A stretch of 64,000 bases of DNA, taken from NCBI GenBank assembly GCA_002344005.1, contig DDTD01000046.1, positions 66,403-130,402 on the forward strand, read 5' to 3'. The position numbers were made by a program, and so were the translations under genes. Source of the DNA: Ignavibacteria bacterium UBA2373 (GTDB lineage Bacteria > Bacteroidota > Ignavibacteria > Kapaibacteriales > UBA961). A model generated the notes under the pieces. The model was not told the DNA's origin. It did not search any database and saw nothing but the letters and a program-made list of their open reading frames with translations. Below, piece after piece: positions 1 through 64,000 of the stretch; positions within the stretch are counted from its first letter, which is position 1, and each line of letters begins with the position of its first letter.

Positions 1-44
1 AGACTCGGCAATGCCAATGCAAAAAAAGAAATGGGAGAACAATA

Positions 45-1244
45 ATGCTGGCTTCTCTGGCAGAAACAATTACCGATAAAATTAACCATAATGAAGGACA
101 TTTTGTACTCACTCTGTCACAACCACATCCTTTCACTAATAATACTGCCTTTTCAGAAAAAAAACACGTTCTTCGCATACTCCAAAAAAATAGCGATACA
201 TATATACAAGAACAATATTATACGGATACACAACATTTTTCGGAAAAGCCGCTACCTTATACTCCTGACACTCTCTCAACGGTATTGCAGAAGATATTAG
301 ACAAACCCTATAAAAGAGTTCATTTGCAAACGCCATCCGCCGATTTTTTTGCGAAAGTGACTCTCAAAGCAGGTACACAAAAAATATTGACCACAACATC
401 GAAGCCATCCATTACTCAATGGAACAGCGTGCAACACGATAAAAATAAGCAGTATCCGATTACTCCCGACAATTCTCAGAATCTTTTATATGCTTTGGGT
501 ATTACAGATAATCAACAAAGGATTATCCCCTCACGAAGAGATAAATATACACAAATAAATCATTTTATTTCCATTATTCAGACATTGGATTGCTTGACAA
601 ATCCACCATCAGAATTAACTATTGTGGATTGCGGATGCGGAAAAGCATATTTGAGCTTGGCATTATATCATTATTTGACTTCGACATATTCGATGACTGT
701 GCATTTACATGGTATAGATACTAATACATCGGTCATAGATTTTTGCCGTGTAACAGTAGAGAATCTTGCATATAACACTGTTTTTTTTCATAATACTACC
801 ATTGCTGATGCACCCCTTGACTCTGTTAATGCCAATATAGTTATCGCATTGCACGCATGCGATACTGCAACCGATGATGCCTTGGCTTTTGCCGTACAAA
901 AAAATGCTTAAGCGATAGTGGCAGCACCTTGTTGTCATAATTATGTAAACAGTATGTTATCGAAGAATTCAGTTCCCGATAATGCAGCACTGTTAGTGCA
1001 AGACGGTATTACCCGTGAAAGACTAGCAGATTTACTGACCGACAGCATGAGGCGTGATATTCTGATAGGATTCGGATATTCAGCCAAACTCATTGAGTTT
1101 ATCAGCCCTGAGCATACATTGAAAAATATTATGATACGTGCGGAGAAGAAATCTCACGCTTTTGCACCTGATTTCGCGGCTTTTCACACGCAGAGAACTT
1201 TGTGGAATGTTGCGCCGAAATTAGCAGAATTGCTTGACGTGTAA
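45..1244 (+). pseudogene. Class I SAM-dependent methyltransferase interrupted by one in-frame TAA (909-911); ORFs 45..911 and 918..1244 share a frame
   Basis: ATG at 45 follows a GGGAGAA RBS. The first half carries the SAM-binding VDCGCGKAY motif and LHACDTATDDAL. The second half continues in the same frame with APCCHN and a conserved C-terminal region. Translation across the junction reads ...AVQKNA-stop-AIVAAPCCH..., so a single codon is replaced by TAA. Confidence 0.6.
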
Positions 1245-1266
1245 TGATAGTGCAGAAAAAGAAAAA

Positions 1267-1295
1267 AGCGATACACTCAAGTGCATCGCTTTTAT
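1267..1295. terminator. Bidirectional rho-independent terminator hairpin between the methyltransferase gene and tRNA-Ser
   Basis: Stem AGCGATACAC / GTGCATCGCT with loop TCAA, followed by TTTTATT on the plus strand and preceded by AAAAAA (a T-run on the minus strand). Confidence 0.55.
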
Positions 1296-1302
1296 TATGA
1301 AT

Positions 1303-1394
1303 GGCGGAGAGAGAGGGATTCGAACCCTCGGTAGAGCTAAACACCCTACGACGGTTTAGCAAACCGTTGCCTTCAGCCACTCGGCCATCTCTCC
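1303..1394 (-). tRNA. tRNA-Ser (anticodon GCU), CCA encoded
   Basis: Reverse complement reads GGAGAGATGGCCGAGTGGCTGAAGGCAACGGTTTGCTAAACCGT...GGTTCGAATCCCTCTCTCTCCGCCA. Acceptor, D, anticodon (loop TTGCTAA gives GCT) and T arms fold, with the long variable arm typical of Ser. Confidence 0.85.
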
Positions 1395-1539
1395 GTCTGC
1401 CCGATGTGTAAATCGGATTGCGAAAATACGAGAAATTTATCATAATCAAAAATTCAGAGTAAAATTTTACGCTAATTCATATTTTTTTTGCAATTTGATA
1501 TCAAAAACCGAAACGCTTTATCTTATCATAGGTGATTCC

Positions 1540-2559
1540 ATGCTCACATCTCTCCGGCAAACTATTGCAGAGCTTTTAGTCAATAAAGTTGCTCCACCCA
1601 AACATGAACTGTTTCGTTCACGTCACGATATATCCGACCCTCGAATTGGTGATTATCTCTTTTCCTATGAACAAGTTAAAGAAACACAAATCAACACTGT
1701 CGCAGTGCTTTTGAGTGTACCTCAAGACCTTGGAGTATCGCGCAATGGAGGAAGAGCCGGTGCTGCCGCAGCGCCTTATGCCATACTGCAATCATTGTAT
1801 AAACTTACTCCATTCAATGGTGAAGATTCACTTTTTGATACAATACATCTGATTGATGCAGGCACTTTGCTCTTAAATAATCTGACACTCGAAGAAGGAC
1901 AAGCATTGCAAGAGAATGTGGTGTTTACACTGCTTGAACACGGTTTTATACCGATAATAGTAGGCGGAGGACATGAAATTGCATATCCCAATGGAGCGGC
2001 AATCGGTTTACATGCTATGTCATTCGGCATTCTAAATTTTGATGCCCATACGGATGTACGTCCTTTATTGGATGAACGTCTTGGTCATTCGGGCAGTCCC
2101 TTTCGCCAGATTGCAGAGCGAGAAGATATTGCGTTCAATGGCAATTCATTCGTCGAATTCGGTATTCAACCTTGTGCTTCATCTCGCTCACATTGTGACT
2201 ATATTCATCGGCTTGGCGGTACCATAATGACATATACATCAATTCGCCAAACAGGATTTCACACTTCTTTACAAGAGGCATTACGCATAGCTGAAAACGA
2301 TAATGATGCCTTGTATGTATCCTTTGATATTGATGCCATTGCCTCAGCGTATGCTCCGGGTGTCAGTGCGCCTGCAGCAATTGGGTTTACCGCTGATGAG
2401 TTTATAGAAACGGCATATATGGCAGGAAGGAACCCCAAAACACGTTTAGTGGACTTTGTAGAAATGAACCCGCTCTATGATATTGACAATCGCACGGCAA
2501 AACTAGTTGCATTGGGTATAGCATCTTTTTGTTTCGGTCTGGCGGCAAGACATACGTAA
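1540..2559 (+). CDS. Arginase/agmatinase/formimidoylglutamase family metallohydrolase (HutG-like)
   Basis: Motifs GVSRNGGRAGAAAAP, IIVGGGHEIAYP, FDAHTDV and SFDIDAIASAYAPGVSAPAAIG are the Mn-binding signatures of the ureohydrolase family. The ORF track opens at a TTG at 1495. The ATG at 1540 is preferred because an AGGTGA RBS precedes it. Confidence 0.7.
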   Translation: MLTSLRQTIAELLVNKVAPPKHELFRSRHDISDPRIGDYLFSYEQVKETQINTVAVLLSVPQDLGVSRNGGRAGAAAAPYAILQSLYKLTPFNGEDSLFDTIHLIDAGTLLLNNLTLEEGQALQENVVFTLLEHGFIPIIVGGGHEIAYPNGAAIGLHAMSFGILNFDAHTDVRPLLDERLGHSGSPFRQIAEREDIAFNGNSFVEFGIQPCASSRSHCDYIHRLGGTIMTYTSIRQTGFHTSLQEALRIAENDNDALYVSFDIDAIASAYAPGVSAPAAIGFTADEFIETAYMAGRNPKTRLVDFVEMNPLYDIDNRTAKLVALGIASFCFGLAARHT

Positions 2560-2661
2560 AATGGTACAAAAATCATCACGAATAACTGTGTGATGATATA
2601 CATCCTATTCATAGGTCAATCACTTCAATACTACATAATTTTCGAATCTTTATCTTAGCTG

Positions 2662-3936
2662 TCATTTCCATTGTTTTAAGGGTAAAAGCAGTCTTTCTAA
2701 GAGTCGTATATTTTCAGTAATTATTTCCACTTTCCCTTCCATATCTTGCTGAAAAGTAAGCGTTTTCCCATACGAAGTGGTCAATCCTTTATCTAAACTT
2801 ATGGTGGCAATATAAGCATTATCTTTTGCCGATAAAGACATAGTGCGTATGGTGCCGGCAACGGCTCCAAATTCCGTATAAGGATAATTATCGAATTTAA
2901 GTATCACAGGACTACCTATATGCACTTTACCTGCCCCATATTGTGGAACATTAACTTTACCTATAATCTCAATATTGGGAGGAATAACAGTAAAGACCTC
3001 ATCACCTTGATTTACTGACTGATTTTTACTCCACACTCGATAAAAAGAAATAGTTCCGTCAATAGGGCTGCGAAGCATATATTTTTTTTCCCAGAGTTCA
3101 ATAGCACTTTGTAAATTTTTATATGTTTCCCGCAAGCGAACTTCTGTAATATGAATTCTTTCTTGTCTTTGTTGTTCGGTTTCTTGTATATTCTTTTGTG
3201 CATCCACAACACGCATAGAATTATTGACAATATTTGCATCTAATGCATCAAGGGCATATTTTTTTTGCAGAAAATTACTTTCCGACAAAGCTAAATCTGC
3301 ATCAGAGATATGACCTTTTTGTCTGAGAACTTTATCATTATCCATTTTTCTTTCAGCAAGTTCCAAATCACGTTTCAACAATTCTTTTTGTTGCTTTAAT
3401 TTTTGCTCAACTGATTTAGCATAGGTAATTTGTTTTTCAATGGAGACAACACTTGCACTATTATATTCTGCGGAAGAATAAAAACGATAATCCGAAACAG
3501 CAAGTAAAAAATCGGAATATGCGGTTTGAACTTCACCCAGAGTAGAATATTCGGGAAAATACATATTTTCTGCAAGAATTGCTTTGGTTACTGATTGAGA
3601 AATAGAAGTTAATTGTTTCTTGATAATTGCAATTTTGATTGGATCGGCAGCGGTCTCAAGCAATGCAATCGGTTGACCTGCTTTGACCAAAGATGTGTCT
3701 TTGACATATAAATCCACAATACGTCCGGAAGCTTGTGCAATAATTTTAGCGGGCGGATCGGCTGATGTTAAACGACATTGAGCAATAACCACATCGGGAT
3801 AATGAATAAACCATGTTGCACCGATAATTATACACATAAAAATAAAAAGTGCAGCAATTCCCCACCGCATTGTCCATTGTGGCATTTGAGTGAGAATATC
3901 CTCAAACTCTTCACTGTGTTGAGTATGACGCGGCAT
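2662..3936 (-). CDS. HlyD-family membrane fusion/periplasmic adaptor protein (peptide exporter accessory)
   Basis: N-terminal TM segment, long coiled-coil middle region and C-terminal beta domain. Translationally coupled to the upstream C39-ABC transporter (3-nt gap). Confidence 0.75.
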   Translation of the reverse strand: MPRHTQHSEEFEDILTQMPQWTMRWGIAALFIFMCIIIGATWFIHYPDVVIAQCRLTSADPPAKIIAQASGRIVDLYVKDTSLVKAGQPIALLETAADPIKIAIIKKQLTSISQSVTKAILAENMYFPEYSTLGEVQTAYSDFLLAVSDYRFYSSAEYNSASVVSIEKQITYAKSVEQKLKQQKELLKRDLELAERKMDNDKVLRQKGHISDADLALSESNFLQKKYALDALDANIVNNSMRVVDAQKNIQETEQQRQERIHITEVRLRETYKNLQSAIELWEKKYMLRSPIDGTISFYRVWSKNQSVNQGDEVFTVIPPNIEIIGKVNVPQYGAGKVHIGSPVILKFDNYPYTEFGAVAGTIRTMSLSAKDNAYIATISLDKGLTTSYGKTLTFQQDMEGKVEIITENIRLLERLLLPLKQWK

Positions 3937-3938
3937 AA

Positions 3939-6128
3939 TTATGCTCCCAGTTCTAATTGATTTTTAACCAAAGAAAAATATGCGCCTCTTTGTGCAAGTA
4001 ATTGCTCATGGTTGCCCTGTTCAACAATTTTTCCATTATGTAAGACGACAATATTATCGGCATTTTTTACAGTACTCAAACGATGCGCTATAATCAATAC
4101 CGTTTTACCTTTGTATATAGTATTTAACTGCTCGACGATTGTTTTTTCATTCAAAGCATCTAAAGCACTTGTTGCTTCATCAAAAAATAAATAGTCGGGA
4201 TTTTTATATACTGCGCGGGCAATCAATAAACGTTGCTGTTGCCCTGTACTTAATCCTAAGCCCTCTTGCCCGATTTTGGTAGAATACCCTAAAGGCAAAC
4301 CTGTGATAAATTCTCGTATATTAGCCACTTTGACAGCATGCTCCAAGCGTTCGCGATCCAATTTTTCTTCACCGGGAGCAATATTGCGTGCTATGGTATC
4401 AGAAAAAATAAAACCGTCTTGCAACACGACACCACAAGCATCGCGCCATGAATGATGGGCTATAGATTGCAAATCAGTATCGCCAATGCTTATCGTTCCC
4501 GCCGTAGGTTCATAAAATTTTAACAATAATTTTAGCAATGTTGATTTACCGCTTCCACTGGTGCCCACAAGTGCAGTAATTTTTCCTTCAGGAATTGAAA
4601 ATGTCAATGAGTCTAATACGGCAGGGCTATGCGGACCTGTATAATGAAATGACAAATTATGTATATAAATTGACTTATCCTGTGGAACAACATTATATGG
4701 TAATAAATCGGGCTGTTCTTCATTCGGAGCTGCATGAATTTCTGCCATACGTTCAAGACTTAATCTGGCATCTTGCGATAAAAGAAAAAAGCCCAATAAT
4801 TGTTCCACTGGGCTATTAAGGACCCCAAGGATATAAGAAACCGACAGCATCATACCTATGGTCATATTCCCGTTCAGAACTTCATGAGCAGCAAGAAAAG
4901 TAATGACAATATTTTTTAACTCATTAATAAAGAGAATACCCGATTGTTGTTTTTGTGCTAAAGCCAATGCCTTTACATTAAGATGAAACATTTTTGCTTG
5001 CAAGCGTTCCCATTCCCATCTTTTTTGCATTTCAATATTATGCAATTTTATTTCTTGCACACCATGTATCAATTGAATCAAAGAATTTTGATTATCACTT
5101 AATTGCCTAAAACGTTTGTGATCTATGTCTGCCCTTTTTTTGAGAAATGCCAATATCCATAGAACCGAGAGCAGAGTTCCTGCAAAAAACACTATAAACA
5201 TTGTAGTGCTGTAAAGGAAAAACATTACACCGAAGACAAGTAAGGTAAAAAGAGAAAAAATAACAGAAATGGAAGATGAAGTGAGCAAGGTTTCAATGCG
5301 TTTATGATCTTGAATACGCTGCAGGATATCTCCTGTTTTCTTCGTTTCAAAAAATGAAATCGGCAAACGCATTATTTTTCTCAAAAAGTCGGCAATCAAC
5401 GAGATATTAATACGCGAACCAATATGCAATAAGATACGGCTACGTAAGAACTCAATGACAACCTTGCTTAAAAACAGGACAAGTTGCGATATCAGCACAA
5501 TAGTAACAAACTCAGTATTTCTTGTATTGATGCCAATATCCACCAAAGATTGTGTCAGCAAGGGGAAAATTATTCCTATCACACTTATGACAATAGCTCC
5601 TATAAGCAATTGTACAATGAATTGTTTGTAGGGTGCAATGTAGGTCGAAAGAAATGAGAATGCACTGCGTGAGTTTGTCACTTCATTTTCATCATCGGCA
5701 CGATGGAAGGAAGGCGTTGGTTCAAGGAGCAACACGATACCTTGTTGTTGTTCCGGCGGCAACCATCCCTTCAAAAATTCTGCTGAAGAATAGCGTATAA
5801 TACCATGTGCAGGATCGGCAACAGTGACTTTATTTTTTTCTACCTTAATGACAATCACAAAGTGTCTTTGTTCCCAAAATACAATGAGAGGAGTTGTTAA
5901 TGTGCGGAGAGTACCAAAATCCGATTTAGCAGCATGGGTGCGAAAGCCAATACTTTCTGCTGCATTGCTCAGCCCTAACAAAGAAACCCCTATGCGCGAG
6001 ATGTGAGTACGTTCACGCAATGTTTGCATGGTAAATGTTTTGCCATGATACTTGGCAATCATGCGTAAGCATGCCGCGCCGCAATCTTCTGCATCATGCT
6101 GTTTATATATTGGAAACCTTGAAAACAT
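3939..6128 (-). CDS. Peptidase C39 domain-containing ABC transporter (bacteriocin/peptide-processing exporter, ATP-binding/permease)
   Basis: The N-terminus has the C39 catalytic cysteine context QHDAEDCGAACLRM. There are six TM helices and an ABC domain with Walker A GTSGSGKST, signature LSTGQQQRLLIARA and Walker B FFDEATSALD. Confidence 0.85.
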   Translation of the reverse strand: MFSRFPIYKQHDAEDCGAACLRMIAKYHGKTFTMQTLRERTHISRIGVSLLGLSNAAESIGFRTHAAKSDFGTLRTLTTPLIVFWEQRHFVIVIKVEKNKVTVADPAHGIIRYSSAEFLKGWLPPEQQQGIVLLLEPTPSFHRADDENEVTNSRSAFSFLSTYIAPYKQFIVQLLIGAIVISVIGIIFPLLTQSLVDIGINTRNTEFVTIVLISQLVLFLSKVVIEFLRSRILLHIGSRINISLIADFLRKIMRLPISFFETKKTGDILQRIQDHKRIETLLTSSSISVIFSLFTLLVFGVMFFLYSTTMFIVFFAGTLLSVLWILAFLKKRADIDHKRFRQLSDNQNSLIQLIHGVQEIKLHNIEMQKRWEWERLQAKMFHLNVKALALAQKQQSGILFINELKNIVITFLAAHEVLNGNMTIGMMLSVSYILGVLNSPVEQLLGFFLLSQDARLSLERMAEIHAAPNEEQPDLLPYNVVPQDKSIYIHNLSFHYTGPHSPAVLDSLTFSIPEGKITALVGTSGSGKSTLLKLLLKFYEPTAGTISIGDTDLQSIAHHSWRDACGVVLQDGFIFSDTIARNIAPGEEKLDRERLEHAVKVANIREFITGLPLGYSTKIGQEGLGLSTGQQQRLLIARAVYKNPDYLFFDEATSALDALNEKTIVEQLNTIYKGKTVLIIAHRLSTVKNADNIVVLHNGKIVEQGNHEQLLAQRGAYFSLVKNQLELGA

Positions 6129-6282
6129 AGTATCACTTAAAATCCTGTCATTACCGCAATAGCGATTGTGGGCTTACTCAATTCTCTTCTGCGAAAAACC
6201 ACAATGCTCTATGAAAGTACTTTTCTAAACAGAAAGTGGCAAATACTACGCCAAAAGAAATTGTTGGCTAATTATCAACAGA

Positions 6283-6320
6283 TAAAGAAAAAGGCGACTC
6301 ATTCATTTGTGGGTCGCCTT
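6283..6320 (-). terminator. Rho-independent terminator for the GAF/GGDEF gene
   Basis: Stem AAGGCGAC / GTCGCCTT (6291-6320) with a T-run on the minus strand (plus AAAGAAAAA at 6283-6291), directly downstream of the stop at 6353. Confidence 0.5.
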
Positions 6321-6352
6321 CATCAAAATTTTATACTATACGTGATGGTCAA

Positions 6353-8737
6353 TTAGTCAAAGACCGAAACCGTATTTGTTCTTTGCAAAGCCATGGAAAG
6401 AACTCTTTCAGTATTAGCATGGAGCGCGTCGGATGTTTCTCTGGCTCTTGCTTGTGAGACCCCGATGCACACAGTAACAGAAAAACGCTTGCCAAACATA
6501 TCTACAATAGAAATAGCAACTTCTTTGCGCATTTTCTCTGCCCAAAGATGAGCTTGCTGTGCTGTACGTCCGATAAGTAATACAGCCAGCATTCCTTCAT
6601 TCGATTCACCGACAACATCATAAGCATTAAGGTTACGCCTAAGAATTTCAACGACATGACATGTGAGATTTTCTATTGCATCTTGGCTCATTTCAGAAAT
6701 GATATAATGGTCAATTTGAACCAAACATAGTGATAAAGCAATATTGAAATCACCTGCACGGGCAATCTCTTCATCCATACGTTGCTGGAAAGCTGTTCTG
6801 TTAAGAATACCTTTTGTTCTATCCAACATAGCAGAATTATCGAACATTGCATTGAAACGTAATTGTTCAATCATTGTGCCTGCTTGTTCGCCAAGTAATT
6901 CCAAAATTGATATATCGTGGTGTGATATGAACGAGTTACGCGCTTCAATGAAGAGTGTGCCATAACTATGAGAAAGTGATTTGAGCGGAACAGCAAGGAA
7001 ACTGCCTCCTTGAGCTTCGGGTTCAGCATCTGTGACACGAATCATTTCGGGTTCAAGTGGCGCTAAAAGTGTAGTAGATGCCGTCTGAATTGTTTTACCT
7101 ATGACAGAACGTTGCAAATCAACCGGTGTACCGCGAAGAACAATTGTTCTTTCATCCATTGGTCGTATTTCATTGACTATCCATTCATCACAATATTCAT
7201 CATAGAGGCATGTTCCAACCAATGTCGCATCAACCATTTCGGCAGCTGCTTGTATGATACTCGTACATACAGCTGATATGCCGGCAGTGTCGGCATTCGC
7301 CAAAAGATTGCGAAATTTACTTATCACCTCAAGAGCCCTATTTGCTTGAAGTAAATCATACTTACCAGTATAACTTTGTACTAATCCGCTGATAAGTTTG
7401 GTAAAATGACCAAAGAAACTTACTGTAATGGCATCATAAGCGTCAGGTTCTTCAGAGTCAGCACAGAGGACACCTACCACAGTATCATGATAATACACGG
7501 GAACACCAATAAATGACACTGTTTTTGAAGGAGTATGATAATATGGTATCAGATCTAATTCAGCCGAGGATTTAATCTCGGTCAATATTTCAGGTCTTCC
7601 ACCCTGAGCTACTTGGCTAATGACATCACCGGAGAATTTGAACTTTCTTTCTTCGGATATGCTATCTTTAATGTCAGAGATAAATGCTTCTAATACAAGA
7701 TGTTGCTTATCTGCATTAACCCAGAAAAATGCGGCTGTCCTTGCATTTGTCACCGAACGAATAACCATAAGAACACGATTCAGCAAAAAATCAAGCTCTT
7801 TGCGCGGCTCATTGTGTGGAACAAGAGGTGTCTCGTCAGATAAATCTAATTTATCAACATCAATTGTATGACGTTTTGCTGGTCTTTGATTTTCATTATC
7901 TTTTTTGTTTTCAACAACTTCAACAGATTCATTTGAAGTTGGTACATTATGGGTATTGCTTTCAGCAGAAAAATCCTGCGCAACTCTTTCTCCTGTATCA
8001 ACCGTCATATCAGAGTAGGTTTGTTGCTGTGATGATTCTGTGCTGCTTGTATGTTCAACTTGCGGCTCATCGGACGGAGATTTGTGTTCTTCCGTCTTTT
8101 GTTGATATTGTACTACTGGTTCTGTAACAATTTCTACTGCACGGTGAGCGACTTGCTTCTGTACTTCCGGAGATGGTTTCGGTTTTGGAGGCATTGGCGG
8201 AGGTACCTCTCTGCGTTGTGTTGGTTTTGGTGTTGAAGACTTTGCCTTCCCAACGATACGAACATGGGAAATATCATCGCCGAAGTGACGCACACCACTT
8301 TGCTTTGAAGGTCCGTCAGATTCTTTTTTGGGAAGCTCATCGGTAAACTTCGAAGCGACTTTTTTGCGAACTTCTTCTTCAGGATTGTTTTCCGGTATTT
8401 CATCCGGTACATCATCATCACCAAAGGATTTTTTGAAATCGCTGTCATCAAAAATAATTCGGCGACTGCCATTGCCACTTTTTTCTACAGTACGTAATGA
8501 CACATTGGCACTCACAGGTTTACGCGAGTATTCCACTGTTTCGCTCAAACGCTGTGATATCATCATAAAATGTCCGACTCCACCAAGAATCGAAACACAG
8601 ATACCGATAAGCCGAATAGGCAATTCGGGCAAAAAGAGAGCAATACACAAGCCTCCGATAATCGCCAGAAGAGCAAAAACCTCTGTGGCGTTAGCCGGCG
8701 TGATTATTTTTTTCACGTCAATGCTACGATTAACCAT
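6353..8737 (-). CDS. Membrane-anchored signalling protein: 2 TM, long Pro/Glu/Lys-rich disordered linker, tandem GAF domains, C-terminal degenerate GGDEF-like domain
   Basis: Hydrophobic N-terminus, low-complexity region (PPPMPPKPKPSPEVQKQ...), GAF-like segments and a C-terminal GGDEF-like fold (LNRTAFQQRMDEE...SVTVCIGVS...ALQRTNTV). GESNEG replaces the catalytic GG(D/E)EF. Confidence 0.55.
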   Translation of the reverse strand: MVNRSIDVKKIITPANATEVFALLAIIGGLCIALFLPELPIRLIGICVSILGGVGHFMMISQRLSETVEYSRKPVSANVSLRTVEKSGNGSRRIIFDDSDFKKSFGDDDVPDEIPENNPEEEVRKKVASKFTDELPKKESDGPSKQSGVRHFGDDISHVRIVGKAKSSTPKPTQRREVPPPMPPKPKPSPEVQKQVAHRAVEIVTEPVVQYQQKTEEHKSPSDEPQVEHTSSTESSQQQTYSDMTVDTGERVAQDFSAESNTHNVPTSNESVEVVENKKDNENQRPAKRHTIDVDKLDLSDETPLVPHNEPRKELDFLLNRVLMVIRSVTNARTAAFFWVNADKQHLVLEAFISDIKDSISEERKFKFSGDVISQVAQGGRPEILTEIKSSAELDLIPYYHTPSKTVSFIGVPVYYHDTVVGVLCADSEEPDAYDAITVSFFGHFTKLISGLVQSYTGKYDLLQANRALEVISKFRNLLANADTAGISAVCTSIIQAAAEMVDATLVGTCLYDEYCDEWIVNEIRPMDERTIVLRGTPVDLQRSVIGKTIQTASTTLLAPLEPEMIRVTDAEPEAQGGSFLAVPLKSLSHSYGTLFIEARNSFISHHDISILELLGEQAGTMIEQLRFNAMFDNSAMLDRTKGILNRTAFQQRMDEEIARAGDFNIALSLCLVQIDHYIISEMSQDAIENLTCHVVEILRRNLNAYDVVGESNEGMLAVLLIGRTAQQAHLWAEKMRKEVAISIVDMFGKRFSVTVCIGVSQARARETSDALHANTERVLSMALQRTNTVSVFD

Positions 8738-8930
8738 GATATTTTTCTATTTGAAATGAGGAGTTTAGCCGCTGCTGCAATTACGACCATTACAAATTTA
8801 CAAATGAAAAGTAATTAACGCAAATTATTCTAAGAAAAAGTTTTTACAGAATTTGTTTAAGAGCATTTACTATCATCAGATTTCATTCGTTTTTTCTTGT
8901 AAACTGGCCCTCTTCACGATGCTTGTAATG

Positions 8931-9497
8931 CTACTCATGTGATATTTTTGTCTGTCGTACTCGTGCCACTCTTTGGGGATTCTCTTCAAGAAATTTTTTC
9001 CAACTTTTTGCCTTTGTTTTATTTTCATTGCGTTTTAGTGCATGACAAACAGCAATAGCAAGGGCATCGGTAGCATCAAAAAAGTCAGGTGTTTCTTCTA
9101 TTCCCAACATTTTTCTGACCATATAGCCGACTTGTTCTTTTGCTGCATTACCATTACCGGTTACGGATCGCTTCACTTCTTTGGCAGAATATTCCGTGAC
9201 AGGTATTTCCTTGAGAGTTGCCGACAACATTGCAACGCCGCGGGCATGGGAAAGTTTGGCTAATGATTGTGCATTTTTGGCAAAGAATACTGCTTCCAAA
9301 GCAGCTTCATCCGGCAATGTTCTTTCAATCACACTAGTCAATCGTTGATAAATTACCTCTAATCGGCGGGGTAATTCAGCATATTGCTTTTTTGCTTCCA
9401 CTACCCCATATTCCACTAATTTCATTTTTCTGTTTTCAATATCAATCACACCATAACCACAGACTATTGTACCCGGATCAATACCTAAAATTCTCAT
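8931..9497 (-). CDS. ruvC: Crossover junction endodeoxyribonuclease RuvC
   Basis: MRILGIDPGTIVCGYGVID N-terminus and conserved acidic catalytic residues; length 188 aa. Confidence 0.85.
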   Translation of the reverse strand: MRILGIDPGTIVCGYGVIDIENRKMKLVEYGVVEAKKQYAELPRRLEVIYQRLTSVIERTLPDEAALEAVFFAKNAQSLAKLSHARGVAMLSATLKEIPVTEYSAKEVKRSVTGNGNAAKEQVGYMVRKMLGIEETPDFFDATDALAIAVCHALKRNENKTKAKSWKKFLEENPQRVARVRQTKISHE

Positions 9498-10342
9498 TGC
9501 TTTATTTCCATCGTAAATGTGTCTAAAATTTCTGCACCGCCACGTAAATATACGTCGGTAATTCCTTTATTCGAATTCATAAATCCTACAACTAATTGTT
9601 GTCCGGAAGTTGGTACAAGGCGAATAGGTGATGGAATATTATGGGTTAATGCACAATATAGTGCAGTAGATATTGCACCTGTACCGCAAGCCCCTGTTTC
9701 TGCTTCCACACCTCTTTCATATGTTCGCATATATACTACCTCATCCTCTTGACGAGTGTATATATTTACGTTTACCCCTCTCGGCAAAAAATCCGGGTGA
9801 TAGCGTAAAGGAAGTGCAAATTCTACAAGTGGAAATTCAGAAAAGAGATGAGAATTAATTTCTGTTACAAAGTGATCACTGCCAACATTAATGTATCCGC
9901 CAATAATGGTATTACCATTTACAATAATATTTTTTTCTTGTATAATTTCTAAGGGGTCAGGGAAATAAACCGTTACTTCATTATCTTCGATAGTGGCAGT
10001 ATAAAGTGAATTTGCCATAGTAAAAGTAGTTGCAAATTCTTGAGTTATCAATCCACGAGAATATGCAAACTTTACAGCACAACGAGCACCATTTCCGCAC
10101 ATTGCACCGTATGATCCATCAGGGTTAAAAAAATACACAATAAAATCATTAACAGAGTCGCCCTCATTAAGAGCAATTAACCCTTCTGTGGGTTTTGATA
10201 CATTATAGCCACAAATTAATGGCGCATATTTTTCTAACTCTTTTATCGAAAATTTATATTTTCTATTATCTATAACAGAGAATATATTTCCTGCGCCGGA
10301 CATAGTATATACAACTATTTTCATAAGACAAACCTTTGGCAA
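9494..10342 (-). CDS. dapF: Diaminopimelate epimerase
   Basis: MSGAGNIF..., catalytic Cys motifs MCGNGARC and ETGACGTGA; 282 aa; 4-nt overlap with ruvC. Confidence 0.85.
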   Translation of the reverse strand: MPKVCLMKIVVYTMSGAGNIFSVIDNRKYKFSIKELEKYAPLICGYNVSKPTEGLIALNEGDSVNDFIVYFFNPDGSYGAMCGNGARCAVKFAYSRGLITQEFATTFTMANSLYTATIEDNEVTVYFPDPLEIIQEKNIIVNGNTIIGGYINVGSDHFVTEINSHLFSEFPLVEFALPLRYHPDFLPRGVNVNIYTRQEDEVVYMRTYERGVEAETGACGTGAISTALYCALTHNIPSPIRLVPTSGQQLVVGFMNSNKGITDVYLRGGAEILDTFTMEIKQ

Positions 10343-10392
10343 TATATCAAAAATTATTAGACTTATCTATTGTAAAAATTCACAATATTTAT

Positions 10393-11037
10393 TTACTCGA
10401 CAACTTCACGAGCTTTCTCAAGTGCTTGAGTATCAGCACCTTCTCTTGCAATAAAAAACTTATCTTGGGTCATATCAATGACTGTTGATTCGCCACTAAA
10501 TTCATACCATTCGGGTTCGATAACGGCATCTACATTTTTTTCATAGGCAAACAGTATATCCGTTGGATCAAAATAGTCTTCTATCAGAAGGTCATCATCA
10601 TTAAGACGCGCAGAAATGGAGATAATCGGCGATTGACAAGCATGGAGCAATGCTGTAGCAATCGCACTATCGGGAATACGGATACCGACGGTTTTTCTTT
10701 TTTCATCATGGACAAATTTGGGCACAGCACGTGAAGCCGGCAAAATAAACGTATAAGGTCCGGGAGTAAGTTTTCTTATAGCTTTAAATGCTGCATTTGA
10801 TACTTGTGCATAATTAGCTATTGACTGAAGATTTTCACATAAGAATGTAAGAGGTTTCTTATCGGAAATCTTGCGCAATCGTCGAATTCGTTCGATAGCG
10901 GATTTATTAGCTAATCCACATCCTAAAGCAAATCCTGTATCGGTCGGATATAAGAGCAACGCACCTTTATGGACAAGGCGCGCTGCTTCTTCGATTTTAT
11001 ATCTTTCGGGCGTTATGGGATGTATTCGTAGAATCAT
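10393..11037 (-). CDS. tsaC: L-threonylcarbamoyladenylate synthase (YrdC/TsaC family)
   Basis: YrdC-domain signature LLYPTDTGFALGC, KISDKKPLTFL; 214 aa, single domain. Confidence 0.7.
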   Translation of the reverse strand: MILRIHPITPERYKIEEAARLVHKGALLLYPTDTGFALGCGLANKSAIERIRRLRKISDKKPLTFLCENLQSIANYAQVSNAAFKAIRKLTPGPYTFILPASRAVPKFVHDEKRKTVGIRIPDSAIATALLHACQSPIISISARLNDDDLLIEDYFDPTDILFAYEKNVDAVIEPEWYEFSGESTVIDMTQDKFFIAREGADTQALEKAREVVE

Positions 11038-11043
11038 ATTTAT

Positions 11044-12432
11044 TTACATATTCGGTCCGAGCATATCTTCCGGTCTTACCCATTCATCAAATTGCTCGGC
11101 AGTCAAAAGTCCCAATGCTAATGCAGCTTCTTTAAGAGTCGTATTATTTTTATGGGCATATTTGGCAATTTTTGCTGCATTATCATAGCCTATATGTGTA
11201 TTGAGTGCTGTCACTAACATAAGCGTGTTTTGATTGTAATACTCCAATTTATCCACAACCGGTTCAATACCAACGGCACAATGTTCATTGAACATAATGC
11301 AAGCATCCGCAAGCAATCGCACGCTTTGTAAATAATTATAAATCATCACGGGTTTAAACACATTTAACTCAAAATTACCCTGCGATCCGGCAAAATTGAT
11401 TGTAGCATCATTACCCATTACTTGAGCAACGACCATTGTCATTGCTTCTGATTGTGTTGGATTCACTTTACCGGGCATAATGGAAGAACCGGGCTCATTT
11501 TCGGGAATGGTAATTTCTCCAAGACCACAGCGTGGACCGGATGCCATCCAACGAATATCATTGGCAATTTTCATCAATGAAGCAGCCAAAGTCTTGATAG
11601 CTCCGTGAGCAAATACGATTGCATCGTGGGCAGCTAGGGCTTCAAATTTATTTGGCGCAGTGATAAACGGAATACCTGTCAGCTCCGCAATTTTTGCTGC
11701 TCCCCTTACTGCAAATTCGGGATGAGTATTCAACCCCGTACCCACTGCTGTACCGCCAAGTGCAAGTTCCAACAATCCGCCGAGAACCAAGTTAATTCTT
11801 TGTATATCATTCGTCAATTGCTGAACATAACCCGAGAATTCTTGCCCCAAAGAAATTGGTGTGGCATCCATAAGATGCGTACGACCACTTTTTATATACG
11901 AAGCAAAATCTTTCGATTTTTGTGCTAATGTGTCTCGCAACTGTACAACAGCAGGTAATAGGTGATGGAGAGTTTGCTCAGCTGCAGCAATGTGCATGGC
12001 GGTAGGAAATGTATCATTCGAGCTTTGGCTTTTGTTCACATCATCATTAGGGTGAACAGGCTTTTTCGACCCCATTTCTCCTCCGGCTATCTCTATTGCT
12101 CTATTGGAAATAACTTCATTCGTATTCATATTGGTTTGCGTACCCGAGCCTGTTTGCCATATCGAAAGCGGGAAATGAGCATCCAGCGTACCGGCAATAA
12201 CTTCATCTGCAGCTTGCGCTATACGCTGCGCTTTCTCATCCGACAAAAGTCCTAACTCATTATTGACAAGGGCAGCAGCTTTCTTCAATATTCCCAAAGC
12301 GCGTATCAGTTCACGAGGCATACGCTCATTACCTATTGCAAAATGGATAAGAGACCGAGCTGTTTGAGCACCATAGTATTGATTGGAAGGAACTTCGATA
12401 CTTCCCATTGAATCTGTTTCTATTCTAAACAT
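11044..12432 (-). CDS. fumC: Fumarate hydratase class II
   Basis: Lyase-1 signature [35 protein letters not shown]-terminus [15 protein letters not shown]; 462 aa. The TQSEAMTM context after the signature favours FumC over AspA. Confidence 0.8.
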
Positions 12433-12787
12433 CGTGTTATGATAAAAATGGTTGATGAATGATTATTTGCAAAATTACGGAAGACTGAGGAATAACTTCT
12501 ACGTACTTTCAAACACCACACAAACACAATAAAAATTAAGCTTTTACTACAAAAACGCTTCAAAACCCACTTTTTAAGATAAGTTTTACACAAAAACGAA
12601 ATAAAATTTGCATCTTTTGAAGAAATTTTGTAAGTTTGAAATGAAGAAGGAGAAAGTAAAACACTAATTTTAATAGTGCTTAACAATCTTTCAGGGTTTA
12701 GATTCGGCATACTTAGTTTGAAAAAGACAAAGATACTTACACCCACTTGGGTTTTTTTATTCACATTTTCATTAGAAAGGGACTTCG

Positions 12788-12952
12788 ATGAAACGCGAAT
12801 TCCAAACTTTAACAGCTGCTGAAATGACAGCAATCGTCGGTGGTACAACTGCGACAATCGTTGAAACAAGTTCACCTGATGCACCGGGCATCTATGATTT
12901 ATATATGGATTGGGGCTGGAGATCAGATCCCGTTGATCCTTCTAAAAAATAA
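12788..12952 (+). CDS. Double-glycine (GG) leader peptide precursor, 54 aa: leader MKREFQTLTAAEMTAIVGG plus 35-aa Cys-free acidic Trp-containing core
   Basis: Not in the ORF track (<60 aa). ATG at 12788 follows an AAAGGGA RBS. The leader matches the GG-leader consensus at every key position (F-15, L-12, E-8, M-7, I-4, G-2, G-1). The gene has its own downstream terminator. The matching C39-ABC/HlyD exporter lies at 2.7-6.1 kb. Confidence 0.65.
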   Translation: MKREFQTLTAAEMTAIVGGTTATIVETSSPDAPGIYDLYMDWGWRSDPVDPSKK

Positions 12953-12971
12953 TCATAACAAAACAAAAAAA

Positions 12972-13000
12972 CCTCATTGAAAACAATGAGGTTTTTTTTT
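12972..13000 (+). terminator. Rho-independent terminator of the GG-peptide gene
   Basis: Stem CCTCATTG / CAATGAGG with loop AAAA, followed by a T9 run. Confidence 0.7.
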
Positions 13001-13032
13001 GGCACTGACCGAGCTAAGGTTATGTTTTCAAC

Positions 13033-13066
13033 AAAAAAAAACCTCTGCCGACATAGTCAACAGAGG
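13033..13066 (-). terminator. Rho-independent terminator for rpsU
   Basis: Stem CCTCTG / CAGAGG preceded on the plus strand by an A9 run (T-run on the minus strand), just downstream of the rpsU stop. Confidence 0.55.
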
Positions 13067-13093
13067 TATAAGCAAACGCAATGAATCGAGGAA

Positions 13094-13288
13094 CTATTCT
13101 TGTTCCATTGTTGCACGATGCTGGCGACGAACCGCTTTCATGTGCGACATACGCTTTTCAATAGATGGCTTTAAATAATACGTACGTTTTTTGTACTCAC
13201 GAAGTACGCCGCTGCGTTCGTACTTTTTTTTGAACCGACGAAGAGCGCGGTCAATGTTTTCATTCGATTGAATTGTCACACCTATCAT
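13094..13288 (-). CDS. rpsU: 30S ribosomal protein S21
   Basis: 64 aa, basic; matches S21 throughout (VTIQSNENIDRALRRFKKK...MKAVRRQHR). Confidence 0.9.
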   Translation of the reverse strand: MIGVTIQSNENIDRALRRFKKKYERSGVLREYKKRTYYLKPSIEKRMSHMKAVRRQHRATMEQE

Positions 13289-13321
13289 GGTGATAAGACC
13301 TTTAGTTTATGATGTTAAAAA

Positions 13322-13729
13322 TTAAATTGTTAGCTTTTCAATGAGTCGTTTCTCTTTATTTTTTTCAAACTGAACTATAATCGCCTGCGCTCCGTTTGAA
13401 GTCATATCTTTGCCGGTAATAATACCGATATCGTCCCACATTTTGTGATAGATAATCTCACCAACCTGATACTCATCTCTCGGACTATATGGTATAGAGT
13501 CATCTTTAGATATTGGCACAATAACTGCCGATTTATCTTGTCGTGCTTCTAAAGCGTCCAAATCAATCATTTGGGAGTGTCTGCTCACCGTGCATCGTGC
13601 CCATTGACGGCGATTACCGGTTTCAGTCACCATCGGCTCACCAATGAGTTCATGCTTGGTTTCTCGCATTAAAAACGGCGAGTATAATTTGAGATACTTG
13701 ACCTTTTTTGCGCGTCGAACACGTGCCAT
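13322..13729 (-). CDS. Hypothetical protein (135 aa, basic N-terminus)
   Basis: Clean ORF between rpsU and the ccp terminator; no recognisable motif. Confidence 0.4.
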   Translation of the reverse strand: MARVRRAKKVKYLKLYSPFLMRETKHELIGEPMVTETGNRRQWARCTVSRHSQMIDLDALEARQDKSAVIVPISKDDSIPYSPRDEYQVGEIIYHKMWDDIGIITGKDMTSNGAQAIIVQFEKNKEKRLIEKLTI

Positions 13730-13779
13730 GTTTATCCTTTCGTCGTGGGTGTGTAAGTGGACGAACTTTTCCGAAAGTG

Positions 13780-13821
13780 CAAAAATACAAAAAAATAGTC
13801 TTTCAGCAATTCTTAAAGACT
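13780..13821 (-). terminator. Rho-independent terminator downstream of the cytochrome c peroxidase gene
   Basis: Stem AGTCTTT / AAAGACT preceded on the plus strand by an A-rich run (13780-13796), which is a T-run on the minus strand. Confidence 0.5.
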
Positions 13822-13889
13822 GATTTGTGCGCAGGTAAGCACCCTCTACTTACATAGTTGGCACAGCTACGGAGGAGTATTATGTGTTT

Positions 13890-14951
13890 TCAGGGCTTCT
13901 TAAATTCTTTCCTTTTCAAGAGAGTCTCGTCTGTTAATGTATGGAGAAAAGCAACAAGTGCTTGTTTATCATCACTGCTTAACTTAAGAGGAACAATACG
14001 TTTATCTTTATTCACAAAGGCTTTTCCTCCATGGTCATAATGCTCTATGACTTCTTCCAACGTCGCTACACTGCCATCGTGCATATAAGGAGCTGTAACT
14101 CCACAGTTACGCAAGGTTGGTGTCTTAAATGTTCCAACATCTTTAGCTTGATTGGTAACCAAAGCTCTGCCTTTATCATAATAATGAAGATACAACCCTG
14201 TGGAATGAAATTTGTCATCAGTGAAATTGAAACCATTATGACACGATGCACATTGTGTTTGCTCACTGAAAAATAAATCTCGACCTCTTAGCTCCATCAT
14301 TGTCAATGCCGAAGTTTGTCCTTGGAGAAAGCGGTCATAGCGCGAATCGCCCGATAACACAATACGCACAAATGAAGCAAGTGCTTTGATGGCAAGACGT
14401 GAATTCGGCAGAGAATCTTTGCCGAATGCCGTACTAAATTGTGTCTTGTAATAGCTGTCAGCTTGTAAGATTTCGGTTACCTTACCCTCATCCGCATACA
14501 TCTCGACAGGGCTGAATAATGCACCATGTATCTGTTCTTCTAATGTAGAAGCTCTGCCATCAAAGAAAAATGCAGTTTGATAACTCGTATTAACAATTGT
14601 TGGTGAATTGCGCCCTCCATGTTCTCCATTGACTCCCCTGCTCACCGGCAAACCATCCGTAAAAGCCAGCTCTTGCTTATGACAATCAACACAAGCAAGC
14701 GTTTGATCTAATGATAGTCGTTTATCATAAAACAAATGTCTGCCAAGTTCAATTTTCTCCAAAGTCAAAGGATTGTCTTGTGGCGCAGGAATAGCAGGAA
14801 AACCAAACGGCACATCCATAACAGACGGTTGTTTAGTATCAGGTACAGCCGTTTCACTGCCGCATGAAATGAACACGGCACATGCAACAACACTAGAAAA
14901 TCTTACTAGTGTGTTACGATAACAATATGCGGATTTTGTCAAGAAATTCAT
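13890..14951 (-). CDS. Di-heme cytochrome c peroxidase (CCP/MauG family), lipoprotein-type signal
   Basis: Two CxxCH heme motifs (CVDCH, CASCH), conserved PTLRN and MHDG segments, signal/lipobox-like N-terminus. The annotated start overlaps the thyX 3' end by 38 nt, so the true start may lie downstream. Confidence 0.8.
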   Translation of the reverse strand: MNFLTKSAYCYRNTLVRFSSVVACAVFISCGSETAVPDTKQPSVMDVPFGFPAIPAPQDNPLTLEKIELGRHLFYDKRLSLDQTLACVDCHKQELAFTDGLPVSRGVNGEHGGRNSPTIVNTSYQTAFFFDGRASTLEEQIHGALFSPVEMYADEGKVTEILQADSYYKTQFSTAFGKDSLPNSRLAIKALASFVRIVLSGDSRYDRFLQGQTSALTMMELRGRDLFFSEQTQCASCHNGFNFTDDKFHSTGLYLHYYDKGRALVTNQAKDVGTFKTPTLRNCGVTAPYMHDGSVATLEEVIEHYDHGGKAFVNKDKRIVPLKLSSDDKQALVAFLHTLTDETLLKRKEFKKP

Positions 14952-15747
14952 TTTGCTCTCGCTTTTTAAGTCCGATTTCTTCCATTGTTATTTCCGAAGG
15001 TACGGAGCCATTAAGCATAGTTTTCAAAACTTGTAATTCAACTTTGGATAGTTTTACCGAACCTAACATATAATCTTCAAATGCTTCATAAGCCACGGGG
15101 ACTATTGCCTTCACTATATCAGCCATTGCTTCTGCGTACACCCTTATTTCATATTGCGCATGAGCATCAAGTCGTAAGCGAAGGAAATGGAATAAATTAT
15201 GCAAATCAACTTTCCAATACCATTCCGTATAATTCGATACAGGCAATACAATACGTGCAATCTCGCGTGCGACACCTTTTTCTAAAAGTGCTTCATAATG
15301 TGCGTAGGATGTATCGGCATGTTGCTGAAATGATGACAATATATCCATTGCCTCATTGGTATCGAATCCCTCTTCGGAACGCCCCTGTTTATTGGTGACG
15401 CTTTGCTTACGCAATTGCTGTTCATGAGGAGTATAGAACTCATCCTTCATCTCGGAATAACGACCGCTGTATTCATTCACATTCGCTGTACGATGACGTA
15501 TCCATTGACGTGCAACAAATATGGGTAACTTCACATGAAACTTAAACTCCACCATCTCAAATGGGGTTGTATGCTGATGGCGCATCAAATAACGAATAAG
15601 ACCTCTGTCTTCATGGACTTTCTTTGTGCCGGTGCCATACGATACTCGCGCAGCTTGCACTATCGAGTCATCATTACCCATGACATCAACAAGGCGCACA
15701 AACCCTTTATCTAAACATCTAAACTCTTTACCAACTAAATCTTGCAT
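14914..15747 (-). CDS. thyX: Flavin-dependent thymidylate synthase
   Basis: ThyX signature RHRTANVNEYSGRYS (RHRxxxxxxxSxR); 277 aa. Confidence 0.85.
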   Translation of the reverse strand: MQDLVGKEFRCLDKGFVRLVDVMGNDDSIVQAARVSYGTGTKKVHEDRGLIRYLMRHQHTTPFEMVEFKFHVKLPIFVARQWIRHRTANVNEYSGRYSEMKDEFYTPHEQQLRKQSVTNKQGRSEEGFDTNEAMDILSSFQQHADTSYAHYEALLEKGVAREIARIVLPVSNYTEWYWKVDLHNLFHFLRLRLDAHAQYEIRVYAEAMADIVKAIVPVAYEAFEDYMLGSVKLSKVELQVLKTMLNGSVPSEITMEEIGLKKREQNEFLDKIRILLS

Positions 15748-15794
15748 CGCTTTTACTATTATCTATTCTAAAAGTTATTGGACAAAAATACGTA

Positions 15795-16874
15795 CTATCG
15801 GCTTGAAGACAACTGTTTTTTATCTTCGATTTTTTGGTGAAGCATTCTAATTTTTGCTTCATATTCCTCACATAATTCCGGTTTGGAGCGTGCAAGTTGC
15901 TGATATACCTTAACTGCCAAAGCATACGCTCCTTGTGACTCATAAATTTTTGCAACCGTTTCTGTGGCTGTAGAAACTATTTCATTACCCGAACTTGATG
16001 TCGGCACATGTTCTTCATGAACAATAGAAATTCTGGCTTTTTCTAAACGCGCTGCAAGCTCTTCAAGAGGAGTTTTATTCTTTACTTTTTGACTAATTAA
16101 TCGTGGGGCAAATTGCCTAAACGGAGGCAAGGGAGGTAAACTGCCCCCTGATGATATGTGAGACACCCGACGCTTCATCATCGGCGCAAAATGCAATCCC
16201 GGTATTAAACCCACGCTCGAAGCACGTATCATCACCTTATCAACGCTATCGGCTGAGTCCATAACTCGCAAAGGAGGATATGAAGTTCGTGTAGGCAAAG
16301 AAGTCTCTGCAACAATGGTTTCTGTCTTGTTTACATTCTCGAATGATATGGGTTCTGTATTATCTTCATACGCCGGCTCTGCTAATGCTCTATCCGGCGC
16401 AAACTCTTCTTCTAAGGCAGCAATATCTTGCTCACTATCCACAGACACAGATACCGCAGCAGCATCGTGATTATCCGCTTCAATCACCTCGATATCGAAT
16501 ATATCATCATGAGAATATGGTTCTTCTTGATTATCAATAGGTGGGGCATCTTCTGTCACCACCTCACCAATGACTGTAGGGAAATCATAAGACTCTTCCA
16601 CAATATTCGGACTATGGTGCTTCATCATCTGCGTATGTTCTGCGGATAAACGCATAAGGATACGATTGGCAGGCATGGCTACCAAACCACGATGCAGCAC
16701 CGACAAAGCATCGTCATACTGCTCAATCGCTATTAGCGAACGATACAATACCGCATAACCGGAAGCATATTCAGGATAAAGCTCCAATCCTTGACGACAT
16801 AATGCAGCAGCATCCGTGAACTGACCTGCGTCGTAAAGATCTTCGGCATCAAGTGCAAAAAGAGGTGTAATCAT
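15795..16874 (-). CDS. TPR-repeat protein with acidic central region
   Basis: N-terminal TPR-like helices (AALCRQGLELYPEYASGYAVLY...) and a C-terminal TPR-like segment (AYALAVKVYQQLARSKPE). Confidence 0.5.
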   Translation of the reverse strand: MITPLFALDAEDLYDAGQFTDAAALCRQGLELYPEYASGYAVLYRSLIAIEQYDDALSVLHRGLVAMPANRILMRLSAEHTQMMKHHSPNIVEESYDFPTVIGEVVTEDAPPIDNQEEPYSHDDIFDIEVIEADNHDAAAVSVSVDSEQDIAALEEEFAPDRALAEPAYEDNTEPISFENVNKTETIVAETSLPTRTSYPPLRVMDSADSVDKVMIRASSVGLIPGLHFAPMMKRRVSHISSGGSLPPLPPFRQFAPRLISQKVKNKTPLEELAARLEKARISIVHEEHVPTSSSGNEIVSTATETVAKIYESQGAYALAVKVYQQLARSKPELCEEYEAKIRMLHQKIEDKKQLSSSR

Positions 16875-16943
16875 AGATATAAAAAAAACGGAGCCGAATA
16901 TTCTCCCGACCCCGTTTCTTAGAGTATAATCAAAAGAAAAAAA

Positions 16944-17645
16944 TTAACGACGGTCGCCGAAAAGGCGTAACAAATATATAAACAAATTGATGAAATCTAA
17001 ATAAAGGCGAAGCGCACCAAGAATACTCGCTTTGCGTGCAATTTCTGTTCCCATCATTTCTACTTCCCATTCTTCCTTGATTTTTTGTGTATCATAAGCC
17101 GTTAAACCAACGAATACCAAAACACCAATAACCGAAATGGCGAAATGTAAAGCGGAACTTGCCAAAAAGATATTCACCACACTTGCAATAATCAATCCGA
17201 TGACACCCATTATGAAAAAGCTGCCCATAGATGTCAAATCGCGCTTAGTGGTAAATCCATAGACACTCATGGCACCAAAGGTCGCCGCACATATAAAAAA
17301 TGTACTCGCTATAGACTCCGATGTGTAAATAGCTGCTAATGTGGCAAGCGTTAATCCATTCAATCCCGCATACAATAAAAATGTGCCCGATGCCATGGCG
17401 GAACTCATACGCTCTATTGCGCCCGATAGCCACATCACCAGCAATACCTGTACGCCAAAACCAACCCAGATAAGCCAACTGTTTTCAAAAAGAATGCTCC
17501 AATATGTTTCTGAAGTGACAGCCCAACCCGCCACTACACCGGTAAGTGCCAATCCACCTACCATCCATCCATACACCCGCGCCAAATAGGTTCTTTGCGC
17601 CTCTGCCAATGCAGACTGAACTTGTTGTACTTGCGTGTCCAACAT
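16944..17645 (-). CDS. Bax inhibitor-1/YccA family membrane protein
   Basis: Seven predicted TM helices; the N-terminal YLARVYGWMVGGLALTGV and overall pattern are typical of the BI-1/YccA family. A hairpin plus T-run terminator lies downstream at 16880-16920. Confidence 0.7.
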   Translation of the reverse strand: MLDTQVQQVQSALAEAQRTYLARVYGWMVGGLALTGVVAGWAVTSETYWSILFENSWLIWVGFGVQVLLVMWLSGAIERMSSAMASGTFLLYAGLNGLTLATLAAIYTSESIASTFFICAATFGAMSVYGFTTKRDLTSMGSFFIMGVIGLIIASVVNIFLASSALHFAISVIGVLVFVGLTAYDTQKIKEEWEVEMMGTEIARKASILGALRLYLDFINLFIYLLRLFGDRR

Positions 17646-17778
17646 ACGATTTTCTCCTAAAAAATAAATATGAGACGATAACTTTACTAATTACAACGAT
17701 ATTGTACTATGCAATATATGGTTTTTTACGATTTCCGCTGCCTTTCATTGTAAAACGAACAAACCGCCAACGCTCAAC

Positions 17779-18801
17779 TTAATGGATAACAACACACATA
17801 CGTGTTTGTTCTTCGCAATGAAGTGTATAGATGCCATTTGGTAAAGATTCCACCGATAATCGTGCAGAATTACCAAAGCGTTGTAAAGGTAATAGTGTTT
17901 TTTCGCCCGTCATTGTGACCACAGTTATTTCGTCACATGCTGTGTGCAAACCATCTATGGTAACAATATTGCTGCTCGGCTGCGGATACACAGATAAAGC
18001 AATTCTTTTATATTGTTCCTGTTCTTCAACAGAAACGGCTCCACTATTCACCATCAACGCTATCGTTTCTTCAAAAAACACATTCATCGTTTCCACATCC
18101 ATAAACCAAGGGTCAAATGTCGAGATTATGACATTCCCGCCGGACACTCCTTTTTTCATCCACATAGATTTCTTTCCGCCAAAGACATAATCCGACGGAC
18201 CCATACTATACAGTGGAATAATATCCTCACGAATATCACAAGCATCCGCATACCATAAATTGCCCGAAGTCCATGTCAGCGTATCAGTCACACTGCCTTT
18301 CGGAATATGGGCTGCAAGCAAAGGCAAGCCAATATCATTATCGTTTTTTTTGGATTCACCCACAAAACGCATTATACCAAAATATTCATAAGCATAATCC
18401 TCACTTGTAAACATTTTCGGAGCGTCGCCATAACGGTCTGACAAAAAATCATTACCCATAATCCACACATGAACACCGCGTTCCAACAAATTTGGAATCA
18501 TCACATTATCGGATTTAGTACCGTTCCACAATGCTGTTCCCACTGCTGTATTAGCACAATACCACACAACAATATCACCTTTATTCAAAGAATCAAACAC
18601 CGTTGGCGCATCCACTCCGGTAACAAACTCTTTAATTTCGGCTTGAGGCAAAGATTGCGCAGCAAGCGTCACGGCATTTTTCACTCGCGGATAATGATCC
18701 GGTTTCGAGTATGTGTCATCATCAACAAGAAGAATTCGTTGTCCCCATAAGTCAACACTGCATAAGTACATCAATGCACAAAACACAATACCTATTTTCA
18801 T
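17779..18801 (-). CDS. Secreted hypothetical protein with T9SS-type C-terminal sorting domain
   Basis: N-terminal signal peptide. C-terminal ~80 aa carry ALSVYPQPSSNIVTI...LPNGIYTLHC, resembling the Por/T9SS CTD (YPNP and GxY motifs). Confidence 0.5.
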   Translation of the reverse strand: MKIGIVFCALMYLCSVDLWGQRILLVDDDTYSKPDHYPRVKNAVTLAAQSLPQAEIKEFVTGVDAPTVFDSLNKGDIVVWYCANTAVGTALWNGTKSDNVMIPNLLERGVHVWIMGNDFLSDRYGDAPKMFTSEDYAYEYFGIMRFVGESKKNDNDIGLPLLAAHIPKGSVTDTLTWTSGNLWYADACDIREDIIPLYSMGPSDYVFGGKKSMWMKKGVSGGNVIISTFDPWFMDVETMNVFFEETIALMVNSGAVSVEEQEQYKRIALSVYPQPSSNIVTIDGLHTACDEITVVTMTGEKTLLPLQRFGNSARLSVESLPNGIYTLHCEEQTRMCVVIH

Positions 18802-18804
18802 AGA

Positions 18805-20274
18805 TTATGCCCCCCGAGCAATAGACAAAAATTCATCATAAAAAACAGAAGTAGCAATAATACCTTTTTCAAAATTCTCCAAAGAAAAATGTTCATCAGG
18901 TGAATGGGCATTTTCAGTATTAAGACCAAAACCCATCAATACTGTCGGTGCATTAAGTATGGTATCGAATAATAAACATACGGGAATAGAGCCACCTTCA
19001 CGACTCAACACAGGTTTTGCATTATAGGCATACTCTAATGCTTTTACCGCTGCTTTGACGCCATCGCTGTCACGGGGTGTCAAGGCAGGATCTGCTCCAT
19101 GCAAATTCGTCACTTTTACTTTCATCGTCGGTGGTGCAATAGTGCGTATATGCTCTTCAAACAAAGCAGCAATAGTATCCGTTTTCTGATGAGGCACTAA
19201 ACGCATGGAAATTTTTGCCGTTGCTTTTGATGGCAATACCGTTTTGGCTCCCTCACCGATAAAACCGCCCCATATACCATTCACATCCAAAGTGGGACGC
19301 GCACCGGTACGCTCATACGTCGAATAGCCAAATTCACCATACGTAGAAGAAATATCCAATTCATCGCAATATGCCTGATCATTATAGGGCAAACGTGCAA
19401 AATCCTCACGCTCCTCTTGTGTTAATGGCACAACATCACCATAAAAACCCGGAATAGTAATGCGTCCGAAACCGTCTTTCAACCGTGCAATAGTTTCTGC
19501 CAAAGCATTAATAGGATTATGCACGGCACCACCGAATGTGCCGGAATGTAAATCACGATTAGGACCCGTAAATTCCACTTCCATATAACAAAGACCACGC
19601 AGACCATAGACCAAAGAAGGTAAACCCGGAGCAAAAATCGGTGTGTCGGAAATCAGCACTGTATCGCAACGAAGCATCTCACGATATTCGTTCATAAACG
19701 GCTCTAAATTTGGGCTGCCTATCTCCTCTTCGCCCTCGATAAGCAATTTCACATTCACCGGCAAAGAACCGCGCTCGGCAAAAAGTGCTTCCAATGCTTT
19801 CAAATGCAAAAACACTTGCCCCTTATCATCCGTTGCCCCGCGAGCAAATACCTTACCATCACGAAACACAGGTTCAAAAGGAGGATTAGTCCATAAATGT
19901 AAGGGATCAACGGGCTGAACATCATAATGACCATAAAAAAGAACCGTCGGCGCATCAGCACCCGCACCAAGCCATTCGGCATAGACAATAGGATGACCCG
20001 GCGTGGGATATATTCTTGTTTCCGTCATGCCTATAGCACGGCAATGATCGGCTATCCATTCAGCACAGCGTTGCACATCCGCCGCATTCGACGGCTCAGT
20101 ACTGATACTTGGTATTGACAATAATTCCGTTAGCTCTTTCAACATCCGCTCTTTATTCTTTGCGATAAATGATTCTGTCATGGAAATATCCTTTGTAAAA
20201 CATGCAATAATATCAGCAAAAATAGCCACCACCACAGAAATACTGCCCAAATACCATTGATGAGTGAGTATCAA
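18805..20274 (-). CDS. M20-family metallopeptidase (dipeptidase/DapE-ArgE-like)
   Basis: HYDVQP, GATDDKG, EGEEEIGS and the dimerisation-domain pattern characteristic of peptidase M20; 489 aa. Confidence 0.75.
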   Translation of the reverse strand: MILTHQWYLGSISVVVAIFADIIACFTKDISMTESFIAKNKERMLKELTELLSIPSISTEPSNAADVQRCAEWIADHCRAIGMTETRIYPTPGHPIVYAEWLGAGADAPTVLFYGHYDVQPVDPLHLWTNPPFEPVFRDGKVFARGATDDKGQVFLHLKALEALFAERGSLPVNVKLLIEGEEEIGSPNLEPFMNEYREMLRCDTVLISDTPIFAPGLPSLVYGLRGLCYMEVEFTGPNRDLHSGTFGGAVHNPINALAETIARLKDGFGRITIPGFYGDVVPLTQEEREDFARLPYNDQAYCDELDISSTYGEFGYSTYERTGARPTLDVNGIWGGFIGEGAKTVLPSKATAKISMRLVPHQKTDTIAALFEEHIRTIAPPTMKVKVTNLHGADPALTPRDSDGVKAAVKALEYAYNAKPVLSREGGSIPVCLLFDTILNAPTVLMGFGLNTENAHSPDEHFSLENFEKGIIATSVFYDEFLSIARGA

Positions 20275-20330
20275 CTACCATTCACTTACTCCCTACTTGG
20301 GCAGCGACGTAACCAAAAAAACGCAATGGC

Positions 20331-20742
20331 TTAACTTCTATATCTCTCCCCTTTTCTTCTATGCTCGTCGGATTAACTTCTATATCAGTCGTCTCATTTG
20401 CTATGGCTTACTTTTTATCTTCTATGCTCGACGGCTCATTTTTTATACTCGTCGGATTAACTTCTATGCTCGACGGCTCACTTGCTATGGCTTGCTTTTT
20501 ATCTTCTATGCCTGTCGGATTAACTTCTATGCTCGTCGGATTAACTTCTATCTCAGTCTGCTCACTTTCTATGGCTGTCTGCTCATCTTCTATGCTCGTC
20601 GGATGACTTGCTATGGCTGTCGGATTAACTTCTATACCTGTCTGCTCAACTTCTATGCTCGACGGCTCATCGTCTATACTCGTCGGATGACTTACTATAT
20701 GCAGAACTTTATCATCTATGCGCAGAACTTGATCAACTATAC
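20331..20742. repeat. Tandem array of ~20 copies of a 21-bp unit (consensus TTCTATGCTCGTCGGATTAAC)
   Basis: The 21-bp periodicity is visible directly. The array is open as heptad-repeat ORFs on both strands (minus: SIEVNPT; plus: FYARRIN). Confidence 0.9.
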
Positions 20743-20945
20743 GTCCAGATGGTCTCATGCCGCGCCCAGATGGTCTTCTGCCGCGTCCAGATGGTCTCTC
20801 GCCGCGTCCAGATGCTCTCTCGCCGCATCCAGATGGTCTTTTGCCACGTCCAGATGGTCTCTCGCCGCATCCAGATGGTCTTCTGCCACGTCCAGATGGT
20901 CTTTTGCTGCGCCCAGATGGTCTCTCGCCGCATCCAGATGGTCAA
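20743..20945. repeat. Tandem array of ~10 copies of a second 21-bp unit (consensus CCAGATGGTCTCTCGCCGCGT)
   Basis: Abuts the first array directly. Open as PRPDGLL (plus) and DHLDAAR (minus) heptad ORFs. Followed by a Lys/Glu-rich ORF tail to 21179. Confidence 0.9.
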
Positions 20946-21180
20946 TTTTCAGGGAAAGTTGCCAACAATCACCCCCCAGAATCCAAAAATCCACCCCCAG
21001 AAGGTAAAAAACGAGGAAAAGAACAGAACAAGCGAACTAAAGATGAAAACGAGCAAGCGAAAGAAGCAGAAAAACGAGGAAAAGAAGCAGCGCAAACACT
21101 CATGGCAAAAGAGCAGCAATACACAGATATTCAGATGCGTAGAATAGAAGGGAAAAAGAGTAGCGGCGAAGTTTTCTGAT

Positions 21181-21505
21181 TAAATCCCGCAGGGATGGAA
21201 TGTTTATAGAAATAAATACATCCACCCCGTCAGACTGCGTCTGACACCCCTCAATGAGGGGAATTTTTGAAACGCAATAGCGGATAAATCCCGCAGGGAT
21301 GGAATGTTAATAGAAAAGGATGTAAAAAAATATAAAATCCCGCAGGGATGAAAGGTTTATAGAAATAAATACATCCACCCCGTCAGACTGCGTCTGACAC
21401 CGAGCAATGAGAACCCACCCCGTCCTTCGGACACCCCTCCGATGGATGGGATGAAATTCAATAGTTCATAAATCCCAAAGGGATTGAACGTTTATAGAAT
21501 TTGCG
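21181..21505. repeat. Cluster of REP/BIME-like palindromic units (GC-rich mini-hairpins with 3-nt loops) in an AT-rich background
   Basis: Three copies of AAATCCCGCAGGGATGGAATGTTTATAGAA. Two copies of ATCCACCCCGTCAGACTGCGTCTGACACC. CCCCTCAATGAGGGG, GTCCTTCGGAC and AATCCCAAAGGGATT are also present. The same modules recur at 23716-23952. Confidence 0.8.
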
Positions 21506-21530
21506 TTTGATGTGATGGGCGAATTCCCGT

Positions 21531-21563
21531 AAACCTATAAGGTTTTCAAAACCTTATAGGTTT
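21531..21563. promoter_or_regulatory. Perfect 16-bp-arm inverted repeat AAACCTATAAGGTTTT-C-AAAACCTTATAGGTTT (candidate operator site or strong hairpin)
   Basis: Both arms are identical in reverse complement with a 1-nt spacer. The repeat lies ~160 bp upstream of the first toxin cassette. Confidence 0.5.
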
Positions 21564-21719
21564 GGATAAGGAAATCCATCTTTATGACCCGCGCTTGGCG
21601 CAATGACGATTCATTGAGTCAATACTCTCGCATCAGCCAAAAAATGAGTATTTTTGGCAAGGCATCAAAAGCATTGAGCAAAGCCACTCAACCATAAGCG
21701 GGCGAAAAATGTTGATGAG

Positions 21720-22076
21720 ATGGCGGAGGGTAGAAGTTATGTTAATTTAGCTAGTGAATCACGAACAGCTCACATAATTGCAAGTGATGCAACAGGTGGT
21801 GGACATGCATGGTTTGGAAGTTGGAAAAGCTTTTCAAATGGAATTACGGGTCAAAAAACAATGTTTCCGATTACTTGGAGTAAAAATAAAATTATGCATG
21901 CTGCTTCGGATGTTTTAGTAAATAACCCAATTGCAAGGCAAACAGGATCAGCCGGAAGTCTTTTTGAAAGAAGTGGAAGACTATCAAGATTCACAACTTT
22001 TGGGGAATATCAAGGAGTTAAAATAAAAGTAGTTTGGGATAATACAGATATAATTACAGCACTTCCTATAAAATGA
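21720..22076 (+). CDS. Orphan polymorphic-toxin C-terminal domain, bacterial EndoU-like RNase (118 aa, no delivery or N-terminal region)
   Basis: GGGHAW...KTMFPITWSKNKIMHAASDVL...GVKIKVVWDNTDIITALP matches the EndoU_bacteria pattern (GGxH, K..FP..Ws..kI, C-terminal ...iTAyP). An in-frame stop lies 45 nt upstream of the ATG, so the gene is a standalone module. AT-rich. Confidence 0.55.
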   Translation: MAEGRSYVNLASESRTAHIIASDATGGGHAWFGSWKSFSNGITGQKTMFPITWSKNKIMHAASDVLVNNPIARQTGSAGSLFERSGRLSRFTTFGEYQGVKIKVVWDNTDIITALPIK

Positions 22077-22360
22077 ATAAAATGAATAGTAAAAAAGAGA
22101 ATATGATAATTCAATTATTAAAAAATTTACTCTCTAATGCTTTAATGCTTGGAGTTAAAGGGGAATGTAAATTAATAGTTGATGAGTATATCGAATTTAA
22201 TGAATTCGGCTTAGCGTTCGAACACATTGTTTATGAGTTACATGAAAATAATATTCGAATCCCCAATGAACTTTATTTCGACTTTAAAAATGTTGCGGAT
22301 TTGATGGAGCTTAATGAGAATGAATATCAGCCTAGGTTATTAGAATTAATTTTGAAATAA
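22073..22360 (+). CDS. Putative cognate immunity protein (95 aa)
   Basis: Start ATG overlaps the toxin stop (ATGA). Small acidic protein, the typical toxin-immunity arrangement. Confidence 0.5.
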   Translation: MNKMNSKKENMIIQLLKNLLSNALMLGVKGECKLIVDEYIEFNEFGLAFEHIVYELHENNIRIPNELYFDFKNVADLMELNENEYQPRLLELILK

Positions 22361-22473
22361 TCTTATGTAGTTGCCGCTAAGACGATTACGAAACTGTTAA
22401 ACCCTGCTATCAAAATAACTGAGAGCGGTTTAGCACATACATTGGATAGGCATACTTTTAATGGTATTCCAAG

Positions 22474-22698
22474 ATGGCTGATAAGAGTAAGTGTTTTGAT
22501 GCTTCTGAGGTTGAAAGCCTAATTCGGCAGGGAACACAAATGCCAATGAAAAGACAGATTAATGGAAACTTCTCTCGTGTTGTAAATGCAGGAAGAAATA
22601 TTGGCATAGACAGAGCAACAGGGAATCTAACATCAATTTACACAATCATTACTAATGGGCAAGGCAATTTAATTACTGCATTACCAGGTATCCCATAA
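22474..22698 (+). CDS. Second, truncated orphan toxin C-terminal fragment (74 aa), related to the C-terminal half of the first module
   Basis: PMKRQINGNF...TSIYTIITNGQGNLITALPGIP parallels PIARQTGSAG...KIKVVWDNTDIITALPIK of module 1. It lacks the GGGH/K-FP catalytic N-half. A stop lies 15 nt upstream of the ATG. Confidence 0.45.
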   Translation: MADKSKCFDASEVESLIRQGTQMPMKRQINGNFSRVVNAGRNIGIDRATGNLTSIYTIITNGQGNLITALPGIP

Positions 22699-22709
22699 TA
22701 AGAACAAAT

Positions 22710-22994
22710 ATGGCGTGGACAATCATTTTAGAAGATGAAAATAAAGAACCAATAATCACACTAAGCAATGAGCTTGAGATTAAGTTCAATGACGATAAGA
22801 GTAACTTTAAACTACTTTGCTTCTTAGACGCTTATGGCGACACCATTTTTAACCGCTTACAAATGGATGATTTAATCAAGGATTTACAAAATTTAAATTT
22901 GATAGAAGCTAATCCTCTTTTAGATGAGATCAAAATACTTGCAGAACGCTGCAAAAATGGAGAACATACATATTTAGCCTTTTATGGTGACTAA
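22710..22994 (+). CDS. Putative immunity protein of the second cassette (94 aa)
   Basis: Begins 11 nt after toxin fragment 2; small acidic protein with no similarity to immunity protein 1, as expected for polymorphic cassettes. Confidence 0.45.
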   Translation: MAWTIILEDENKEPIITLSNELEIKFNDDKSNFKLLCFLDAYGDTIFNRLQMDDLIKDLQNLNLIEANPLLDEIKILAERCKNGEHTYLAFYGD

Positions 22995-23043
22995 AGACAA
23001 AAGCCCAGAGTAGGTGGCTACCTCCTTCATTCTTTGAAAACTA

Positions 23044-23079
23044 TGAGACATTTCGATTAGCCCCATCCCGATTTCCCGA
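23044..23079. repeat. 36-bp direct repeat TTGAAAACTATGAGACATTTCGATTAGCCCCATCCC (copy 1), followed by imperfect palindrome GCCCCATCCCGATTTCCCGACGGCGAGAAAAAAAGAGGGGC
   Basis: 34/36 identical to 23716-23751. Both copies lie 10-50 nt after the stop of a cassette gene. Confidence 0.8.
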
Positions 23080-23165
23080 CGGCGAGAAAAAAAGAGGGGC
23101 AAAGTTTTGAGGAATGGAACATCAACATCAAACAATGATAGATAACTTTAATATAAGGTGTTTTT

Positions 23166-23705
23166 ATGAAATATGAATTTAGTGACATGGGAATTCCTGT
23201 GAAGTTTACGAAACAGCAAGAAAAATTAATGAAAAAATTTATCATATCTTTTGTAGAAGGCGTATCAGAAATTTGCAAAGAAAAAATAAATCCTTTTATT
23301 AAAAAAAGATACCATTACTATGAAGCTCGCGGATTGTATATAGGAGCGAGTCACTACAGTTATAATTGGCAGATGCTTGATTATTGTGATTTTAGAAACG
23401 CTAATTTAGCTAATGAATATGATTATGTTGGTACTGAAGGTCCATGTTTAGCATTTTCATTTTGTATTCAAGACGATAAAGAACGTTTCTCGAAAATTCC
23501 AATAGTTGCGACAGTGTTTCTTTGTAAGGTTGAGATATTGTTAGATTATAAAGATTTAGAATATTCATTTACGGTAGATTTTAGAGATGAACATAAGCTT
23601 GAAGAAGTTTTCGAAAAAGAGTTGCAAAATATTTTTGAATTTATCAGTGATTCTGTTGATAATATAATCTACGATATAAACAATAATTGGAAAATAGAAG
23701 AGTGA
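23166..23705 (+). CDS. Hypothetical cassette protein (179 aa), possible orphan immunity protein
   Basis: AT-rich ORF flanked exactly by the two 36-bp direct repeats; no recognisable catalytic motif. Confidence 0.4.
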   Translation: MKYEFSDMGIPVKFTKQQEKLMKKFIISFVEGVSEICKEKINPFIKKRYHYYEARGLYIGASHYSYNWQMLDYCDFRNANLANEYDYVGTEGPCLAFSFCIQDDKERFSKIPIVATVFLCKVEILLDYKDLEYSFTVDFRDEHKLEEVFEKELQNIFEFISDSVDNIIYDINNNWKIEE

Positions 23706-23715
23706 GAAGTAAAAG

Positions 23716-23952
23716 TTGAAAACTATGAGGCATTTCGGTTAGCCCCATCCCTCAATGAGAACCCACCCCGTCCTGCGGACACCCCTCCGATGGATGGTAT
23801 GAAATTCATTGCGTCACGGAATCCCGAAGGGATTGAACGTTTATAGAATTTGTGAAAAATCATCCACCCCGTCAGACTGCGTCTGCCACCCCTCAATGAG
23901 GGGAATTTTGAAATTCATTGCGTCATGGAATCGCAAAAGGATGGAATGATAA
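23716..23952. repeat. Second REP/BIME-like hairpin cluster (direct-repeat copy 2 plus the same hairpin modules as 21181-21505)
   Basis: Contains GAGAACCCACCCCGTCCTGCGGACACCCCTCCGATGGATGG, AATCCCGAAGGGATTGAACGTTTATAGAATTTG, ATCCACCCCGTCAGACTGCGTCTGCCACCCCTCAATGAGGGG and GGAATCGCAAAAGGATGGAATG. All match units in the upstream cluster. Confidence 0.8.
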
Positions 23953-23975
23953 TAGAAAAAACAATCCGATAAGTC

Positions 23976-25037
23976 TTACCGTCCGGTGAGTGTTTGTGCC
24001 ACATGGGTTAATAAAGGCACTAAGCGCGGATAATTCATACGTCGTGGTCCGATAATGCCGAGAGAGCCCTTGGCATCGCCGAATTTATAATGCGATACAA
24101 TAACGCTATAATCATTGAGCAATTCCGATCCCATTTCGGAGCCAATCATCACAAAAGGTTTATTATCGCCTGTGTCTTGTCTGTCAAGGATATGAACAAT
24201 TAAATCTTCATTTTCTATGAGTTCTATGACACCTTTTATTCTGTCACGTGACTCAAATTCGGGATATTCGAGCAGATTTTGCGTGCCGGCAATATGCACT
24301 GCCTCATCGGGTGAAGTATAATCAGCAAATAATGTTTCCACCGAGTCAATAAATAATCGCAAATAGGCATTGACTTCGGCGGGTAAACGGTCACGAATAA
24401 TTACCGTAAAATTATCACGGAGAAAAGAAACAGGTCTGCCGCTGATTTTTTCATTGAGCAATCGCGCAATTTCATCTAATGCCTGATAATCAATTTCAAA
24501 ATTAGCTTCGAGAGTGACTGTGCGGACAATATCGGATTGCAATTCGACCACAACGAGTAAGCGCGTGGAGGAAAGAGCAATCAAACGCAGACGTTGTAAT
24601 ATGACATCCGATAAATTGGGTAAAACCACAATGCCAAGATAATGTGATAAAGAGCTGAGTATTTTCGAGGCATCGCGCAAGACATGTTCCCGCGAGGAAT
24701 TCTGAAGATTCTCTTGGACAAATGTGGCAATTTGATTTGTGACATGCTCTGTTTTCATAAGCGAATCCACATAGAGCCGATAGCCCTTATCGGTGGGGAT
24801 ACGCCCTGCGGATGTGTGAGGATGGGCAATAAATCCCATATCTTCCAAATCACTCATAATATTGCGTATGGTGGCGGGACTGAGCTTATAATGCTCTTCC
24901 AGATATTTTGATAAAAAGCGCGAGCCGATTGGTTCAGCCGACAAAATATACATTTGTATAATTGCCCGCAAAATATCCTTTTCCCTTTCGGTTAATTCCC
25001 TGTCACGGTGATGATATGGAAGAAAATCTGCTTTCAT
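23976..25037 (-). CDS. hrcA: Heat-inducible transcriptional repressor HrcA
   Basis: N-terminal winged-helix region ELTEREKDILRAIIQMYILSAEPIGSRFLSK and the HrcA C-terminal domain pattern; 353 aa. Confidence 0.85.
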   Translation of the reverse strand: MKADFLPYHHRDRELTEREKDILRAIIQMYILSAEPIGSRFLSKYLEEHYKLSPATIRNIMSDLEDMGFIAHPHTSAGRIPTDKGYRLYVDSLMKTEHVTNQIATFVQENLQNSSREHVLRDASKILSSLSHYLGIVVLPNLSDVILQRLRLIALSSTRLLVVVELQSDIVRTVTLEANFEIDYQALDEIARLLNEKISGRPVSFLRDNFTVIIRDRLPAEVNAYLRLFIDSVETLFADYTSPDEAVHIAGTQNLLEYPEFESRDRIKGVIELIENEDLIVHILDRQDTGDNKPFVMIGSEMGSELLNDYSVIVSHYKFGDAKGSLGIIGPRRMNYPRLVPLLTHVAQTLTGR

Positions 25038-25067
25038 ACTTAGTCTTTTACATACTTCGTTGAGTGA

Positions 25068-26369
25068 TTATTGTTTAATTTCCCAATAAAGATTTGCGCG
25101 TAATTCTTTTATCCATTCTTCAAACATACGAGATTGTTTGAAGTTTACTGCCATTTTTTCAATTTGTTTATCATCCGTTTCTAAGGTGAACTTGTGTTCT
25201 GCGATAGTTCTTTTTTTCCAAACAATATGAAATGCCGGCTTTGTTGGGTCGGAAGCATACGGTAACGGATCTGTCACTCCTCCATCGGGTAAGCCATCAA
25301 GAACAGATTTTAGATCCGCGCCAAGGCGAGAAGCATCCATTGACCCCATTGCACCGCCAAATCCTTGGGTTTCTTTTTCTTCGGAATAACGACGCGCCAT
25401 TTCATCGAAAGGAGCACCGGCAACAATTTTTTGTTTCAATGCAAGCAAAGTATCTTTCACACGCTGATTATCATCATTAGAGCCGCCAAGTTTAAAAAGA
25501 ATATGGCGGGTATTGCAAGCGTTCATGCGTTTATCATTTAATTGAATAACATGATAGCCAAAGGGCGATTCCACCGGCATAGAAATCTCACCGGGCTGCA
25601 AAGAATATGCTGCTTTTTCATATTCGGCAACAAATTTTCCTTTTTCTACCCATCCCACTTCTCCGCCCATTACGGCAGACGCAGCATCGGCACTGTAGCG
25701 TTTAGCAAAATCGGCAAAATCACCGCCTTTGACAATAGAATCACGGATTTTAATAGCTTTTTGACGAATTTCTTCGCGAATTTCTGCCGATGGTTTGACA
25801 TAAATAACTATATGGGATAATTCCAACTGTGCAGGCGCAACAGGTAATGAATCTTTATAGCGTTGATAAAATTCTTCTACTTCACGCGGAGTACATTTGA
25901 CAGCGAAGAATTTTTGTTGTTGCAAACGTTCCGCCATCATTTGTTTACGCATATCATCACGGAAATTACGTTTTAATCTGTCAATAGACATACCGTAAAG
26001 GTCTTCAACACGACGTTCACTGCCATATTGTTGTATAAGATTCTGTATGGTATAATCCAAACGTTGATTTACTTCTTCGGGCGCGACTTCCACACTGTCT
26101 TCAATGGCTTTGGTAATAATAAGTTTTTCATTAACCAAATCATTTAATATTTGTTTTTTGAACTGCGGATTATTAGGATCGAGTTTTTTTTGCTGTGCAA
26201 ACATAGCAGCGCGCCCTTCCACATCGGAGGCAAACACAACTTCTTTTCCGACAATGGCAACAATTTTATCTAATTGCTTTGTGTCCGACATTTGGGCGTA
26301 CATGGTCAAATAAGGGAAAAAAAGTAATCCGATTATTGTCGTAACAATGAGCATTAATCCGTTTTTCAT
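25068..26369 (-). CDS. SurA-like periplasmic chaperone / PpiC-type peptidyl-prolyl isomerase
   Basis: Signal peptide, SurA N-domain-like helices and a parvulin domain (GGEVGWVEKGKFVAEYEKAAYSLQPGEISMPVESPFGYHVIQL). Confidence 0.75.
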   Translation of the reverse strand: MKNGLMLIVTTIIGLLFFPYLTMYAQMSDTKQLDKIVAIVGKEVVFASDVEGRAAMFAQQKKLDPNNPQFKKQILNDLVNEKLIITKAIEDSVEVAPEEVNQRLDYTIQNLIQQYGSERRVEDLYGMSIDRLKRNFRDDMRKQMMAERLQQQKFFAVKCTPREVEEFYQRYKDSLPVAPAQLELSHIVIYVKPSAEIREEIRQKAIKIRDSIVKGGDFADFAKRYSADAASAVMGGEVGWVEKGKFVAEYEKAAYSLQPGEISMPVESPFGYHVIQLNDKRMNACNTRHILFKLGGSNDDNQRVKDTLLALKQKIVAGAPFDEMARRYSEEKETQGFGGAMGSMDASRLGADLKSVLDGLPDGGVTDPLPYASDPTKPAFHIVWKKRTIAEHKFTLETDDKQIEKMAVNFKQSRMFEEWIKELRANLYWEIKQ

Positions 26370-26470
26370 AATCCAAAGAATAGTATTGAGGTGATGAAGT
26401 GGCTTTGTAATAATTCAATCCGGTGCATACTTGATTGAATGAATACACACCGGATGATTATTGATTTCGA

Positions 26471-28522
26471 TTATTTTTTGATAAGGAGTTTATCTATATT
26501 TTTCTGATTCAAAGCAACTTTGAATTTATTTTTTAGGCGTTTTATCCATTCTTCGGTCAAACGTTTTTGGGTCATATCCTGAAAAGCCGGTGCAAAATCG
26601 GGTATGGCTTCTTGGAATGTTTTGACACGCGGCTGCTGAATATCATTCACACTGACAATAACCCATCCTTTATCATGTGCCAATGGACCGAATGTAGTGC
26701 CGCTTTTTTGAGGATTAAATTGTTCTAAAATTGCTTTTGCCAATTTATTTGTTTTTGTTGAAACAAGCCCAAGAGCGCCTTTTTTCTCTTTTAAAGTACG
26801 ACGTTCTGTAAATTCTTTGGCTAAATCACCAATTACTTCGCCTGCATCAATGCGTTTGCGTAATGATTTTGCAAGAGAATCATTGGTTGTATAAATTTCT
26901 GTCATATCGTACGATAAATCGGTATTATAGGAATTTTTCTTTGGCTCCCAGAATTGACGTGCCTGCGTGGAATCAAATTTCAATTTACTCCACACTTCAT
27001 TTTCTTCGACTTTGAATAACATAATACCATCACGAAATTCTTTCATCAGAATAGCAAAATCAGCATATTCATTTTCAAGTCCCGAAGTCATTTTTTCAAT
27101 TACCGGCTGATCGAACATTTTATAAATTGCATTTTTAATACCGGCAGTATTGAGGAATGTTCCGCGTAAATCTTTACGAGAGCGCAAAGAATCAGCAATT
27201 GCTCCAACAGAATATTTCACAGAAGGCGTAGTATAAAGCGGTAAAGCACGCAATGCAGTACCTACATTTTTTAACCATGTTGTGTCACTTGCTGTTTTTG
27301 TTGTATCAATAGTGCGCAATAATGAAGAAAAGCTCTGTGTATTTAACACATAACCAAATGCTTTGCGAACAGAATCAAGATGACGCTCTTTGTCTGCTTG
27401 GAAAAATAAACGTTTATATTCTTTTTTGACAAAATCTCTTTCTTTTTCGACATCAGGAATGATGGTGGAATCGCGTCGAATAATGTGACAACCGAAATCT
27501 GTCCATACTTTATCGGAGAAAGTACCGTCTTTAAGAGCGAAAAGTGCACGTTCAAATTCGGGGACAACCGTTTCGCGAATACTTTCCAATCCCTCGGAAC
27601 GTGTATAATACGCTCCCATATATCCGCCTTTTTGTGCAGTGGAGGGATCATTGGAATTTTCTTTTGCCAATTGTTCGAAGGAAGCACCTTTTTTCAATAA
27701 TGCAAGCACACTATCGGCTTTTTGGGATGCTGTGACAGAATCCATTTTACCGTTCGTACTGAAAAGAATATGGCTTGCACGCACTTTAAGCCGCGGTTCA
27801 TTTTTCACTAATTTCACCACAAAATACCCAACACGGGTTCTTACAAGAGAGGGATACAATTCACCAATTTTGGAACTGTATGCGGCATCTTCAACCTCAC
27901 GCAGTACACGTGCGCTTGTGAAGAATGGCAACATACCGCCTTTACGACCGGTTTCTGTATCTTCCGATGAATCCTTAGCCACTTGGGCAAAATCACGACC
28001 ATTTTTAACAAGGTTGAAACAATTCTTAGCACGATTGTATGCACGAATGGTATCGCCTTTATCGTTTTTCTGGAACAAAAAGACCATAATTTGAGCTTGG
28101 AGTTCACGCTTGCGACGCTCTAACAACATACCCACTGTAGGGTCAACAACTTTTTTATCGAAGTAATATGTTTCACTCAACATACGACGATTATTGCCAA
28201 TGTCGGTTTTTACAGCACTGTCTTGATCGAATTTACGGTCAAATGCATCCTGTACCTTAAGGCGATAACGCGTATATAACTCTATAAAATCCATCACACT
28301 ATCACGTGGAATCTCTGCAAAACGTGTGGCACGACGTGACATGTTTTTCTGGAAAGCTCTCTCAAGTTCTCCATAGGTGATATTCTCTTTACCGACTGCG
28401 ACGAGAACAATATCGGCATCCGATGTTTTAACTTTTTTGCCGGCTTTCTGTGCTTTGGTGAGCGGTGCAGACATAGCCGATAAAGCCATCAATGCTGCCG
28501 TCAGACATACAAATGTCTTCAT
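26471..28522 (-). CDS. PpiC/PpiD-type peptidyl-prolyl cis-trans isomerase with two parvulin-like domains
   Basis: Signal peptide. Parvulin signatures (ASHILF..., GGYMGAYYTRSEGLE; second domain KKGALGLV...GWVIVSV). 683 aa, SurA/PpiD-like architecture. Confidence 0.7.
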   Translation of the reverse strand: MKTFVCLTAALMALSAMSAPLTKAQKAGKKVKTSDADIVLVAVGKENITYGELERAFQKNMSRRATRFAEIPRDSVMDFIELYTRYRLKVQDAFDRKFDQDSAVKTDIGNNRRMLSETYYFDKKVVDPTVGMLLERRKRELQAQIMVFLFQKNDKGDTIRAYNRAKNCFNLVKNGRDFAQVAKDSSEDTETGRKGGMLPFFTSARVLREVEDAAYSSKIGELYPSLVRTRVGYFVVKLVKNEPRLKVRASHILFSTNGKMDSVTASQKADSVLALLKKGASFEQLAKENSNDPSTAQKGGYMGAYYTRSEGLESIRETVVPEFERALFALKDGTFSDKVWTDFGCHIIRRDSTIIPDVEKERDFVKKEYKRLFFQADKERHLDSVRKAFGYVLNTQSFSSLLRTIDTTKTASDTTWLKNVGTALRALPLYTTPSVKYSVGAIADSLRSRKDLRGTFLNTAGIKNAIYKMFDQPVIEKMTSGLENEYADFAILMKEFRDGIMLFKVEENEVWSKLKFDSTQARQFWEPKKNSYNTDLSYDMTEIYTTNDSLAKSLRKRIDAGEVIGDLAKEFTERRTLKEKKGALGLVSTKTNKLAKAILEQFNPQKSGTTFGPLAHDKGWVIVSVNDIQQPRVKTFQEAIPDFAPAFQDMTQKRLTEEWIKRLKNKFKVALNQKNIDKLLIKK

Positions 28523-28781
28523 TCCCTACAACTCCAATTAATTAAACATACATAGTTATTTGCTCAACATGAAAAACCTCACGTGCGGTCATAAAACAAC
28601 CCGTGAGATAATTTTAAGAATACAAAAATCCGAAAACGGACTCACATATTCAACGAAATGTTGCTTAAAGACGAGATTTTAGTGTATTTATGACTGAATC
28701 AATGCTAAAAACAGACTCTATGGCTTATCATAATGCTGTAGTTAGAGCTTCATTGGACGCAATCATACCTACAAAATAAAA

Positions 28782-28812
28782 GAATCCATAATCTACATGA
28801 CTATGGATTCCC
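28782..28812 (-). terminator. Candidate terminator hairpin downstream of flgE
   Basis: Stem GAATCCATA / TATGGATTC preceded on the plus strand by AAAATAAAA (a T-rich run on the minus strand). Confidence 0.35.
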
Positions 28813-28890
28813 CTAATATGTGCATATGAACTATGCGGTGTATGTATCGGTGGTAGTTTGTAGTACCACATAGCTCATACTATGGTTCTA

Positions 28891-30216
28891 TTATCGTTTA
28901 AGCTGATTGATTTCACCAAGGAACTGGTCACTTATAGTCACTGTACGCGATGCGGCTTCAAAAGCTCTTTGCGTAGTGATAAGATCGGTAAACTGTTCGG
29001 TCAAATCAACATTAGACTCTTCCAATGCGGTTGAGTTTATACGGGTGGAAGGGAAAATTTCCACAGCCGTTCCCACTGTGGGCAATCCACTATTAGGAGA
29101 TATGGAGAAGAAGTTACCGCCTTCTTTCATCAATCCGCCCGGATTGGTAAAGCGTGCAAGCACTACTTGACCCAATAGCTCTGACTGACCATTGGTAAAT
29201 GCTCCAAGTATCTTACCTGTCTGATCAACCGAAATTCTTGAAAGTTCACCGGAAGTATATCCATCTTGTTCGCGAGCTGTTACTGTATTCAAACCGGCGA
29301 ACTGAGTTAAACCGCCTAATAAATTATCGGGCGTGGCTAAAGTTATAGTCACATCCTTGGGTGTATCCTGATCAAATGCATTCGATGTACTGACAGCATT
29401 TAATGCACTTGCGGCTAAAGTAAAGTTTAATGGAGTTTGAAGTGTACCGTCAGAATTAAAATTGATGGATGTGGGTGCTCCGGCAATAGGTGTAGAATTA
29501 CCATCCATTGTCGCCACTAAACCAAAGGTGTTTGGAGCAGTTTTCGTGAAAGCTAAATTCAAAACGCGAGGCGCACCCTGCGTATCATAAATAGTGATAC
29601 TTGTATTAAACTCATCGCCTGTATTTGCATCACCACGTAAATTACCTGTAATCTGTACACTTTGAGTTTGGCGCGGTGCAGATTTAAATGTTGGCGATAT
29701 TTGTACATTTGTTACTTTACGATTTAATTGATTGGTGCCACTTGAATCTTTCAACACACGACCTGAACTATCTGTTTCAAGATTATAGCCCTGCACATAA
29801 GAGCCGGAAGAACTATCCACAAGATTACCACGGGAATCTAAGGAGAATGCTCCTGCACGTGAATATAATGTTTGACCATTTTGCTTAAACACAAAAAGTC
29901 CATCGCCTTGCAAAGCCAAATCAAGTGCACGAGTTGTATTTTGTATAGATCCTTGATTTAAATCTAATTTAATTGCACCGAGGCGAACGCCTAAACCAAT
30001 TTGAACCGGATCGCCACCACCGATACCGCCCGCGGCTATATTACTTGGTGAAGAACCTGAACCAAATGTTTGTGAAAATTGCTCGGCAAATGTTGTGCGG
30101 CTTCCTTTAAACCCTATAGTATTAACATTTGCGATATTATTAGAAATAACATCAAGACGTTGTTGATGCGCACGCAGGGAACTTGTGCCTGCCGATAAAG
30201 AACGAATAAGTGCCAT
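28891..30216 (-). CDS. flgE: Flagellar hook protein FlgE
   Basis: N-terminus MALIRSLSAGTSSLRAHQQRLDVISNNIANVNTIGFK and C-terminus ...RAFEAASRTVTISDQFLGEINQLKR are canonical rod/hook-family termini; 442 aa from the ATG at 30216. That ATG follows a GGAGGT RBS; the ORF track extends it 11 codons upstream. Confidence 0.85.
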   Translation of the reverse strand: MALIRSLSAGTSSLRAHQQRLDVISNNIANVNTIGFKGSRTTFAEQFSQTFGSGSSPSNIAAGGIGGGDPVQIGLGVRLGAIKLDLNQGSIQNTTRALDLALQGDGLFVFKQNGQTLYSRAGAFSLDSRGNLVDSSSGSYVQGYNLETDSSGRVLKDSSGTNQLNRKVTNVQISPTFKSAPRQTQSVQITGNLRGDANTGDEFNTSITIYDTQGAPRVLNLAFTKTAPNTFGLVATMDGNSTPIAGAPTSINFNSDGTLQTPLNFTLAASALNAVSTSNAFDQDTPKDVTITLATPDNLLGGLTQFAGLNTVTAREQDGYTSGELSRISVDQTGKILGAFTNGQSELLGQVVLARFTNPGGLMKEGGNFFSISPNSGLPTVGTAVEIFPSTRINSTALEESNVDLTEQFTDLITTQRAFEAASRTVTISDQFLGEINQLKR

Positions 30217-30335
30217 AATGAATGACCTCCAATAAGAAAAAAAATATTTCAAAAAAACATCAAATCATCAGTCAGTCAGATTTGATTTGGAGGGATTTCC
30301 TGCCATAGCAATGGCGAGGTCCTATCCCTGATTAT

Positions 30336-30722
30336 TTATGCGAAAACAGCGGAATCAATATTCGTAAAGACCGTTGGCTCGCTTTCATTTTTTTGCATTG
30401 CCGTGATGACCGTTTTATTGGGTACGCTAACCACAAAAGCCATATCTCGTAACATTACTAATGTTTCCGTTCCGCCTTTATCTTGTACTCTTTGAATTGC
30501 AGTATCAATCCTCTGTAAATCTTCATCCGATAATTGCACATCACGACTTGTCAAACGACTTTGCGCATGTGCTGAAAAACGCAATTTATTAATTTCCTGT
30601 TCAAATAAATCACCAAATGAGACTTTGGGTTGCTCAGTTTGAACCGGAACGGATTGACGTTTTAACTCACGAATACCACCCACAGGAATAAAAGGCAAAG
30701 AAACATTATGTATTTCAGACAT
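30336..30722 (-). CDS. Small flagellar-operon protein between flgD and flgE (TIGR02530-like)
   Basis: 128 aa, conserved position between flgD and flgE as in Firmicutes/spirochete fla operons. Assignment is by synteny only. Confidence 0.4.
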   Translation of the reverse strand: MSEIHNVSLPFIPVGGIRELKRQSVPVQTEQPKVSFGDLFEQEINKLRFSAHAQSRLTSRDVQLSDEDLQRIDTAIQRVQDKGGTETLVMLRDMAFVVSVPNKTVITAMQKNESEPTVFTNIDSAVFA

Positions 30723-30761
30723 TCATATCACCTCCTTAGAGTCAAAAAGGATTAAAAAATA

Positions 30762-31454
30762 TTATGGAATAATTTCAACAATATCCGCCAATGGCATTTC
30801 ACCACCATTAACAACAAGCATTGTACCTTCTTGTTTAAATCTCAAGCCACTTACGGTACCGCGCACAAATGTTTTTGCTTCAACGGGTGATGAACCCGCT
30901 GTAGCAACAACTTCGATGCGATAATTATCTTTTCCCAACATCTGACCCCGATTATTTTTTCCGTCAAACATCAGGGTATGACGGCCATTTTTCAAATTTG
31001 CGCCCTCAAGTGGAATGCTTCTTACAACGGCACCTGCTTCCGTTTTAATTTGTAAAACACCCTCTGATGCAGACTGCGGTAAATCGTATGCAATTGTCAC
31101 AGGATTAGCACCGTCAAATGCCAAATAATCTGTTTGAGCTTCGACATTTTTACCGATGAGTGCAGGCGCACTTGCATTTGTTACGGATGCCGCAAGTACT
31201 TTATTACCCTCTAATTGATTTTCCAGTAATTTACTGATATTTGTTAATTGTTCTAACGATGAAAATTGTGCTAACTGCGAAGCAAACTCTTGGCCTTCTT
31301 GCGGTTTTAATGGGTTCTGAGATTTCATTTGTTGTGTTAATAATTTTAGAAACTCTTCTTTACCCAGTTCTTTCTTTGGAGCTGTACCTGTTTTTCGTAA
31401 ATCCTCAAATACATTACTCGTATTCGATGTATTATTTACTGATGTTGTTGCCAT
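30762..31454 (-). CDS. flgD: Flagellar hook capping/assembly protein FlgD
   Basis: LGKEEFLKLLTQQMKSQNPLKPQEGQEFASQLAQFSSLEQLTNI is the conserved FlgD N-domain. The C-terminal FlgD Ig-like region is also present. Confidence 0.8.
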   Translation of the reverse strand: MATTSVNNTSNTSNVFEDLRKTGTAPKKELGKEEFLKLLTQQMKSQNPLKPQEGQEFASQLAQFSSLEQLTNISKLLENQLEGNKVLAASVTNASAPALIGKNVEAQTDYLAFDGANPVTIAYDLPQSASEGVLQIKTEAGAVVRSIPLEGANLKNGRHTLMFDGKNNRGQMLGKDNYRIEVVATAGSSPVEAKTFVRGTVSGLRFKQEGTMLVVNGGEMPLADIVEIIP

Positions 31455-31473
31455 ATATAACTCCCGTATTTAC

Positions 31474-34400
31474 TTATCGCTGTGATTGAAAAATTCTATT
31501 AAATGCACTGGTAGTATAATTTACCGTTGTTTGTGATTTTCGTGCATCGGCAGCATATTTAAACGATCGAGTAAATTGTTGACGACTCTCTTGTTCTTGC
31601 TGCGATTGACCTTGGCGATTATGCGAAGAATATTGTGAATTATGGGACATTTCTTCCTCTTTTTTTCGCACAGTCACTTCCACGCTATCAAGTTGCATGC
31701 CTTGTTTACCAAATTGATCTTTTAATTGAGGAAGCTGTGACTCAATTATCTGTTTCGTTTGCTGTGAATCAACTTGTATTTGTAATTGTGTATCAGAATT
31801 TAAAGTGGAATATCGCACAATGACTGTACCTAACTCTTCAGGTTGCAATACCATACGTACTGTTCCATTTCCTTGTGTTTTTGAGGAAATATATTCATGA
31901 GCCTTATCCGCAAAATGCTGTACCGGTAATAATTCCATTATTTCCATAGATGCAACCTTTTTTATAGTAGGTATGCCGACTTTTTGGACTGGCTGAATAT
32001 GAACATTGTGAGGAATAATGATAGAATCTTGAGAAGGGAAATTACTATTTTCAGTCAAGACAAAATTTTGAGAACTATCTGCTACTCCTAAAGATTGATT
32101 TGAGATTGGTGATAATGTCGTTTGTATTTCATTTTCTACATCAATATTATCACTTTTTGACTTAATACTTGAGTTTTGCTGCAATAGATTGCTTTGATTA
32201 TTAATATTATTCGTTATCTCCCCTCTTGGTACTACTCGCTCAGAAGTAGAGGTAATGAACATATTATTAAAAGTATTGTTTTTTTCTACATTCTGATTCG
32301 CAACTGCATTTTTTAACGAAGAACGATAGTGTGATAATTCTTTTTTGAGTAAACTATTATCTTGGTTTGTTGAATTTTGTTGAGTTAGATTTTCGGACTT
32401 TTTAATTATACCATCATTAAAAACGACTGTTTTTTCATATTCAACAAAAGACAAACCTTTCTTTACTTCAGATTTTTTTTCTACCTCACCGGATATTTGC
32501 TTAGAAACAAAACTTCTTTGTATTTTTTCCGAACCATCGTTTGTTTCCAACGAATTCAAAACGTTCATTTTAACTTCATTGGGAATAGTCTCGACTGATT
32601 TTTCAAGGTGGATCTTTTTTGTATTTCGAGAATCAACTTGAGTGTTCTGTATTATAGCGTCAGATGGAGAAGTAGCACTATCATTATAGCGAATCTTAAA
32701 GACAATATTTTTAACCGGAACACCGACTGACGACGCCTTTTCAATAATGGAATGAAGTGCCATTACCGTATTCGGAATAACTTGATGAGAAGTTTGTATA
32801 TCAGAAGGTGGAGTTACAACAATTGCTGAATTATCATGGGTTTTGTTCTTTAAGACATAGAGTGCACCATCGCTGGTTTGTAATGGCTCATGAACAGTAC
32901 GATCAAAAGCCGAAGTATTAAGTATTTTCACAGCTTTAGAATCAGTATCATCATTGATTGTTAATTCTTCATCATTCTCAATAACTTCCTGTTCATCTAA
33001 GTTCTCCGGAACAATTGATTCATAGGTATTCTTTAGTGTATGAACTAATATTGTATCTGTCGGTTGTATAATTGATTTTGATTTGTCATCATTTTGTTTA
33101 ATAGTATGTTGATTGGTTTTCGATGCAATACTTACATTGTCATCAATTCTACTATCCGTTCTTTCTGTAAAAGGAATATTTGACAAAGTGTTAAGTTGTA
33201 TATTCTCCTTGGTTTTTTTACTGAGATTATGTACACCTTTATTTTTCAAAGATTCCTGTTTAGATAAAGATACTATTTGTGGACTATTGTCATTTTTCAC
33301 CATTACATTGTCATCAACAATACCAGCATCACCATTAAATGTATCATTTTTTGAAACTTGATAAACATTGTTATCTAATTGAGTTGATTTTTTTATCTCA
33401 GTAACAACATTCTCTTTCGAGGACAATGCAACAGTATTAGTTTCTTGACTTTTACCTATAGTAACTCGATCATAAGTAAGCGACTCCGAAGATGTCACGG
33501 TAGCATTTAACTTGTTGTCATTTATAACAGCATTGTCTTCAGCTTCCGTAAGAATCGCATTATTATGAGTATTTGTTGTATTATGAGTAATAGTATTTTT
33601 CGATTTTTGATTAAGTTCTGTCAATAAAGTACTATTACTTTTATCACTGTACAGTAATCCGGCATCAGTTTCTTGTACTTCGTCAACGACAGGTTTAGGC
33701 GGAACCTTATATATTACCTCTGATTTGAAAACTTTATCGTGTTTGACAGTATCTAAGTTATTATCTGAAAATGTATTCTTTTTCTGATTCTGATGTACTT
33801 TCGGTGTATTTCCTACAGCATTCGATTCTCCCTTAGATGCACTACTTTCAACTGAATTAAGATTATTGATAGTTTTTAATAAAATTGCTTCTTCTTCTGG
33901 AGAATATTCAACAGACGGAATATCACGCTTTTTAAATTTCATATTGTTGTCATCTGAATCAAAAACACCATAATCAGATGTATTTTTCACAGTCGAATCA
34001 TCGTTTGAGATAATGTCAGAAATTAATTTTATATCCTGCTTGGAAGTATTTCGAGTACCATTATCAATTGATTCATGAATTATTTGCTCAGTAGATGTAT
34101 TATTTACAACACTATTATAGACCGAGTCTTTTTTAGTCTTATTTACAACAATATTATTGACATTGTTTAAGCCAATATCTTTTAGGCTAATGCTATAAGA
34201 ATCATTATTTTCTAAAGCAGATATCTGCTCAGAATAAACCATATGATTATTTGACTTTTTTTTGTCTGATAAAACATTTAATTCATTTACAGTGCTATTT
34301 TCTTTATAATTTAAGGTATCTGATGAATGTACTTTTTGTTGTCCGTCTATATCATAGTCTTTTAATCTATTACGGGACAGCCTGTCAACAGTATATCCTT

Positions 34401-37400
34401 GCACAGTCTGATTTTTATTCTCTTTTGTATGAAGATCTGAAATATTACTTTCATGCGGTGATCTATACATGATATTATCACTCGAATCAACAGATATTTC
34501 TTCTTGAGAATTGTCTAATATAAGATTTACACGATGTTCTGAACTGTTTTTCTCACCACCGTCTGCTGTCTGACGTGCACCTACTTTATCCGATATAACT
34601 GCGTTTGTAGCAGATTTCACTTTTGCAAATGATAATCTTTCTAATGGTTTTGCACTTTTTTCTTGTATTCCTGATGTTGCTTTGGATTTACTATTACCTT
34701 TCAACAACTCAATTTCTGAACGAACTGTAACAGATTTAGCGGAAAAATCTAATTTCGCCGATGATTCCTCCGAAGAATTATCTATGACAATACTGTGTTC
34801 AGTAAGATTTTTCTTATCACCGTCTGTCTGATGTACACCCAATTTATCAGATGTATCGTTTTCTAATTTTGCAAATAATGATTTCTCTAATGGTTTTGTA
34901 CTTTGTTCTTGTATTCCTGCTACTACTTTGGATTTACTATTACCTTCCAATGACTCAATTTCTGAACGAACAATAACAGATTTAGCGGAAAAATCTAATT
35001 TCGCCGATGATTCCTCCGAAGAATTACCTGTTACAAGAGCAACATTACTTTCTGAAAGATTTTTCTCACCACCATCTGTCTGATGTACACTCAATTTATC
35101 AAATGTATCGTTTTCTGATTTTGTAAATGATGATTTCTCTAATGGTTTTGTACTTTGTTCTTGTATTCGTGCTACTGCTTTGGATTTACTATTACCTTCC
35201 ATTGACTCAATTTCTGAACGAACAATAACAGATTTAGCGGAAAAATCTAATTTCGCCGATAATTCTTCCGAAGAATTATCTGTTACAAGAGCAACATTAT
35301 GTTCTGAAAGATTTTTCTCACCACCGTCTGCTTGATTTACTCCTAAATTATTAGTAAAAACTTCGATTATTTCTTTATCGTCAATAGATTTTGTACTTGA
35401 TGTTTTATGAGTAAACGTATTTGCATACGTTTTAGAGTTATCTCTAGTACTTTCAATAGGAATAGAATTCTCAGTATTGCTTCCGTTTGTGATTTCTTTT
35501 ATTGATTCAGAAAAGAAATGTCCGGATGTTTTTTGAATTATCTTTTCAATACTTCTTTCTGATTCTTCGACATCAATAGTACGATTTGATTGTTTTGATT
35601 TTATTGAAGAAAATTTATCATAATCGCTTTCATTATATTCCGTACCTGTATGTATTTCTACGTTTTCACCTGTTCTTAATACATCTTGAAAAGAAATTTT
35701 GGAGTTTTTTGCATTACCTTGATCTATTGTCTGATCAATAATAGAGTCTTTAGCATATTGCCTAACAGTTTGCTGTTGTTCTAGCGAAATGCTCTTTGCA
35801 ACAAGATTTTTCTCATTATGTTCATTTTGTGATGTTTCACTATATGTTATTTTTTGATTGTTTGCTTGTTGAGATGTATCTGGCATTGACATGACTTTAG
35901 ATTCAGGTCTTTTTTCCTCATTTTGATTATATGATAGATGATTTTCAATCTGAGGATGGTTTATATCCGCGTCAATATCATCATTATAAATATTGTTTTG
36001 CGATGATTTTATTGTTTGAATGATTGAGGTCTTAGTACGGATAGTGCTGTTTTCAATATTTACTGATTTATCATCTTCCTTCAATGTATTCACATACATT
36101 CCTATAGCAGGTGCTTTTTCAGATGATAGTATTTTTGATGTCGTATTTTCAAATTGTGCCACTGTGTTTACTTCATTATTAGTCTTCTTCACTCCGGCAT
36201 TCTTAATTTTTGCTTCTGCATCACTATTATATGCGATGATATTTTCTCTATCGTTCTGACTTTTCAATTCAGACTTATCATGAATAAGCTGTTCATTGAC
36301 TATGTCTGTTTTTTCCAATGTATTTCTCGAATTGCTTGAATTGTTGTATTTATTTGCATTCGATATCGGTTGAAATTTTTCTGTTAATTGTGCATGCTTT
36401 TCATTATTTCTATGAAACTCAAGACTATTTTCTTCAGGAAATAATTTTTCAATGTATTCTTCAATAGCAGCATTCTGCAAACTCGGATCTACCGTTGTTA
36501 TTGATATTGATTTCCTTGTATTTTTATTATCTATATTATCTGTATTGGAATTTTCATCTCCAACAGGCTGATTAATTTTGTTTTGTTGTTCATCACCTAT
36601 ATTATCTAAATTGGAATTTTCATTTCCAACAAGTTGGTTAATCTTGTTTTGTGATATATATGTGTCTTTAGCTCGACTTTTATTTACTACATTTTCTTGC
36701 AATGAATCACTCCCATGATAACTCATTGCTTTATCTTTATACGGGAATGTATTATTCTTTACGGCTTTGTCTGATTCACTATTATTTACATTTTGTTGAG
36801 ACTGCAGGACTCCACCTTTGATAGTATCATTATAAAACCTCATTGGTATATTCTGTTCTTCATTTGTACCATTTTGAAGCGGTAATGATGTATTTGATGC
36901 TTTATTTGACCCTTGAGGTAGATTTAAGTTCTTATTAGCAGTTATACTTTCATTTGTCGAAGTTATTGTATCAGGATTTGATATAGACTCAGCATGATTA
37001 TTTAGATTTACGACTTTAGTATGCTGTGGAAGTACAGTTTTCTCTTGTAAACCATTATTAACCGGTTTATGATATACTGATCCAAATACTTGTTCAAAGC
37101 TTACTTCCGTATTTTGATTGTTGTACTTTACAGTCACTTGATCTTTACTAAAGGAACTCTCCAACGGTTGTGATTTTTGTTGCATGGGTATCCATAAATT
37201 TTGGATTACCATATCAATAATGTGCGGTATTTCCTCCTGTGATGTTGTCGAAATATCAACACGTACTTGAATATCCTCATTATGTGAGGAAAGTAAATTG
37301 ATTTGAACTTTACTTTTATTGTGCACCTTCATTGAATCACTAAAATCTCGTATCATGGATTCAATTTCTGAAGATTTTTCCTTATTTTTCGATTGTGTAT

Positions 37401-37971
37401 TTGATAGAACAATATCTGTGGCACTATCATTTTTTTGTCTGTAAGAATCCGTCTTTTTACTATCAATGTTTATAGCATCAACTAATCCACCTACATTCGA
37501 GTTTTCTTTTGTTTTCTGAATCTCTGTATCGGTAGTGACTTGCTTTGCAAGAGTGGGATTATTGGCATCGAACAGTTGGGATTGTTTTTTCACTTTTTGA
37601 TTATCCAGACCTTGAAACAACGATAGCTCTTCTCCCTCCGAATCGTTTGAGGATTGGGATTTCACCACTATATCATATACATATTCCCATTGGTTATCTA
37701 TATCTGTCGTTGGTTGAAATATTCTAGCTGTATTTGATTGTACAACTTGCTCATTTTGTGTATAAGACGAATTTTCTTTTAATAAAGTAACAGGTACTGT
37801 GATATTGTTACGTGTGCTTTTAGCATCAATCGTTGATTGAAGCAGATTTGAAAAGGCAAATATTGGTGGAGAATAATCACCATCTGGCGATTTAGACACA
37901 GAGGCATCCGTAAGATTTCCGGATGAGTTTGTGAGAAAATGTATGTCTATTTTCATTGTTGCGTCCTGCAA
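31474..37971 (-). CDS. fliK: Giant FliK-like hook-length control protein (2165 aa): FliK C-terminal domain preceded by ~1900 aa of Asn/Ser/Thr/Lys-rich low-complexity sequence with internal tandem repeats
   Basis: The C-terminal ~150 aa (GNGTVRMVLQPEELGTVIVRYS...LQIQVDSQQTKQIIESQLPQLKDQFGKQGMQLDSVEVTV, then a Gln-rich tail) match the FliK/Flg_hook domain. The gene sits between fliJ/MotE-like and flgD, as fliK does in fla operons. Uninterrupted ORF. Confidence 0.65.
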   Translation of the reverse strand: MQDATMKIDIHFLTNSSGNLTDASVSKSPDGDYSPPIFAFSNLLQSTIDAKSTRNNITVPVTLLKENSSYTQNEQVVQSNTARIFQPTTDIDNQWEYVYDIVVKSQSSNDSEGEELSLFQGLDNQKVKKQSQLFDANNPTLAKQVTTDTEIQKTKENSNVGGLVDAINIDSKKTDSYRQKNDSATDIVLSNTQSKNKEKSSEIESMIRDFSDSMKVHNKSKVQINLLSSHNEDIQVRVDISTTSQEEIPHIIDMVIQNLWIPMQQKSQPLESSFSKDQVTVKYNNQNTEVSFEQVFGSVYHKPVNNGLQEKTVLPQHTKVVNLNNHAESISNPDTITSTNESITANKNLNLPQGSNKASNTSLPLQNGTNEEQNIPMRFYNDTIKGGVLQSQQNVNNSESDKAVKNNTFPYKDKAMSYHGSDSLQENVVNKSRAKDTYISQNKINQLVGNENSNLDNIGDEQQNKINQPVGDENSNTDNIDNKNTRKSISITTVDPSLQNAAIEEYIEKLFPEENSLEFHRNNEKHAQLTEKFQPISNANKYNNSSNSRNTLEKTDIVNEQLIHDKSELKSQNDRENIIAYNSDAEAKIKNAGVKKTNNEVNTVAQFENTTSKILSSEKAPAIGMYVNTLKEDDKSVNIENSTIRTKTSIIQTIKSSQNNIYNDDIDADINHPQIENHLSYNQNEEKRPESKVMSMPDTSQQANNQKITYSETSQNEHNEKNLVAKSISLEQQQTVRQYAKDSIIDQTIDQGNAKNSKISFQDVLRTGENVEIHTGTEYNESDYDKFSSIKSKQSNRTIDVEESERSIEKIIQKTSGHFFSESIKEITNGSNTENSIPIESTRDNSKTYANTFTHKTSSTKSIDDKEIIEVFTNNLGVNQADGGEKNLSEHNVALVTDNSSEELSAKLDFSAKSVIVRSEIESMEGNSKSKAVARIQEQSTKPLEKSSFTKSENDTFDKLSVHQTDGGEKNLSESNVALVTGNSSEESSAKLDFSAKSVIVRSEIESLEGNSKSKVVAGIQEQSTKPLEKSLFAKLENDTSDKLGVHQTDGDKKNLTEHSIVIDNSSEESSAKLDFSAKSVTVRSEIELLKGNSKSKATSGIQEKSAKPLERLSFAKVKSATNAVISDKVGARQTADGGEKNSSEHRVNLILDNSQEEISVDSSDNIMYRSPHESNISDLHTKENKNQTVQGYTVDRLSRNRLKDYDIDGQQKVHSSDTLNYKENSTVNELNVLSDKKKSNNHMVYSEQISALENNDSYSISLKDIGLNNVNNIVVNKTKKDSVYNSVVNNTSTEQIIHESIDNGTRNTSKQDIKLISDIISNDDSTVKNTSDYGVFDSDDNNMKFKKRDIPSVEYSPEEEAILLKTINNLNSVESSASKGESNAVGNTPKVHQNQKKNTFSDNNLDTVKHDKVFKSEVIYKVPPKPVVDEVQETDAGLLYSDKSNSTLLTELNQKSKNTITHNTTNTHNNAILTEAEDNAVINDNKLNATVTSSESLTYDRVTIGKSQETNTVALSSKENVVTEIKKSTQLDNNVYQVSKNDTFNGDAGIVDDNVMVKNDNSPQIVSLSKQESLKNKGVHNLSKKTKENIQLNTLSNIPFTERTDSRIDDNVSIASKTNQHTIKQNDDKSKSIIQPTDTILVHTLKNTYESIVPENLDEQEVIENDEELTINDDTDSKAVKILNTSAFDRTVHEPLQTSDGALYVLKNKTHDNSAIVVTPPSDIQTSHQVIPNTVMALHSIIEKASSVGVPVKNIVFKIRYNDSATSPSDAIIQNTQVDSRNTKKIHLEKSVETIPNEVKMNVLNSLETNDGSEKIQRSFVSKQISGEVEKKSEVKKGLSFVEYEKTVVFNDGIIKKSENLTQQNSTNQDNSLLKKELSHYRSSLKNAVANQNVEKNNTFNNMFITSTSERVVPRGEITNNINNQSNLLQQNSSIKSKSDNIDVENEIQTTLSPISNQSLGVADSSQNFVLTENSNFPSQDSIIIPHNVHIQPVQKVGIPTIKKVASMEIMELLPVQHFADKAHEYISSKTQGNGTVRMVLQPEELGTVIVRYSTLNSDTQLQIQVDSQQTKQIIESQLPQLKDQFGKQGMQLDSVEVTVRKKEEEMSHNSQYSSHNRQGQSQQEQESRQQFTRSFKYAADARKSQTTVNYTTSAFNRIFQSQR

Positions 37972-38083
37972 AATTCATCGAATTGATGAAAGGGTTTATC
38001 CTTACCCTTTGTTCTTTTCTACATTTTTTTAGTCATACATATTGCGTACAACTACTGTAAAACAATCATTCGTTTGTCTAAAT

Positions 38084-38647
38084 TTACTCTTGAGTTGCAC
38101 TTAAAACCAGAATTGATGCAGCAAGCTCAGGTTTAATATTTTCAAGGACTTTTGCAGCATTCTTTGGTTTCATTTTTTTCAAAATAAATGCTGCATCTCT
38201 TTCATCTAACTCACTAATGATTTTAGCTACGTCTTCGGGGTTTGCTTTATCATACATTTGTGCAAACACAGTATAATTAGTCCTAATCAGTGAATCTCTT
38301 TTCCTTGTAAGTTCCTGCTCAATCTTTGCGTTTTCAAGTTTTAAATACTCATTCGTTTTCTTAGCTTCATTGCCAATAGAACGAACTTTCATTAGTGAAT
38401 CAGAAATTTGTGCCAACTTTTTCTCTAGTGAATCATTTTTTTTCTTAATCTTATTGAGGTCACTCTTTTTAATTTTTACTGAATCAATGACAGACTTAGC
38501 TTTCTTCATTTGTGCTAATAATGCAACACTGTCAATCTTGGGCGGAGGAAAACCGAGGAATGTCGGATCGTATGTGTAAACGCCAAATAGTGTAGCCAGA
38601 AACACCAAAAAGAATACGGCAGTCCCTATGATTACTTTGAATATCAT
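38084..38647 (-). CDS. MotE/YlxF-like flagellar protein (N-terminal TM, coiled coil, C-terminal MgtE_N-like domain)
   Basis: C-terminus PEDVAKIISELDERDAAFILKKMKPKNAAKVLENIKPELAASIL resembles the MgtE_N fold of YlxF/MotE. Sits between fliJ and fliK as ylxF does in B. subtilis. Confidence 0.5.
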   Translation of the reverse strand: MIFKVIIGTAVFFLVFLATLFGVYTYDPTFLGFPPPKIDSVALLAQMKKAKSVIDSVKIKKSDLNKIKKKNDSLEKKLAQISDSLMKVRSIGNEAKKTNEYLKLENAKIEQELTRKRDSLIRTNYTVFAQMYDKANPEDVAKIISELDERDAAFILKKMKPKNAAKVLENIKPELAASILVLSATQE

Positions 38648-38650
38648 ATT

Positions 38651-39097
38651 CTATCGTTTCCGCTCTATTGATTGTCGGATGTTCATACCATTGGCTATTT
38701 CATCCAAAAATTGTTGTTCCTCAGCATTCATTTTTTTCTCATACTCCATTTTTTTTCTTTCACGGAGTTTTTCTATTACTTTTTTTTCTTGTAATTTTTT
38801 ATTTAACTCATTACGCCGAATGTTTTCCAGCTCTTGTAATTTTTTGATTTCATTTTTTAATATTTCAACCTCTTCTCGTACAGCAGTCCTGTGATGTGCA
38901 TTCATCTGCAAATCAGTAATGATTGTCTTTTCATGATCTTGCTTCATACTTTGAAGATAATTTACTTTTTCATCAATTCTTTTTTCCATGGATTCTCGCG
39001 CGATTATAACCTCACCCAATGCAATTTTTGCCTGTGATACTTCATATTCGCGTAAATGTAAAACACTTTGTAATTGAAATGTAAATATTTTTCCCAT
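38651..39097 (-). CDS. fliJ: Flagellar export chaperone FliJ
   Basis: 148-aa coiled-coil protein immediately downstream of fliI; N-terminus FTFQLQSVLHLREYEVSQAKIAL is typical of FliJ. Confidence 0.65.
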   Translation of the reverse strand: MGKIFTFQLQSVLHLREYEVSQAKIALGEVIIARESMEKRIDEKVNYLQSMKQDHEKTIITDLQMNAHHRTAVREEVEILKNEIKKLQELENIRRNELNKKLQEKKVIEKLRERKKMEYEKKMNAEEQQFLDEIANGMNIRQSIERKR

Positions 39098-39110
39098 ACT
39101 ATCTTCTCAA

Positions 39111-40424
39111 TTACTGCACAATTGTTTTCATCCATTCTATTGTATCAACAAACTCTGTTGGATCTTCTACTTTCTGCTGAAGAAAATTACGTATTTCCCC
39201 TTGTAATCGTAATGATTTATCCACTAATGGATTCGATCCGTGATTATAAGCGCCGACAGTTATCATATCTTCATTTTCCCGATACGCTGAAAGTAATATC
39301 CTCAGCAGTTGTGCCGCTTCTTTATGGTCAGATTGTGACACTTCCTTCATTAATCGGCTGATACTTTCCAATACATCTATGGCGGGAAAATGCCCCATGG
39401 CGGCTAATCTGCGTGAGAGCACAAAGTGACCATCAAGAATACCGCGCGCCGTGTCGGCAATCGGTTCATTCATGTCATCACCCTCGACTAATACTGTATA
39501 AAGTCCTGTAATTGAACCGATGTCGGATGTGCCCGCTCTTTCCATTAATTTGGGCATCATCGTGAATACTGATGGCGGATACCCTTTTGTCGTCGGCGGT
39601 TCACCGATAGTTAGACCAATTTCTCTTTGTGCCATTGAAAGACGTGTTACCGAATCCATCATCAACATGACGTCAAGTCCCTGATCGCGGAAAAATTCAG
39701 CAATCGTTGTGGCTATCAAAGGTGCTTTTACACGCACCAAAGGTGGCATATCACTCGTGGCAACAATCACCACCGAACGTCTCATACCATCTTCGCCTAA
39801 GGATTCTTCAATGAAATCCCTTACCTCTCTCCCGCGTTCACCTATAAGTGCAATAACATTCACGTCCGCTGTGGTATAACGTGCTATCATACCCATCAAT
39901 GTTGATTTTCCAACACCCGAACCAGCGAATATACCGACTCTTTGTCCCTTACCGATTGTTAATGTCCCGTCAATGGCTCTCACTCCTGTAATCAAGGGCT
40001 CTGTGATGCGCCGACGCATGAGCGGATTAGGTGGTTGTGCATATACGGAACGCTGCACCACACCCGTAAGCCGTCCTTTATTATCTAAAGGTTCACCCAA
40101 ACCATCCAATACTCTTCCCAATAAATTTTCTCCAACTGATACCGTCAATTTAGTACCTGTGGCAATAATTTCCATACCCGGTTCAATATCGTGCAAATCA
40201 CCGAGAACCATAGATAATATGCGTGAATCCCTAAATCCGATAATTTCAGAACGACATACTTCATTGCCCGCCCTATCACGCAAACTACACACTTCACCGA
40301 CAGGTGCCTGTGGTCCTTCACTTTCAATAACCAACCCCACAACCTGCACCACCCTTCCGACTGCACGCACAGATTTGGTGTTACGAATAATAGGCGAATA
40401 TTTATCAAGTAAAGAGCTTGTCAT
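39111..40424 (-). CDS. fliI: Flagellum-specific ATP synthase FliI
   Basis: Walker A GSGVGKSTL, Walker B VMLMMDSVTR, F1/V1-ATPase beta-like fold; 437 aa. Confidence 0.9.
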   Translation of the reverse strand: MTSSLLDKYSPIIRNTKSVRAVGRVVQVVGLVIESEGPQAPVGEVCSLRDRAGNEVCRSEIIGFRDSRILSMVLGDLHDIEPGMEIIATGTKLTVSVGENLLGRVLDGLGEPLDNKGRLTGVVQRSVYAQPPNPLMRRRITEPLITGVRAIDGTLTIGKGQRVGIFAGSGVGKSTLMGMIARYTTADVNVIALIGERGREVRDFIEESLGEDGMRRSVVIVATSDMPPLVRVKAPLIATTIAEFFRDQGLDVMLMMDSVTRLSMAQREIGLTIGEPPTTKGYPPSVFTMMPKLMERAGTSDIGSITGLYTVLVEGDDMNEPIADTARGILDGHFVLSRRLAAMGHFPAIDVLESISRLMKEVSQSDHKEAAQLLRILLSAYRENEDMITVGAYNHGSNPLVDKSLRLQGEIRNFLQQKVEDPTEFVDTIEWMKTIVQ

Positions 40425-40430
40425 GAGTAT

Positions 40431-41135
40431 TTATTCGGATAATCGTGCTGCATGTAATTGTCGGCGAATTTCTTGTAATTGTGTCGTAATCTGAGCATCC
40501 ACTGCCCCAATATCGGATTCGACAATACAACCGCCTCGAGAAATGCTTGAATCGGCAATAATAGTAATATCGGGGTTACGCATTGTATCGCCAATTAATG
40601 TATTTTTAACTTGCTCTATCGCCTCATATTCATGAGGATTAATTCTCACACGTAATGTCTGTGCATTGCGATAACCGTCAATTGCTTTTCGTGCCTGCCT
40701 TATTACCATTGAGGCATCATGACTAATTGTATCGGCAATAATCGTTTCCGCTATCTCCACAGCAATATTTAAGGATAACTCTTCCATTTGTTTGGTGATT
40801 TTCTGAAATTCTCCATGCAAACGAAGTATCATCTTTTCAAAATGATTGCGGATTTCTTGTTGCTCTTGTATTTCTACGGTCATTGTTGCTGCTGTCACTT
40901 GCTTACCATCATCAAAGCCGCGATCATAGGCGTCTTGTATCATCTGCTGAGCTTCGGCATAAGAAATTGGCTCGGGCAAATCACTTTCCTGTAATAATTC
41001 ATCACCGTCCGGAAAATCATTTTCGTCAAATTCAGCAAAATTTGCCGCAAGAATAGATTCATCCTCATACGATGGAATTATTTTCAATCGTGAATGACCC
41101 GGCGAAGGAATTTCTATCGTTAATACTTTACTCAT
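40431..41135 (-). CDS. fliH: Flagellar assembly protein FliH
   Basis: 234 aa, acidic N-terminus, central coiled coil and FliH-like C-terminal domain; positioned between fliG and fliI. Confidence 0.65.
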   Translation of the reverse strand: MSKVLTIEIPSPGHSRLKIIPSYEDESILAANFAEFDENDFPDGDELLQESDLPEPISYAEAQQMIQDAYDRGFDDGKQVTAATMTVEIQEQQEIRNHFEKMILRLHGEFQKITKQMEELSLNIAVEIAETIIADTISHDASMVIRQARKAIDGYRNAQTLRVRINPHEYEAIEQVKNTLIGDTMRNPDITIIADSSISRGGCIVESDIGAVDAQITTQLQEIRRQLHAARLSE

Positions 41136-41140
41136 AATGC

Positions 41141-42178
41141 TTATACAAATACATCCTCGGAACCGCGACCGCTAATAACAATTTCATCACGTTCTTCAAG
41201 CACTTTAATAACATCAACAATGCGTACTTGTGCCGCTTCGACATCTTTGAGCTTCACAGGTCCCATAAATTCCAATTCTTCGCGAATAACTTCGGCTGCC
41301 CTTTCGGACATATTTTTGAAAATCTTGGTCTGGATTTTTTCATCGGCAACTTTTAATGCCATTGCCAAATCTCGTTTGTCAACTTCACGAAGAATACGCT
41401 GAATGCCTTTATCATCTATCATGATTATATCTTCAAACAAGAACATCAAGCGTTTAATTTCTCCCGATAATCCGGGATTGCGTTCTTCAATGGATTCCAA
41501 AAGACTTTTTGCAGTGGCATTATTCGTTTTATTCAAAATTGCAGCAACTAATTGCGCACCACCTGTTGCTGCAAGATTTTGTGAAAGCACTGCATCACCT
41601 ATTTGGTCAACAACTGCCTCTACTTCTGCAATAATAGAAGGCGACACCTTTCCTAAAGTCGCAATACGCACCAAAGTATCGGCGCGTAATTCATCCGTAA
41701 ATTCACTCAATAAATCCGAACTTTGATCGGGTGTTAAATGCGATAAAATAAGTGCTATGGTTTGTGGATGTTCTTTCGATAAAAAGCTGGCTAATTGTTG
41801 CGGATCGGCTTTCCGTAATATATCGAAGCCACGTATGGTAGTTAGGATTTTTATTTTGTCGAGAATTTCCTTAGCGCGCTCCGGACCAAAAGATTTTTGC
41901 AATAATGTGAGGGCATAATCAAGACCACCATCCAAATAATAGCCGTGCGCTGTCATTAATTCAAAAAATTCTTCATTAACCTTATGGATTATATCTTTCG
42001 ATACACCCTTAAGTGTCGTAATCTCTACGGCTATGGATTCTACATCCTTGGGATCAAGTTGGGAATATATTTTTGCTGCATTATCCACATCTAATGTCAT
42101 AAGCAAAATTGCTACTTTTTGTTTGCCATTCAATCGCTCATAGGTCAGATGTCTTGATATTTCTAATTCTTTAGCCAT
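41141..42178 (-). CDS. fliG: Flagellar motor switch protein FliG
   Basis: 345 aa. The C-terminal torque-generating region MFLFEDIIMIDDKGIQRILREVDKRDLAMALKVADEKIQTKIFKNMSERAAEVIREELEFMGPVKLKDVEAAQ is highly conserved. Confidence 0.9.
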   Translation of the reverse strand: MAKELEISRHLTYERLNGKQKVAILLMTLDVDNAAKIYSQLDPKDVESIAVEITTLKGVSKDIIHKVNEEFFELMTAHGYYLDGGLDYALTLLQKSFGPERAKEILDKIKILTTIRGFDILRKADPQQLASFLSKEHPQTIALILSHLTPDQSSDLLSEFTDELRADTLVRIATLGKVSPSIIAEVEAVVDQIGDAVLSQNLAATGGAQLVAAILNKTNNATAKSLLESIEERNPGLSGEIKRLMFLFEDIIMIDDKGIQRILREVDKRDLAMALKVADEKIQTKIFKNMSERAAEVIREELEFMGPVKLKDVEAAQVRIVDVIKVLEERDEIVISGRGSEDVFV

Positions 42179-42197
42179 AGTAAGTCGGTTATATATA

Positions 42198-43910
42198 TTA
42201 TTTTTTCATATAATCTTGCTGCATTACCAATTTAAGCAATCTTGACGCATCAGCCGGTTTTTCCAGTAAATAATTCTTCACACGATTGCCTATCTCCTCT
42301 TTCATGAAATCATCCTCAGTCAATTCGCCAAGCGTTTGCTCATCAAGTCGTCTGCGAGCTAATTCCGCCAGATTTTCTCGCTCAGCATTAGGATCATAAG
42401 GCTCAAGACGGCTTACAGAACTCGAAGCAACATTACTGCCCGGTAATAATAACAATGGATCATCCCCACGTATTGTGGCTAATAATGCCGCATCAACGGC
42501 GGGCGGCTCACCCAATACCCATTCTATACGACTGCGTACTTGCGGCGACATAATCAACTTGCGTATCATCCAAATGGCTAATAACATCGCCAACACTATC
42601 AATACTTTCTCAATTATCTCCTCTGTGGTCAATGGCAAATCAGTACCGCGCAATCGCTCAAGTTCTTCTTGCTCCGACGTGATGTCAAATTGGATATTTT
42701 CTACCGTCACTTGATCGCTACGGGTCGGATTGTAACCCACTGAATTTTTTATTATCTGATTTAATTGCAACATTTGTTCTTGCGGGCGCGGCGTATATTC
42801 CAGCGTGGGTGCGCCGTCTTTCTCCACTACCTTCGTGGTGCCATTTATCAATGCCGCTACCGTCATCCTTTTGATGCCGCCACCATTATTTATGATTTTC
42901 TCCACTGTCTTGGATATTTCATAATTCGTAATTTTGTTCCGGTTCTCGCTATTAGAATTTGTGGCAGGGTAATTTAATGAATCTACTGCCGCACTACGCC
43001 CTTCTAATTGCTGCTCGCTGCGAACTACCTGCTCATCCGGGTTAAATTTCTCTTCTGTTTTCTCTATTTGCTGAAAATCAAGCTCCGTGGTTGCACGCAC
43101 CACCGCATTGCCAACACCCAAAACGCCATCCAACAAACTCTGAACTTTTGAAGTAAGATACTGATCAACTTTTTGCTGCAATTCATACTGCGTATCGCTC
43201 ATCGCTGCCAAAGAATTCTTATCCCTTTGCGGTTCTGACAATATCTGACCCTTCTGATCAACAACCGTTACTGCCCCGGCATCCAAACCTTCTATGCTGC
43301 TCGCAACCAAGTTCTGTATGCCCTCCACATTTAACTTATTGATACTCTTCGTGCCCTTCAATTGCAAGACAACAGATGCCGTCGCTTGCTTCTGGTCTTT
43401 GTCGAACAATGCCTTTTCCGGTATTACTATATGCACACGGGCTTTCTTAACCTCGCCTATAGAACCTATAGTACGCGCTAATTCACCCTCCAATGCACGA
43501 CGATAATTTAACTTCTGCACAAAATCCGACATACCCAAATTGGTCTTATCGAACAATTCATAACCAACAACGCTCGATTCTGGCAAGCCCTCCGATGCCA
43601 ATGACAATCGTGTATCATGCAACACTTCCTGCGGTATCAATATCGTGCTGCCATTGTTCGACAACTCATACGGTATATTACGCTCTCGCAATTTATCAGT
43701 TATCGTCGCCGCATCCTTTGCCTCCAACTCACTGAACAATACCGACATCTGGGTCTTATTTGCCATCCCTATTATCATCACTATAGCAGCAATCGCCGCT
43801 ACCACCGCCCCACCGATGAATATTTTCTGCGTACGAGTCAATCTGTTCGCAAAATTGCGTAATTGTCCCGCCAAACTCTGTCCCGATTGCAATTGCTGAA
43901 GCTCTGCCAT
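42198..43910 (-). CDS. fliF: Flagellar M-ring protein FliF
   Basis: 570 aa, two TM segments (N-terminal and ~residue 440), conserved region VHIVIPEKALFDKDQKQATASVVLQLK. Confidence 0.85.
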   Translation of the reverse strand: MAELQQLQSGQSLAGQLRNFANRLTRTQKIFIGGAVVAAIAAIVMIIGMANKTQMSVLFSELEAKDAATITDKLRERNIPYELSNNGSTILIPQEVLHDTRLSLASEGLPESSVVGYELFDKTNLGMSDFVQKLNYRRALEGELARTIGSIGEVKKARVHIVIPEKALFDKDQKQATASVVLQLKGTKSINKLNVEGIQNLVASSIEGLDAGAVTVVDQKGQILSEPQRDKNSLAAMSDTQYELQQKVDQYLTSKVQSLLDGVLGVGNAVVRATTELDFQQIEKTEEKFNPDEQVVRSEQQLEGRSAAVDSLNYPATNSNSENRNKITNYEISKTVEKIINNGGGIKRMTVAALINGTTKVVEKDGAPTLEYTPRPQEQMLQLNQIIKNSVGYNPTRSDQVTVENIQFDITSEQEELERLRGTDLPLTTEEIIEKVLIVLAMLLAIWMIRKLIMSPQVRSRIEWVLGEPPAVDAALLATIRGDDPLLLLPGSNVASSSVSRLEPYDPNAERENLAELARRRLDEQTLGELTEDDFMKEEIGNRVKNYLLEKPADASRLLKLVMQQDYMKK

Positions 43911-43939
43911 AATCCTCTTTCCTGTTCTGTACTAACTTC

Positions 43940-44266
43940 TTATACCTGTATCCTGATAAGTTCCCTATATGTATCTAAGGACTTATTACGCAATTCCATC
44001 AATAACTGAAACGTAGTCTTTGCCTTCTCTGCCGAAATCATAACATCATGCAAATCAATTGGCTCCCCCTTCACAAATTTTGCCGTGTTCTCTGCCGATT
44101 CTTGCTGCGATTGATTAACATCGCCTATCAAACCCTTCAAAGAATCAACAAATGATTCCTTACCGGCTTCCGTGCTGCCCGATGAATCTTTCTCACCCAA
44201 TTCATGACGCTGCAACTCTATCGGCTTATACAAACGCTTCAGCGGATTTGTCTCATTCACTACCAT
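43940..44266 (-). CDS. fliE: Flagellar hook-basal body complex protein FliE
   Basis: C-terminal FVKGEPIDLHDVMISAEKAKTTFQLLMELRNKSLDTYRELIRIQV is the FliE signature region; 108 aa. Confidence 0.8.
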   Translation of the reverse strand: MVVNETNPLKRLYKPIELQRHELGEKDSSGSTEAGKESFVDSLKGLIGDVNQSQQESAENTAKFVKGEPIDLHDVMISAEKAKTTFQLLMELRNKSLDTYRELIRIQV

Positions 44267-44280
44267 TGCTCTTCTCCCGT

Positions 44281-44583
44281 TTAAGCGCGACCATCAAACA
44301 ATGTGCCTTTGGTCGCCTGTTCTTCCTGTAAAGAACCGTTCTTCGTAAATACTGTATATGATTCTTTCTGTACTGATTCCTGTCCATAAGCACGCATCAC
44401 ATAATGGCGGGCGGCTATGCCCTGACCGCTACTCGATTGCCCTGCTGCTTCGCTAACTTTCGCCCGTGATGGCTCCGAAACTGCCGTATCAAAACTGTCA
44501 GTGATGCGCTCGCGCCGGCGAACAGGCAAACTTGGACGGCTGCCCGATGCTTGCGAATATGCTTTCACTGCTTGGATATTCAT
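44281..44583 (-). CDS. Hypothetical 100-aa Ser/Gly/Ala-rich protein inserted between flgC and fliE
   Basis: ORF exactly fills the flgC-fliE gap (about 15-nt spacers each side). No recognisable motif. Confidence 0.4.
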   Translation of the reverse strand: MNIQAVKAYSQASGSRPSLPVRRRERITDSFDTAVSEPSRAKVSEAAGQSSSGQGIAARHYVMRAYGQESVQKESYTVFTKNGSLQEEQATKGTLFDGRA

Positions 44584-44597
44584 TACTGCTGCCTATA

Positions 44598-45089
44598 TCA
44601 TATTTCCAATGACTCGCGCGCCATATTCTTCGCCGATGTTATCACCGACGTATTCGCCTCAAATGAACGCTGCGCGCTTATCATCTCAACCATCTCGGTC
44701 ACTATATTCACATTCGGCATAGATACATAACCCTCCTCATTCGCATCAGGATGCGATGGGTCATATACTTTCCTTGCCGGAGAATTATCATTCACAACAC
44801 GAGCCGTCACTGCCTTCGCATCCTTGCCATACACATCCTCATTAAGATTCGGCGCATGGTACTTGCTCGTCCCTTGCAACGCAATCTGATCTTCTAATGT
44901 CTTAAAAAAAGGTGCGCGAGGATTCGCTTGAGCTATCACAACCTCACGCTTATATACTTCCCCCCGCTCGCCGCGTGTCGTGTTTGCATTGGCTATATTT
45001 TTTGCCACCGCACTCAATCTTTGACGCTGCACGCCCAATCCTTGACTGCTTATATTCAATGATGTAAACAAATTCTCAGCCATAATCAT
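44598..45089 (-). CDS. flgC: Flagellar basal-body rod protein FlgC
   Basis: N-terminus FTSLNISSQGLGVQRQRLSAVAKNIANANTT and C-terminus GYVSMPNVNIVTEMVEMISAQRSFEANTSVITSAKNM are canonical rod-family termini. Confidence 0.85.
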   Translation of the reverse strand: MIMAENLFTSLNISSQGLGVQRQRLSAVAKNIANANTTRGERGEVYKREVVIAQANPRAPFFKTLEDQIALQGTSKYHAPNLNEDVYGKDAKAVTARVVNDNSPARKVYDPSHPDANEEGYVSMPNVNIVTEMVEMISAQRSFEANTSVITSAKNMARESLEI

Positions 45090-45094
45090 ACTCC

Positions 45095-45517
45095 CTATTG
45101 ATTAGCACCGCGTATCGCGTTCTGCATACCCTGAAAAAATCGCTGCGTCATTCGCGAAGCGAAGCGAAAACGTATCTGGTTCTGTGCCAATTCTGACATC
45201 TCCTTATCCACATTCACATGACTCTCTCCGCTAAATAATCGCTCCGGCTCCGGAATAGCCGCCGACTCGCCCTCACCGCGTATCTCACCATCTTGCAATG
45301 AACCTATAGGCAAATGACGACTATCACCACGCGCCCCACTCAATACCGTTTGCTGCTTTTGGAACTCCTCCTCAAACTTAACACGCTGCGGGCGATACAC
45401 AGGAGATGTCGCATTCGTCATATTAGTCGCTATCGTTTGCTGACGCATCGCATAAGCATCCAATGCCCGATTCATCAATGGCAAACGACCCTTCGTAAAC
45501 AAATGATCATGTATCAT
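45095..45517 (-). CDS. flgB: Flagellar basal-body rod protein FlgB
   Basis: NRALDAYAMRQQTIATNMTNATSPVYRPQRVKFEE and C-terminus HVNVDKEMSELAQNQIRFRFASRMTQ. The ATG at 45517 follows a GAGGAA RBS. The ORF track extends the frame 21 codons further upstream. Confidence 0.8.
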   Translation of the reverse strand: MIHDHLFTKGRLPLMNRALDAYAMRQQTIATNMTNATSPVYRPQRVKFEEEFQKQQTVLSGARGDSRHLPIGSLQDGEIRGEGESAAIPEPERLFSGESHVNVDKEMSELAQNQIRFRFASRMTQRFFQGMQNAIRGANQ

Positions 45518-45736
45518 ACTTACTTTTCCTCGACAATTACTTCTCGCAACACTTCCGCTCCCAAGTTCAATGCCAATCAATGCTCATAAACTATCACATA
45601 ACACAAAGCAATCCGAAACCTTGATTTCGCTACACTTACCAAAACATAACCACATAATTCACCCTCATAAACAAAGGACAATACCATCCATCTGAACAAT
45701 AATAACCATCACAAACAATCAAACAATCAGCAAATA

Positions 45737-45926
45737 ATTACGAATGGTCAATTATCAATTACGAATGGTCAATTATCAATTACGGATGGTTAATGGTCAA
45801 TTACGGATGGTTAATGGTCAATTACGGATGGTCAATGGTCAATTACGGATGGTTAATGGTCAATTACGGATGGTTAATGGTCAATTACGAATGGTTAAGT
45901 ATCAATTACGAATGGTTAAGTATCAA
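45737..45926. repeat. Tandem array of ~9 copies of a 21-bp unit (AATGGTCAATTACGGATGGTT), 220-410 bp upstream of the flgB start
   Basis: Perfect 21-bp periodicity. Open in two plus-strand frames (MVNGQLR / MVNYGWL heptads). Closed in all three minus-strand frames. Confidence 0.9.
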
Positions 45927-45959
45927 CAATAATCAGGCACGCAATAACTGATTCAGCAT

Positions 45960-46150
45960 ACGGTCGGACATATCCAAAAGGGCATTGGAACTCGCAAAAA
46001 GGGCTTCCGTCTCACGCAGCAACACAACAGAACGCGACAATAACTCCGACGATTCCTCCAATAGCTTCGCCGACTCCAACAATAAAGCGTCGGACTCCTG
46101 CAAAAGCCCATCAGAGCTATATAATAATTGCTCGGACTTGCTCACAAGAG
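45960..46150. repeat. Degenerate 21-bp periodic array (CAAAAG-G/C-xxTTxxGxACTC family), diverged relative of the 46715-47090 array
   Basis: Nine successive 21-mers share CAAAAG...ACT positions. The minus-strand ORF 45933..46229 reads as heptads SxxLLxE. Confidence 0.65.
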
Positions 46151-46714
46151 CTTCCGAATGACTCACTAACCAATGAACTTGCTGCATACGTTCTCTATGG
46201 TGACAATGAAGTACTAACGAAATTATCAAATTCTTGGAATATAATAGACCTTATATTCAATAACACATTTCTTTTTCCATGAAACATGCACTCTATACCC
46301 CAAAAATAATCCAGTCAGTCCCGAAATAACGACATGATTCCATAAACTGTTTCATACTGTCCAAGAACTCATGTCCATGCCCAATGAAATGGGGCAAAAC
46401 TATGCCAAACACCAAATATTCCCCCATCAATGGCGATTAATAGCCATTATATCCCATCCCTTCTACAACAAGCCCTTCCCCTTGCGGGGCAATCCACACA
46501 CAATCTAATGCGGTGGACATCTGTTCCCACACAGAGATTATCACGTGATATATATACCATGAAAAAAGGCATCCATACCATGCTTCATACATCCCTAAAC
46601 AAGACAAGCACCATACTAAACAAAAACAACGATATATGAACTGATTTGCTCAATATATTTACCACAACTCATCATAATTATACCTCCTCTCATATCATAT
46701 ATACCACTTCTCAT

Positions 46715-47090
46715 TATTGGCGGACTTCTTCAAAAGCTTGGCAGACTTGTTCAAAAGCTTGGCAGACTTCCTCAAAAGTCTTACGGACTGCCTCAAAAGT
46801 CTTACGGACTTCTTCAAAAGCTTGGCGGACTTCTTCAAAAGCTTGGCGGACTACTTCAAAATCTTGGCGGACTACTTCAAAATCTTGGCGGACTACTTCA
46901 AAAGCTTGGCGGACTACTTCAAAAGCTTGGCGGACTGCCTCAAAAGTCTTACGGACTGCCTCAAAAGTCTTACGGACTACCTCAAAAGTCTTACGGACTT
47001 CTTCAAAAGCTTGGCGGACTGCCTCAAAAGTCTTACGGACTGCCTCAAAAGTCTTACGGACTGCCTCAAAAGTCTTACGGACTGCCCTCG
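46715..47090. repeat. Tandem array of ~18 copies of a 21-bp unit (CTTCAAAAGCTTGGCGGACTT / CCTCAAAAGTCTTACGGACTG variants)
   Basis: Near-perfect repeats with two alternating variants. Open as heptad ORFs on both strands. The minus-strand ORF has a true ATG (47100) 4 nt before the array and a TAA immediately after it. Confidence 0.9.
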
Positions 47091-47587
47091 CGATACTCAT
47101 TTTTCTCTTCAAATATCATACAACATTGTTCACATAGCTTTTATCATGATTCAAATATCATCCGCCCCCCTCCAATATAGCGTCAATATGCCCCAAAACA
47201 ATGCGGACATTGTCCAAAAATCGCTATCTATTCCCCATTATTCTCAAAATCCGCTTCATGAATATCAATATCCATTCCTCAACATAATCGCCGAAGTTCG
47301 CACAGCAAAAGAAAGAGTTCGCACAGCATAAAACATAGTCTCCATCAAAGAAGAAACATATTGAAACAGAAATACTTATATTTGCGTAGGTGATGATGCG
47401 CTTATGCATGCCATAGTACCTTTTCATCTGCTCAATGATGAAGTCCGGAAAGCGCGAATCGCCCCCTAATTATGTACAATACTGTTTCACATAGACATAT
47501 TTTCATTCAATCAAAGACAAGAAGCAACTCAAACCTGTAAAAAGGTTGTTTTTTATTTATTATTCATATATCAAAAGGAGCCAGACC

Positions 47588-48748
47588 ATGCCGGGTAGTC
47601 TCTTTTCAATGTCCGCCGAGCAAATGATAGCCAAAGCGCGGAGCGTGAAATCTGCTATGGAGCGAGATTTGACGGAATTAACTGTTTATGGGGTTACAGC
47701 CCCCGAAATTGCGGCGTTCAATAGCCAAATTGACGATGCCGATGCCCTTCCGAATGATGATATATTGCAATGGCATTGGACAGAAGCCATAGCGGCGCGT
47801 GAAGCCAAGGAAGTGCAAATCCGCACCGTGCTTGAGGGCATGGTGGCGAGGGTCGAGAACCGCTACGGAGCGCAAACGTCTTTGGTCAAGGTAATGCGAT
47901 GCAATGATTTGTCACGCAAGAATGCCGAAGCCCTCAAAGAATCATGTCAAAATGCTATTGTGGTGCTGACCGAACGATTGGCGGAGCTTTCCGGCGAGGG
48001 CTTGACCCAAGCCATGATTGACAATATCGAAACCTTGCGCGATGAGTTATTGGTATTGATGGATGATGTGACGGACAAAGCACGATTGCGCACGGAAGGA
48101 ACGGTCACGCGCACGGATGTACTGAATGCGGTCTATAATAAAATGGTCGGGTATTGCAAATATGGCAAATTGATCTGGGAAAAAGTCAATGAGTCCAAGT
48201 ATGCCGACTATCTGATTTATGACGATGGCGATGCGCCGCAAACTCCGCCGGCTGCGGTAGAGAATTTGATGATTGTGAACTCTATTGCTTCGTGGTATCC
48301 GTCGCCGACGGCAACAAGTTACCGTGTGGCAATGAGTGTGGAGCCGTCGCAAGGTGTATGGGAGCAAATCTATGCGGGGGAATCAACCCAAGTGCCCGTT
48401 CCTCTGCCCCAAACGGGTGGTGTGCATGTGCGAGTGCAAGCCCATAATAATGCAGGGTTGAGCGATCCGACCTTTGTGACGAAGGTAATCAGCTTGGAAA
48501 CACCCGCGAATTTGTCCTATGGCAGCGGTGAGCTTTCCTGGGGTCTGGTGGATTGGGCAAATGGCTATGAGGTGGAGGAATCGGAGAATCAATCGGATTG
48601 GACATTGATTTGGAATCAGAATACAAGTTCCATGCCCTTGACGGTGCAAAGCGGCACATGGTTCTATCGTGTTCGTTCAATGTATGGGAATGTCTTTTCG
48701 GCTTACAGCGATGTGTTGGAGATTGATGGCAATCAAGTGGGCGGCTAA
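47588..48748 (+). CDS. Hypothetical protein with a helical N-terminal half and Fn3-like beta C-terminal region
   Basis: ATG at 47588 follows an AAAGGAG RBS. GC content is visibly higher than the flanks. A hairpin plus T7 terminator lies at 48784-48818. No catalytic motif recognised. Confidence 0.5.
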   Translation: MPGSLFSMSAEQMIAKARSVKSAMERDLTELTVYGVTAPEIAAFNSQIDDADALPNDDILQWHWTEAIAAREAKEVQIRTVLEGMVARVENRYGAQTSLVKVMRCNDLSRKNAEALKESCQNAIVVLTERLAELSGEGLTQAMIDNIETLRDELLVLMDDVTDKARLRTEGTVTRTDVLNAVYNKMVGYCKYGKLIWEKVNESKYADYLIYDDGDAPQTPPAAVENLMIVNSIASWYPSPTATSYRVAMSVEPSQGVWEQIYAGESTQVPVPLPQTGGVHVRVQAHNNAGLSDPTFVTKVISLETPANLSYGSGELSWGLVDWANGYEVEESENQSDWTLIWNQNTSSMPLTVQSGTWFYRVRSMYGNVFSAYSDVLEIDGNQVGG

Positions 48749-48829
48749 ATTTTGATTGCTTTCATCTTCGGAGAATATCGGGAAATCCCTATTGCGCAGC
48801 AGTAGGGATTTTTTTGTGGAAAATCATCG

Positions 48830-48887
48830 GTGATAATAGATAATTGACAATTGACCATTCGTAATTGACAATTGATAATTCGTAATT
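48830..48887. repeat. Short inverted partial copy (~2.5 units) of the 45737-45926 21-bp repeat
   Basis: AATTGACAATTGACCATTCGTAATTGACAATTGATAATTCGTAATT is the reverse complement, at about 85-90% identity, of AATTACGAATGGTCAATTATCAATTACGAATGGTCAATT at 45737-45782. Confidence 0.7.
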
Positions 48888-48892
48888 TTTCG

Positions 48893-49912
48893 TCACGGAG
48901 CTTTGATAAATTTCTTAGCCCGTTTCATTTCCCATGGATTGGGTTCTTGTCGTCGTAAATGTGGGTATGGATGTTTTTCATTATCGGGTACGGCATCTGT
49001 GGGGGGTGGCGGAGGTTCTATGGCAATGGTGGGGAAGAGTTCGGTGGGGATATTGGGTTCAAAAGCCCATTCTTTGTGATTATAGGCGCACACGGGCAAA
49101 CATGCGGAGCAATAGTGATGCGTTCCGAAATAGGGAAAACATTTTCCGGTATCAACGGTGTAGCGATCATTGCCCAGATGATCTTTTCCGGCGAGGGGGT
49201 TTCGTTCATCGGGAATGGCATCGGCAGGGCAATATATCCTGCATGCTTTGCAGTTATCGCAAAATTGGGCTATGCCGGCATTGATGGGAGCATCGAGAGC
49301 TAAGGGCATAGATGTGAGAATGCAGCCGATACGAAAGAGAGGTCCGATGCGAGGATTGATGATGGAGCCATGTCTTCCGAGTTCGCCGAATCCTGCTTTG
49401 AGTGCGATGGGTATATGTAAGACATTGGTGTCGCCGATGGGATGCTCGACGGTGCAATGCCAGCCGAGTGCGCGTATATGTTCGGCAAGTTTGAGTACTA
49501 TATCGCCAAGGGAATGATAGATGCGTAAACATTCGATGGCAGCTTCGTCGGAGGGCACGGTTTGGAAGGGTTGCCAGCGCATTTTTTGCCCAAGTGCTAT
49601 GGCATAATGTTCATTGACTTGTTTTCCTTGATAGATGTCTTGTGGTTCTATGGCGCAAATGCCTACGAGGTCTGCGCCAAGTTGCAAAGCTTTTTCTTTG
49701 ATGGATTGTGCTGCGATGTCGGGCGGTAGTATTTGTTGAACGGGTGCGGGTATTCCTTCCATAGCGGGATATTGTTCATTGAAGATGGCGTGGAGATAGT
49801 GCTGCACTTCGGGTATAGTGATTGATCTGCCTCCTATGCTTTTATACCATTGTTCCCATTGGAAAGGCGGTGGTGATTGTTCATGGGCGAGTATGGGTAA
49901 TTCAAGGTTCAT
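48893..49912 (-). CDS. 4Fe-4S protein of the epoxyqueuosine reductase (QueG/DUF1730) family
   Basis: LGADLVGICAIEP, AGFGELGRHGSIINPRIGPLFRIG..., CDNCKACRIYCPADAI (CxxCxxCxxxCP) and a second Cys cluster CSACLPVC match the QueG-type arrangement. Confidence 0.5.
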   Translation of the reverse strand: MNLELPILAHEQSPPPFQWEQWYKSIGGRSITIPEVQHYLHAIFNEQYPAMEGIPAPVQQILPPDIAAQSIKEKALQLGADLVGICAIEPQDIYQGKQVNEHYAIALGQKMRWQPFQTVPSDEAAIECLRIYHSLGDIVLKLAEHIRALGWHCTVEHPIGDTNVLHIPIALKAGFGELGRHGSIINPRIGPLFRIGCILTSMPLALDAPINAGIAQFCDNCKACRIYCPADAIPDERNPLAGKDHLGNDRYTVDTGKCFPYFGTHHYCSACLPVCAYNHKEWAFEPNIPTELFPTIAIEPPPPPTDAVPDNEKHPYPHLRRQEPNPWEMKRAKKFIKAP

Positions 49913-49935
49913 GGGTTATTGTAGATGAGTGATGA

Positions 49936-51105
49936 TTACCATATCAAATCATTTGCGGCGGCAAGAGCTTGTTGGAGCACAGTGTCCGTATCATGCCCGA
50001 CGACGGTGAGATGTCCCATTTTGCGTCCTTTGCGAGAGTCTTTTTTGCCATAGAGATGAAAGGCGGTTTCGGGATGTCGTAAGAGAGGTGTGATGCTGTC
50101 GGGTACGCCGCTTCCGGGTCTTTCGCCGAGTATATTGACCATAACGGCGGCTTTTGTGAGCATTGCGGGCGAGCCCAGCGGCAAATTGTTCACTGCTCTG
50201 ACGGCATTTTCAAATTGCGAGCAATGGCATGCTTCGATAGTATAGTGCCCGCTATTGTGCGGACGTGGTGCGATTTCATTGAAGAGCACATTGCCGGATT
50301 CGGTGAGGAACATTTCGACGCCAAAGACTCCCACGCCTTTGATAGCTTCCACACAGGCAAGGGCGATTTGTTGTGCTTTGGTGTGAATATCGGTTGAGCA
50401 TCGTGCCGGCGCAATCACCACGCGGCATATATGATTTTCTTGGATGGTTTCCACGCAAGGGTATATGACATGTTCGCCTCGTCGGTTGCGTGCCACCATG
50501 ACGGCAAGCTCGGCAGTGAATCGGACGAATTGTTCCGCCATGACTTGGCGGGGTTCTTCGGATTGGGTGAACGTATTATATCCTGCGATGGCTTCTTGTT
50601 CGGAGCGGACGGTGATATTGCCATAGCCGTCATAGCCCAATGTTCTTGTTTTGATGATATAGGGGAATCCGTGCTTTTTCCCAAAATCCGCTGCTTGCTC
50701 CGGTGAGTTCAATTCCTCGAATGTAGTCATCGGTATGCCTGCGGCGGTGAACGTTTTCTTTTGGGTGAGTTTATCTTGCACCAAAGCGACGGTGTCGGCA
50801 TTGGGAAAAACCAATCGTCTTTCGGCAATAGTGCGCAATATGTCGGGATTAACGAACTCGTTTTCGAGCGTGATGATGTCGCTGATGTCAATGAAACGTT
50901 GTAGCTCGTCGGGGTCAGTCCATCCATTGGTAAATTCATGTTTAGTCATAGTCCCTGCGGGAGAATCCGCGCCATGTTCAATGACAGCGATGCCCAGCCC
51001 AAGACGATAGGCAGCTTGTGCGGTCATTTTTGCTAATTGCCCACCGCCGATAATGCCCAGCACAACGGGACGTGAGGTATGGAGAGAATAAGGAGAAGCC
51101 AGCAT
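49936..51105 (-). CDS. purK: N5-carboxyaminoimidazole ribonucleotide synthase
   Basis: VLGIIGGGQLAKMTAQAA N-terminus, ATP-grasp motifs, 389 aa. Confidence 0.85.
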   Translation of the reverse strand: MLASPYSLHTSRPVVLGIIGGGQLAKMTAQAAYRLGLGIAVIEHGADSPAGTMTKHEFTNGWTDPDELQRFIDISDIITLENEFVNPDILRTIAERRLVFPNADTVALVQDKLTQKKTFTAAGIPMTTFEELNSPEQAADFGKKHGFPYIIKTRTLGYDGYGNITVRSEQEAIAGYNTFTQSEEPRQVMAEQFVRFTAELAVMVARNRRGEHVIYPCVETIQENHICRVVIAPARCSTDIHTKAQQIALACVEAIKGVGVFGVEMFLTESGNVLFNEIAPRPHNSGHYTIEACHCSQFENAVRAVNNLPLGSPAMLTKAAVMVNILGERPGSGVPDSITPLLRHPETAFHLYGKKDSRKGRKMGHLTVVGHDTDTVLQQALAAANDLIW

Positions 51106-51151
51106 TATATTGATTGGATTTCAAAGTGAAAGAATGATGCAAAATTAAGGG

Positions 51152-51631
51152 CTAAGAGCGTTGAGCAAGGTTTTGATAGGCGTTTTCGATGAGTGCATTG
51201 ATGTCTTTATCGGGCAAAACAATCTGAATTTGCTTTCCTGTGGCTATGGTATGTGCCCCGCAGAGTATGGTAATATCGCAGATGATTTTTTTACCTTTTA
51301 CTTCGTTGACAGCAGCATTGACGGTAAGTTCCGCACCGACGGGAGCGGGTTGTATATGCTTGATTTCGACCAAAGCACCGATAGCGTTTTCGTTTGGCTC
51401 GAAGTATGGCTCTATAGCACGTCTTGCGGCGACTTCCGCGAAATAACAGAGGGAGTACGTGGAGCAAACTTTGTGGATAGTTTTGCCTTCGAGCATGGCT
51501 GTCATGTCTTGTGTGACGGTAAAAGTGATAGAGCCGACGGCAGAGTGTACATCATTGTTCATAGTAAGTGCCGAGAAAAGATTGATGGAAGAAAAACGGT
51601 CATTGCAGGGCGAAAAGACGGAATCAGCCAC
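51152..51631 (-). CDS. Hotdog-fold thioesterase-family protein
   Basis: Pattern ...TVTQDMTAM...CSTYSLCYFAEVAARRAIEPYF...ELTVNAAVNEVKGKKIICDITI is typical of the 4HBT/FlK-like hotdog fold. The true start is probably an internal Met. Confidence 0.5.
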   Translation of the reverse strand: MADSVFSPCNDRFSSINLFSALTMNNDVHSAVGSITFTVTQDMTAMLEGKTIHKVCSTYSLCYFAEVAARRAIEPYFEPNENAIGALVEIKHIQPAPVGAELTVNAAVNEVKGKKIICDITILCGAHTIATGKQIQIVLPDKDINALIENAYQNLAQRS

Positions 51632-51701
51632 GATAAAATTAGGTCTATGATAATATTGGGCGTGATAAGCGGTAATTTTGCAAATAATAATAGACAGAGA
51701 A

Positions 51702-53045
51702 ATGACTATGCGAGTGAGCTTTTATACATTAGGATGCAAGCTGAATTATGCCGAGAGCGCGGAGTTGCGCCACAGATTTGAGTCATCGGGTCATACGGTG
51801 GTTGAGTTTGGTGATATGGCGGACGCAGTGATTATCAACACATGCACGGTGACGGAAAATGCGGACACGGAATGTCGTAAGATCATTCGTCGGGCATTGA
51901 GAAGTTCCCCGGAGGCGTATATCGGCGTGACGGGCTGTTATGCGCAGCTTCAGCCGGAGGAAATAGCGTCTATTGAGGGTGTGGATGGTGTATTTGGGAG
52001 CAAAGAGAAATTCCGTATTCATGAATTAGCGGGCGATTTCCATAAAGTGGATGTTCCGCAGGTATTTGTGAGCGATTTGGAGGATGTGGGATTTGAGGAA
52101 TCGCAATCGGGCGAGGGCGACAGCCGCACCAGAGCCCATTTGAAATTGCAAGACGGTTGTAATTACAATTGCAGCTTTTGTACGATACCCTTAGCACGAG
52201 GCAAAAGCCGCAGCATGGATTTTGGGTTGATTTCCGCCAAGGTTGAGTCATTGGTCGCCGAGGGTTATCATGAGGTAATCTTGTCGGGGATTAACTTAGG
52301 GGACTATGTTTCGGAGTCCGGAGAGCGATTTACGGACATAGTGCGTTTGATGGAGCAAACCAGACCGCAAGCGCGTATTCGTATAGGATCAATAGAGCCG
52401 AATTTATTGAAGCGAGAGATTATAGATATGGTAGCGCAATCGTCGGTGATAGTGCCGCATTTCCATATACCATTGCAGAGCGGTTCAGCGGAGATGCTGC
52501 GATTGATGCGACGTCGTTACAAAGCGGACTATTATCGCGAGTTGATATTGACCATCAAACAGCAGATTCCCGATTGTTGTATTGGTGTTGATGTGATTGT
52601 AGGTTTTCCGGGCGAAACGGAAGAGCATTTTTCAGAGACCTTCGGGATGTTGGAAGCATTGCCAGTGTCATATTTGCATGTGTTTACCTATTCGGAACGT
52701 GAGAATACGCCGGCGGCAGTGTATGATGGTAAGGTTCCGGTGCATGTTAGGAAAGCGCGGACGAATCGTTTGCGTGCTTTGTCGGAGCAAAAGCGCCGTG
52801 AGTTTTATCGTTCGCAATTGGGCAAAGAATGGCGTGTTATACCCGAGACATATCATCCCGAGCGCGGGACATGGTCGGGCTGGTCAGATAATTATGTGCG
52901 TGTTGAATTTGCGGGAGCGATGACCTTATTGCAGCAACCATTGCAAGTTCGCCTTATATCATTCAATAATGACATAATGACAGGCGAGGTTATATCCACT
53001 GTGGAAGAGCATCAATGGCAGGGCTATATTCCTCTGATGGTGTAA
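51702..53045 (+). CDS. mtaB: tRNA (t6A37) methylthiotransferase MtaB (radical SAM / MTTase family)
   Basis: MTTase N-domain with Cys (FYTLGCKLN, INTCTV), radical-SAM CNYNCSFCTIPLARG, TRAM-like C-terminus. ATG at 51702 preferred over the TTG at 51678. Confidence 0.75.
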   Translation: MTMRVSFYTLGCKLNYAESAELRHRFESSGHTVVEFGDMADAVIINTCTVTENADTECRKIIRRALRSSPEAYIGVTGCYAQLQPEEIASIEGVDGVFGSKEKFRIHELAGDFHKVDVPQVFVSDLEDVGFEESQSGEGDSRTRAHLKLQDGCNYNCSFCTIPLARGKSRSMDFGLISAKVESLVAEGYHEVILSGINLGDYVSESGERFTDIVRLMEQTRPQARIRIGSIEPNLLKREIIDMVAQSSVIVPHFHIPLQSGSAEMLRLMRRRYKADYYRELILTIKQQIPDCCIGVDVIVGFPGETEEHFSETFGMLEALPVSYLHVFTYSERENTPAAVYDGKVPVHVRKARTNRLRALSEQKRREFYRSQLGKEWRVIPETYHPERGTWSGWSDNYVRVEFAGAMTLLQQPLQVRLISFNNDIMTGEVISTVEEHQWQGYIPLMV

Positions 53046-53080
53046 CGCATTGGTAGCAATGTCATTTTTGCAAATTCACT

Positions 53081-56000
53081 ATGAACGAGGTATATATAAT
53101 GTGGTCTGCGATACTATGTTTTTTGAGCATACTTTGCTCAAGTATGGGTGTTATTGCTTCAAATGCTCAGTGTTTTAGTTGTGCGCAAGCCCCGCCGGGT
53201 ACAGTATGGTGCGATGATTTTGAGGACGGAAAAAAACTTGAGGATAAATATTTCGAATATGATTCCGATGAGCAAGATTGCCGCGTTGATAAGAATATCG
53301 GACGTGATAATAGCCAAGGGTTGCGGATAGTTTGGCAAAAGGATGAAGTGTCGGCAGGTGGGTTGAAAAAATCCATCGGCAAAACACCGTCCGCCTATAT
53401 CGGTAAAAATGCAGCATATCCCGATTCGGTATTTACGGAAATATATTGGCGCATGGATGTACGTCATCAAAAGGGCTGGAAAGGAAATGGACCTGCCAAG
53501 TTATCACGGGCTTTGTGTTTAGCGAATAATTCTTGGTCAACCGGCATGATGGCGCATTTATGGTCGGGAGGTGAAGATAATACATACCTTGGCATGGATC
53601 CCGCAAGTGGCATCAGCACTGACGGAAAATTACAGACCACGCGATATAATGATTTTCCCAACTTACGATGGCTCGGATTTAAATCCGGCAGCACTCCCCT
53701 CTTCTCCGATAATAACAGCGACACTTGGTATTGCGTTGAGGGTCATGTAAAATTAAATACGCCCGGTAAAAATGATGGAATATTTGAATTTTGGATAAAT
53801 GATACGCTTCAAGCGCAATCCTCGGCATTAAATTGGCATGGCACTTGGAATTCTGACCCCAAAGCGATGGCAATAAATGCAGTATTTTTTGAGAATTATT
53901 GGAATGATGCTTCTCCCGTACAGCAGGAACGTTATTTTGACAATCTTGTAATCTCGACGCAAAGGATTGGTTGCGAATGTCAGAGCATAAGTGAAGCTGC
54001 TATTCCCGCATTACCCGTTACGGACAGCGTTATTACCTGTTTCCCTGATACGAGTGGCTATCGGACAATCACAGTCGGAGCAATGGGAAGAGATTATACC
54101 GATTTACAAAAAGCAATAGATAATGCGGAATTAGGAAGTATTATTCGCATTGATGCCGGGATGACATTACGAGGAAGTTATATTCTTCGCAATAAAAAGA
54201 ATGGTAAAGGATGGATTATCATTACAACATCGCATCAAGAATTATTACCGCATCAAAGAATAGATCCGCAAGGATTAACAAATAATAAGGATTATCCGAC
54301 GCAAGCCTCCGTAATGCCAAAGATAATAACAGTGAATCCGGCGGGTGTACCTTGTTTTACCACGGAGCCGCAATCACATCATTACCGTTTGGTTGGACTT
54401 GAAATCACTGCCGATACTACGGTCAAAGAAAGTTATGGTTTAGTGAATCTGGGTGATGTCTCACAAAAGCAAAATTCACTGCAAAGTATGCCTCATCATT
54501 ATATTGTTGATCGCTGTTATATTCATGGACACAGTAAAGGGACAATTATGAAATATGGTGTCGGTTTACATTGTGCAAATGCCGCTATTATTGATTCCTA
54601 TATTTCTGATTTTCACAGTATTGGTTTTGATGCGCAGGCAATATCGGGCATTAATGGAACGGGACCATTTAAAATCATCAACAATTATCTTGAAGCATCG
54701 GGGGAAAATATTATGTTCGGCGGAGCTGCTCCTGCAATTGCCGGCTTGGTACCATCGGATATTGAAATACGTAATAATTATCTCTACAAACCTTTGCGAT
54801 GGCGAACGACATCACCTTTGTATGAAGGAAAGCATTGGACAATTAAAAATCTTTTTGAGCTAAAAACGGGAAGACGTGTTCTACTCGAAGGAAATATTCT
54901 TGAAAATTCATGGGCTGATTTACCGATAGGACAAAGTGGTTATGCAATACTCTTGACAGTAAGAACAGAAAACGGAAAAGCCATGCAAGCCGATGTGAGC
55001 GATATTACGATACAACATAATATCATTAAAAATTGTGGCGCAGGCATTACTTTATCAGGTAAAGATGATAATAGTCAAGGAAATCAATCAAAAAGAATAT
55101 TAATTCAGAGTAATATCTTTGAAAATATAAATGGTGCTGAATTTGGTGATAATAATATCAATGGTCCTAATGATGGTACATTTATAAAAATGGGCGAGCC
55201 GCAGGATGTAATAATCCGATACAATACAATATTACAATCAGGACCGGTCACGTGGGTAATAAAACCCGTCAAAGGATTTACGTTTACGGATAATATTGTT
55301 CAATCGTATAAAACGAAAGCTGGATACCAAGGGATTTATGGTCCGGGATATGCGCAAGGTAATGCTACAATTGCTCATTATTTTCCAGACATTACAGACG
55401 CAAGTAAACGCATTCATCGTAATGTATTTATTGGCGGTGATTCTTTGCGCTATATATCTGTCATAAGTCAAAATTATTTCCCAAAAGAAAGAGCGATGGT
55501 TGGTTTTAGTGATGGTATTTTTACCGATTATCGGAAATATACTCTTTCTGCTCAAAGTCCCTATTCTAAAGGTTCTACCGAAGGTAAGAATATTGGAGCA
55601 GACATAAATGCGATAGATTCTGCTCTCAAATTTACTATTATATGTCCCTCGGCTGGTAGCATTGCTGTAAGCGGCTTCACGATTCTTCAAGATAGTGTGA
55701 CAATAAACAGAGATGATACTCTTTCTCTCACGGGTATTATTACTCCGATTAATGCAGATAATAAAAATATTGTGTGGAAATCGGGTGATAATAACGTTGT
55801 TACAATAGATAATAATGGTATGATAACAGCTCTTTCGGCGGGGTCAACATTTGTCTCTGGTACAACTCTCGATGGCGGTTATCGTGATTCTTGTTTTGTG
55901 AGAGTAAGAATTCCTTCGTCAATAACAGAGTCTGAGGCAGAATTAATGGATACTATTATTGTGCACAACGATATATTATATATCCCGGATTGTCTTATAG

Positions 56001-56155
56001 GCGCAAAGATTTCTATTGTTGATATTTTGGGTCATTATCATAGTATTGATGTGATGACAAACTCTGTAAGTATTGCCTCGCTACCATCAGGTGTGTACAG
56101 TGCTTTTTTCTCTTGTCATCATAATATACAGATGTATCGTTTCGTTAAAATGTGA
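53081..56155 (+). CDS. Large secreted protein: right-handed parallel beta-helix (pectate-lyase-like) repeats, Big_2 domain, T9SS-type C-terminal sorting domain
   Basis: Signal peptide. Repeated NxxxxN-type beta-helix rungs (IQHNIIKNCGAGITLSG, IQSNIFENINGAE...). Big_2-like segment SIAVSGFTILQDSVTI...NIVWKSGDNNVVTIDNNGMITALSAGSTFVSGTT. C-terminus LPSGVYSAFF...FVKM. Confidence 0.6.
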   Translation: MNEVYIMWSAILCFLSILCSSMGVIASNAQCFSCAQAPPGTVWCDDFEDGKKLEDKYFEYDSDEQDCRVDKNIGRDNSQGLRIVWQKDEVSAGGLKKSIGKTPSAYIGKNAAYPDSVFTEIYWRMDVRHQKGWKGNGPAKLSRALCLANNSWSTGMMAHLWSGGEDNTYLGMDPASGISTDGKLQTTRYNDFPNLRWLGFKSGSTPLFSDNNSDTWYCVEGHVKLNTPGKNDGIFEFWINDTLQAQSSALNWHGTWNSDPKAMAINAVFFENYWNDASPVQQERYFDNLVISTQRIGCECQSISEAAIPALPVTDSVITCFPDTSGYRTITVGAMGRDYTDLQKAIDNAELGSIIRIDAGMTLRGSYILRNKKNGKGWIIITTSHQELLPHQRIDPQGLTNNKDYPTQASVMPKIITVNPAGVPCFTTEPQSHHYRLVGLEITADTTVKESYGLVNLGDVSQKQNSLQSMPHHYIVDRCYIHGHSKGTIMKYGVGLHCANAAIIDSYISDFHSIGFDAQAISGINGTGPFKIINNYLEASGENIMFGGAAPAIAGLVPSDIEIRNNYLYKPLRWRTTSPLYEGKHWTIKNLFELKTGRRVLLEGNILENSWADLPIGQSGYAILLTVRTENGKAMQADVSDITIQHNIIKNCGAGITLSGKDDNSQGNQSKRILIQSNIFENINGAEFGDNNINGPNDGTFIKMGEPQDVIIRYNTILQSGPVTWVIKPVKGFTFTDNIVQSYKTKAGYQGIYGPGYAQGNATIAHYFPDITDASKRIHRNVFIGGDSLRYISVISQNYFPKERAMVGFSDGIFTDYRKYTLSAQSPYSKGSTEGKNIGADINAIDSALKFTIICPSAGSIAVSGFTILQDSVTINRDDTLSLTGIITPINADNKNIVWKSGDNNVVTIDNNGMITALSAGSTFVSGTTLDGGYRDSCFVRVRIPSSITESEAELMDTIIVHNDILYIPDCLIGAKISIVDILGHYHSIDVMTNSVSIASLPSGVYSAFFSCHHNIQMYRFVKM

Positions 56156-56511
56156 ATTAGTACATTTTTTCAATGTGATGTTTGACAATATTGATTGATC
56201 AACAGTTTATGTAATAGAACTGATTGTCATTCATTATTTTGCCTTTTTTTAATAATTTTCTGCATTCATTGAAAATAAAGTTCGAAGATGTCAACATCAT
56301 GCTTGATTTTATCTTGCAAATATTTACGGAATCTCAAGTCACGCGTTTCTACATACATCTCTGTTAAATCTCGGGACCATTGTTTCAGTTTCAGCGTGGT
56401 TAGTTGTACTTTTTGATATAACTCTTCGGTTTTTACTATAAGAGTGCTAAAGTAATGTAGATTTATGATTGAGAAACATACATTTGAGAGCTTACATGTG
56501 TTATTATTACA

Positions 56512-57567
56512 TTATTCATTGATTTTCCTTTTACAAAATTCTGTCCAAGTTTCATTACCGGGGTCAGAATACAGCAATGGATTTTTTCCATAATAGGAGA
56601 TATTTTTAACACCTACAGCATCAGCTCTTTGTTTGAGTGCTCTTGCATGAAATGCGTGATGGGAGGGTATGTCGGCAATAAAAGGATTATAGGGATTGAC
56701 AACATCTCTTAAAGTATTATTTATCCAAAGTTCCGGGTCATCAGACGACAATAATGATAACATATCAACTTCATTTCTATAGGCATCAATTGCGGGTGAT
56801 TCGTATTGAGCAAGTGAAGAAACGCCATACAGTTTTTGAATATTACCTGTTTCATTAGCTAATATTTGTGACCATGTCAGATTATAATCAGGAAAAACAT
56901 CCTTTGCCCAGCGACCTTCAATATCATAGCTTGATTGAGTTTCTCTGGCAACAACACCTTTTACTCTGGTCGATTGTCTTAATACAGGATCACTATTTTC
57001 GGAATCGGCAAAGTCATTATGCAAGGCAATCCACAGAGATGTACCTGCTCCCGCAGAATTACCAGCTACAATGATATTATCTTTATTGATATTAAAATCG
57101 CTTGCTCTGTATCTGATATATTGCAGTGCCCTTCGTACATCGGACATAGGTTTCTTTATGCCCTCTTTTTCTCCTGTTGGATTTAAGAGAGTATAACGAA
57201 CGGTTGCTACTGCTATATTGTTTTTCAGTAAAAATCTAATATCAGATGGAAAATCCCAAGCACCGCCGGACTGAACAGAATAGACAAAATCTTTATCACC
57301 ACTTGTAAAGCCACCACCGTGTACATAGATTACCAAACCTGTGGGTGTGTTTGAATTTGGTAGCCATATATCAAACTGTGTTCTTTCCTTTGTGTCATAA
57401 ATAATATCTTTGGCAAATTTTGCATTGATTCCTTGCAAATCAAAAGGTGAACTCGAAAATGTAATATTGGGAGTTGATGTTACCTGCGTCTCATCAGTAT
57501 TGTTACAACCGAATGTACATACAATGGCAAGTAAAAAAGCAATGGATTGTTTTTTATATATTTTCAT
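56512..57567 (-). CDS. Alpha/beta-hydrolase esterase/lipase lipoprotein
   Basis: Lipoprotein signal (LLAIVCTFGC), oxyanion HGGGF and nucleophile elbow GNSAGAG. Confidence 0.7.
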   Translation of the reverse strand: MKIYKKQSIAFLLAIVCTFGCNNTDETQVTSTPNITFSSSPFDLQGINAKFAKDIIYDTKERTQFDIWLPNSNTPTGLVIYVHGGGFTSGDKDFVYSVQSGGAWDFPSDIRFLLKNNIAVATVRYTLLNPTGEKEGIKKPMSDVRRALQYIRYRASDFNINKDNIIVAGNSAGAGTSLWIALHNDFADSENSDPVLRQSTRVKGVVARETQSSYDIEGRWAKDVFPDYNLTWSQILANETGNIQKLYGVSSLAQYESPAIDAYRNEVDMLSLLSSDDPELWINNTLRDVVNPYNPFIADIPSHHAFHARALKQRADAVGVKNISYYGKNPLLYSDPGNETWTEFCKRKINE

Positions 57568-57745
57568 AGTAGTGTATGTAAAAAATATCTACATGTTTTA
57601 TGTTGATTTATTATACTGTTATTCCCCAAATCTACAAAACTTTGGCTATACATCCAAACTTATGCGAGGGAATCATTTCACTGATAATGCTCGACACTGA
57701 TGAATGACACAAAAGAGAGATCTCCCAATGTCCGTGCAAAGGAAA

Positions 57746-59938
57746 TTAAAAATATGTTCTCCAATGCAGACGAATATTGGTGCCGGGTTCCGGAAAAATT
57801 GATTTAATTCTTGAAAGATGATTTCTGTATATGGTGTTGAAAAGATTATCGGCTGTCACAGTAACGGCATTGATAAATGTCCCCACAGAAAATCGAGTTT
57901 GTAAATATGCCCCACAAATCGTATATCCATTCGTTATTTCTTCAAAAGTATCGGTTCGTAATTGTGAGGCGGCAGTTTCTACTCGTATTCCTGCATTCCA
58001 ATTTTCTTTTGTGTATTGTAATTCGACCAATACTTTGAGAGGCGGAATCATAGGAAGCGGTCTTTGCTCATCCATATTATCTCCAACAGTAAAACTGCCT
58101 GTTATTTCTGTGGAAAGTCCATAGCCCAAACGTTGCGTAATTTTTGTTTCCACACCCCATATACGTGCGGCTAATGTTGATGTAGAAAATATTGGCAAAA
58201 ATGTTGCATAATTCGTATCACCTGTATTTCGAGGAGTAATAAACGATGAATAATTCATCAAAAAACCGGTAGCACTCACCGTTGTTGAAGTATCTTTGTA
58301 ATGTATAAATAGTTCAGAACCGTAACCGAGTTCATTGGGCAAATCAGGGTTTCCTGTTTCGAATGAATAAGCGGCTAAATGAGGACCGAGCGAAAATAAT
58401 TCTTCGGCAGTTGGTGGTCTATTGGAGCGAGTAAATGTTCCGCCAAGTGCAATATTGTCCGATAAAGGATGCAGTATAGAAATAGAAGCCGATAAAGAAG
58501 CAAAATCTTTTCTTTCGATACGTCCTATACGTGTATCTTTCTCCACATCGGGACTAATAGACAGATAATTAAAACGGAGAGCAGTTTGAAATTCTGTTTT
58601 TCCCCAATGCCATTCTTCAAAAATATATGGCGCATATTCAAGAACTGTATTTGCCGGGGTAAAGACAAATCCGCCATAACTGTAATATTTCAGAGAAAAA
58701 TATGCACCGATAGTACCATTGTCGAACAATGGATTACTATGTTGGATAATATCAAAATTTCCGGCATATGTCGTCACAAAAAATTCTGCACCTACAGCAC
58801 CATTCGATTCTTTTTCAGTGTGATGATAAAAAGTACGTGAAAGATTGACACGAATATCATCTGCAAAATCACCGTGAATATGAAAAGCTGTGCGCGTATT
58901 CACAGTACGTTTCAGCATTTCGATGCGTACACCTTTAGGATGAGCACCTATAAATCCGCCGGGTATTCCATATTGTGTTGTAAACTGTGCGAATGAAGCT
59001 CCGGCATCCGCATCTTCGTCAATATATCCACCGCCGAATGACAAATGCGATGTTGTGATATCGGTATTTGACAAAATACCTGTGGGTGCTGATATATTCT
59101 GCGTTGAACGAAGTCCGCCCATAGTTTTGAATGCAAAGGGTCCGATGGGAATTTCTGCTGAAGCAAGAGCAGAACCTCCTTGCAATACAGATTCATAGCC
59201 GCCGGCTACGGAAAACAAGGCATCATGTAAAAGGATGCGCGGAATGTCATCACGTATGGCATTGACAACGCCTCCCATCCCTGACGGAGAGTACAGCAAA
59301 GTCTTCGGTCCTCTGATAATTTCAATTTGCTCCATCATAGCAGGGTCTATGGCAACGGCGTGGTCGGGAGATGTTGCCGATAAATCCGCAGCGGGTACGC
59401 CATCTTCATTTATCTGGACGCGATTACCGCTTAGTCCGCGAATAACAGGTCGTGCAGGAGCAGGTCCCATAGAACGCACAGCAAGCCCGGCTTCATTGCG
59501 TAAGGTAGCCGCTAATGTTTGCCCAAGCTCTCTTTGTAATTCATTACCATGGAGAATATGGTCATGTTCCATGAGTTCGGTTAATTTTGACGATGATGAT
59601 GCCCTGTCTGTCACCACAACAGCCGGAGCTTCAATTGGTAATGGACTCAATGTGATGGCAATAGCAGCAGATACTGGCAGAGTAATATCAATATGGTCGG
59701 AACGATAGCCAATAGCTCTGATATCGAGATGATAACTGCCATTTGGAAGATTTTTGATAACAAACTTCCCTTCTTCATTGGCAGAATATGATTTCTGAAG
59801 TCGTTGAATAGTTATAACTGCATAAGGAATACCTTTGTTGGTATGCGCATCAAGGATAGTTCCTTGTACTGTTGTTTCTTGAGCAAATACGGCAGAAGTG
59901 ATTGTGAAAAAACACAAACAATAGAAGAAAAAGCGCAT
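57746..59938 (-). CDS. TonB-dependent outer-membrane receptor with N-terminal carboxypeptidase-regulatory-like domain
   Basis: Signal peptide, CarbopepD_reg-like TVQGTILDAHTNKGIPYAVITI, plug domain, beta-barrel with C-terminal aromatic residue (YF). Confidence 0.75.
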   Translation of the reverse strand: MRFFFYCLCFFTITSAVFAQETTVQGTILDAHTNKGIPYAVITIQRLQKSYSANEEGKFVIKNLPNGSYHLDIRAIGYRSDHIDITLPVSAAIAITLSPLPIEAPAVVVTDRASSSSKLTELMEHDHILHGNELQRELGQTLAATLRNEAGLAVRSMGPAPARPVIRGLSGNRVQINEDGVPAADLSATSPDHAVAIDPAMMEQIEIIRGPKTLLYSPSGMGGVVNAIRDDIPRILLHDALFSVAGGYESVLQGGSALASAEIPIGPFAFKTMGGLRSTQNISAPTGILSNTDITTSHLSFGGGYIDEDADAGASFAQFTTQYGIPGGFIGAHPKGVRIEMLKRTVNTRTAFHIHGDFADDIRVNLSRTFYHHTEKESNGAVGAEFFVTTYAGNFDIIQHSNPLFDNGTIGAYFSLKYYSYGGFVFTPANTVLEYAPYIFEEWHWGKTEFQTALRFNYLSISPDVEKDTRIGRIERKDFASLSASISILHPLSDNIALGGTFTRSNRPPTAEELFSLGPHLAAYSFETGNPDLPNELGYGSELFIHYKDTSTTVSATGFLMNYSSFITPRNTGDTNYATFLPIFSTSTLAARIWGVETKITQRLGYGLSTEITGSFTVGDNMDEQRPLPMIPPLKVLVELQYTKENWNAGIRVETAASQLRTDTFEEITNGYTICGAYLQTRFSVGTFINAVTVTADNLFNTIYRNHLSRIKSIFPEPGTNIRLHWRTYF

Positions 59939-59990
59939 AAAGTAAAATTACAAACCAAGAATCATTCACACAGACGCAAACAAACGTATT

Positions 59991-60848
59991 TTATGGATGC
60001 CAGACGAAATTATCAATAAGGCGTGTGGTGCCAAGGCGTATTGCCACAAGAAAGACAATGCTGTTATCATCAGAAAAATCAAGGGTTTCCATAAGAGTAT
60101 CGGCATGCACTGCTTGTGCATATTCAATATGAACATGGGGGATTGTCATAAGAATTTTCTGCATGATTGCTTGCAAACTATGAGCGTTTTTTTCTCCTTG
60201 TTGTCTGGCATCAACGGCTGCTGTCAGGGCTTTGTAAATCAATGATGCATTTTCACGATCATGTTCCGAAAGATAGACATTTCTTGAACTTCGAGCTAAA
60301 CCATTGAGTTCCCTTTCTGTGGGTGCAATGATGATACGAATATCGAAGTCAAGATCTTTGACTAAGCGTTTAATGACTAAAGTTTGTTGATAATCTTTTT
60401 GACCGAATACGGCAATATGAGGCTTTACGGCATTGAAGAGTTTAGCAACAACGGTCACGACACCATTAAAATGCCCGGGACGAGATACACCGTCAAATAC
60501 TTGGGATTCTTTACCTGCCAAAACCATGGATGAATATCCGTTTGGGTACATTTCTTCAACCGTGGGAGCATACATAATAGCAGCACCTGCCTCTTCCGCA
60601 ACATGACAATCTCTTTCAAAATCACGAGGATAACGAGAAAAATCCTCATTGGGTCCAAATTGCGTAGGATTAACGAATACCGACACAATGGTAATATCCG
60701 CTTCAAGGCATGAATGTCTGATAAGAGCAGCGTGTCCTTCATGGAGATACCCCATAGTGGGCACAAAGCCAATAGTTTTTCCTTTTGCACGCAGAACTGA
60801 GGAATAATTCTGCATTTCCTCAACGGATGTGATAATCTGTAATGGCAT
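59991..60848 (-). CDS. panC: Pantoate--beta-alanine ligase
   Basis: GFVPTMGYLHEGHAALIRHS (HIGH-type motif), 285 aa. Confidence 0.9.
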   Translation of the reverse strand: MPLQIITSVEEMQNYSSVLRAKGKTIGFVPTMGYLHEGHAALIRHSCLEADITIVSVFVNPTQFGPNEDFSRYPRDFERDCHVAEEAGAAIMYAPTVEEMYPNGYSSMVLAGKESQVFDGVSRPGHFNGVVTVVAKLFNAVKPHIAVFGQKDYQQTLVIKRLVKDLDFDIRIIIAPTERELNGLARSSRNVYLSEHDRENASLIYKALTAAVDARQQGEKNAHSLQAIMQKILMTIPHVHIEYAQAVHADTLMETLDFSDDNSIVFLVAIRLGTTRLIDNFVWHP

Positions 60849-61035
60849 TGTTTTTTGATTAACAGTAAAGATAAGCAGCGAAAATAGTCATTTATAGCGA
60901 CTGAGCGTTTTTAATCTTCGATTTGATTACGATAAAACGGAGAGGGTTATATGGCGGTTAGGGTAAAAAGTGATTATATCAGCACAACAATTCGACAGAG
61001 GACAAGGAAATACAATCGAAGAGATAGGCATAAAA

Positions 61036-61066
61036 AAAGTCCTTAACTTTAGAGAGTTAAGGACTT
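61036..61066 (-). terminator. Rho-independent terminator downstream of tRNA-Thr
   Basis: Stem AGTCCTTAAC / GTTAAGGACT preceded on the plus strand by ATAAAAAAA (a T-run on the minus strand). Confidence 0.6.
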
Positions 61067-61073
61067 ATGAACG

Positions 61074-61145
61074 AGCCAGCTATCGGATTTGAACCCATGA
61101 CCTGCTGATTACAAATCAGCTGCTCTACCCCTGAGCTAAGCTGGC
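61074..61145 (-). tRNA. tRNA-Thr (anticodon UGU), 72 nt, CCA not encoded
   Basis: Reverse complement GCCAGCTTAGCTCAGGGGTAGAGCAGCTGATTTGTAATCAGCAGGTCATGGGTTCAAATCCGATAGCTGGCT. Anticodon stem GCTGA/TCAGC with loop TTTGTAA (U33, TGT, A37). The T-stem has one G:G mismatch. Confidence 0.75.
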
Positions 61146-61335
61146 AAGCGCGCCAAAAGCGTCCGCAAAATTAAGAACTTTTTTAGAAATGACAAAATCT
61201 GTTGCAACTTTTTTAGGAGTTTCAATAAAATATTAAGAAATTTTTGCCCAAAGTGTTCCTTTTTTTGCGCAATCCTTCTATATTTGCGTTTATGGCAAAG
61301 CATTGTGTGTCAACAAAGTTATAATTAGGTGGTAA

Positions 61336-61779
61336 ATGTTCGAGCCGACGAAAAAGTATTTTTCCATTAGTGAGGTCGGAAAACTCATTGACGAACAGCA
61401 ACATGTTCTGCGATACTGGGAGCGTGAGTTTGGTGAGTTACGTCCCAAAAAGAATAGTGCCGGCAATAGGATTTACACTCAAAAAGATCTTGATTTATTG
61501 AAAGTTATCAAGATTATGCTGCGCAAAAAACGATTATCGGTCATTGATGCAAAGCTACAGTTAAAATCAACGGATATCAACGAGTTTCTTGCTCAAAACC
61601 CTTTTGATTTTATGACGGCGGCATCCGATACACAAGAAGAAACTCAAGCAAACACAGACACTCATGGTTCTGCCCACGATGGTACAAACAACGACGATTC
61701 GGTCAGAATACCTCGTGCAGAATTCAAGGCTATCTATGCAATGCTTAAAGACATTGAACAATTATTACGAACTGTATAA
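61336..61779 (+). CDS. MerR-family transcriptional regulator
   Basis: N-terminal HTH YFSISEVGKLIDEQQHVLRYWEREFGEL...RIYTQKDLDLLKVIK. Confidence 0.75.
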   Translation: MFEPTKKYFSISEVGKLIDEQQHVLRYWEREFGELRPKKNSAGNRIYTQKDLDLLKVIKIMLRKKRLSVIDAKLQLKSTDINEFLAQNPFDFMTAASDTQEETQANTDTHGSAHDGTNNDDSVRIPRAEFKAIYAMLKDIEQLLRTV

Positions 61780-61811
61780 TTCAATTACATTTACTCATTA
61801 AAGGGTTCTCT

Positions 61812-62810
61812 ATGGTGAAATCATTACGAGCGTTCATCTCCGCTGTTCCCTTGTTCTTTTTAGTTGTTATGCCCACACTGGCACAGCAGAGAACATACAG
61901 CATTGAGACAGTAGGAAAGCATGATGATGAAGTGTTAGGCGTATTCGTTAACGAAGCCGATACACGATTTGCAACATGCAGTGTTGATGAAACAATTAAA
62001 ATTTGGAGCTTGCCTGATGGTAAAGAACTCCGTACCCTCAAAGGGCATCTTGGTCAAGTAAACAATCTGTCATTCTCAGGTAATGACAAAATGCTTGCGA
62101 GCGGAAGCAGTGATCGCACCGTTCGTATATGGGACGTAGAATCCGGTAAACAGATTAACGTTCTCAAAGGTCATACTGCCGAAGTAATCGGGGTATATTT
62201 CAGCCAAGATGATACCAGTGGATATTTAGCAAGCACAAGTTTTGACAGAACTGTCAAGTTGTGGGATGTCAAAAATGGTGTAGAAGTGAAAACTTTACGC
62301 GGACATTCCTTACAAACAAATAATGTCGCATACAGCTATGACGGAAAATTTCTTGCCAGTTGCAGTGATGACAGAACAATCAAAATATGGTCAACTGACC
62401 CTAATTCTCGTGAGCCAATCATGAGTCTGGAAGGGCACAATGCTTCAGTATTAACCGTTCTGTTTAGTATGGATTCCAAAAATCTCTTTTCTGCCGATCA
62501 AGAGGGAATCATCAAAGTGTGGAGCATGCCGTCAGGTGAATTAGTTCGCACCATCGTTGCCCACAGCGATTTGATTCAAGATGTATCCATAGCATCCGAC
62601 AACAAAACATTAGTAAGCGGTAGCTTGGATAAATCCGTGAAAATGTGGGATATTTCAACAGGTGAGAATATTATGAAAATGGACATTGGAACTGAAGTAT
62701 GGAGCGTGGATTTAGTCAGCGATGCCTCCACTATTGTTATCGGTTGTGCCGATGGTAGCGTTCGTTTGCTCAAACAAACTAATACTACAATAAAGAAAGG
62801 CGGTAAATAA
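61812..62810 (+). CDS. WD40-repeat protein with signal peptide
   Basis: Seven WD repeats (GH...SxDxxx(L)ASxSxDxTIKIW pattern recurs), N-terminal signal sequence. Confidence 0.8.
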   Translation: MVKSLRAFISAVPLFFLVVMPTLAQQRTYSIETVGKHDDEVLGVFVNEADTRFATCSVDETIKIWSLPDGKELRTLKGHLGQVNNLSFSGNDKMLASGSSDRTVRIWDVESGKQINVLKGHTAEVIGVYFSQDDTSGYLASTSFDRTVKLWDVKNGVEVKTLRGHSLQTNNVAYSYDGKFLASCSDDRTIKIWSTDPNSREPIMSLEGHNASVLTVLFSMDSKNLFSADQEGIIKVWSMPSGELVRTIVAHSDLIQDVSIASDNKTLVSGSLDKSVKMWDISTGENIMKMDIGTEVWSVDLVSDASTIVIGCADGSVRLLKQTNTTIKKGGK

Positions 62811-62812
62811 AC

Positions 62813-63520
62813 ATGAAAAAAATTCTTACTTTAGTGTTGACCTTATCTTCATTGTTTTTTTCACACTCCTTATTTGCACAAATTAACGTTGTGGTAAGTG
62901 TGACAGGCACTGTATTAAAAGCGAATGATCGTAACCCTGCAAGTGTGAATATTACTTTTTATGATTCCAATAATAAGCGCGTAGGATCAAGCAGAAGCAA
63001 TGCCAAAGATGGCTATTATCTTGTAACCGGATTGAAGCCCGGTGAAACCTATAAAGTAAAAATCGAACATCCCGATTTTTTCCAAGAAGAAGTAACAGTA
63101 TCAACCCCAAGAACTTCAAAATACTCCGAATTATCGCGTGACTTTTTGGTGAAACCTTTAATTTCCGGTATTCGCTTACCTTTACCTGTCACGCCTTTTG
63201 AACTCAATAAATCGAAGTTGCGTGTCGGTTCTGAGGAATTTCTTGCCGAAACTGTAGAAGCTTTACTTATGAACCCTTCTGTCAAAGTACAGATTTCTTC
63301 TTACCCCGATGAAATGGAAAGCAAAGAGGCAAATATTAAATTGACACGTGAACGCTGCGAAACATTAAAAGCATTTTTTGTTGCAAAAGGTGTAAGTGCA
63401 GATAGAATTTCTATAGTTCCATCTGAAAATGCAGATCCAATTAATCCTCCACCGATGAAAAAAGCGGCAAAAGGTAAACGATATATCGGCTCAACTTATA
63501 TTGTGGTAACAAAAATCTAA
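62813..63520 (+). CDS. OmpA-family protein (CarbopepD_reg-like N-domain plus OmpA-like C-domain), signal peptide
   Basis: Signal peptide with FAQ cleavage context, beta N-domain, C-terminal OmpA/MotB-like segment (LRVGSEEFLAETVEALLMNPSVKVQISSYPD...TRERCETLKAFFVAKGVSADRI). Confidence 0.55.
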   Translation: MKKILTLVLTLSSLFFSHSLFAQINVVVSVTGTVLKANDRNPASVNITFYDSNNKRVGSSRSNAKDGYYLVTGLKPGETYKVKIEHPDFFQEEVTVSTPRTSKYSELSRDFLVKPLISGIRLPLPVTPFELNKSKLRVGSEEFLAETVEALLMNPSVKVQISSYPDEMESKEANIKLTRERCETLKAFFVAKGVSADRISIVPSENADPINPPPMKKAAKGKRYIGSTYIVVTKI

Positions 63521-63608
63521 TATTGCACCTTATCGGATTATTTCTTTCCAAAGACTGCTCAGAGTAATGGGCAGTCTTTTTTTTATGGACAAATGAGTGA
63601 TATCTTTA

Positions 63609-64000
63609 TCATACGACAGGTAATTCAACAATAAACGTAGTACCGCTCCCTTTACCTTTACTTTCTGCCCATATTTTTCCATTATGTAACTCAACAATAT
63701 GCTTGACAATATGTAAGCCCAACCCCGTAGAATGTTCTCCCCCCGTAGGTAATGATGAAAGTTTTTGAAATTGGCCGAATAATTTATCTACATCATCATC
63801 AGATAGACCTTGACCTTGATCATGAATGCTTACACGAAGAGTATTATCTATACGCTCAGAAAGTACTGTAATAAATGTATGATTATATGAATATTTAGAA
63901 GCATTACTCAAAATATTTTCAAAGACTTGAAATAATCTTTTTTCATCACCTTGTACATGGTCATCATTACATACCGACAGAGAAACGATTTGTTCTTTGC
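63609..64000 (-). CDS. Sensor histidine kinase, C-terminal HATPase_c portion (gene continues beyond the window end)
   Basis: N-box QVFENILSNASKYS, G1 box DQGQGL, G2 box GLGLHIVKHIVELHNGKIW. The frame stays open to the last base of the window. Confidence 0.75.
   Translation of the reverse strand, partial: KEQIVSLSVCNDDHVQGDEKRLFQVFENILSNASKYSYNHTFITVLSERIDNTLRVSIHDQGQGLSDDDVDKLFGQFQKLSSLPTGGEHSTGLGLHIVKHIVELHNGKIWAESKGKGSGTTFIVELPVV

Follow-up and report, generated by a model that had tools for sequence, protein, structure and literature searches.

A strain-variable islet of probable displaced polymorphic-toxin and immunity cassettes in an activated-sludge Ignavibacteria/Kapabacteria species

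Polymorphic-toxin loci contain stand-alone C-terminal (CT) cassettes, with or without a start codon, each of which is followed by an immunity gene; MafB-CT cassettes that have a start codon are regarded as potentially translated (PMC4287609). Arrays of orphan immunity genes guard against effectors (PMC12247911), and RNases of the BECR fold are common to polymorphic toxins and toxin–antitoxin (TA) systems (PMC9086364). Here we describe a locus of this fairly ordinary warfare and immunity kind in an Ignavibacteria/Kapabacteria species of activated sludge (wastewater), which is unusual only in that the part behind which swapping takes place is a shared non-coding leader instead of a large toxin gene. 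Based on sequence comparison, we read the locus as an islet of displaced polymorphic-toxin CT/immunity cassettes, strain-variable, exchanged by recombination and kept mainly for immunity, with a probability of roughly 0.6.

The islet lies between an M20 peptidase gene and hrcA, within the 64,000-nucleotide (64 kb) stretch of DNA that was analysed (the window). The strain-variable segment extends from about 21172 to 23959 (2.8 kb), and homology to strains with alternative content picks up again at 23960. On the + strand, where all features below are located unless noted, it carries an EndoU toxin gene followed by the immunity gene I1, a frameshifted second RNase toxin followed by the immunity gene I2, and ORF5. 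The four ORFs of the original prediction were all found where it had placed them. Its end at 22994, however, excludes ORF5 (23166–23705) and the right-hand repeats, both of which lie inside the same variable segment. The five ORFs are co-oriented, with a GC content of 0.27–0.38 compared with 0.40 for the window. This is weak evidence of transfer, since 60 of 619 equal-sized windows (~10%) have a GC content as low as that of the islet or lower. An Rfam scan of the islet gave no relevant match, the sole one being sub-threshold and by chance; a sigma-70 promoter scan returned a site count not above that of shuffled sequences, and PADLOC matched none of the first toxin, I1, I2 or ORF5.

The first gene, Module 1 (M1; 21720..22076), encodes an intact, stand-alone, predicted RNase toxin domain of the EndoU family, with 118 residues and a basic pI of 9.9. 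M1 had been proposed to be EndoU-like, and the search with the EndoU_bacteria HMM (PF14436) bore this out, with an E-value of 5.4e-10 and 40.2 bits against a gathering threshold of 25.3. Residues 44–117 align to profile positions 66–128 of 129, and only the C-terminal half fits the profile. The ORF starts with a methionine, and the in-frame stop codon described 45 nt upstream was found as a TGA. Among 112 representative domains, conservation at the columns of H18, H29 and K46-T47 is 100%, 92% and 94%, and the conserved F49, P50, W53, S63 and T113 are also retained. The corresponding catalytic residues of the EndoU domain of CdiA-CT STECO31 are H187, H204 and K261-T262 (PMC9086364). In its aligned residues, M1 appears to keep the EndoU His/His/Lys-Thr catalytic pattern. 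An AF2 model, built from a 4-sequence alignment with a pLDDT of 45, was too poor for active-site geometry. Three strongly conserved columns carry residues that are atypical of M1's own subfamily (G22S, T83E and P88L), and a comparison with locus L005 revealed eight nonsynonymous codon changes and one synonymous change. This nonsynonymous excess, together with the three off-consensus columns, could reflect either decay or diversification. Homologues of M1 form the extreme C-terminus of Rhs-type Bacteroidota toxins of 1265–2278 residues, in which the domain starts with YVNLAS as it does in M1. Sequence searches of the PDB with M1, I1, I2, ORF5 and the toxin of locus L041 yielded chance matches only.

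M1 is followed by I1 (22073..22360), which encodes an acidic protein of 95 residues (pI 4.85). The proposed translational coupling of the two genes is borne out by an ATGA overlap between the end of M1 at 22076 and the start of I1 at 22073. I1 is assigned as the cognate MafI-family immunity gene by its linkage and by its match to NCBIfam NF033691 (MafI), which at 31.8 bits is barely above the curated cutoff of 31; PGAP names MBK7986249.1 a 'MafI family immunity protein'. In all 14 loci examined in other genomes, the I1 homologue is the first ORF downstream of the EndoU toxin.

Module 2 (22364..22698) is a pseudogene of an RNase A-like/BECR toxin domain, with no start codon and a 1-nt deletion. 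The original prediction took it for the retained C-terminal half of a domain related to EndoU, and here it failed on both counts. The N-terminal half (…ITESGLAHTLDRHTFNGIPRW) is located directly upstream (22367–22477) and lies in the frame of I1; the C-terminal half (22474–22698) is the predicted 74-aa ORF. A 1-nt deletion at about 22473–22477 (TGG[G]CT) splits the two; the gene is frameshifted, not truncated. Intact relatives span 97–98% of the reconstituted 110 residues, and the same frameshift is present in all independent assemblies. The RNase family is also a different one. A truncated EndoU domain received a profile–profile probability of 11% and is contradicted by the intact relatives and by a fold search, in which YxiD-CT and MafB2-CT were the closest folds and similarity to the solved members was found.

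The gene that follows, I2 (22710..22994), is intact and encodes the immunity protein cognate to Module 2, with 94 residues and an acidic pI of 4.34. I2 has no Pfam or NCBIfam family match. A homologue of I2 (E 6e-50) lies directly downstream of an intact Module 2 homologue, P0155 (loci L034 and L035), and in L034 the Module 2 homologue sits within an Rhs-CT array. From these sequences we define the Module 2 family as a putative new, Pfam-less RNase A-like toxin family, with I2 as its predicted immunity family. The view of the small downstream ORFs as immunity genes is thus supported by the MafI match of I1 and by the toxin linkage of both I1 and I2 in other genomes. Likewise, the description of the locus as polymorphic-toxin CT/immunity cassettes without a delivery domain agrees with the homologues of M1 and Module 2, which in Bacteroidota either end Rhs/YD-type toxins at the C-terminus or belong to Rhs orphan arrays. 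An intact I2 beside a dead Module 2 fits the suggested immunity-reservoir island.

ORF5 (23166..23705) encodes an acidic protein of 179 residues (pI 4.9) and forms a separate, repeat-bounded cassette. It has no match in Pfam, NCBIfam, PADLOC or the PDB, and its homologues, at 88–100% identity, occur in Ignavibacteria/Kapabacteria MAGs. We consider it a candidate third orphan immunity gene. At the DcuC hotspot ORF5 is tandemly duplicated, and in locus L037 three copies of the repeat element C bracket both paralogues.

REP-like hairpin repeats form the left border of the islet (21179..21503; direct-repeat families D3–D6). They comprise element A (21181–21267), with a partial copy at 21285–21316 and a second copy at 21335–21401, and element B (21405–21503), which belongs to the same border cluster. 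The right border (23716..23959) consists of the second copy of element C (23716–23751), B' (23753–23852) and A' (23861–23959). The first copy of element C (23034..23069; family D8) is 36 nt long, lies upstream of ORF5 and is 94% identical to the second. In folding, the hairpin repeats of the islet surpassed shuffled sequence, with z-scores of -4.2 to -5.4 (-4.6 and -4.2 for the left elements). A perfect palindrome with 16-bp arms (AAACCTATAAGGTTTT C AAAACCTTATAGGTTT) is located at 21531..21563 (no strand; inverted repeat I2, a label it shares with the immunity gene). Its fold z-score was -5.35, and only a single arm is present in L037 and L041. The same A/B elements border the islet at the DcuC hotspot (L025 and L037). 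A genome-wide REP family was rejected as an explanation for the border repeats: within the 64 kb, copies were found at the islet borders only (21179–21503 and 23753–23959). The proposal that the cassettes are bounded by REP-like hairpins holds for the islet and for the ORF5 unit, but not for each cassette; the spacer between I1 and Module 2 is a Module 2 coding remnant, not hairpin repeats.

Between the palindrome and M1 lies a conserved non-coding leader (21571..21719), ~80% identical to the leaders of L037, L041, L042 and L043, which precede different toxins; homology to the leader of L005 begins at 21659. At the level of the locus, a leader of ~0.5 kb through the first four codons (M/V-A-E-G/V) is common to other strains with differing toxin/immunity pairs, and so is the right-hand ORF5/repeat block. 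Three different toxin/immunity pairs were found behind one leader and start codon, and their first-position toxins are all intact. A metagenome scan for the leader recovered three loci only, each of them at the dcuC hotspot, and the leader was not found inside any long gene. The leader holds a short ORF (21644–21697; MSIFGKASKALSKATQP followed by a stop codon) and, immediately ahead of the start codon of the toxin, an A-run. Frameshifting or slippage at this A-run was rejected as a way to fuse the short ORF to the toxin: the offset varies among the variants (mod 3 = 1, 0 and 2), as does the A-run (5, 3 and 6), and stop codons intervene.

The original prediction saw no coding homology blocks and suggested a different mobilisation mechanism. 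The first point does not hold at the level of the locus, since the leader with its four codons and the ORF5/repeat block are shared; a different mechanism is possible, though the data do not require one. The shared leader on the left and the shared ORF5/repeat block on the right allow ordinary homologous recombination to explain the exchange of cassettes. In this scheme, cassettes would be swapped by recombination in the ~0.5-kb leader on one side and in the ORF5/hairpin-repeat block or the flanking genes on the other.

The identical islet occurs at a second chromosomal hotspot, dcuC-META, in the same species; it is at this hotspot that other strains have the shared leader and the ORF5/repeat block on either side of different toxin/immunity pairs. 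In the copy at that hotspot (L025) the coding part is 100% identical, which makes dN/dS impossible to derive from it, and all 34 differences lie in the flanking repeats. At the M20 peptidase–hrcA site itself, sister strains (hrcA DNA 99.8% identical) carry type IIG R-M-like and PDC-S45/LmuA-like proteins instead. The flank of L025 is 99% identical to L037, which is on a contig of 4,002,048 nt, and a contig of equal length encodes the identical HrcA protein. Both hotspots are therefore probably in one genome.

A scan of large ORFs and tblastn searches confirmed that the 64 kb contain no full-length toxin and no delivery region. The 2165-aa ORF, considered as a full-length toxin, is FliK, and the other large ORFs of the window are unrelated. 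With Rhs-CT fragments and full-length toxins as tblastn queries, the EndoU domain was the sole match in the 64 kb, and no Rhs-core remnant was detected. M1 lacks a signal peptide, a leader and an adaptor domain, and no secretion machinery for such a toxin cargo was seen within the 64 kb. A C39 ABC exporter (3939–6128) was discarded as a route for M1: it needs a double-glycine leader, none of which was found, and in a hypothetical fusion the leader would finish with …VAEG, which places Glu at position -2. Neither the precomputed Pfam annotations of genes within ±10 kb nor the large ORFs scanned include a recombinase. As to an integron-like arrangement, the repeats do not follow each gene and no integrase was seen.

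Retention for immunity is the most likely explanation of the islet. The immunity genes would shield the cell from EndoU-type and RNase A-type effectors delivered by Bacteroidota and other bacteria nearby, the toxin in first position would probably be expressed from the conserved start codon, and the coupling of toxin and immunity may render the islet self-stabilising. Against this reading, the regions scanned hold no full-length toxin that could act as recombination target or cassette source, and no secretion system or recombinase.

The three intact first-position toxins that start from one conserved codon suggest that the toxins themselves are used, and not the immunity genes alone. The islet might then be an active weapon, in which small stand-alone toxins driven by the leader are exported by an unlinked machine and the downstream cassettes serve as spare ammunition, a possibility we hold only tentatively. 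Equally tentative are the conceivable export routes, for example a contractile-injection or T6SS-like tube, vesicles or lysis, with EndoU as the toxin here and glycine-zipper-like or other toxins elsewhere. The shared leader before differing toxins and the seemingly preserved catalytic pattern of M1 speak for such use, as does the potential translation of MafB-CT cassettes with start codons (PMC4287609). In addition, some small EndoU family members in our protein library have an apparent Sec signal peptide that immediately precedes the domain, which makes short, secreted EndoU toxins conceivable. M1, however, lacks all such export features, no conserved fusion could join the short ORF in the leader to the toxin, the 64 kb offer neither cargo secretion machinery nor the double-glycine leader of the C39 exporter, and Module 2 has been allowed to decay. 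More broadly, and with as much doubt, the locus might represent a minimal polymorphic-toxin system. Its constant part would be the ~0.5-kb leader with four codons. Behind it, stand-alone toxins that differ in fold (an EndoU RNase, a glycine-zipper peptide and others) would be exchanged, each with its immunity gene, between two hotspots flanked by repeats, and no dedicated recombinase would be involved. Lacking any fused trafficking domain, such toxins would either travel as cargo of an unlinked machine or serve as modules that stabilise themselves or defend the cell.

An intracellular TA or abortive-infection role, in which I1 restrains the EndoU RNase until phage infection or loss of the islet sets it free, appears less probable still. 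It would suit the translational coupling of M1 and I1, the R-M-like and PDC-S45/LmuA-like defence genes that sister strains hold at the exact site and the occurrence of BECR-fold RNases in TA systems as well as polymorphic toxins (PMC9086364). On the other hand, PADLOC matched no islet protein, the toxin gene comes first, there is no DNA-binding antitoxin domain, and the immunity family of I1 is always linked to delivered Rhs-type toxins (14/14 loci); a dead Module 2 with a live I2 is better suited to interbacterial immunity. It is very unlikely that the small ORFs are the non-functional, neutrally decaying remains of a horizontal transfer long ago: despite the Module 2 pseudogene, the nonsynonymous excess of M1 against L005 with its atypical residues in conserved columns, and broken ORFs in the copy of MAG GCA_016713455.1 (an assembly ~0.8% different, with indels, that may be error-prone), the five co-oriented ORFs are unbroken and show no differences across many independent assemblies and between the two chromosomal sites, the immunity genes remain intact beside a dead toxin, toxin–immunity linkage is kept across phyla, and ORF5 is duplicated and 88–100% conserved.

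The islet adds the Ignavibacteria/Kapabacteria lineage of wastewater communities to the hosts of orphan toxin/immunity islets and provides a clean natural example of one cassette set at two hotspots and of one leader in front of three toxin/immunity pairs. Should the first-position toxins truly be expressed and used, the locus would show that polymorphic toxin exchange can run on a non-coding constant region, and one would have to ask how such toxins get to their targets with no delivery domain. If they are not used, the islet is a compact case of immunity-gene retention following toxin decay, which helps to interpret the many arrays of small 'hypothetical' genes in metagenome-assembled genomes.

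Among known systems, the islet resembles the orphan cassettes of Rhs/YD, CdiA and Neisseria MafB-CT/MafI (PMC4287609, PMC4436062) in that its toxins are homologues of the domains that end large toxins at the C-terminus, a small acidic cognate immunity gene follows each toxin, the array is co-oriented and its content is strain-variable. As in the two types of MafB-CT cassette, a start codon is present in the first cassette and missing from the second. Unlike these systems, the islet has no full-length toxin gene upstream (64 kb) and no pre-toxin coding remnant (DPxGL, PxxxxDPxGL, VENN, DWVKN or DUF1020); the shared block is a non-coding leader with four codons, and the host belongs to the Ignavibacteria/Kapabacteria.

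With AID-1 and rAID of Bacteroidales (PMC12247911 and work cited there), the islet seems to share co-oriented short low-GC genes, orphan immunity, conserved intergenic motifs, apparent mobility between genomes and a proposed protective role against the effectors of neighbours. In contrast to rAID, it has no tyrosine recombinase (annotations within ±10 kb and large ORFs) and keeps an intact first-position toxin. It differs from both in having only three immunity-type genes, with repeats at the borders and around ORF5 only.

At the level of single domains, M1 belongs to PF14436 together with the EndoU toxins MafB(MGI-1 NEM8013) and CdiA-CT(STECO31) (PDB 5HKQ; PMC4287609, PMC9086364), with which it shares the pairing with a MafI-type immunity gene and, as it appears from the alignment, the His-His-Lys(-Thr) pattern. 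Unlike them, it stands alone with 118 residues and is not the end of a secreted or surface protein. Module 2 is only 16–18% identical to MafB2-CT (8HHJ), YxiD-CT (9V8I) and the CdiA-CT of Y. kristensenii (5E3E) (PMC9970974), and it differs from these RNase A-like/BECR toxins in having no Pfam family, a frameshift and no start codon.

Displaced polymorphic-toxin C-terminal/immunity cassettes make up this islet, for which we judge an immunity-centred role the most likely (probability about 0.6 for this reading as a whole). Its five ORFs share one orientation, and the four named in the original prediction were all present where it had placed them. The stand-alone EndoU toxin ORF M1 (21720–22076, 118 aa) is basic (pI 9.9) and has an ATG start, with an in-frame TGA beginning 45 nt upstream. 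It overlaps by ATGA with its partner I1 (22073–22360, 95 aa), which, as are I2 (22710–22994, 94 aa) and the small gene ORF5 (23166–23705, 179 aa), is acidic, with a pI within 4.3–4.9. ORF5 had no family match in any search made.

The proposed EndoU-like nature of M1 was confirmed by the Pfam EndoU_bacteria model (40.2 bits, E 5.4e-10; curated threshold 25.3 bits). When 1.84 billion representatives were searched by profile, 611 relatives were recovered; of the best 150, 91% have the domain ending at most five residues from the C-terminus, with a median N-terminal extension of ~144 aa. At 16 genome loci, nearly all from Bacteroidota, the EndoU domain terminates ORFs of 1265–2278 aa where contigs permit, with DPxGM/L motifs ahead of the toxin tip, and opens at 'YVNLAS', the exact start point of M1. 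In 14 of 14 loci, the EndoU toxin is followed by an I1 homologue as its first downstream ORF. I1 itself scored marginally against the NCBIfam MafI immunity family (31.8 bits, cutoff 31), and the identical protein of an Ignavibacteria MAG carries the PGAP name 'MafI family immunity protein'.

Locus L001 has a classical Rhs orphan array whose last member, frameshifted, is the EndoU domain. Such arrays in other genomes (L001, 102–8740; L034, 2903–4339) comprise fragments that begin at the end of the Rhs core (YYGARYYD…DPxGM), each with a differing C-terminal tip and an immunity gene; a 411-aa fragment of L034 terminates in …TAFPLIP, the terminal motif type of modules 1 and 2.

A comparison with 112 representative domains showed that M1 retains H18, H29, K46-T47 and other near-invariant residues, and departs from them at G22S, T83E and P88L. 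H18, H29 and K46-T47 would be the counterparts of the His-His-Lys(-Thr) site reported in CdiA-CT(STECO31) (PMC9086364). A 93%-identical M1 occurs in a third context (L005), where homology with the window begins at 21659; codon changes between the copies are eight nonsynonymous and one synonymous. That M1 is an active stand-alone toxin, exported through unlinked machinery, is the strongest alternative to an immunity-centred role, though a rather unlikely one. In the representative library, three small EndoU-family proteins (P0004, P0096 and P0137; 141–149 aa) have hydrophobic N-termini adjoining the toxin domain that, judged by eye, resemble Sec signal peptides, which suggests that short, freely secreted EndoU toxins may exist.

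Module 2, the second RNase toxin domain, had been read as half a domain, which was not borne out: its N-terminal part adjoins upstream in the I1 frame, one base out of register. Past the I1 stop codon, this frame reads on as …VVAAKTITKLLNPAIKITESGLAHTLDRHTFNGIPRW, followed by a one-base shift into the 74-aa ORF. Three intact relatives (P0154, P0155 and P0157; 64–78% identity) span 97–98% of the reconstituted 110 aa, and because they read …KWANKSKF… at the junction, module 2 has lost one G of TGGGCT. A start codon is also lacking. No Pfam model covers the family; in the AlphaFold model of P0154, the domain is predicted with confidence (pLDDT ~85–90). MafB2-CT has been shown by experiment to be an RNase (PMC9970974). 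Kinship of module 2 with EndoU was undetectable by profile comparison (probability 11%) and was rejected. Directly after the intact toxin of L034 and L035 comes a close I2 homologue (E 6e-50), adjoining an Rhs-CT fragment, and by this linkage I2 is assigned as the putative cognate immunity gene of module 2.

Repeat elements A and B (left, 21179–21503; right, 23753–23959) and a perfect palindrome (21531–21563) fold significantly better than shuffled sequence and, within the 64 kb, are confined to the islet borders. The 36-nt element C lies on both sides of ORF5. Hairpins had been proposed to bound the cassettes, yet no comparable repeat occurs between I1 and module 2. Two adjoining 21-nt tandem-repeat arrays (20331–20985), with ~30 units altogether and two distinct unit sequences, lie in the stretch from the M20 peptidase gene to the islet; long ORFs on both strands of these look spurious, and the arrays vary among strains in length and sequence (in L028 and L031, 76–86% identity and indels). 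A GC content no higher than the islet's is found in ~10% of 2.1-kb windows across the 64 kb (minimum 0.306), so at least one further low-GC segment is present. Elsewhere in the window, a bacteriocin-type Peptidase_C39/ABC exporter (3939–6128, minus strand) and its HlyD-family partner (2662–3936, minus strand) are encoded at a distance of ~16 kb from the islet; because a double-glycine leader is absent from the toxins of the islet, no link to this exporter is shown. An unusually long homologue of the flagellar hook-length protein FliK (31474–37971, minus strand; 2165 aa), with C-terminal Flg_hook as its sole recognised domain, lies in a flagellar gene cluster with FlgD, FlgE, FliF and FliI.

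Several bioreactor and activated-sludge metagenome contigs are 100% identical to the window, and the MAG GCA_016713455.1 ('Ignavibacteria bacterium') is 99% identical; sister MAGs carry the name Candidatus Kapaibacterium. In strains with 99.8% identical hrcA DNA, the interval from the M20 peptidase gene to hrcA is occupied by a different insert of 3.5 kb, encoding a type IIG R-M-like methyltransferase and a PDC-S45/LmuA-like protein; the replaceable segment of the window is ~21172–23959. In L028 (7141–11487; also L031 and L033), this alternative insert comprises a Trypsin_2/PDC-S45/LmuA-like protein, the methyltransferase as split or overlapping calls (527 and 236 aa) and a 300-aa unknown protein, and is a candidate defence islet. 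That our islet is itself a TA or abortive-infection module sited in a defence hotspot is improbable.

The five-gene unit is also present at a second hotspot (dcuC-META), downstream of dcuC in L025, where its coding part is 100% identical to the window and all 34 differences fall within the flanking repeats. As the L025 flank and L037 share 99% identity, and L037 and an identical HrcA protein both come from contigs of 4,002,048 nt, the two hotspots most probably occur in one genome of this species. Other strains share ~550 nt at the dcuC hotspot with window 21179–21731, spanning a short upstream ORF (MS(I/N)FGKASK(A/V)LSKATQ…) and the start RTG-GCG-GAG-G. In L037 (6300–8540), L042 and L043, what comes after this stretch is a 63-aa glycine-zipper-like peptide paired with a multi-pass membrane protein of 165 aa, then two tandem ORF5 paralogues; in L041 (758–1371), it is a 115-aa protein, containing …LTNAGRAVTKH…, with an ATGA-coupled 89-aa acidic ORF. 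Neither the 63-aa peptide nor the 115-aa protein matched a Pfam family above threshold. The right-hand block (element C, ORF5, elements B and A) is common to the window and L037 (93–96% identity). Common left and right blocks enclosing different middles are what replacement by homologous recombination characteristically leaves behind, and the cassettes would be exchanged in this way at these blocks; the separate mobilisation mechanism originally suggested is not needed, since the shared flanks explain the exchange. Neutral debris is a very improbable reading of the islet.

The islet has parallels in known systems. An intact, start-bearing first toxin followed by a start-less, dead second one, with an immunity gene after each, matches the cassette types of maf islands (PMC4287609), and the survival of an immunity gene beside a dead toxin follows the same logic as orphan-immunity islands (PMC12247911). 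There are differences too: among annotated genes within ±10 kb and the large ORFs scanned, no recombinase was seen, and the 64 kb contain no full-length toxin, an absence already noted in the original prediction, and no Rhs/CdiA/MafB pre-toxin remnant. What stays constant here is a non-coding leader together with four codons.

Follow-up and report, generated by a model that had tools for sequence, protein, structure and literature searches.

The window, i.e. the whole 64 kb stretch of DNA analysed here, belongs to a Kapaibacterium-like bacterium (Bacteroidota) of activated sludge or wastewater and contains an island of small co-oriented genes that is bounded by a tandem-repeat region and the gene for an M20 peptidase on the left, and by hrcA on the right (Table 1). 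The GC content of the ORF block of the island (21720–23705) is 32.7%; the window as a whole has 39.8%, hrcA 42.2% and the M20 gene 43.7%. The spacers between the genes reach 100–400 nt and are composed of short modules denoted M1 to M6; the hairpin modules of the island all lie on the plus strand, and the window contains none outside the island. The tandem-repeat flank that extends from the M20 gene to the array is hypervariable, with merely 67–80% identity between alleles, and the tandem-repeat blocks are left-flank context, located outside the cassettes.

Table 1. Features of the M20–hrcA island, in coordinates of the window.
Feature	Position	Strand	Basis or remarks
21-bp tandem repeats, two blocks	20356–20943		20356–20698 and 20742–20943; TRF; repeat families D1, D2
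Left hairpin block	21179–21505	+	order M4, M3, M4, M4, M3', M5, M4'; representatives AATCCCGCAGGGATGGAATGTTTATAGAA, CCACCCCGTCAGACTGCGTCTGACACCCCTC
M6	21531–21563		perfect 16-bp inverted repeat (AAACCTATAAGGTTTT c AAAACCTTATAGGTTT), just 5' of the Rhs-core remnant
Rhs-core 3' remnant (RL)	21576–21731	+	degenerate, frameshifted; ..HLYDPRLA(R)W.NDDSLSQYSRI..KNEYFWQG..ISGRKNVDEMAEG
Cassette 1 toxin, bacterial EndoU nuclease C-terminal domain (118 aa)	21720–22076	+	Pfam PF14436, E = 5.4e-10
Cassette 1 immunity gene (95 aa)	22073–22360	+	NCBIfam NF033691, MafI family immunity protein, E = 9e-8
Cassette 2 toxin-like C-terminal domain	22361–22698	+	interrupted near 22470 by a frameshift (frame 1 to 3)
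Cassette 2 putative immunity gene (94 aa)	22710–22994	+	assigned by position only
M1 copy 1	23026–23069	+	36-bp core 23034–23069; family consensus extends about 8 nt further left (TTCATTCT)
Degenerate M2	23070–23115	+	GATTTCCCGACGGCGAGAAAAAAAGAGGGGCAAAGTTTTGAGG; alignment
Cassette 3, 179-aa ORF (ORF179), lineage-restricted	23166–23705	+	no Pfam or NCBIfam match
M1 copy 2	23716–23751	+	3' end fused directly to M5 module through TCAATGAGAAC
Right hairpin block	23752–23960	+	M5, M4, M3, M4-like; right end lies 16 bp from the stop codon of hrcA

The database homologues of RL are named ‘RHS repeat-associated core’, and a full-length rhs gene is not found in the window, where no long ORF heads the array. 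When RL is aligned to the intact leaders of the loci L007, L029 and L039, the homology ends at ..GTGGCGGAGGGT and the divergence starts exactly at ..NVDEVAEG; RL is thus the conserved left boundary of the cassettes. In other arrays, M6 occupies the same relative position. Cassette 1 presents the arrangement of a toxin domain that directly follows the Rhs-core remnant and is followed by the cognate immunity gene, the start of which overlaps the toxin stop codon. All homologues of the EndoU ORF (55–93% identity) contain PF14436, and the match of the 95-aa ORF to the MafI family scores 31.8 bits against a cutoff of 31.

The other two cassettes are less readily classified. The toxin-like sequence of cassette 2 ends with ..ITALPGIP, resembling the end of the EndoU ORF (..ITALPIK), and has no match in Pfam when the frameshift is repaired, whereas the 94-aa ORF that follows it matches neither Pfam nor NCBIfam. 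ORF179 is preceded by a short toxin-end-like remnant (..EEWNINIKQ-stop) and likewise has no match in either database; its homology search yields only four protein clusters, all at least 88% identical, the single-sequence AF2 model has a mean pLDDT of 57, and a Foldseek comparison with the PDB returns nothing below E = 0.37. Judging from their positions, the 94-aa ORF is a putative immunity gene and ORF179 a putative orphan immunity gene.

The M1 pair consists of two co-oriented copies of TTGAAAACTATGAG(A/G)CATTTCG(A/G)TTAGCCCCATCCC, with 34 of the 36 bases identical and a start-to-start distance of 682 bp. In 100 shuffles of the window, there are no chance matches to this pair of 36-mers, and a third copy is not detected in the 64 kb at up to 11 mismatches. 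An earlier note on this DNA placed the repeats at 23044–23079 and 23716–23751; the second location is correct, but the first copy actually lies 10 bases to the left, at 23034–23069. Both copies indeed come shortly after the stop of a cassette gene, as that note stated: copy 1 begins 39 nt past the stop of the 94-aa ORF and copy 2 begins 10 nt past the stop of ORF179, so that the two flank cassette 3. The more general claim that the repeats mark the 3' ends of the cassettes does not extend to cassette 1 (stop at 22360), which has no copy, so M1 is not found at every cassette end here. The AT-richness of the cassette ORFs relative to their surroundings, and the recurrence behind copy 2 of the hairpin families of the left block, are both borne out. 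The right end of the island, taken in the note to be the hrcA stop, requires a small adjustment: the strain-variable segment stops at 23959/23960, 16 bp from the stop codon (23976–23978), and the allele breakpoint at 23960 is the right end of the hairpin block. The junction of M1 copy 2 with M5 involves a microhomology (CCCCATCCC vs CCACCCCTC) and is identical in L039, at another chromosomal locus.

Beyond the window pair, about 30 further copies of M1 are present in Kapaibacterium genomes and sludge metagenomes. The total is 37 copies, 33 of them distinct over the interval from −60 to +80; a Candidatus Kapaibacterium MAG alone has eight exact copies in six contigs (one of the contigs filed under a different bin), and M1 is found in 26 metagenome stretches. 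Conservation among the copies found is 94–100%, a figure that the exact-match search pushes upward. Every copy has the orientation of the surrounding small-ORF array, and in 22 of the 26 scorable contexts, M1 lies 10–105 nt past a co-oriented stop codon. All modules are on the strand of M1, strictly co-oriented with one another in every locus examined, and their order is kept (M1, M2, M3–M5, M6, RL). The composition of the spacers is variable, even upstream of the same cassette (e.g. L009 vs L016): M2–M5 are short GC-rich hairpins that form variable mosaic combinations and differ in copy number, and mosaic variants of M2 are found in five other contexts. No modules are detected away from arrays in about 415 kb of flanking DNA examined, or elsewhere in the window. 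Several other M1-bearing arrays have recognisable toxin or immunity domains; among them are Tox-REase-9 with DUF4304, WHH, HNH and a weak match to Imm44, along with LRR proteins. M1 is the best-conserved module of a lineage-specific, orientation-locked, dispersed family of spacers rather than a locus-specific pair of sites.

The location of M1 relative to the sequences that differ between strains can be gleaned from the alleles of the M20–hrcA locus, of which there are at least three. Strains with an identical HrcA protein contain either the window island or an unrelated, restriction-modification-like island. Between the window and L029, the M20 flank is 96% identical, RL is 89% identical and the sequence from M1 onward is 95% identical, whereas the segments between RL and M1 (21732–23024 in the window, 10199–11020 in L029) are unrelated. 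ORF179 has five different upstream neighbours, and in each case, the homology starts at the left edge of M1. The 682-bp unit consisting of M1, M2 and ORF179 is tandemly duplicated in L007, L038 and L039. A 4.0 Mb contig carries the M1–ORF179 unit at another chromosomal site, with DcuC on one side and META/ClpB on the other. Homology is lost at various points, namely the 5' edge of M1, the 3' edge of M1, and within or after M2, and the polymorphism of M2 among contexts is mosaic, which is the expected outcome of gene conversion. An empty-site allele is not recovered among the nearest other species; in the closest of these (HrcA 84% identical), hrcA does not adjoin the M20 gene, and in the next one, the identity is only 59%. 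The comparison shows that the exchangeable unit is bounded by RL on the left and M1 on the right, with cassettes between the two that differ from strain to strain at the same locus. The existence of multiple alleles agrees with the view of the earlier note that this is a strain-variable, AT-rich cassette array, and the proposal that the 36-mer is the downstream boundary of exchangeable cassettes is matched by a third strain, whose difference from the window stops at the 36-mer.

Taken together, these observations suggest, with a probability of roughly 60%, that in this array of orphan Rhs-type polymorphic toxin and immunity cassettes, M1 is a spacer module that provides portable homology for cassette exchange. 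Each spacer runs from the stop of an immunity gene through M1, the M2 hairpin, a variable number of M3, M4 and M5 modules, the M6 palindrome and RL to the next toxin domain. On this reading, the pair that flanks ORF179 would comprise a single repeating unit, to which the opening module of the following spacer is added. M1 (with M2) and RL would serve as portable homology arms, and RecA-type general recombination, together with gene conversion, between copies within one array, in different arrays or on DNA incoming from relatives could duplicate, delete and replace cassettes, with no need for a dedicated linked recombinase. The action of the repeats as portable homology for cassette exchange is the most likely interpretation of the sequence comparison, and recombination at M1 is what the comparison of genomes points to. 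Identity over 36–45 bp is close to the minimum that RecA needs for efficient exchange, which counts against the homology-arm reading, and the sharp edges and 94–100% conservation of M1 (an upward-biased figure) would also fit a site recognised by a protein.

Such a site is central to an alternative that appears unlikely, namely that M1 is the crossover or recognition site of a dedicated recombinase encoded elsewhere, with integron-like or rAID-like capture of cassettes, comparable to CALINs. The presence of M1, with a single orientation throughout, at the 3' ends of cassettes in some 30 contexts, its sharp edges and high conservation, the finding of the same M1-flanked cassette at two chromosomal loci and the weak dyad TTGAAA-N11-TTTCGA within M1 are all compatible with such a mechanism, and in the rAID-1 clusters of Bacteroidales, repetitive intergenic sequences are paired with a XerD-family recombinase (bioRxiv 10.1101/471110). 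The searches for the enzyme argue against it: by Pfam, there is no recombinase or Phage_integrase domain among the window ORFs that were scanned (at least 150 aa) or already annotated, and no recombinase in the annotation within 10 kb on either side or in ten sampled ORFs flanking other arrays. The breakpoints are located at several positions rather than at one crossover point, M2 is mosaic, and the microhomology junction between copy 2 and M5 looks like illegitimate or homologous joining.

Nor does M1 have the features of an attC site. RYYYAAC...GTTRRRY pairs spaced 40–150 nt apart are absent from both strands of 21000–24000 (0 observed, 0.6 in shuffles), and the start of M1, TTGAAAAC, fits neither an R'' nor an R' core. 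As single-stranded DNA, neither strand of the M1+M2 consensus folds more stably than shuffled sequences, and nor does window copy 1 (z = +0.82, +0.08 and −0.09); RNAalifold finds 15 pairs with no compensatory changes in 22 copies, which are too similar to carry covariation. Accordingly, the attC/integron candidate was rejected, and while the earlier note was right that attC cores are lacking, its integron or CALIN reading has to be abandoned given the lack of cores, of excess single-stranded folding, of covariation and of a recombinase in the ORFs checked. The island does share with integrons and CALINs the small co-oriented cassettes, each with a conserved 3' element of about 40–90 nt (missing in cassette 1 of the window), the strain-variable content and the lack of a linked integrase, the IntI-type tyrosine recombinase being absent from CALINs by definition. 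It differs in having no R''/R' cores and no imperfect-palindrome hairpin, in that M1 is conserved at the level of sequence and attC sites mostly at that of structure, and in that each cassette seems to come with its own leader. There is a slim chance that a trans-encoded recombinase targeting M1 moves cassettes among the dozen or so chromosomal arrays of Kapaibacteriaceae; if so, this would be a distributed, integron-like capture system that operates without IntI, the attC structure or the linked XerD of rAID-1.

Also unlikely on the evidence is the possibility that M1 and the hairpins are selfish repeats, similar to REP/BIME or MITE, that inhabit permissive array DNA and have no role in turnover. 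Like the enterobacterial REP/BIME elements, M2–M5 are short GC-rich hairpins that form variable intergenic mosaics, with variable copy numbers, at gene 3' ends, and the difference in spacer composition in front of the same cassette in L009 and L016 would be natural for such elements. However, REP/BIME are spread genome-wide in alternating orientations, whereas here, the modules are orientation-locked and, in the DNA examined (the window and the roughly 415 kb of flanks), seen only inside toxin/immunity arrays; furthermore, M1 itself is not a palindrome, no transposase is seen in the window ORFs checked or in the ten sampled ORFs flanking other arrays, and the allele differences are bounded by M1 and RL.

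It is decidedly improbable that M1 is a cis-regulatory element, either a stabiliser or processing site in the 3'-UTR of the upstream immunity mRNA, or a part of the promoter or operator of the next cassette. The constant position of M1 just past stop codons, the TTGAAA within it, the operator-like appearance of the perfect M6 palindrome beside RL and the need of orphan immunity genes for some means of expression would all be accounted for in this way, but this reading alone does not explain the allele breakpoints, and the predictions provide no signal. No intrinsic terminator is called at 23026–23115 or 23716–23751, and the M2 hairpin is followed by an A-run, whereas a terminator consists of a GC-rich stem-loop and then a T-run; no sigma-70-like promoter is found at M1 or M2, and promoter-like matches in the region are not enriched (10 vs 10.6 expected). 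With the consensus scan empty, a terminator or promoter at M1/M2 was rejected, and the concern that the repeats are ordinary terminators shared by many unrelated genes is countered by the finding that M1, which is not terminator-like, follows many unrelated small ORFs only inside such arrays. A structured RNA was rejected as well: apart from the lack of compensatory changes and of excess folding stability, only two tRNAs in the window reach the gathering threshold of Rfam 15, and at E ≤ 1, the region 20900–24050 yields only a chance match to CRISPR-DR25 (22 bits). Another rejected candidate is a reverse-strand gene start near M1 (SD-like GGAG and ATG, MKILKYVLS..., in several copies): indels between copies shift the frame and the ORFs are only 11–23 codons long, so that the minus-strand start is non-coding. 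Finally, that M1 is an Rhs coding fossil, a YYPFG-type repeat just upstream of the YRYGxNG motif that starts the rhs homology retained by the orphan, is very hard to sustain: M1 and M2 do immediately precede a longer Rhs remnant (..DYRYGYNGMEEED..HLYDPRLA..) in L007, L011, L029 and L036, and one frame of M1 reads ENYEAFRL, presumably a loose likeness of ENYYPFGL, but none of the 37 copies is inside a long ORF, M1 of L007 is out of phase with the DYRYG frame, in which there is a TAG stop (by hand count), the conservation of M1 exceeds that of the true Rhs remnant (94–100% vs 84–89%), and the window has no full-length rhs gene.

Rather than an integron, the island is a local form of a known type of bacterial warfare locus, and the finding extends a known principle and introduces no new one. 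Orphan toxin/immunity arrays are believed to influence how strains compete within dense microbial communities, and the gain, loss and movement of their cassettes are understood mainly for arrays located behind a full-length toxin gene or beside a recombinase. In this wastewater lineage of Bacteroidota, there are many free-standing arrays, with cassettes framed by the Rhs-core remnant on the left and the conserved, sharply delimited 36–45 bp M1 on the right, and the comparison of strains points to cassettes having been replaced, duplicated and relocated exactly at the RL and M1 frames. Together, M1 and RL provide a sequence-defined handle to track cassette turnover in time-series metagenomes of sludge and make it possible to test directly whether ordinary homologous recombination suffices or a new recombinase takes part.

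Several known systems resemble this toxin/immunity array to a varying extent. The maf islands of Neisseria, which encode MafB toxins, MafI immunity proteins and alternative MafB-CT cassettes, are similar in the combination of an EndoU-type toxin with a MafI-family immunity protein and in the presence of silent alternative cassettes downstream; here, the scaffold remnant is an Rhs core, not MafB/DUF1020, and the phylum is different. In a polyimmunity locus, immunity genes are never interrupted by toxin genes or cassettes and the intergenic distances are short (Zhang et al. 2012), unlike this island, in which toxin domains are interleaved (21720–22076 and 22361–22698) and the spacers are long. 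The hallmark of the rAID-1 clusters (Ross et al., bioRxiv 10.1101/471110) is a conserved tyrosine recombinase of the XerD family next to the array, at its head. These clusters also come from Bacteroidota and consist of arrays of orphan immunity genes with skewed GC and repetitive intergenic sequences, as M1–M6 are here; in contrast, the island is flanked by the M20 peptidase gene and hrcA, with no XerD-family recombinase among the ORFs checked, and retains an apparently intact toxin domain (EndoU). The closest parallel is with the orphan Rhs/CDI toxin-immunity arrays (Zhang et al. 2012, PMC3482391; Poole et al. 2011, PMC3150448; Koskiniemi et al. 2014, PMC3967940), for which recombination through conserved segments is the accepted route of cassette exchange. 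The shared features are the co-oriented pairs of a toxin C-terminal domain and an immunity gene, the Rhs-core remnant before each toxin, the degenerate or frameshifted toxin copies, the AT-richness and the strain-variable content. What sets this family of arrays apart is that they stand alone between housekeeping genes at many chromosomal loci, with no full-length rhs gene at the head of the array, that long non-coding spacers, polar and built of modules (M1 to M6), separate the cassettes, and that a conserved right-hand boundary is present on top of the usual left-hand core homology.

The 36-bp repeat TTGAAAACTATGAG(A/G)CATTTCG(A/G)TTAGCCCCATCCC is represented in the window by two plus-strand copies that are identical in 34 of the 36 positions; no matches were found in 100 shuffles of the window, and no third copy in the 64 kb even with 11 mismatches allowed. 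The second copy lies where the earlier note had placed it, whereas the first, put there at 23044, starts 10 bases further to the left. In line with that note, both copies closely follow the stops of cassette genes (39 nt past the 94-aa ORF and 10 nt past ORF179, the 179-aa ORF of cassette 3), the modules behind copy 2 come from the repeat families of the upstream hairpin block, with none elsewhere in the window, and the cassette block (21720–23705) is AT-rich, with 32.7% GC compared with 39.8% for the window and 42–44% for the two flanking genes. The repeat pair around ORF179 would span one period of a modular structure, with the second copy opening the next spacer.

Features of the island between the M20 peptidase gene and hrcA, and two further features of the window
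Feature	Position	Strand	Description
Tandem-repeat blocks	20356–20943		two neighbouring blocks of 21-bp (7-codon) repeats that separate the M20 gene from the array; several frames open on both strands, e.g. PRPDGLS (+), DHLDAAR / NPTSIEV (-)
Hairpin block	21179–21505		
M6	21531–21563		perfect 16-bp inverted repeat (AAACCTATAAGGTTTT c AAAACCTTATAGGTTT), directly upstream of RL
RL	21576–21731		Rhs-core C-terminal-end remnant, frameshifted; ..HLYDPRLA.W.NDDSLSQYSRI..KNEYFWQG..ISGRKNVDEMAEG; directly upstream of the EndoU ORF
EndoU nuclease toxin domain, bacterial	21720–22076		PF14436, E = 5.4e-10
MafI-family immunity gene	22073–22360		95 aa; overlaps the EndoU ORF; NCBIfam 31.8 bits (cutoff 31)
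Second toxin-like C-terminal domain	22361–22698		frameshift-broken
94-aa ORF	22710–22994		follows the second toxin-like domain
36-bp repeat, copy 1	23034–23069	+	
ORF179	23166–23705		
36-bp repeat, copy 2	23716–23751	+	
Modules after copy 2	23752–23960		
2165-aa ORF	31474–37971	-	in flagellar gene cluster; sole match Flg_hook (FliK-type hook-length control), for which this length is unusual

The combination of the EndoU domain, the MafI-family gene, the Rhs-core remnant RL and the second toxin-like domain identifies the island as an array of orphan Rhs-type polymorphic-toxin/immunity cassettes; loci of this kind have been described before (Zhang et al. 2012, PMC3482391). RL can be aligned with intact leaders of related loci, the similarity ending exactly at the core/toxin junction, and its database relatives carry the name 'RHS repeat-associated core domain-containing protein'. 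The relatives of ORF179 are all at least 88% identical, with no more distant ones found; the protein has no Pfam or NCBIfam match and no confident predicted fold, and from its position only, we infer that it is an orphan immunity gene. The EndoU domain is intact, with its own ATG, despite the frameshifted leader; any translation product would be a free nuclease in the cytoplasm, checked only by the overlapping MafI-like ORF, in a toxin–antitoxin-like manner.

The repeat, together with some 8 nt of conserved core further left (YYCNTTCTTTGAAAAC...CCCCATCCC), defines a dispersed module, M1. Scanning one genome per species for exact 31-mer matches detected 8 copies on 6 contigs, five from 'Candidatus Kapaibacterium sp. 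UWPOB_KAPA1' and the sixth a 3.3 kb contig from a Flavobacteriales bin that carries ORF179. The latter contig (L007; JAFLBT010000217.1, 3350 bp), filed under the Flavobacteriales MAG UWPOB_FLAVO1, contains two exact M1 matches, a third M1 at position 2975 (fuzzy search) and an ORF179 with 96% identity to that of the window; the contig is probably a Kapaibacterium fragment assigned to the wrong bin. With the 26 stretches from a 26-mer metagenome scan, M1 totals 37 copies, 33 of them distinct when compared from -60 to +80. M1 is usually followed by the hairpin module M2 (TTCCCCGACGGGGAAGGCGAAAAAAGCGGGGC), shares the orientation of its small-ORF array in every copy and lies 10–105 nt past a co-oriented stop codon in 22 of the 26 scorable contexts. 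All modules and RL occupy one common strand in the fixed order M1, M2, (M3/M4/M5)n, M6, RL. The palindrome M6, found at the equivalent position in L011–L014, L017, L025, L030, L031, L033 and L036, resembles an operator recognised by a dimeric DNA-binding protein. Other M1 arrays encode Tox-REase-9 with DUF4304, WHH and HNH nucleases and LRR proteins (an Imm44 match is weak); the arrays occupy roughly ten distinct chromosomal neighbourhoods, flanked by ordinary housekeeping genes.

By exact look-up of the HrcA protein of the window, contigs were retrieved in which HrcA is identical and the island is one of two. L002 and L005 are 100%, and L003 (GCA_016713455.1) is 99%, identical to the window. 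In L001 and L004, an unrelated 3.7 kb segment takes the place of the island (L001 11079–14770, at the position of window 21078–23959). Its breakpoints fall at window 21077 and at 23960, which is 16 bp from the hrcA stop, and it encodes a methyltransferase/restriction protein of 527 aa that is Eco57I-like (type IIG-like; Pfam Eco57I and TIGR02987 match weakly), an ORF of 236 aa and a 315-aa Trypsin_2-like protein. Because strains with identical HrcA differ in their islands, the M20–hrcA gap is a hotspot, occupied by a toxin/immunity array in some strains and by a defence-like island in others. A third allele, L029, shares with the window the M20 flank (96% identity), RL (89%) and M1-M2-ORF179 (95%), and the DNA from RL to M1 is unrelated (window 21732–23024, L029 10199–11020), so that the difference is a cassette replacement bounded by the Rhs remnant on the left and M1 on the right. 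ORF179 occurs in five contexts with five different upstream neighbours, the homology beginning each time at the left edge of M1; L007, L038 and L039 carry the 682-bp M1-M2-ORF179 unit as a tandem duplication; and the whole architecture is repeated on a 4.0 Mb contig, with DcuC on one side and a META/ClpB pair on the other (hairpin block, RL, cassettes, M1-ORF179, M1-ORF179', M1, M5-M4-M3), its last M1-M5 junction identical to the copy 2 junction of the window. The comparison thus shows cassettes being exchanged, duplicated and moved to other loci within a conserved frame formed by M1 and RL.

Gene calls in the L003 island (JADJPC010000002.1, 11062–14830) are fragmented, with EndoU called at 60 aa and toxin 2 at 50 aa, a pattern that indel errors or additional frameshifts in this assembly could explain. 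One M5 module (CCACCCCGTCCTTCGGACACCCCTCC..., L001 14716–14757) lies within an ORF of the alternative allele that is called as a 300-aa repeat protein, suggesting that either this ORF is spurious or the modules are tolerated in coding sequence. The 21-bp repeat blocks are far more diverged between alleles (67–80%) than the flanks (96%), and such repeats also adjoin M1 arrays at L019/L026 ('ATSSHFF'), L022/L028 ('TPRSRFK') and L008.

M1 and RL probably provide portable homology at which general recombination and gene conversion can exchange cassettes. We put the probability of this reading at about 0.6. In its favour, M2 polymorphism is mosaic, breakpoints vary (the 5′ or 3′ edge of M1, within or after M2), copy 2 of the window is joined by microhomology, and there is no linked recombinase in the ORFs checked. 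A site-specific recombinase acting on M1 in trans is an unlikely agent; none was found among the scanned or previously annotated window ORFs of 150 aa or longer, or in ten sampled ORFs flanking other arrays. The integron/CALIN-like interpretation of the earlier note finds no support: there are no attC core-site pairs, and M1 folds no better than shuffles and has a consensus fold without covarying pairs. That the repeats are purely selfish and REP-like appears quite unlikely, M1 being locked in orientation, confined to arrays at the loci examined and non-palindromic, in contrast to typical REP/BIME elements. A cis-regulatory role is improbable; a consensus scan found no canonical terminator or promoter at M1, and there is no Rfam match. 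A coding fossil is hardly credible, given that M1 does not share the reading frame of the Rhs remnant, in which it would contain a stop codon, and that 0 of the 37 copies lie within a long ORF. The homology-arm reading and its four rivals (recombinase in trans, selfish repeats, cis-regulation, coding fossil) are not mutually exclusive.

Functionally, the M20–hrcA locus resembles both orphan Rhs/CDI cassette arrays and the rAID-1 interbacterial defence clusters of Bacteroidota (bioRxiv 10.1101/471110). Orphan Rhs arrays are normally headed by a full-length rhs gene, which this locus lacks, the recombinase that defines rAID-1 was not found in the ORFs checked, and in every structural test the locus differs from attC. 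What is new is a spacer that is both polar and modular and in which M1, the right-hand module, has sharp edges, together with the spread of free-standing arrays across many loci within one lineage.

What the first reader, a model, noticed from the sequence alone, without database searches (positions are those of the whole stretch)
31474..37971. Extraordinarily long FliK homologue (2165 aa), about five times the usual size
The C-terminal domain matches the FliK hook-length control/substrate-specificity switch domain, and the gene occupies the fliK slot. FliK acts as a secreted molecular ruler, and in Salmonella hook length scales with FliK length. The N-terminal ~1900 aa here are low-complexity, Asn/Ser/Thr/Lys/Asp-rich and AT-rich with no stop codons. 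This predicts either an unusually long hook or a ruler with additional function such as spacer, adhesin or periplasmic tether.
Basis: partly seen in the sequence, partly recalled or inferred. Interest (0 to 1): 0.7.

Follow-up and report, generated by a model that had tools for sequence, protein, structure and literature searches.

The report
Giant flagellar hook-length ruler protein FliK
This is a real, intact gene for a 2160-residue version of FliK, the secreted protein that tells a bacterium when its flagellar hook is long enough; a whole group of uncultured Kapabacteria-type bacteria share this giant form, which predicts either hooks several times the usual length or a new use for most of the protein.

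Summary
Window 31474..37956 (- strand) is one uninterrupted gene of 2160 aa from its ATG, or 2165 aa from an upstream TTG. Its C-terminus is a FliK/T3S4 switch domain: Pfam Flg_hook 56 bits against a cut-off of 29.8, and a PDB match to Salmonella FliK-C. It sits in the fliJ / flbB-like / fliK / flgD / flgE slot.

It is not an assembly artefact. The identical protein is encoded in at least four independent assemblies. Orthologues of 2060-2215 aa occupy the same slot in other Kapabacteria-type genomes.

The protein is not uniform filler. Five conserved pieces are separated by about 1800 aa that AlphaFold predicts as disordered:
- an N-terminal strand plus a folded island at aa 197-263
- a helix near aa 500
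- an island at aa 1686-1762
- the T3S4 domain
- the C-terminal tail

The linkers evolve almost neutrally (dN/dS 0.66-0.88, against 0-0.15 in the islands). They have decayed to 13-25% identity while total length stays within about 3%.

Giant FliKs of 1300-2450 aa are common among the nearest relatives, so this is a lineage trait and not a one-off. I found no paper describing it.

Extrapolating the Salmonella calibration of 0.2 nm per residue gives a hook of about 0.4 µm. That prediction is untested.

The parts
31474..37956 (-). fliK gene: 2160 codons from ATG 37956 plus the stop codon at 31474-31476. The ORF also extends 5 codons further upstream to a TTG at 37971.
37822..37956 (-). N island, aa 1-45. 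This is the most conserved part of the N-terminal region (62-100% pairwise identity). Residues 3-9 are predicted as a beta-strand (pLDDT 77). Presumed T3SS export signal and hook/cap-contact segment; this role is inferred.
   Evidence: dN/dS 0
37369..37821 (-). Linker L1, aa 46-196. Predicted disordered, 15-25% identity between lineages, dN/dS 0.66.
37168..37368 (-). Island A, aa 197-263. Predicted helix-strand-strand-helix at pLDDT 73-85. Present at the same position in all 2060-2215-aa orthologues. No significant match to solved structures.
   Evidence: dN/dS 0.07
32902..37167 (-). Linker L2, aa 264-1685, the main spacer. Mean pLDDT about 27 with almost no predicted secondary structure. 13-22% identity between lineages, dN/dS 0.72. 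Length between islands A and B is 1281-1461 aa in 13 orthologues.
36421..36489 (-). Small conserved helix inside L2, aa 490-512, with motif Y-I-x-x-L-F-P-E. pLDDT about 70.
34621..35351 (.). 252-bp tandem repeat, 2.9 copies at 88% DNA identity. At protein level it is an 84-aa unit in about 3.5 copies, aa 866-1170, inside L2.
32671..32901 (-). Island B, aa 1686-1762. Predicted strand-strand-strand-helix-strand at pLDDT about 50. 60-99% identity across lineages.
   Evidence: dN/dS 0.15
31927..32670 (-). Linker L3, aa 1763-2010. Predicted disordered, dN/dS 0.88. The spacing from island B to the T3S4 domain is 260-298 aa in all orthologues.
31477..31926 (-). C region, aa 2011-2160. It comprises the T3S4/Flg_hook switch domain (Pfam match at window 31660-31884) and an almost invariant Gln-rich, helical C-terminal tail.
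   Evidence: dN/dS 0.08
37957..38010 (-). Conserved structured 5' leader of fliK. It has two hairpins followed by an invariant UUUUGCAGGA(U/C)GCAAC just before the AUG. GGA motifs sit in the loops.
38084..38647 (-). Upstream neighbour: 187-aa MgtE_N / FlbB-like protein, in the ylxF position of the operon.
30762..31454 (-). Downstream neighbour flgD (hook cap), 230 aa.
28891..30252 (-). flgE (hook protein), of ordinary size: 441-453 aa with D0/D1/D2 domains.

Best explanation
This is the fliK gene of a Kapabacteria/Ignavibacteria-type bacterium.

Shown: the product has a C-terminal T3S4 (Flg_hook) switch domain and a conserved tail, and it lies between fliJ/flbB and flgD-flgE.

Inferred from the Salmonella mechanism: it is exported N-terminus first through the flagellar type III apparatus while the hook grows. 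[quoted passage not shown]

What is special here is about 1750 residues between the N-terminal folded module (strand 3-9 plus island A) and the T3S4 domain. This stretch is disordered, polar, and free to vary in sequence, interrupted only by a short helix and island B. I read it as a sequence-independent spacer or measuring tape that grew by tandem duplication of 65-88-aa units and is kept open and long.

If the Salmonella calibration of 0.2 nm per residue holds, the switch would fire only at a hook length of roughly 0.3-0.4 µm instead of about 55 nm. That would mean ruler-controlled hooks of polyhook length.
For: FliK identity:
- Pfam PF02120 at 56.4 bits against a 29.8 cut-off.
- The C-domain profile hits PDB 2rrl (Salmonella FliK-C) at E 1.6e-6.
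- The AF2 model's C domain matches the PscP T3S4 domain 5cuk (E 2.3e-4, TM 0.72) and 2rrl.
- The synteny fliF-G-H-I-J-flbB-fliK-flgD-flg_new-flgE is found in the window and in every orthologous locus.
- It is the only T3S4 ORF in the window.

Real gene:
- The identical 2160-aa protein is encoded in four independent samples.
- A strain variant has 21 substitutions and no indel.

Spacer character:
- AF2 gives pLDDT about 26-27 and almost no secondary structure across about 1800 aa, while the islands reach 50-85.
- dN/dS is 0.66-0.88 in the linkers, 0-0.15 in the islands, and 0.01-0.05 in fliI, flgE and flgD.
- Linker identity between lineages is 13-25%, yet total length is 2060-2215 aa in 13 orthologues (CV 2.8%).
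- Linker composition follows genome composition in other giant FliKs: N/S/K-rich here, A/P/S/T-rich elsewhere.
- Tandem 65-88-aa repeats occur in several lineages.

Clade trait:
- All 16 members of the surrounding C-domain clade are 1577-2452 aa.

Calibration:
- Engineered Salmonella FliK of 363-785 aa gives hooks of 42-135 nm, linear at 0.2 nm per residue (PMC6126814).
- FliK-N and the linker act as the ruler, and FliK-C binds FlhB (PMC6972891).
Against: - No hook has been seen in these uncultured bacteria. The 0.2 nm per residue rule has been tested only up to 785 aa, and only in Salmonella.
- Very long hooks impair motility in Salmonella (PMC6126814). FlgE here is of ordinary size with no extra stiffening domains.
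- Length selection is not demonstrated. A sign-permutation of the indels inferred from pairwise alignments shows that the observed length differences are no smaller than a random walk would give (P 0.05-0.88). One close pair differs by 60 aa.
- The B-to-C spacing (260-298 aa) varies far less in absolute terms than the A-to-B spacing (1281-1461 aa). This leaves room for the alternative that only the last roughly 475 aa do the measuring.
- A Salmonella preprint argues that FliK caps the maximum hook length rather than measuring it strictly (10.1101/2020.03.25.007062).
Confidence: 0.5

Rival explanations
1. Only the last roughly 475 residues (island B, L3, T3S4 domain and tail) form the measuring and switching module. 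That is about the size of an ordinary FliK. Hooks would then be of ordinary length. The first roughly 1685 residues would be an N-terminal extension that leaves the hook tip first and serves another purpose, for example a long disordered extracellular tail, a secretion pacer, or a tether.
For: - The B-to-C spacing is 260-298 aa in all 13 orthologues, including the most divergent ones. The A-to-B spacing ranges from 1281 to 1461 aa.
- Island B is strongly conserved (dN/dS 0.15). It has a weak resemblance to the helix-strand end of the T3S4 domain (hhalign E 0.007-0.013).
- A B-like motif occurs in other giant FliKs.
- L3 retains somewhat more sequence similarity than L2: 19-38% against 13-22%.
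Against: - In Salmonella the ruler runs from the N-terminal region, which contacts the hook and hook cap, to FliK-C (PMC6972891; abstract of 10.1101/2020.03.25.007062). Here the extreme N-terminus and island A are the conserved N-terminal elements.
- No functional domain was detected in the first 1685 aa other than these.
- The relative spread of the two spacings is about equal (CV 5.2% against 5.4%).
- The similarity of island B to T3S4 is not significant.
Confidence: 0.27
2. Neutral bloat. The linker has ratcheted up in length by tandem duplication because in-frame insertions are harmless, and hook length is set mainly by other factors such as FlgE supply or FliK export frequency. On this view the size has no adaptive meaning.
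For: - dN/dS in the linkers is near neutral.
- Length differences are compatible with a random walk of the inferred indels.
- Recent tandem repeats are present.
- Lengths range from 1300 to 2450 aa across related clades.
- The Salmonella preprint shows that minimal hook length depends on FlgE supply rather than on FliK length.
Against: - Every one of the 16 members of the surrounding clade keeps at least 1577 aa, and the 13 close orthologues keep 2060-2215 aa, even though linker sequence has decayed to background identity.
- Bacterial genomes generally lose non-functional DNA through deletion bias (general knowledge, not tested here).
- In Salmonella, adding residues to FliK does lengthen hooks linearly. 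Extra length is therefore not expected to be without effect.
Confidence: 0.2
3. Artefact: a mis-assembly through a repetitive AT-rich region, or two adjacent genes fused by a sequencing error.
For: Some NCBI records split the protein (1539 + 617 aa; 905 + 1159 aa partials). There is a 252-bp tandem repeat inside the gene.
Against: - The identical full-length ORF is found in four independent assemblies from different projects.
- Orthologues of 2060-2215 aa occur in six further loci.
- The 617-aa NCBI fragment ends in a frameshifted tail, and the 905 and 1159-aa partials break at the repeat. Those records are the defective ones.
- There are no stops in frame, against 90-306 in the other frames.
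Confidence: 0.02

Closest known systems
Salmonella enterica FliK (405 aa; FliK-N ruler 1-207, linker 208-267, FliK-C 268-405)
   Same: - C-terminal T3S4 switch domain followed by a conserved tail.
- Flexible or disordered region N-terminal to that domain.
- Operon position next to the hook genes.
- Presumably the same mechanism of export followed by FlhB switching.

   Different: - 5.3 times longer.
- About 1750 aa of near-neutrally evolving disordered spacer.
- Additional conserved islands (A, a mid-linker helix, B) with no counterpart detected in Pfam, NCBIfam or PDB.
- No NCBIfam FliK model matches the whole protein.
Injectisome needle-length rulers SctP/YscP/PscP
   Same: The T3S4 fold: the best structural hit of the model is the PscP switch domain 5cuk. 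They share the ruler principle, and YscP helical segments lengthen Salmonella hooks when inserted into FliK.
   Different: Those proteins are encoded in injectisome loci and measure a needle. This gene sits in a flagellar operon with fliF-fliJ, flgD and flgE.
Other giant FliKs in the public protein collections (1300-2452 aa, e.g. NCBI MFN8360224.1 'Candidatus Kapaibacterium sp.', 2452 aa)
   Same: A single C-terminal Flg_hook domain preceded by a very long biased linker. Where checked, the same fliJ-x-fliK-flgD slot. They cluster with the query by C-domain similarity.
   Different: Islands A and B are recognisable only in the 2060-2215-aa subgroup. Linker composition differs (A/P/S/T-rich). 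Lengths differ.
Multi-domain FliK-like proteins with tandem Flg_hook domains (P0021, 1638 aa, 11 copies; P0025, P0032 and P0149 with 4-5 copies)
   Same: FliK relatives that have become long.
   Different: They are long through repetition of the folded T3S4 domain, not through a disordered spacer.
Phage tail tape-measure proteins
   Same: Analogy only: a length-determining protein whose size is altered by internal tandem repeats (abstract of PMC13585406).
   Different: Unrelated in sequence and fold. They are helical proteins that stay inside the tail tube during assembly, not secreted T3SS substrates.

Membership tests
FliK (flagellar hook-length control protein) | C-terminal Flg_hook / T3S4 domain above the curated Pfam threshold | tested here: met
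   PF02120 at 56.4 bits against a cut-off of 29.8, E 2.7e-15, profile positions 7-81 of 85.
FliK (flagellar hook-length control protein) | C domain related to experimentally solved FliK-C / T3S4 structures | tested here: met
   The profile hits 2rrl_A at E 1.6e-6. Foldseek of the AF2 model hits 5cuk (TM 0.72, E 2.3e-4) and 2rrl (E 7.6e-4). Model confidence in this domain is only moderate (pLDDT 55-72).
FliK (flagellar hook-length control protein) | Encoded in a flagellar operon next to the hook cap and hook genes | tested here: met
   The order fliJ - flbB-like - fliK - flgD - flg_new - flgE is found in the window and in ten orthologous loci (L001-L004, L006, L007, L009-L012).
FliK (flagellar hook-length control protein) | Flexible or disordered region between the N-terminal part and the T3S4 domain | tested here: met
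   AF2 gives pLDDT about 26-27 with no secondary structure over most of aa 46-196, 264-1685 and 1763-2010. Composition falls on the disordered side of the charge-hydropathy boundary for L1 and L2.
FliK (flagellar hook-length control protein) | Conserved C-terminal tail after the T3S4 core, needed for switching in Salmonella | tested here: inconclusive
   A 60-aa tail is almost invariant across orthologues (85-90% pairwise identity per window) and is predicted helical. Homology to the Salmonella tail and any role in switching were not tested.
FliK (flagellar hook-length control protein) | N-terminal signal for export by the flagellar type III apparatus, and secretion during hook assembly | not testable with these tools
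   The first 45 aa are the most conserved N-terminal segment. A loose motif search for a shared FliK N-terminal pattern matched only 47 of 123 relatives and is not diagnostic.
FliK (flagellar hook-length control protein) | Binding to FlhB-C, and control of hook length (polyhooks when deleted) | not testable with these tools
   The organism is uncultured and flhB is not in the window.
FliK (flagellar hook-length control protein) | Match to NCBI's curated FliK family models | tested here: not met
   No NCBIfam model matches the 2160-aa protein at E <= 0.01. NCBI nevertheless names close homologues 'flagellar hook-length control protein FliK'.
SctP/YscP injectisome ruler | Encoded within an injectisome (non-flagellar T3SS) gene cluster | tested here: not met
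   All neighbours are flagellar genes: fliE-fliJ, flgB/C, flgD, flgE.

The most novel reading that the evidence does not exclude
A whole lineage of uncultured FCB-group bacteria (Kapabacteria and relatives) builds ruler-controlled flagellar hooks about 0.3-0.4 µm long, five to seven times the canonical 55 nm. They would do this with a 2000-plus-residue disordered tape whose sequence is free to drift while its length matters. That would be a natural, extreme test of the molecular-ruler model. It would also imply a flagellar architecture in which the hook acts as a long flexible or helical element, rather than a short universal joint.
Probability: 0.35. Interest if true: 0.8.

Novelty: new variant of a known kind. 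Interest (0 to 1): 0.55.

Why it matters
How FliK sets hook length is still argued: strict ruler, infrequent ruler, or maximum-length terminator. It has been probed only with engineered proteins of 310-785 aa in Salmonella, where hooks that are too long are harmful.

A natural clade in which FliK is 2000-2450 aa extends the test range threefold. In that clade the tape evolves almost neutrally in sequence while a few small islands are strictly conserved.

If hooks are correspondingly long, the ruler principle is general and hook length is an evolvable trait with unknown mechanical consequences. If hooks are normal, most of a 240-kDa secreted protein has some other, unknown role, and the true measuring segment can be mapped to the last roughly 475 residues. 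Either outcome is informative, and a single electron-microscopy experiment on enrichment material would decide between them.

Tried and rejected
1. Profile search of the large protein collection with 19 diverse C-domains (A2) returned nothing. The Gln-rich tails probably swamped the word index.
3. Genome and metagenome scans with the closer alignment A3 gave only 3 and 2 loci. A large length survey by taxonomy was therefore not possible.
4. Looking up 20 other giant FliKs for organism names gave only one organism name, 'Ca. Kapaibacterium sp.'. A full-length search with P0026 found only itself.
6. The idea that islands A and B are degenerate copies of the T3S4 domain got only weak support: hhalign E 0.001 with probability 21% for A, and E 0.007-0.013 with probability 3-6% for B. 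I treat it as a hint only.
7. The idea that indels compensate so as to hold length constant was tested by sign-permutation of inferred indels and was not significant. Equal gap totals in equal-length pairs are a tautology of global alignment, so I dropped that argument.
8. A shared N-terminal 'F-x-x-L-L' motif as a FliK signature matched only 47 of 123 relatives with a loose pattern.
9. A whole-protein self-BLAST for repeats failed. The windowed version worked.
10. Literature searches for giant or unusually long FliK, FliK in Ignavibacteria, and Kapabacteria flagella found no description of this feature.

Full report
**The observation**

The window carries an uninterrupted ORF on the minus strand from 37971 (TTG) to 31474, 2165 codons. 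The ATG at 37956 gives 2160 aa, and this exact sequence is present in public collections as P0001.

The frame contains no stop codon in 2160 codons, whereas the other five frames of the same DNA contain 90-306. Codon-position GC (0.43/0.32/0.21) follows the pattern of the neighbouring genes. Synonymous codon usage in the long linker correlates with that of the neighbours (r = 0.70). The gene is markedly more AT-rich (31.9% GC) than its neighbours (39-45%).

**Identity**

Pfam finds a single domain, Flg_hook (PF02120), near the C-terminus at 56.4 bits against a curated cut-off of 29.8. A profile of the C-terminal 175 residues of five orthologues hits the solved Salmonella FliK C-terminal domain 2rrl at E 1.6e-6.

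In an AlphaFold model of residues 1081-2160 this region folds as helix, three strands, two helices and a strand (pLDDT 55-72). It superposes on the PscP substrate-switch (T3S4) domain 5cuk (TM 0.72, E 2.3e-4) and on 2rrl.

The gene order is (flgB)-flgC, a 100-aa ORF, fliE-fliF-fliG-fliH-fliI-fliJ, a 187-aa MgtE_N/FlbB-like gene, this gene, flgD, a TIGR02530 'flg_new' gene, and flgE. No other ORF in the window has a T3S4 domain. It is therefore the fliK orthologue.

**Not an artefact**

The identical 2160-aa protein is encoded on contigs from four independent sources, always in the same operon:
- a bioreactor sludge assembly, ERZ936793
- JGI metagenome 3300013771
- GenBank MAG GCA_002344465.1
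- ERZ761603

A strain variant (P0008, also seen on a 4.0-Mb contig) differs by 21 substitutions and no indel. Eighteen of the substitutions lie in the linkers.

NCBI records that split the gene are the defective ones. The 617-aa fragment ends in a frameshifted tail, and the 905 and 1159-aa partials break at an internal repeat.

**Relatives and lineage**

Orthologues of 2136-2211 aa were found directly. More distant ones of 2060-2203 aa turned up in an exhaustive search with the C-terminal 176 residues. ORFs of 2215, 2072 and 2215 codons (measured from an upstream TTG) lie in the same slot in three further places:
- the genome of 'Candidatus Kapaibacterium sp. UWPOB_KAPA1'
- an unclassified MAG
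- a metagenome contig

Names attached by NCBI are 'Candidatus Kapabacteria bacterium', 'Ignavibacteria bacterium' and 'Candidatus Kapaibacterium sp.'. A T9SS sorting-domain protein in the window fits an FCB-group organism.

Of the 150 best representatives in the exhaustive search, 37 are at least 1000 aa, 25 at least 1500 aa and 12 at least 2000 aa. The maximum is 2452 aa, also a Kapaibacterium. The median is 568 aa.

In a neighbour-joining tree of 128 C-domains, the query sits in a group of 7 (2060-2211 aa), inside a group of 16 that are all at least 1577 aa. A 1335-aa member lies in a fliJ-x-fliK-flgD slot in another genome that also has a T9SS sorting-domain protein. Giant FliK is thus a lineage-wide trait. 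The tree rests on a short domain and is only indicative.

**Anatomy**

Aligning six full-length orthologues shows five conserved pieces separated by unalignable sequence:
- N (aa 1-45)
- island A (197-263)
- a short motif Y-I-x-x-L-F-P-E near aa 500
- island B (1686-1762)
- the C region (2011-2160)

Between lineages the islands are 57-90% identical and the linkers 13-25%. Islands A and B are found at equivalent positions in the more distant 2060-2203-aa proteins.

AlphaFold models of both halves give pLDDT about 26-27 and almost no secondary structure across the linkers. The islands stand out:

| Piece | Predicted structure | pLDDT |
|---|---|---|
| Strand 3-9 | beta-strand | 77 |
| Island A | helix-strand-strand-helix | 73-85 |
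| Helix 491-505 | helix | about 70 |
| Island B | three strands, a helix, a strand | about 50 |
| T3S4 domain | helix, three strands, two helices, strand | 55-72 |
| Tail | long helix | 38-50 |

The alignments behind these models hold only five sequences, so the low-confidence regions are evidence of disorder only in combination with composition. The linkers are polar, have no Cys or Trp, and fall on the disordered side of the charge-hydropathy line.

Neither island matches any Pfam family. The N-terminal half (strand 3-9 plus island A) has no significant match to solved structures. Island B's helix-strand end and island A's strand pair resemble parts of the T3S4 profile only weakly.

**Evolutionary behaviour**

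For the closest pair with DNA available (P0005/P0006, loci L010/L011), Nei-Gojobori dN/dS values are as follows:

| Region | dN/dS |
|---|---|
| L1 | 0.66 |
| L2 | 0.72 |
| L3 | 0.88 |
| N island | 0 |
| Island A | 0.07 |
| Island B | 0.15 |
| C region | 0.08 |
| fliI | 0.008 |
| flgE | 0.010 |
| flgD | 0.046 |

The linker sequence is therefore almost free to change, while the frame stays open.

Thirteen orthologues from about five lineages measure 2060-2211 aa from the ATG (CV 2.8%). The A-to-B spacing is 1281-1461 aa and the B-to-C spacing 260-298 aa.

This looks like conservation of length without conservation of sequence, but I could not prove it. Randomly reassigning the direction of the indels inferred from pairwise alignments gives length differences as small as those observed with P = 0.05-0.88. 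One close pair differs by 60 aa through two deletions.

The linkers gain length by tandem duplication:
- an 84-aa unit in about 3.5 copies here (a 252-bp DNA repeat at 34621-35351, 88% identical)
- a related 88-aa unit at the same place in the P0002/P0003 lineage
- 65-aa units, up to about 10 copies, in other giant FliKs

**Mechanism**

In Salmonella, FliK-N and the linker are the ruler and FliK-C binds FlhB to switch export specificity (PMC6972891). Engineered FliK of 363-785 aa gives tightly controlled hooks of 42-135 nm, at 0.2 nm per added residue (PMC6126814).

Extrapolating from 405 aa at 55 nm gives about 406 nm for 2160 aa. This is an inference far outside the tested range. Arguments against it:
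- the motility cost of long hooks in Salmonella (same paper)
- the ordinary size of FlgE here
- a preprint arguing that FliK limits the maximum hook length rather than measuring it strictly

The main alternative is that island B, L3 and the T3S4 domain (about 475 aa, the size of a normal FliK) do the measuring. The first 1685 aa would then be an extension with another role.

A third reading is neutral growth of a harmless linker. The persistence of at least 1577 aa in all 16 clade members argues against it but does not exclude it.

**Novelty**

The family is known, and NCBI already labels homologues as FliK. I found no paper that describes or discusses FliK proteins of this size, or the flagella of Kapabacteria in structural terms. 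The Ignavibacterium album genome paper lists flagellar genes without comment on FliK.

I rate it a new variant of a known kind. It has the same switch domain and genomic role. It differs in having a fivefold longer, near-neutrally evolving tape and extra conserved islands. It is shared by a clade of uncultured bacteria and makes a sharp, testable prediction about hook length.

Noticed in passing
window 37957-38010 (- strand); also L006, L007, L009-L012 just upstream of fliK: The fliK 5' leader is conserved across divergent lineages. It has a hairpin AGGGU[AAGGAUAA]ACCCU, then a second hairpin UUCAUC[AAUUC]GAUGAA (replaced by a different stem, AACAA/UUGUU, in L007), then a U-run. An invariant UUUUGCAGGA(U/C)GCAAC follows, forming a short stem with GGA in the loop 4 nt before the AUG. 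Two GGA-in-loop sites about 40 nt apart, one at the ribosome-binding position, resemble CsrA binding sites (from my recollection of the CsrA consensus). No csrA gene is in the window.
   Followed up: partly
window 34621-35351 (inside fliK, aa 866-1170): A 252-bp tandem repeat, 2.9 copies at 88% identity, encoding an 84-aa unit. A related repeat of about 88 aa lies at the same position in the P0002/P0003 lineage. Two NCBI partial proteins of this species break here, so the repeat seems to fragment some assemblies.
   Followed up: partly
proteins P0021 (1638 aa), P0025 (912 aa), P0032 (1161 aa), P0149 (1347 aa): FliK-like proteins with 11, 5, 4 and 4 tandem Flg_hook/T3S4 domains. P0021 scores 559 bits in total against PF02120. 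This is a different way of making a long FliK, by repeating the folded switch domain.
   Followed up: no
proteins P0040, P0042, P0047 (other Kapaibacterium-type giant FliKs), aa ~334-420: A motif P-x-T-x-x-L-x-x-L-L-x-Q-A-K-E-Q-G-x-x-V-Q-x-V-V-I resembling island B of the window's FliK (IPNTVMALHSIIEKASSVGVPVKNIVFKIR). In these proteins it lies near the N-terminus instead of about 280 aa before the T3S4 domain. The match is weak (E 1e-3 among 169 sequences).
   Followed up: partly
window 38084-38647 (- strand): The 187-aa protein between fliJ and fliK matches MgtE_N (29.5 bits). It also matches, weakly, the spirochaete flagellar collar protein FlbB model (NF047368, 21.5 bits against a cut-off of 110).
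   Followed up: no
window 44281-44583 and 45095-45580 (- strand): There is a 100-aa ORF between flgC and fliE. The 161-aa ORF in the flgB position has no Pfam match at 1e-4. Both are called as genes in the orthologous contigs.
   Followed up: no
window 21720-22076 (+ strand) and surrounding 21-24 kb: A 118-aa gene whose identical copy in L001 carries a precomputed EndoU_bacteria (PF14436) toxin-domain hit. It sits in a low-GC stretch (32-36%) where GC skew changes sign, among several small unannotated ORFs. This may be a toxin/immunity islet.
   Followed up: no
protein P0007 (JGI, 1796 aa): The first roughly 1130 aa are FliK of the P0003 lineage. The rest is Arg/Leu/Asp-rich sequence of quite different composition. 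This is probably a chimeric contig or an ORF read through on the wrong strand.
   Followed up: no
L005 (JAYRWZ010000510.1, 1511 bp): A short contig carrying the 3' end of a Kapaibacterium-type fliK (82% identical to the query's C-terminal 175 aa) is binned in a MAG labelled Chloroflexota. This is likely a binning error.
   Followed up: no
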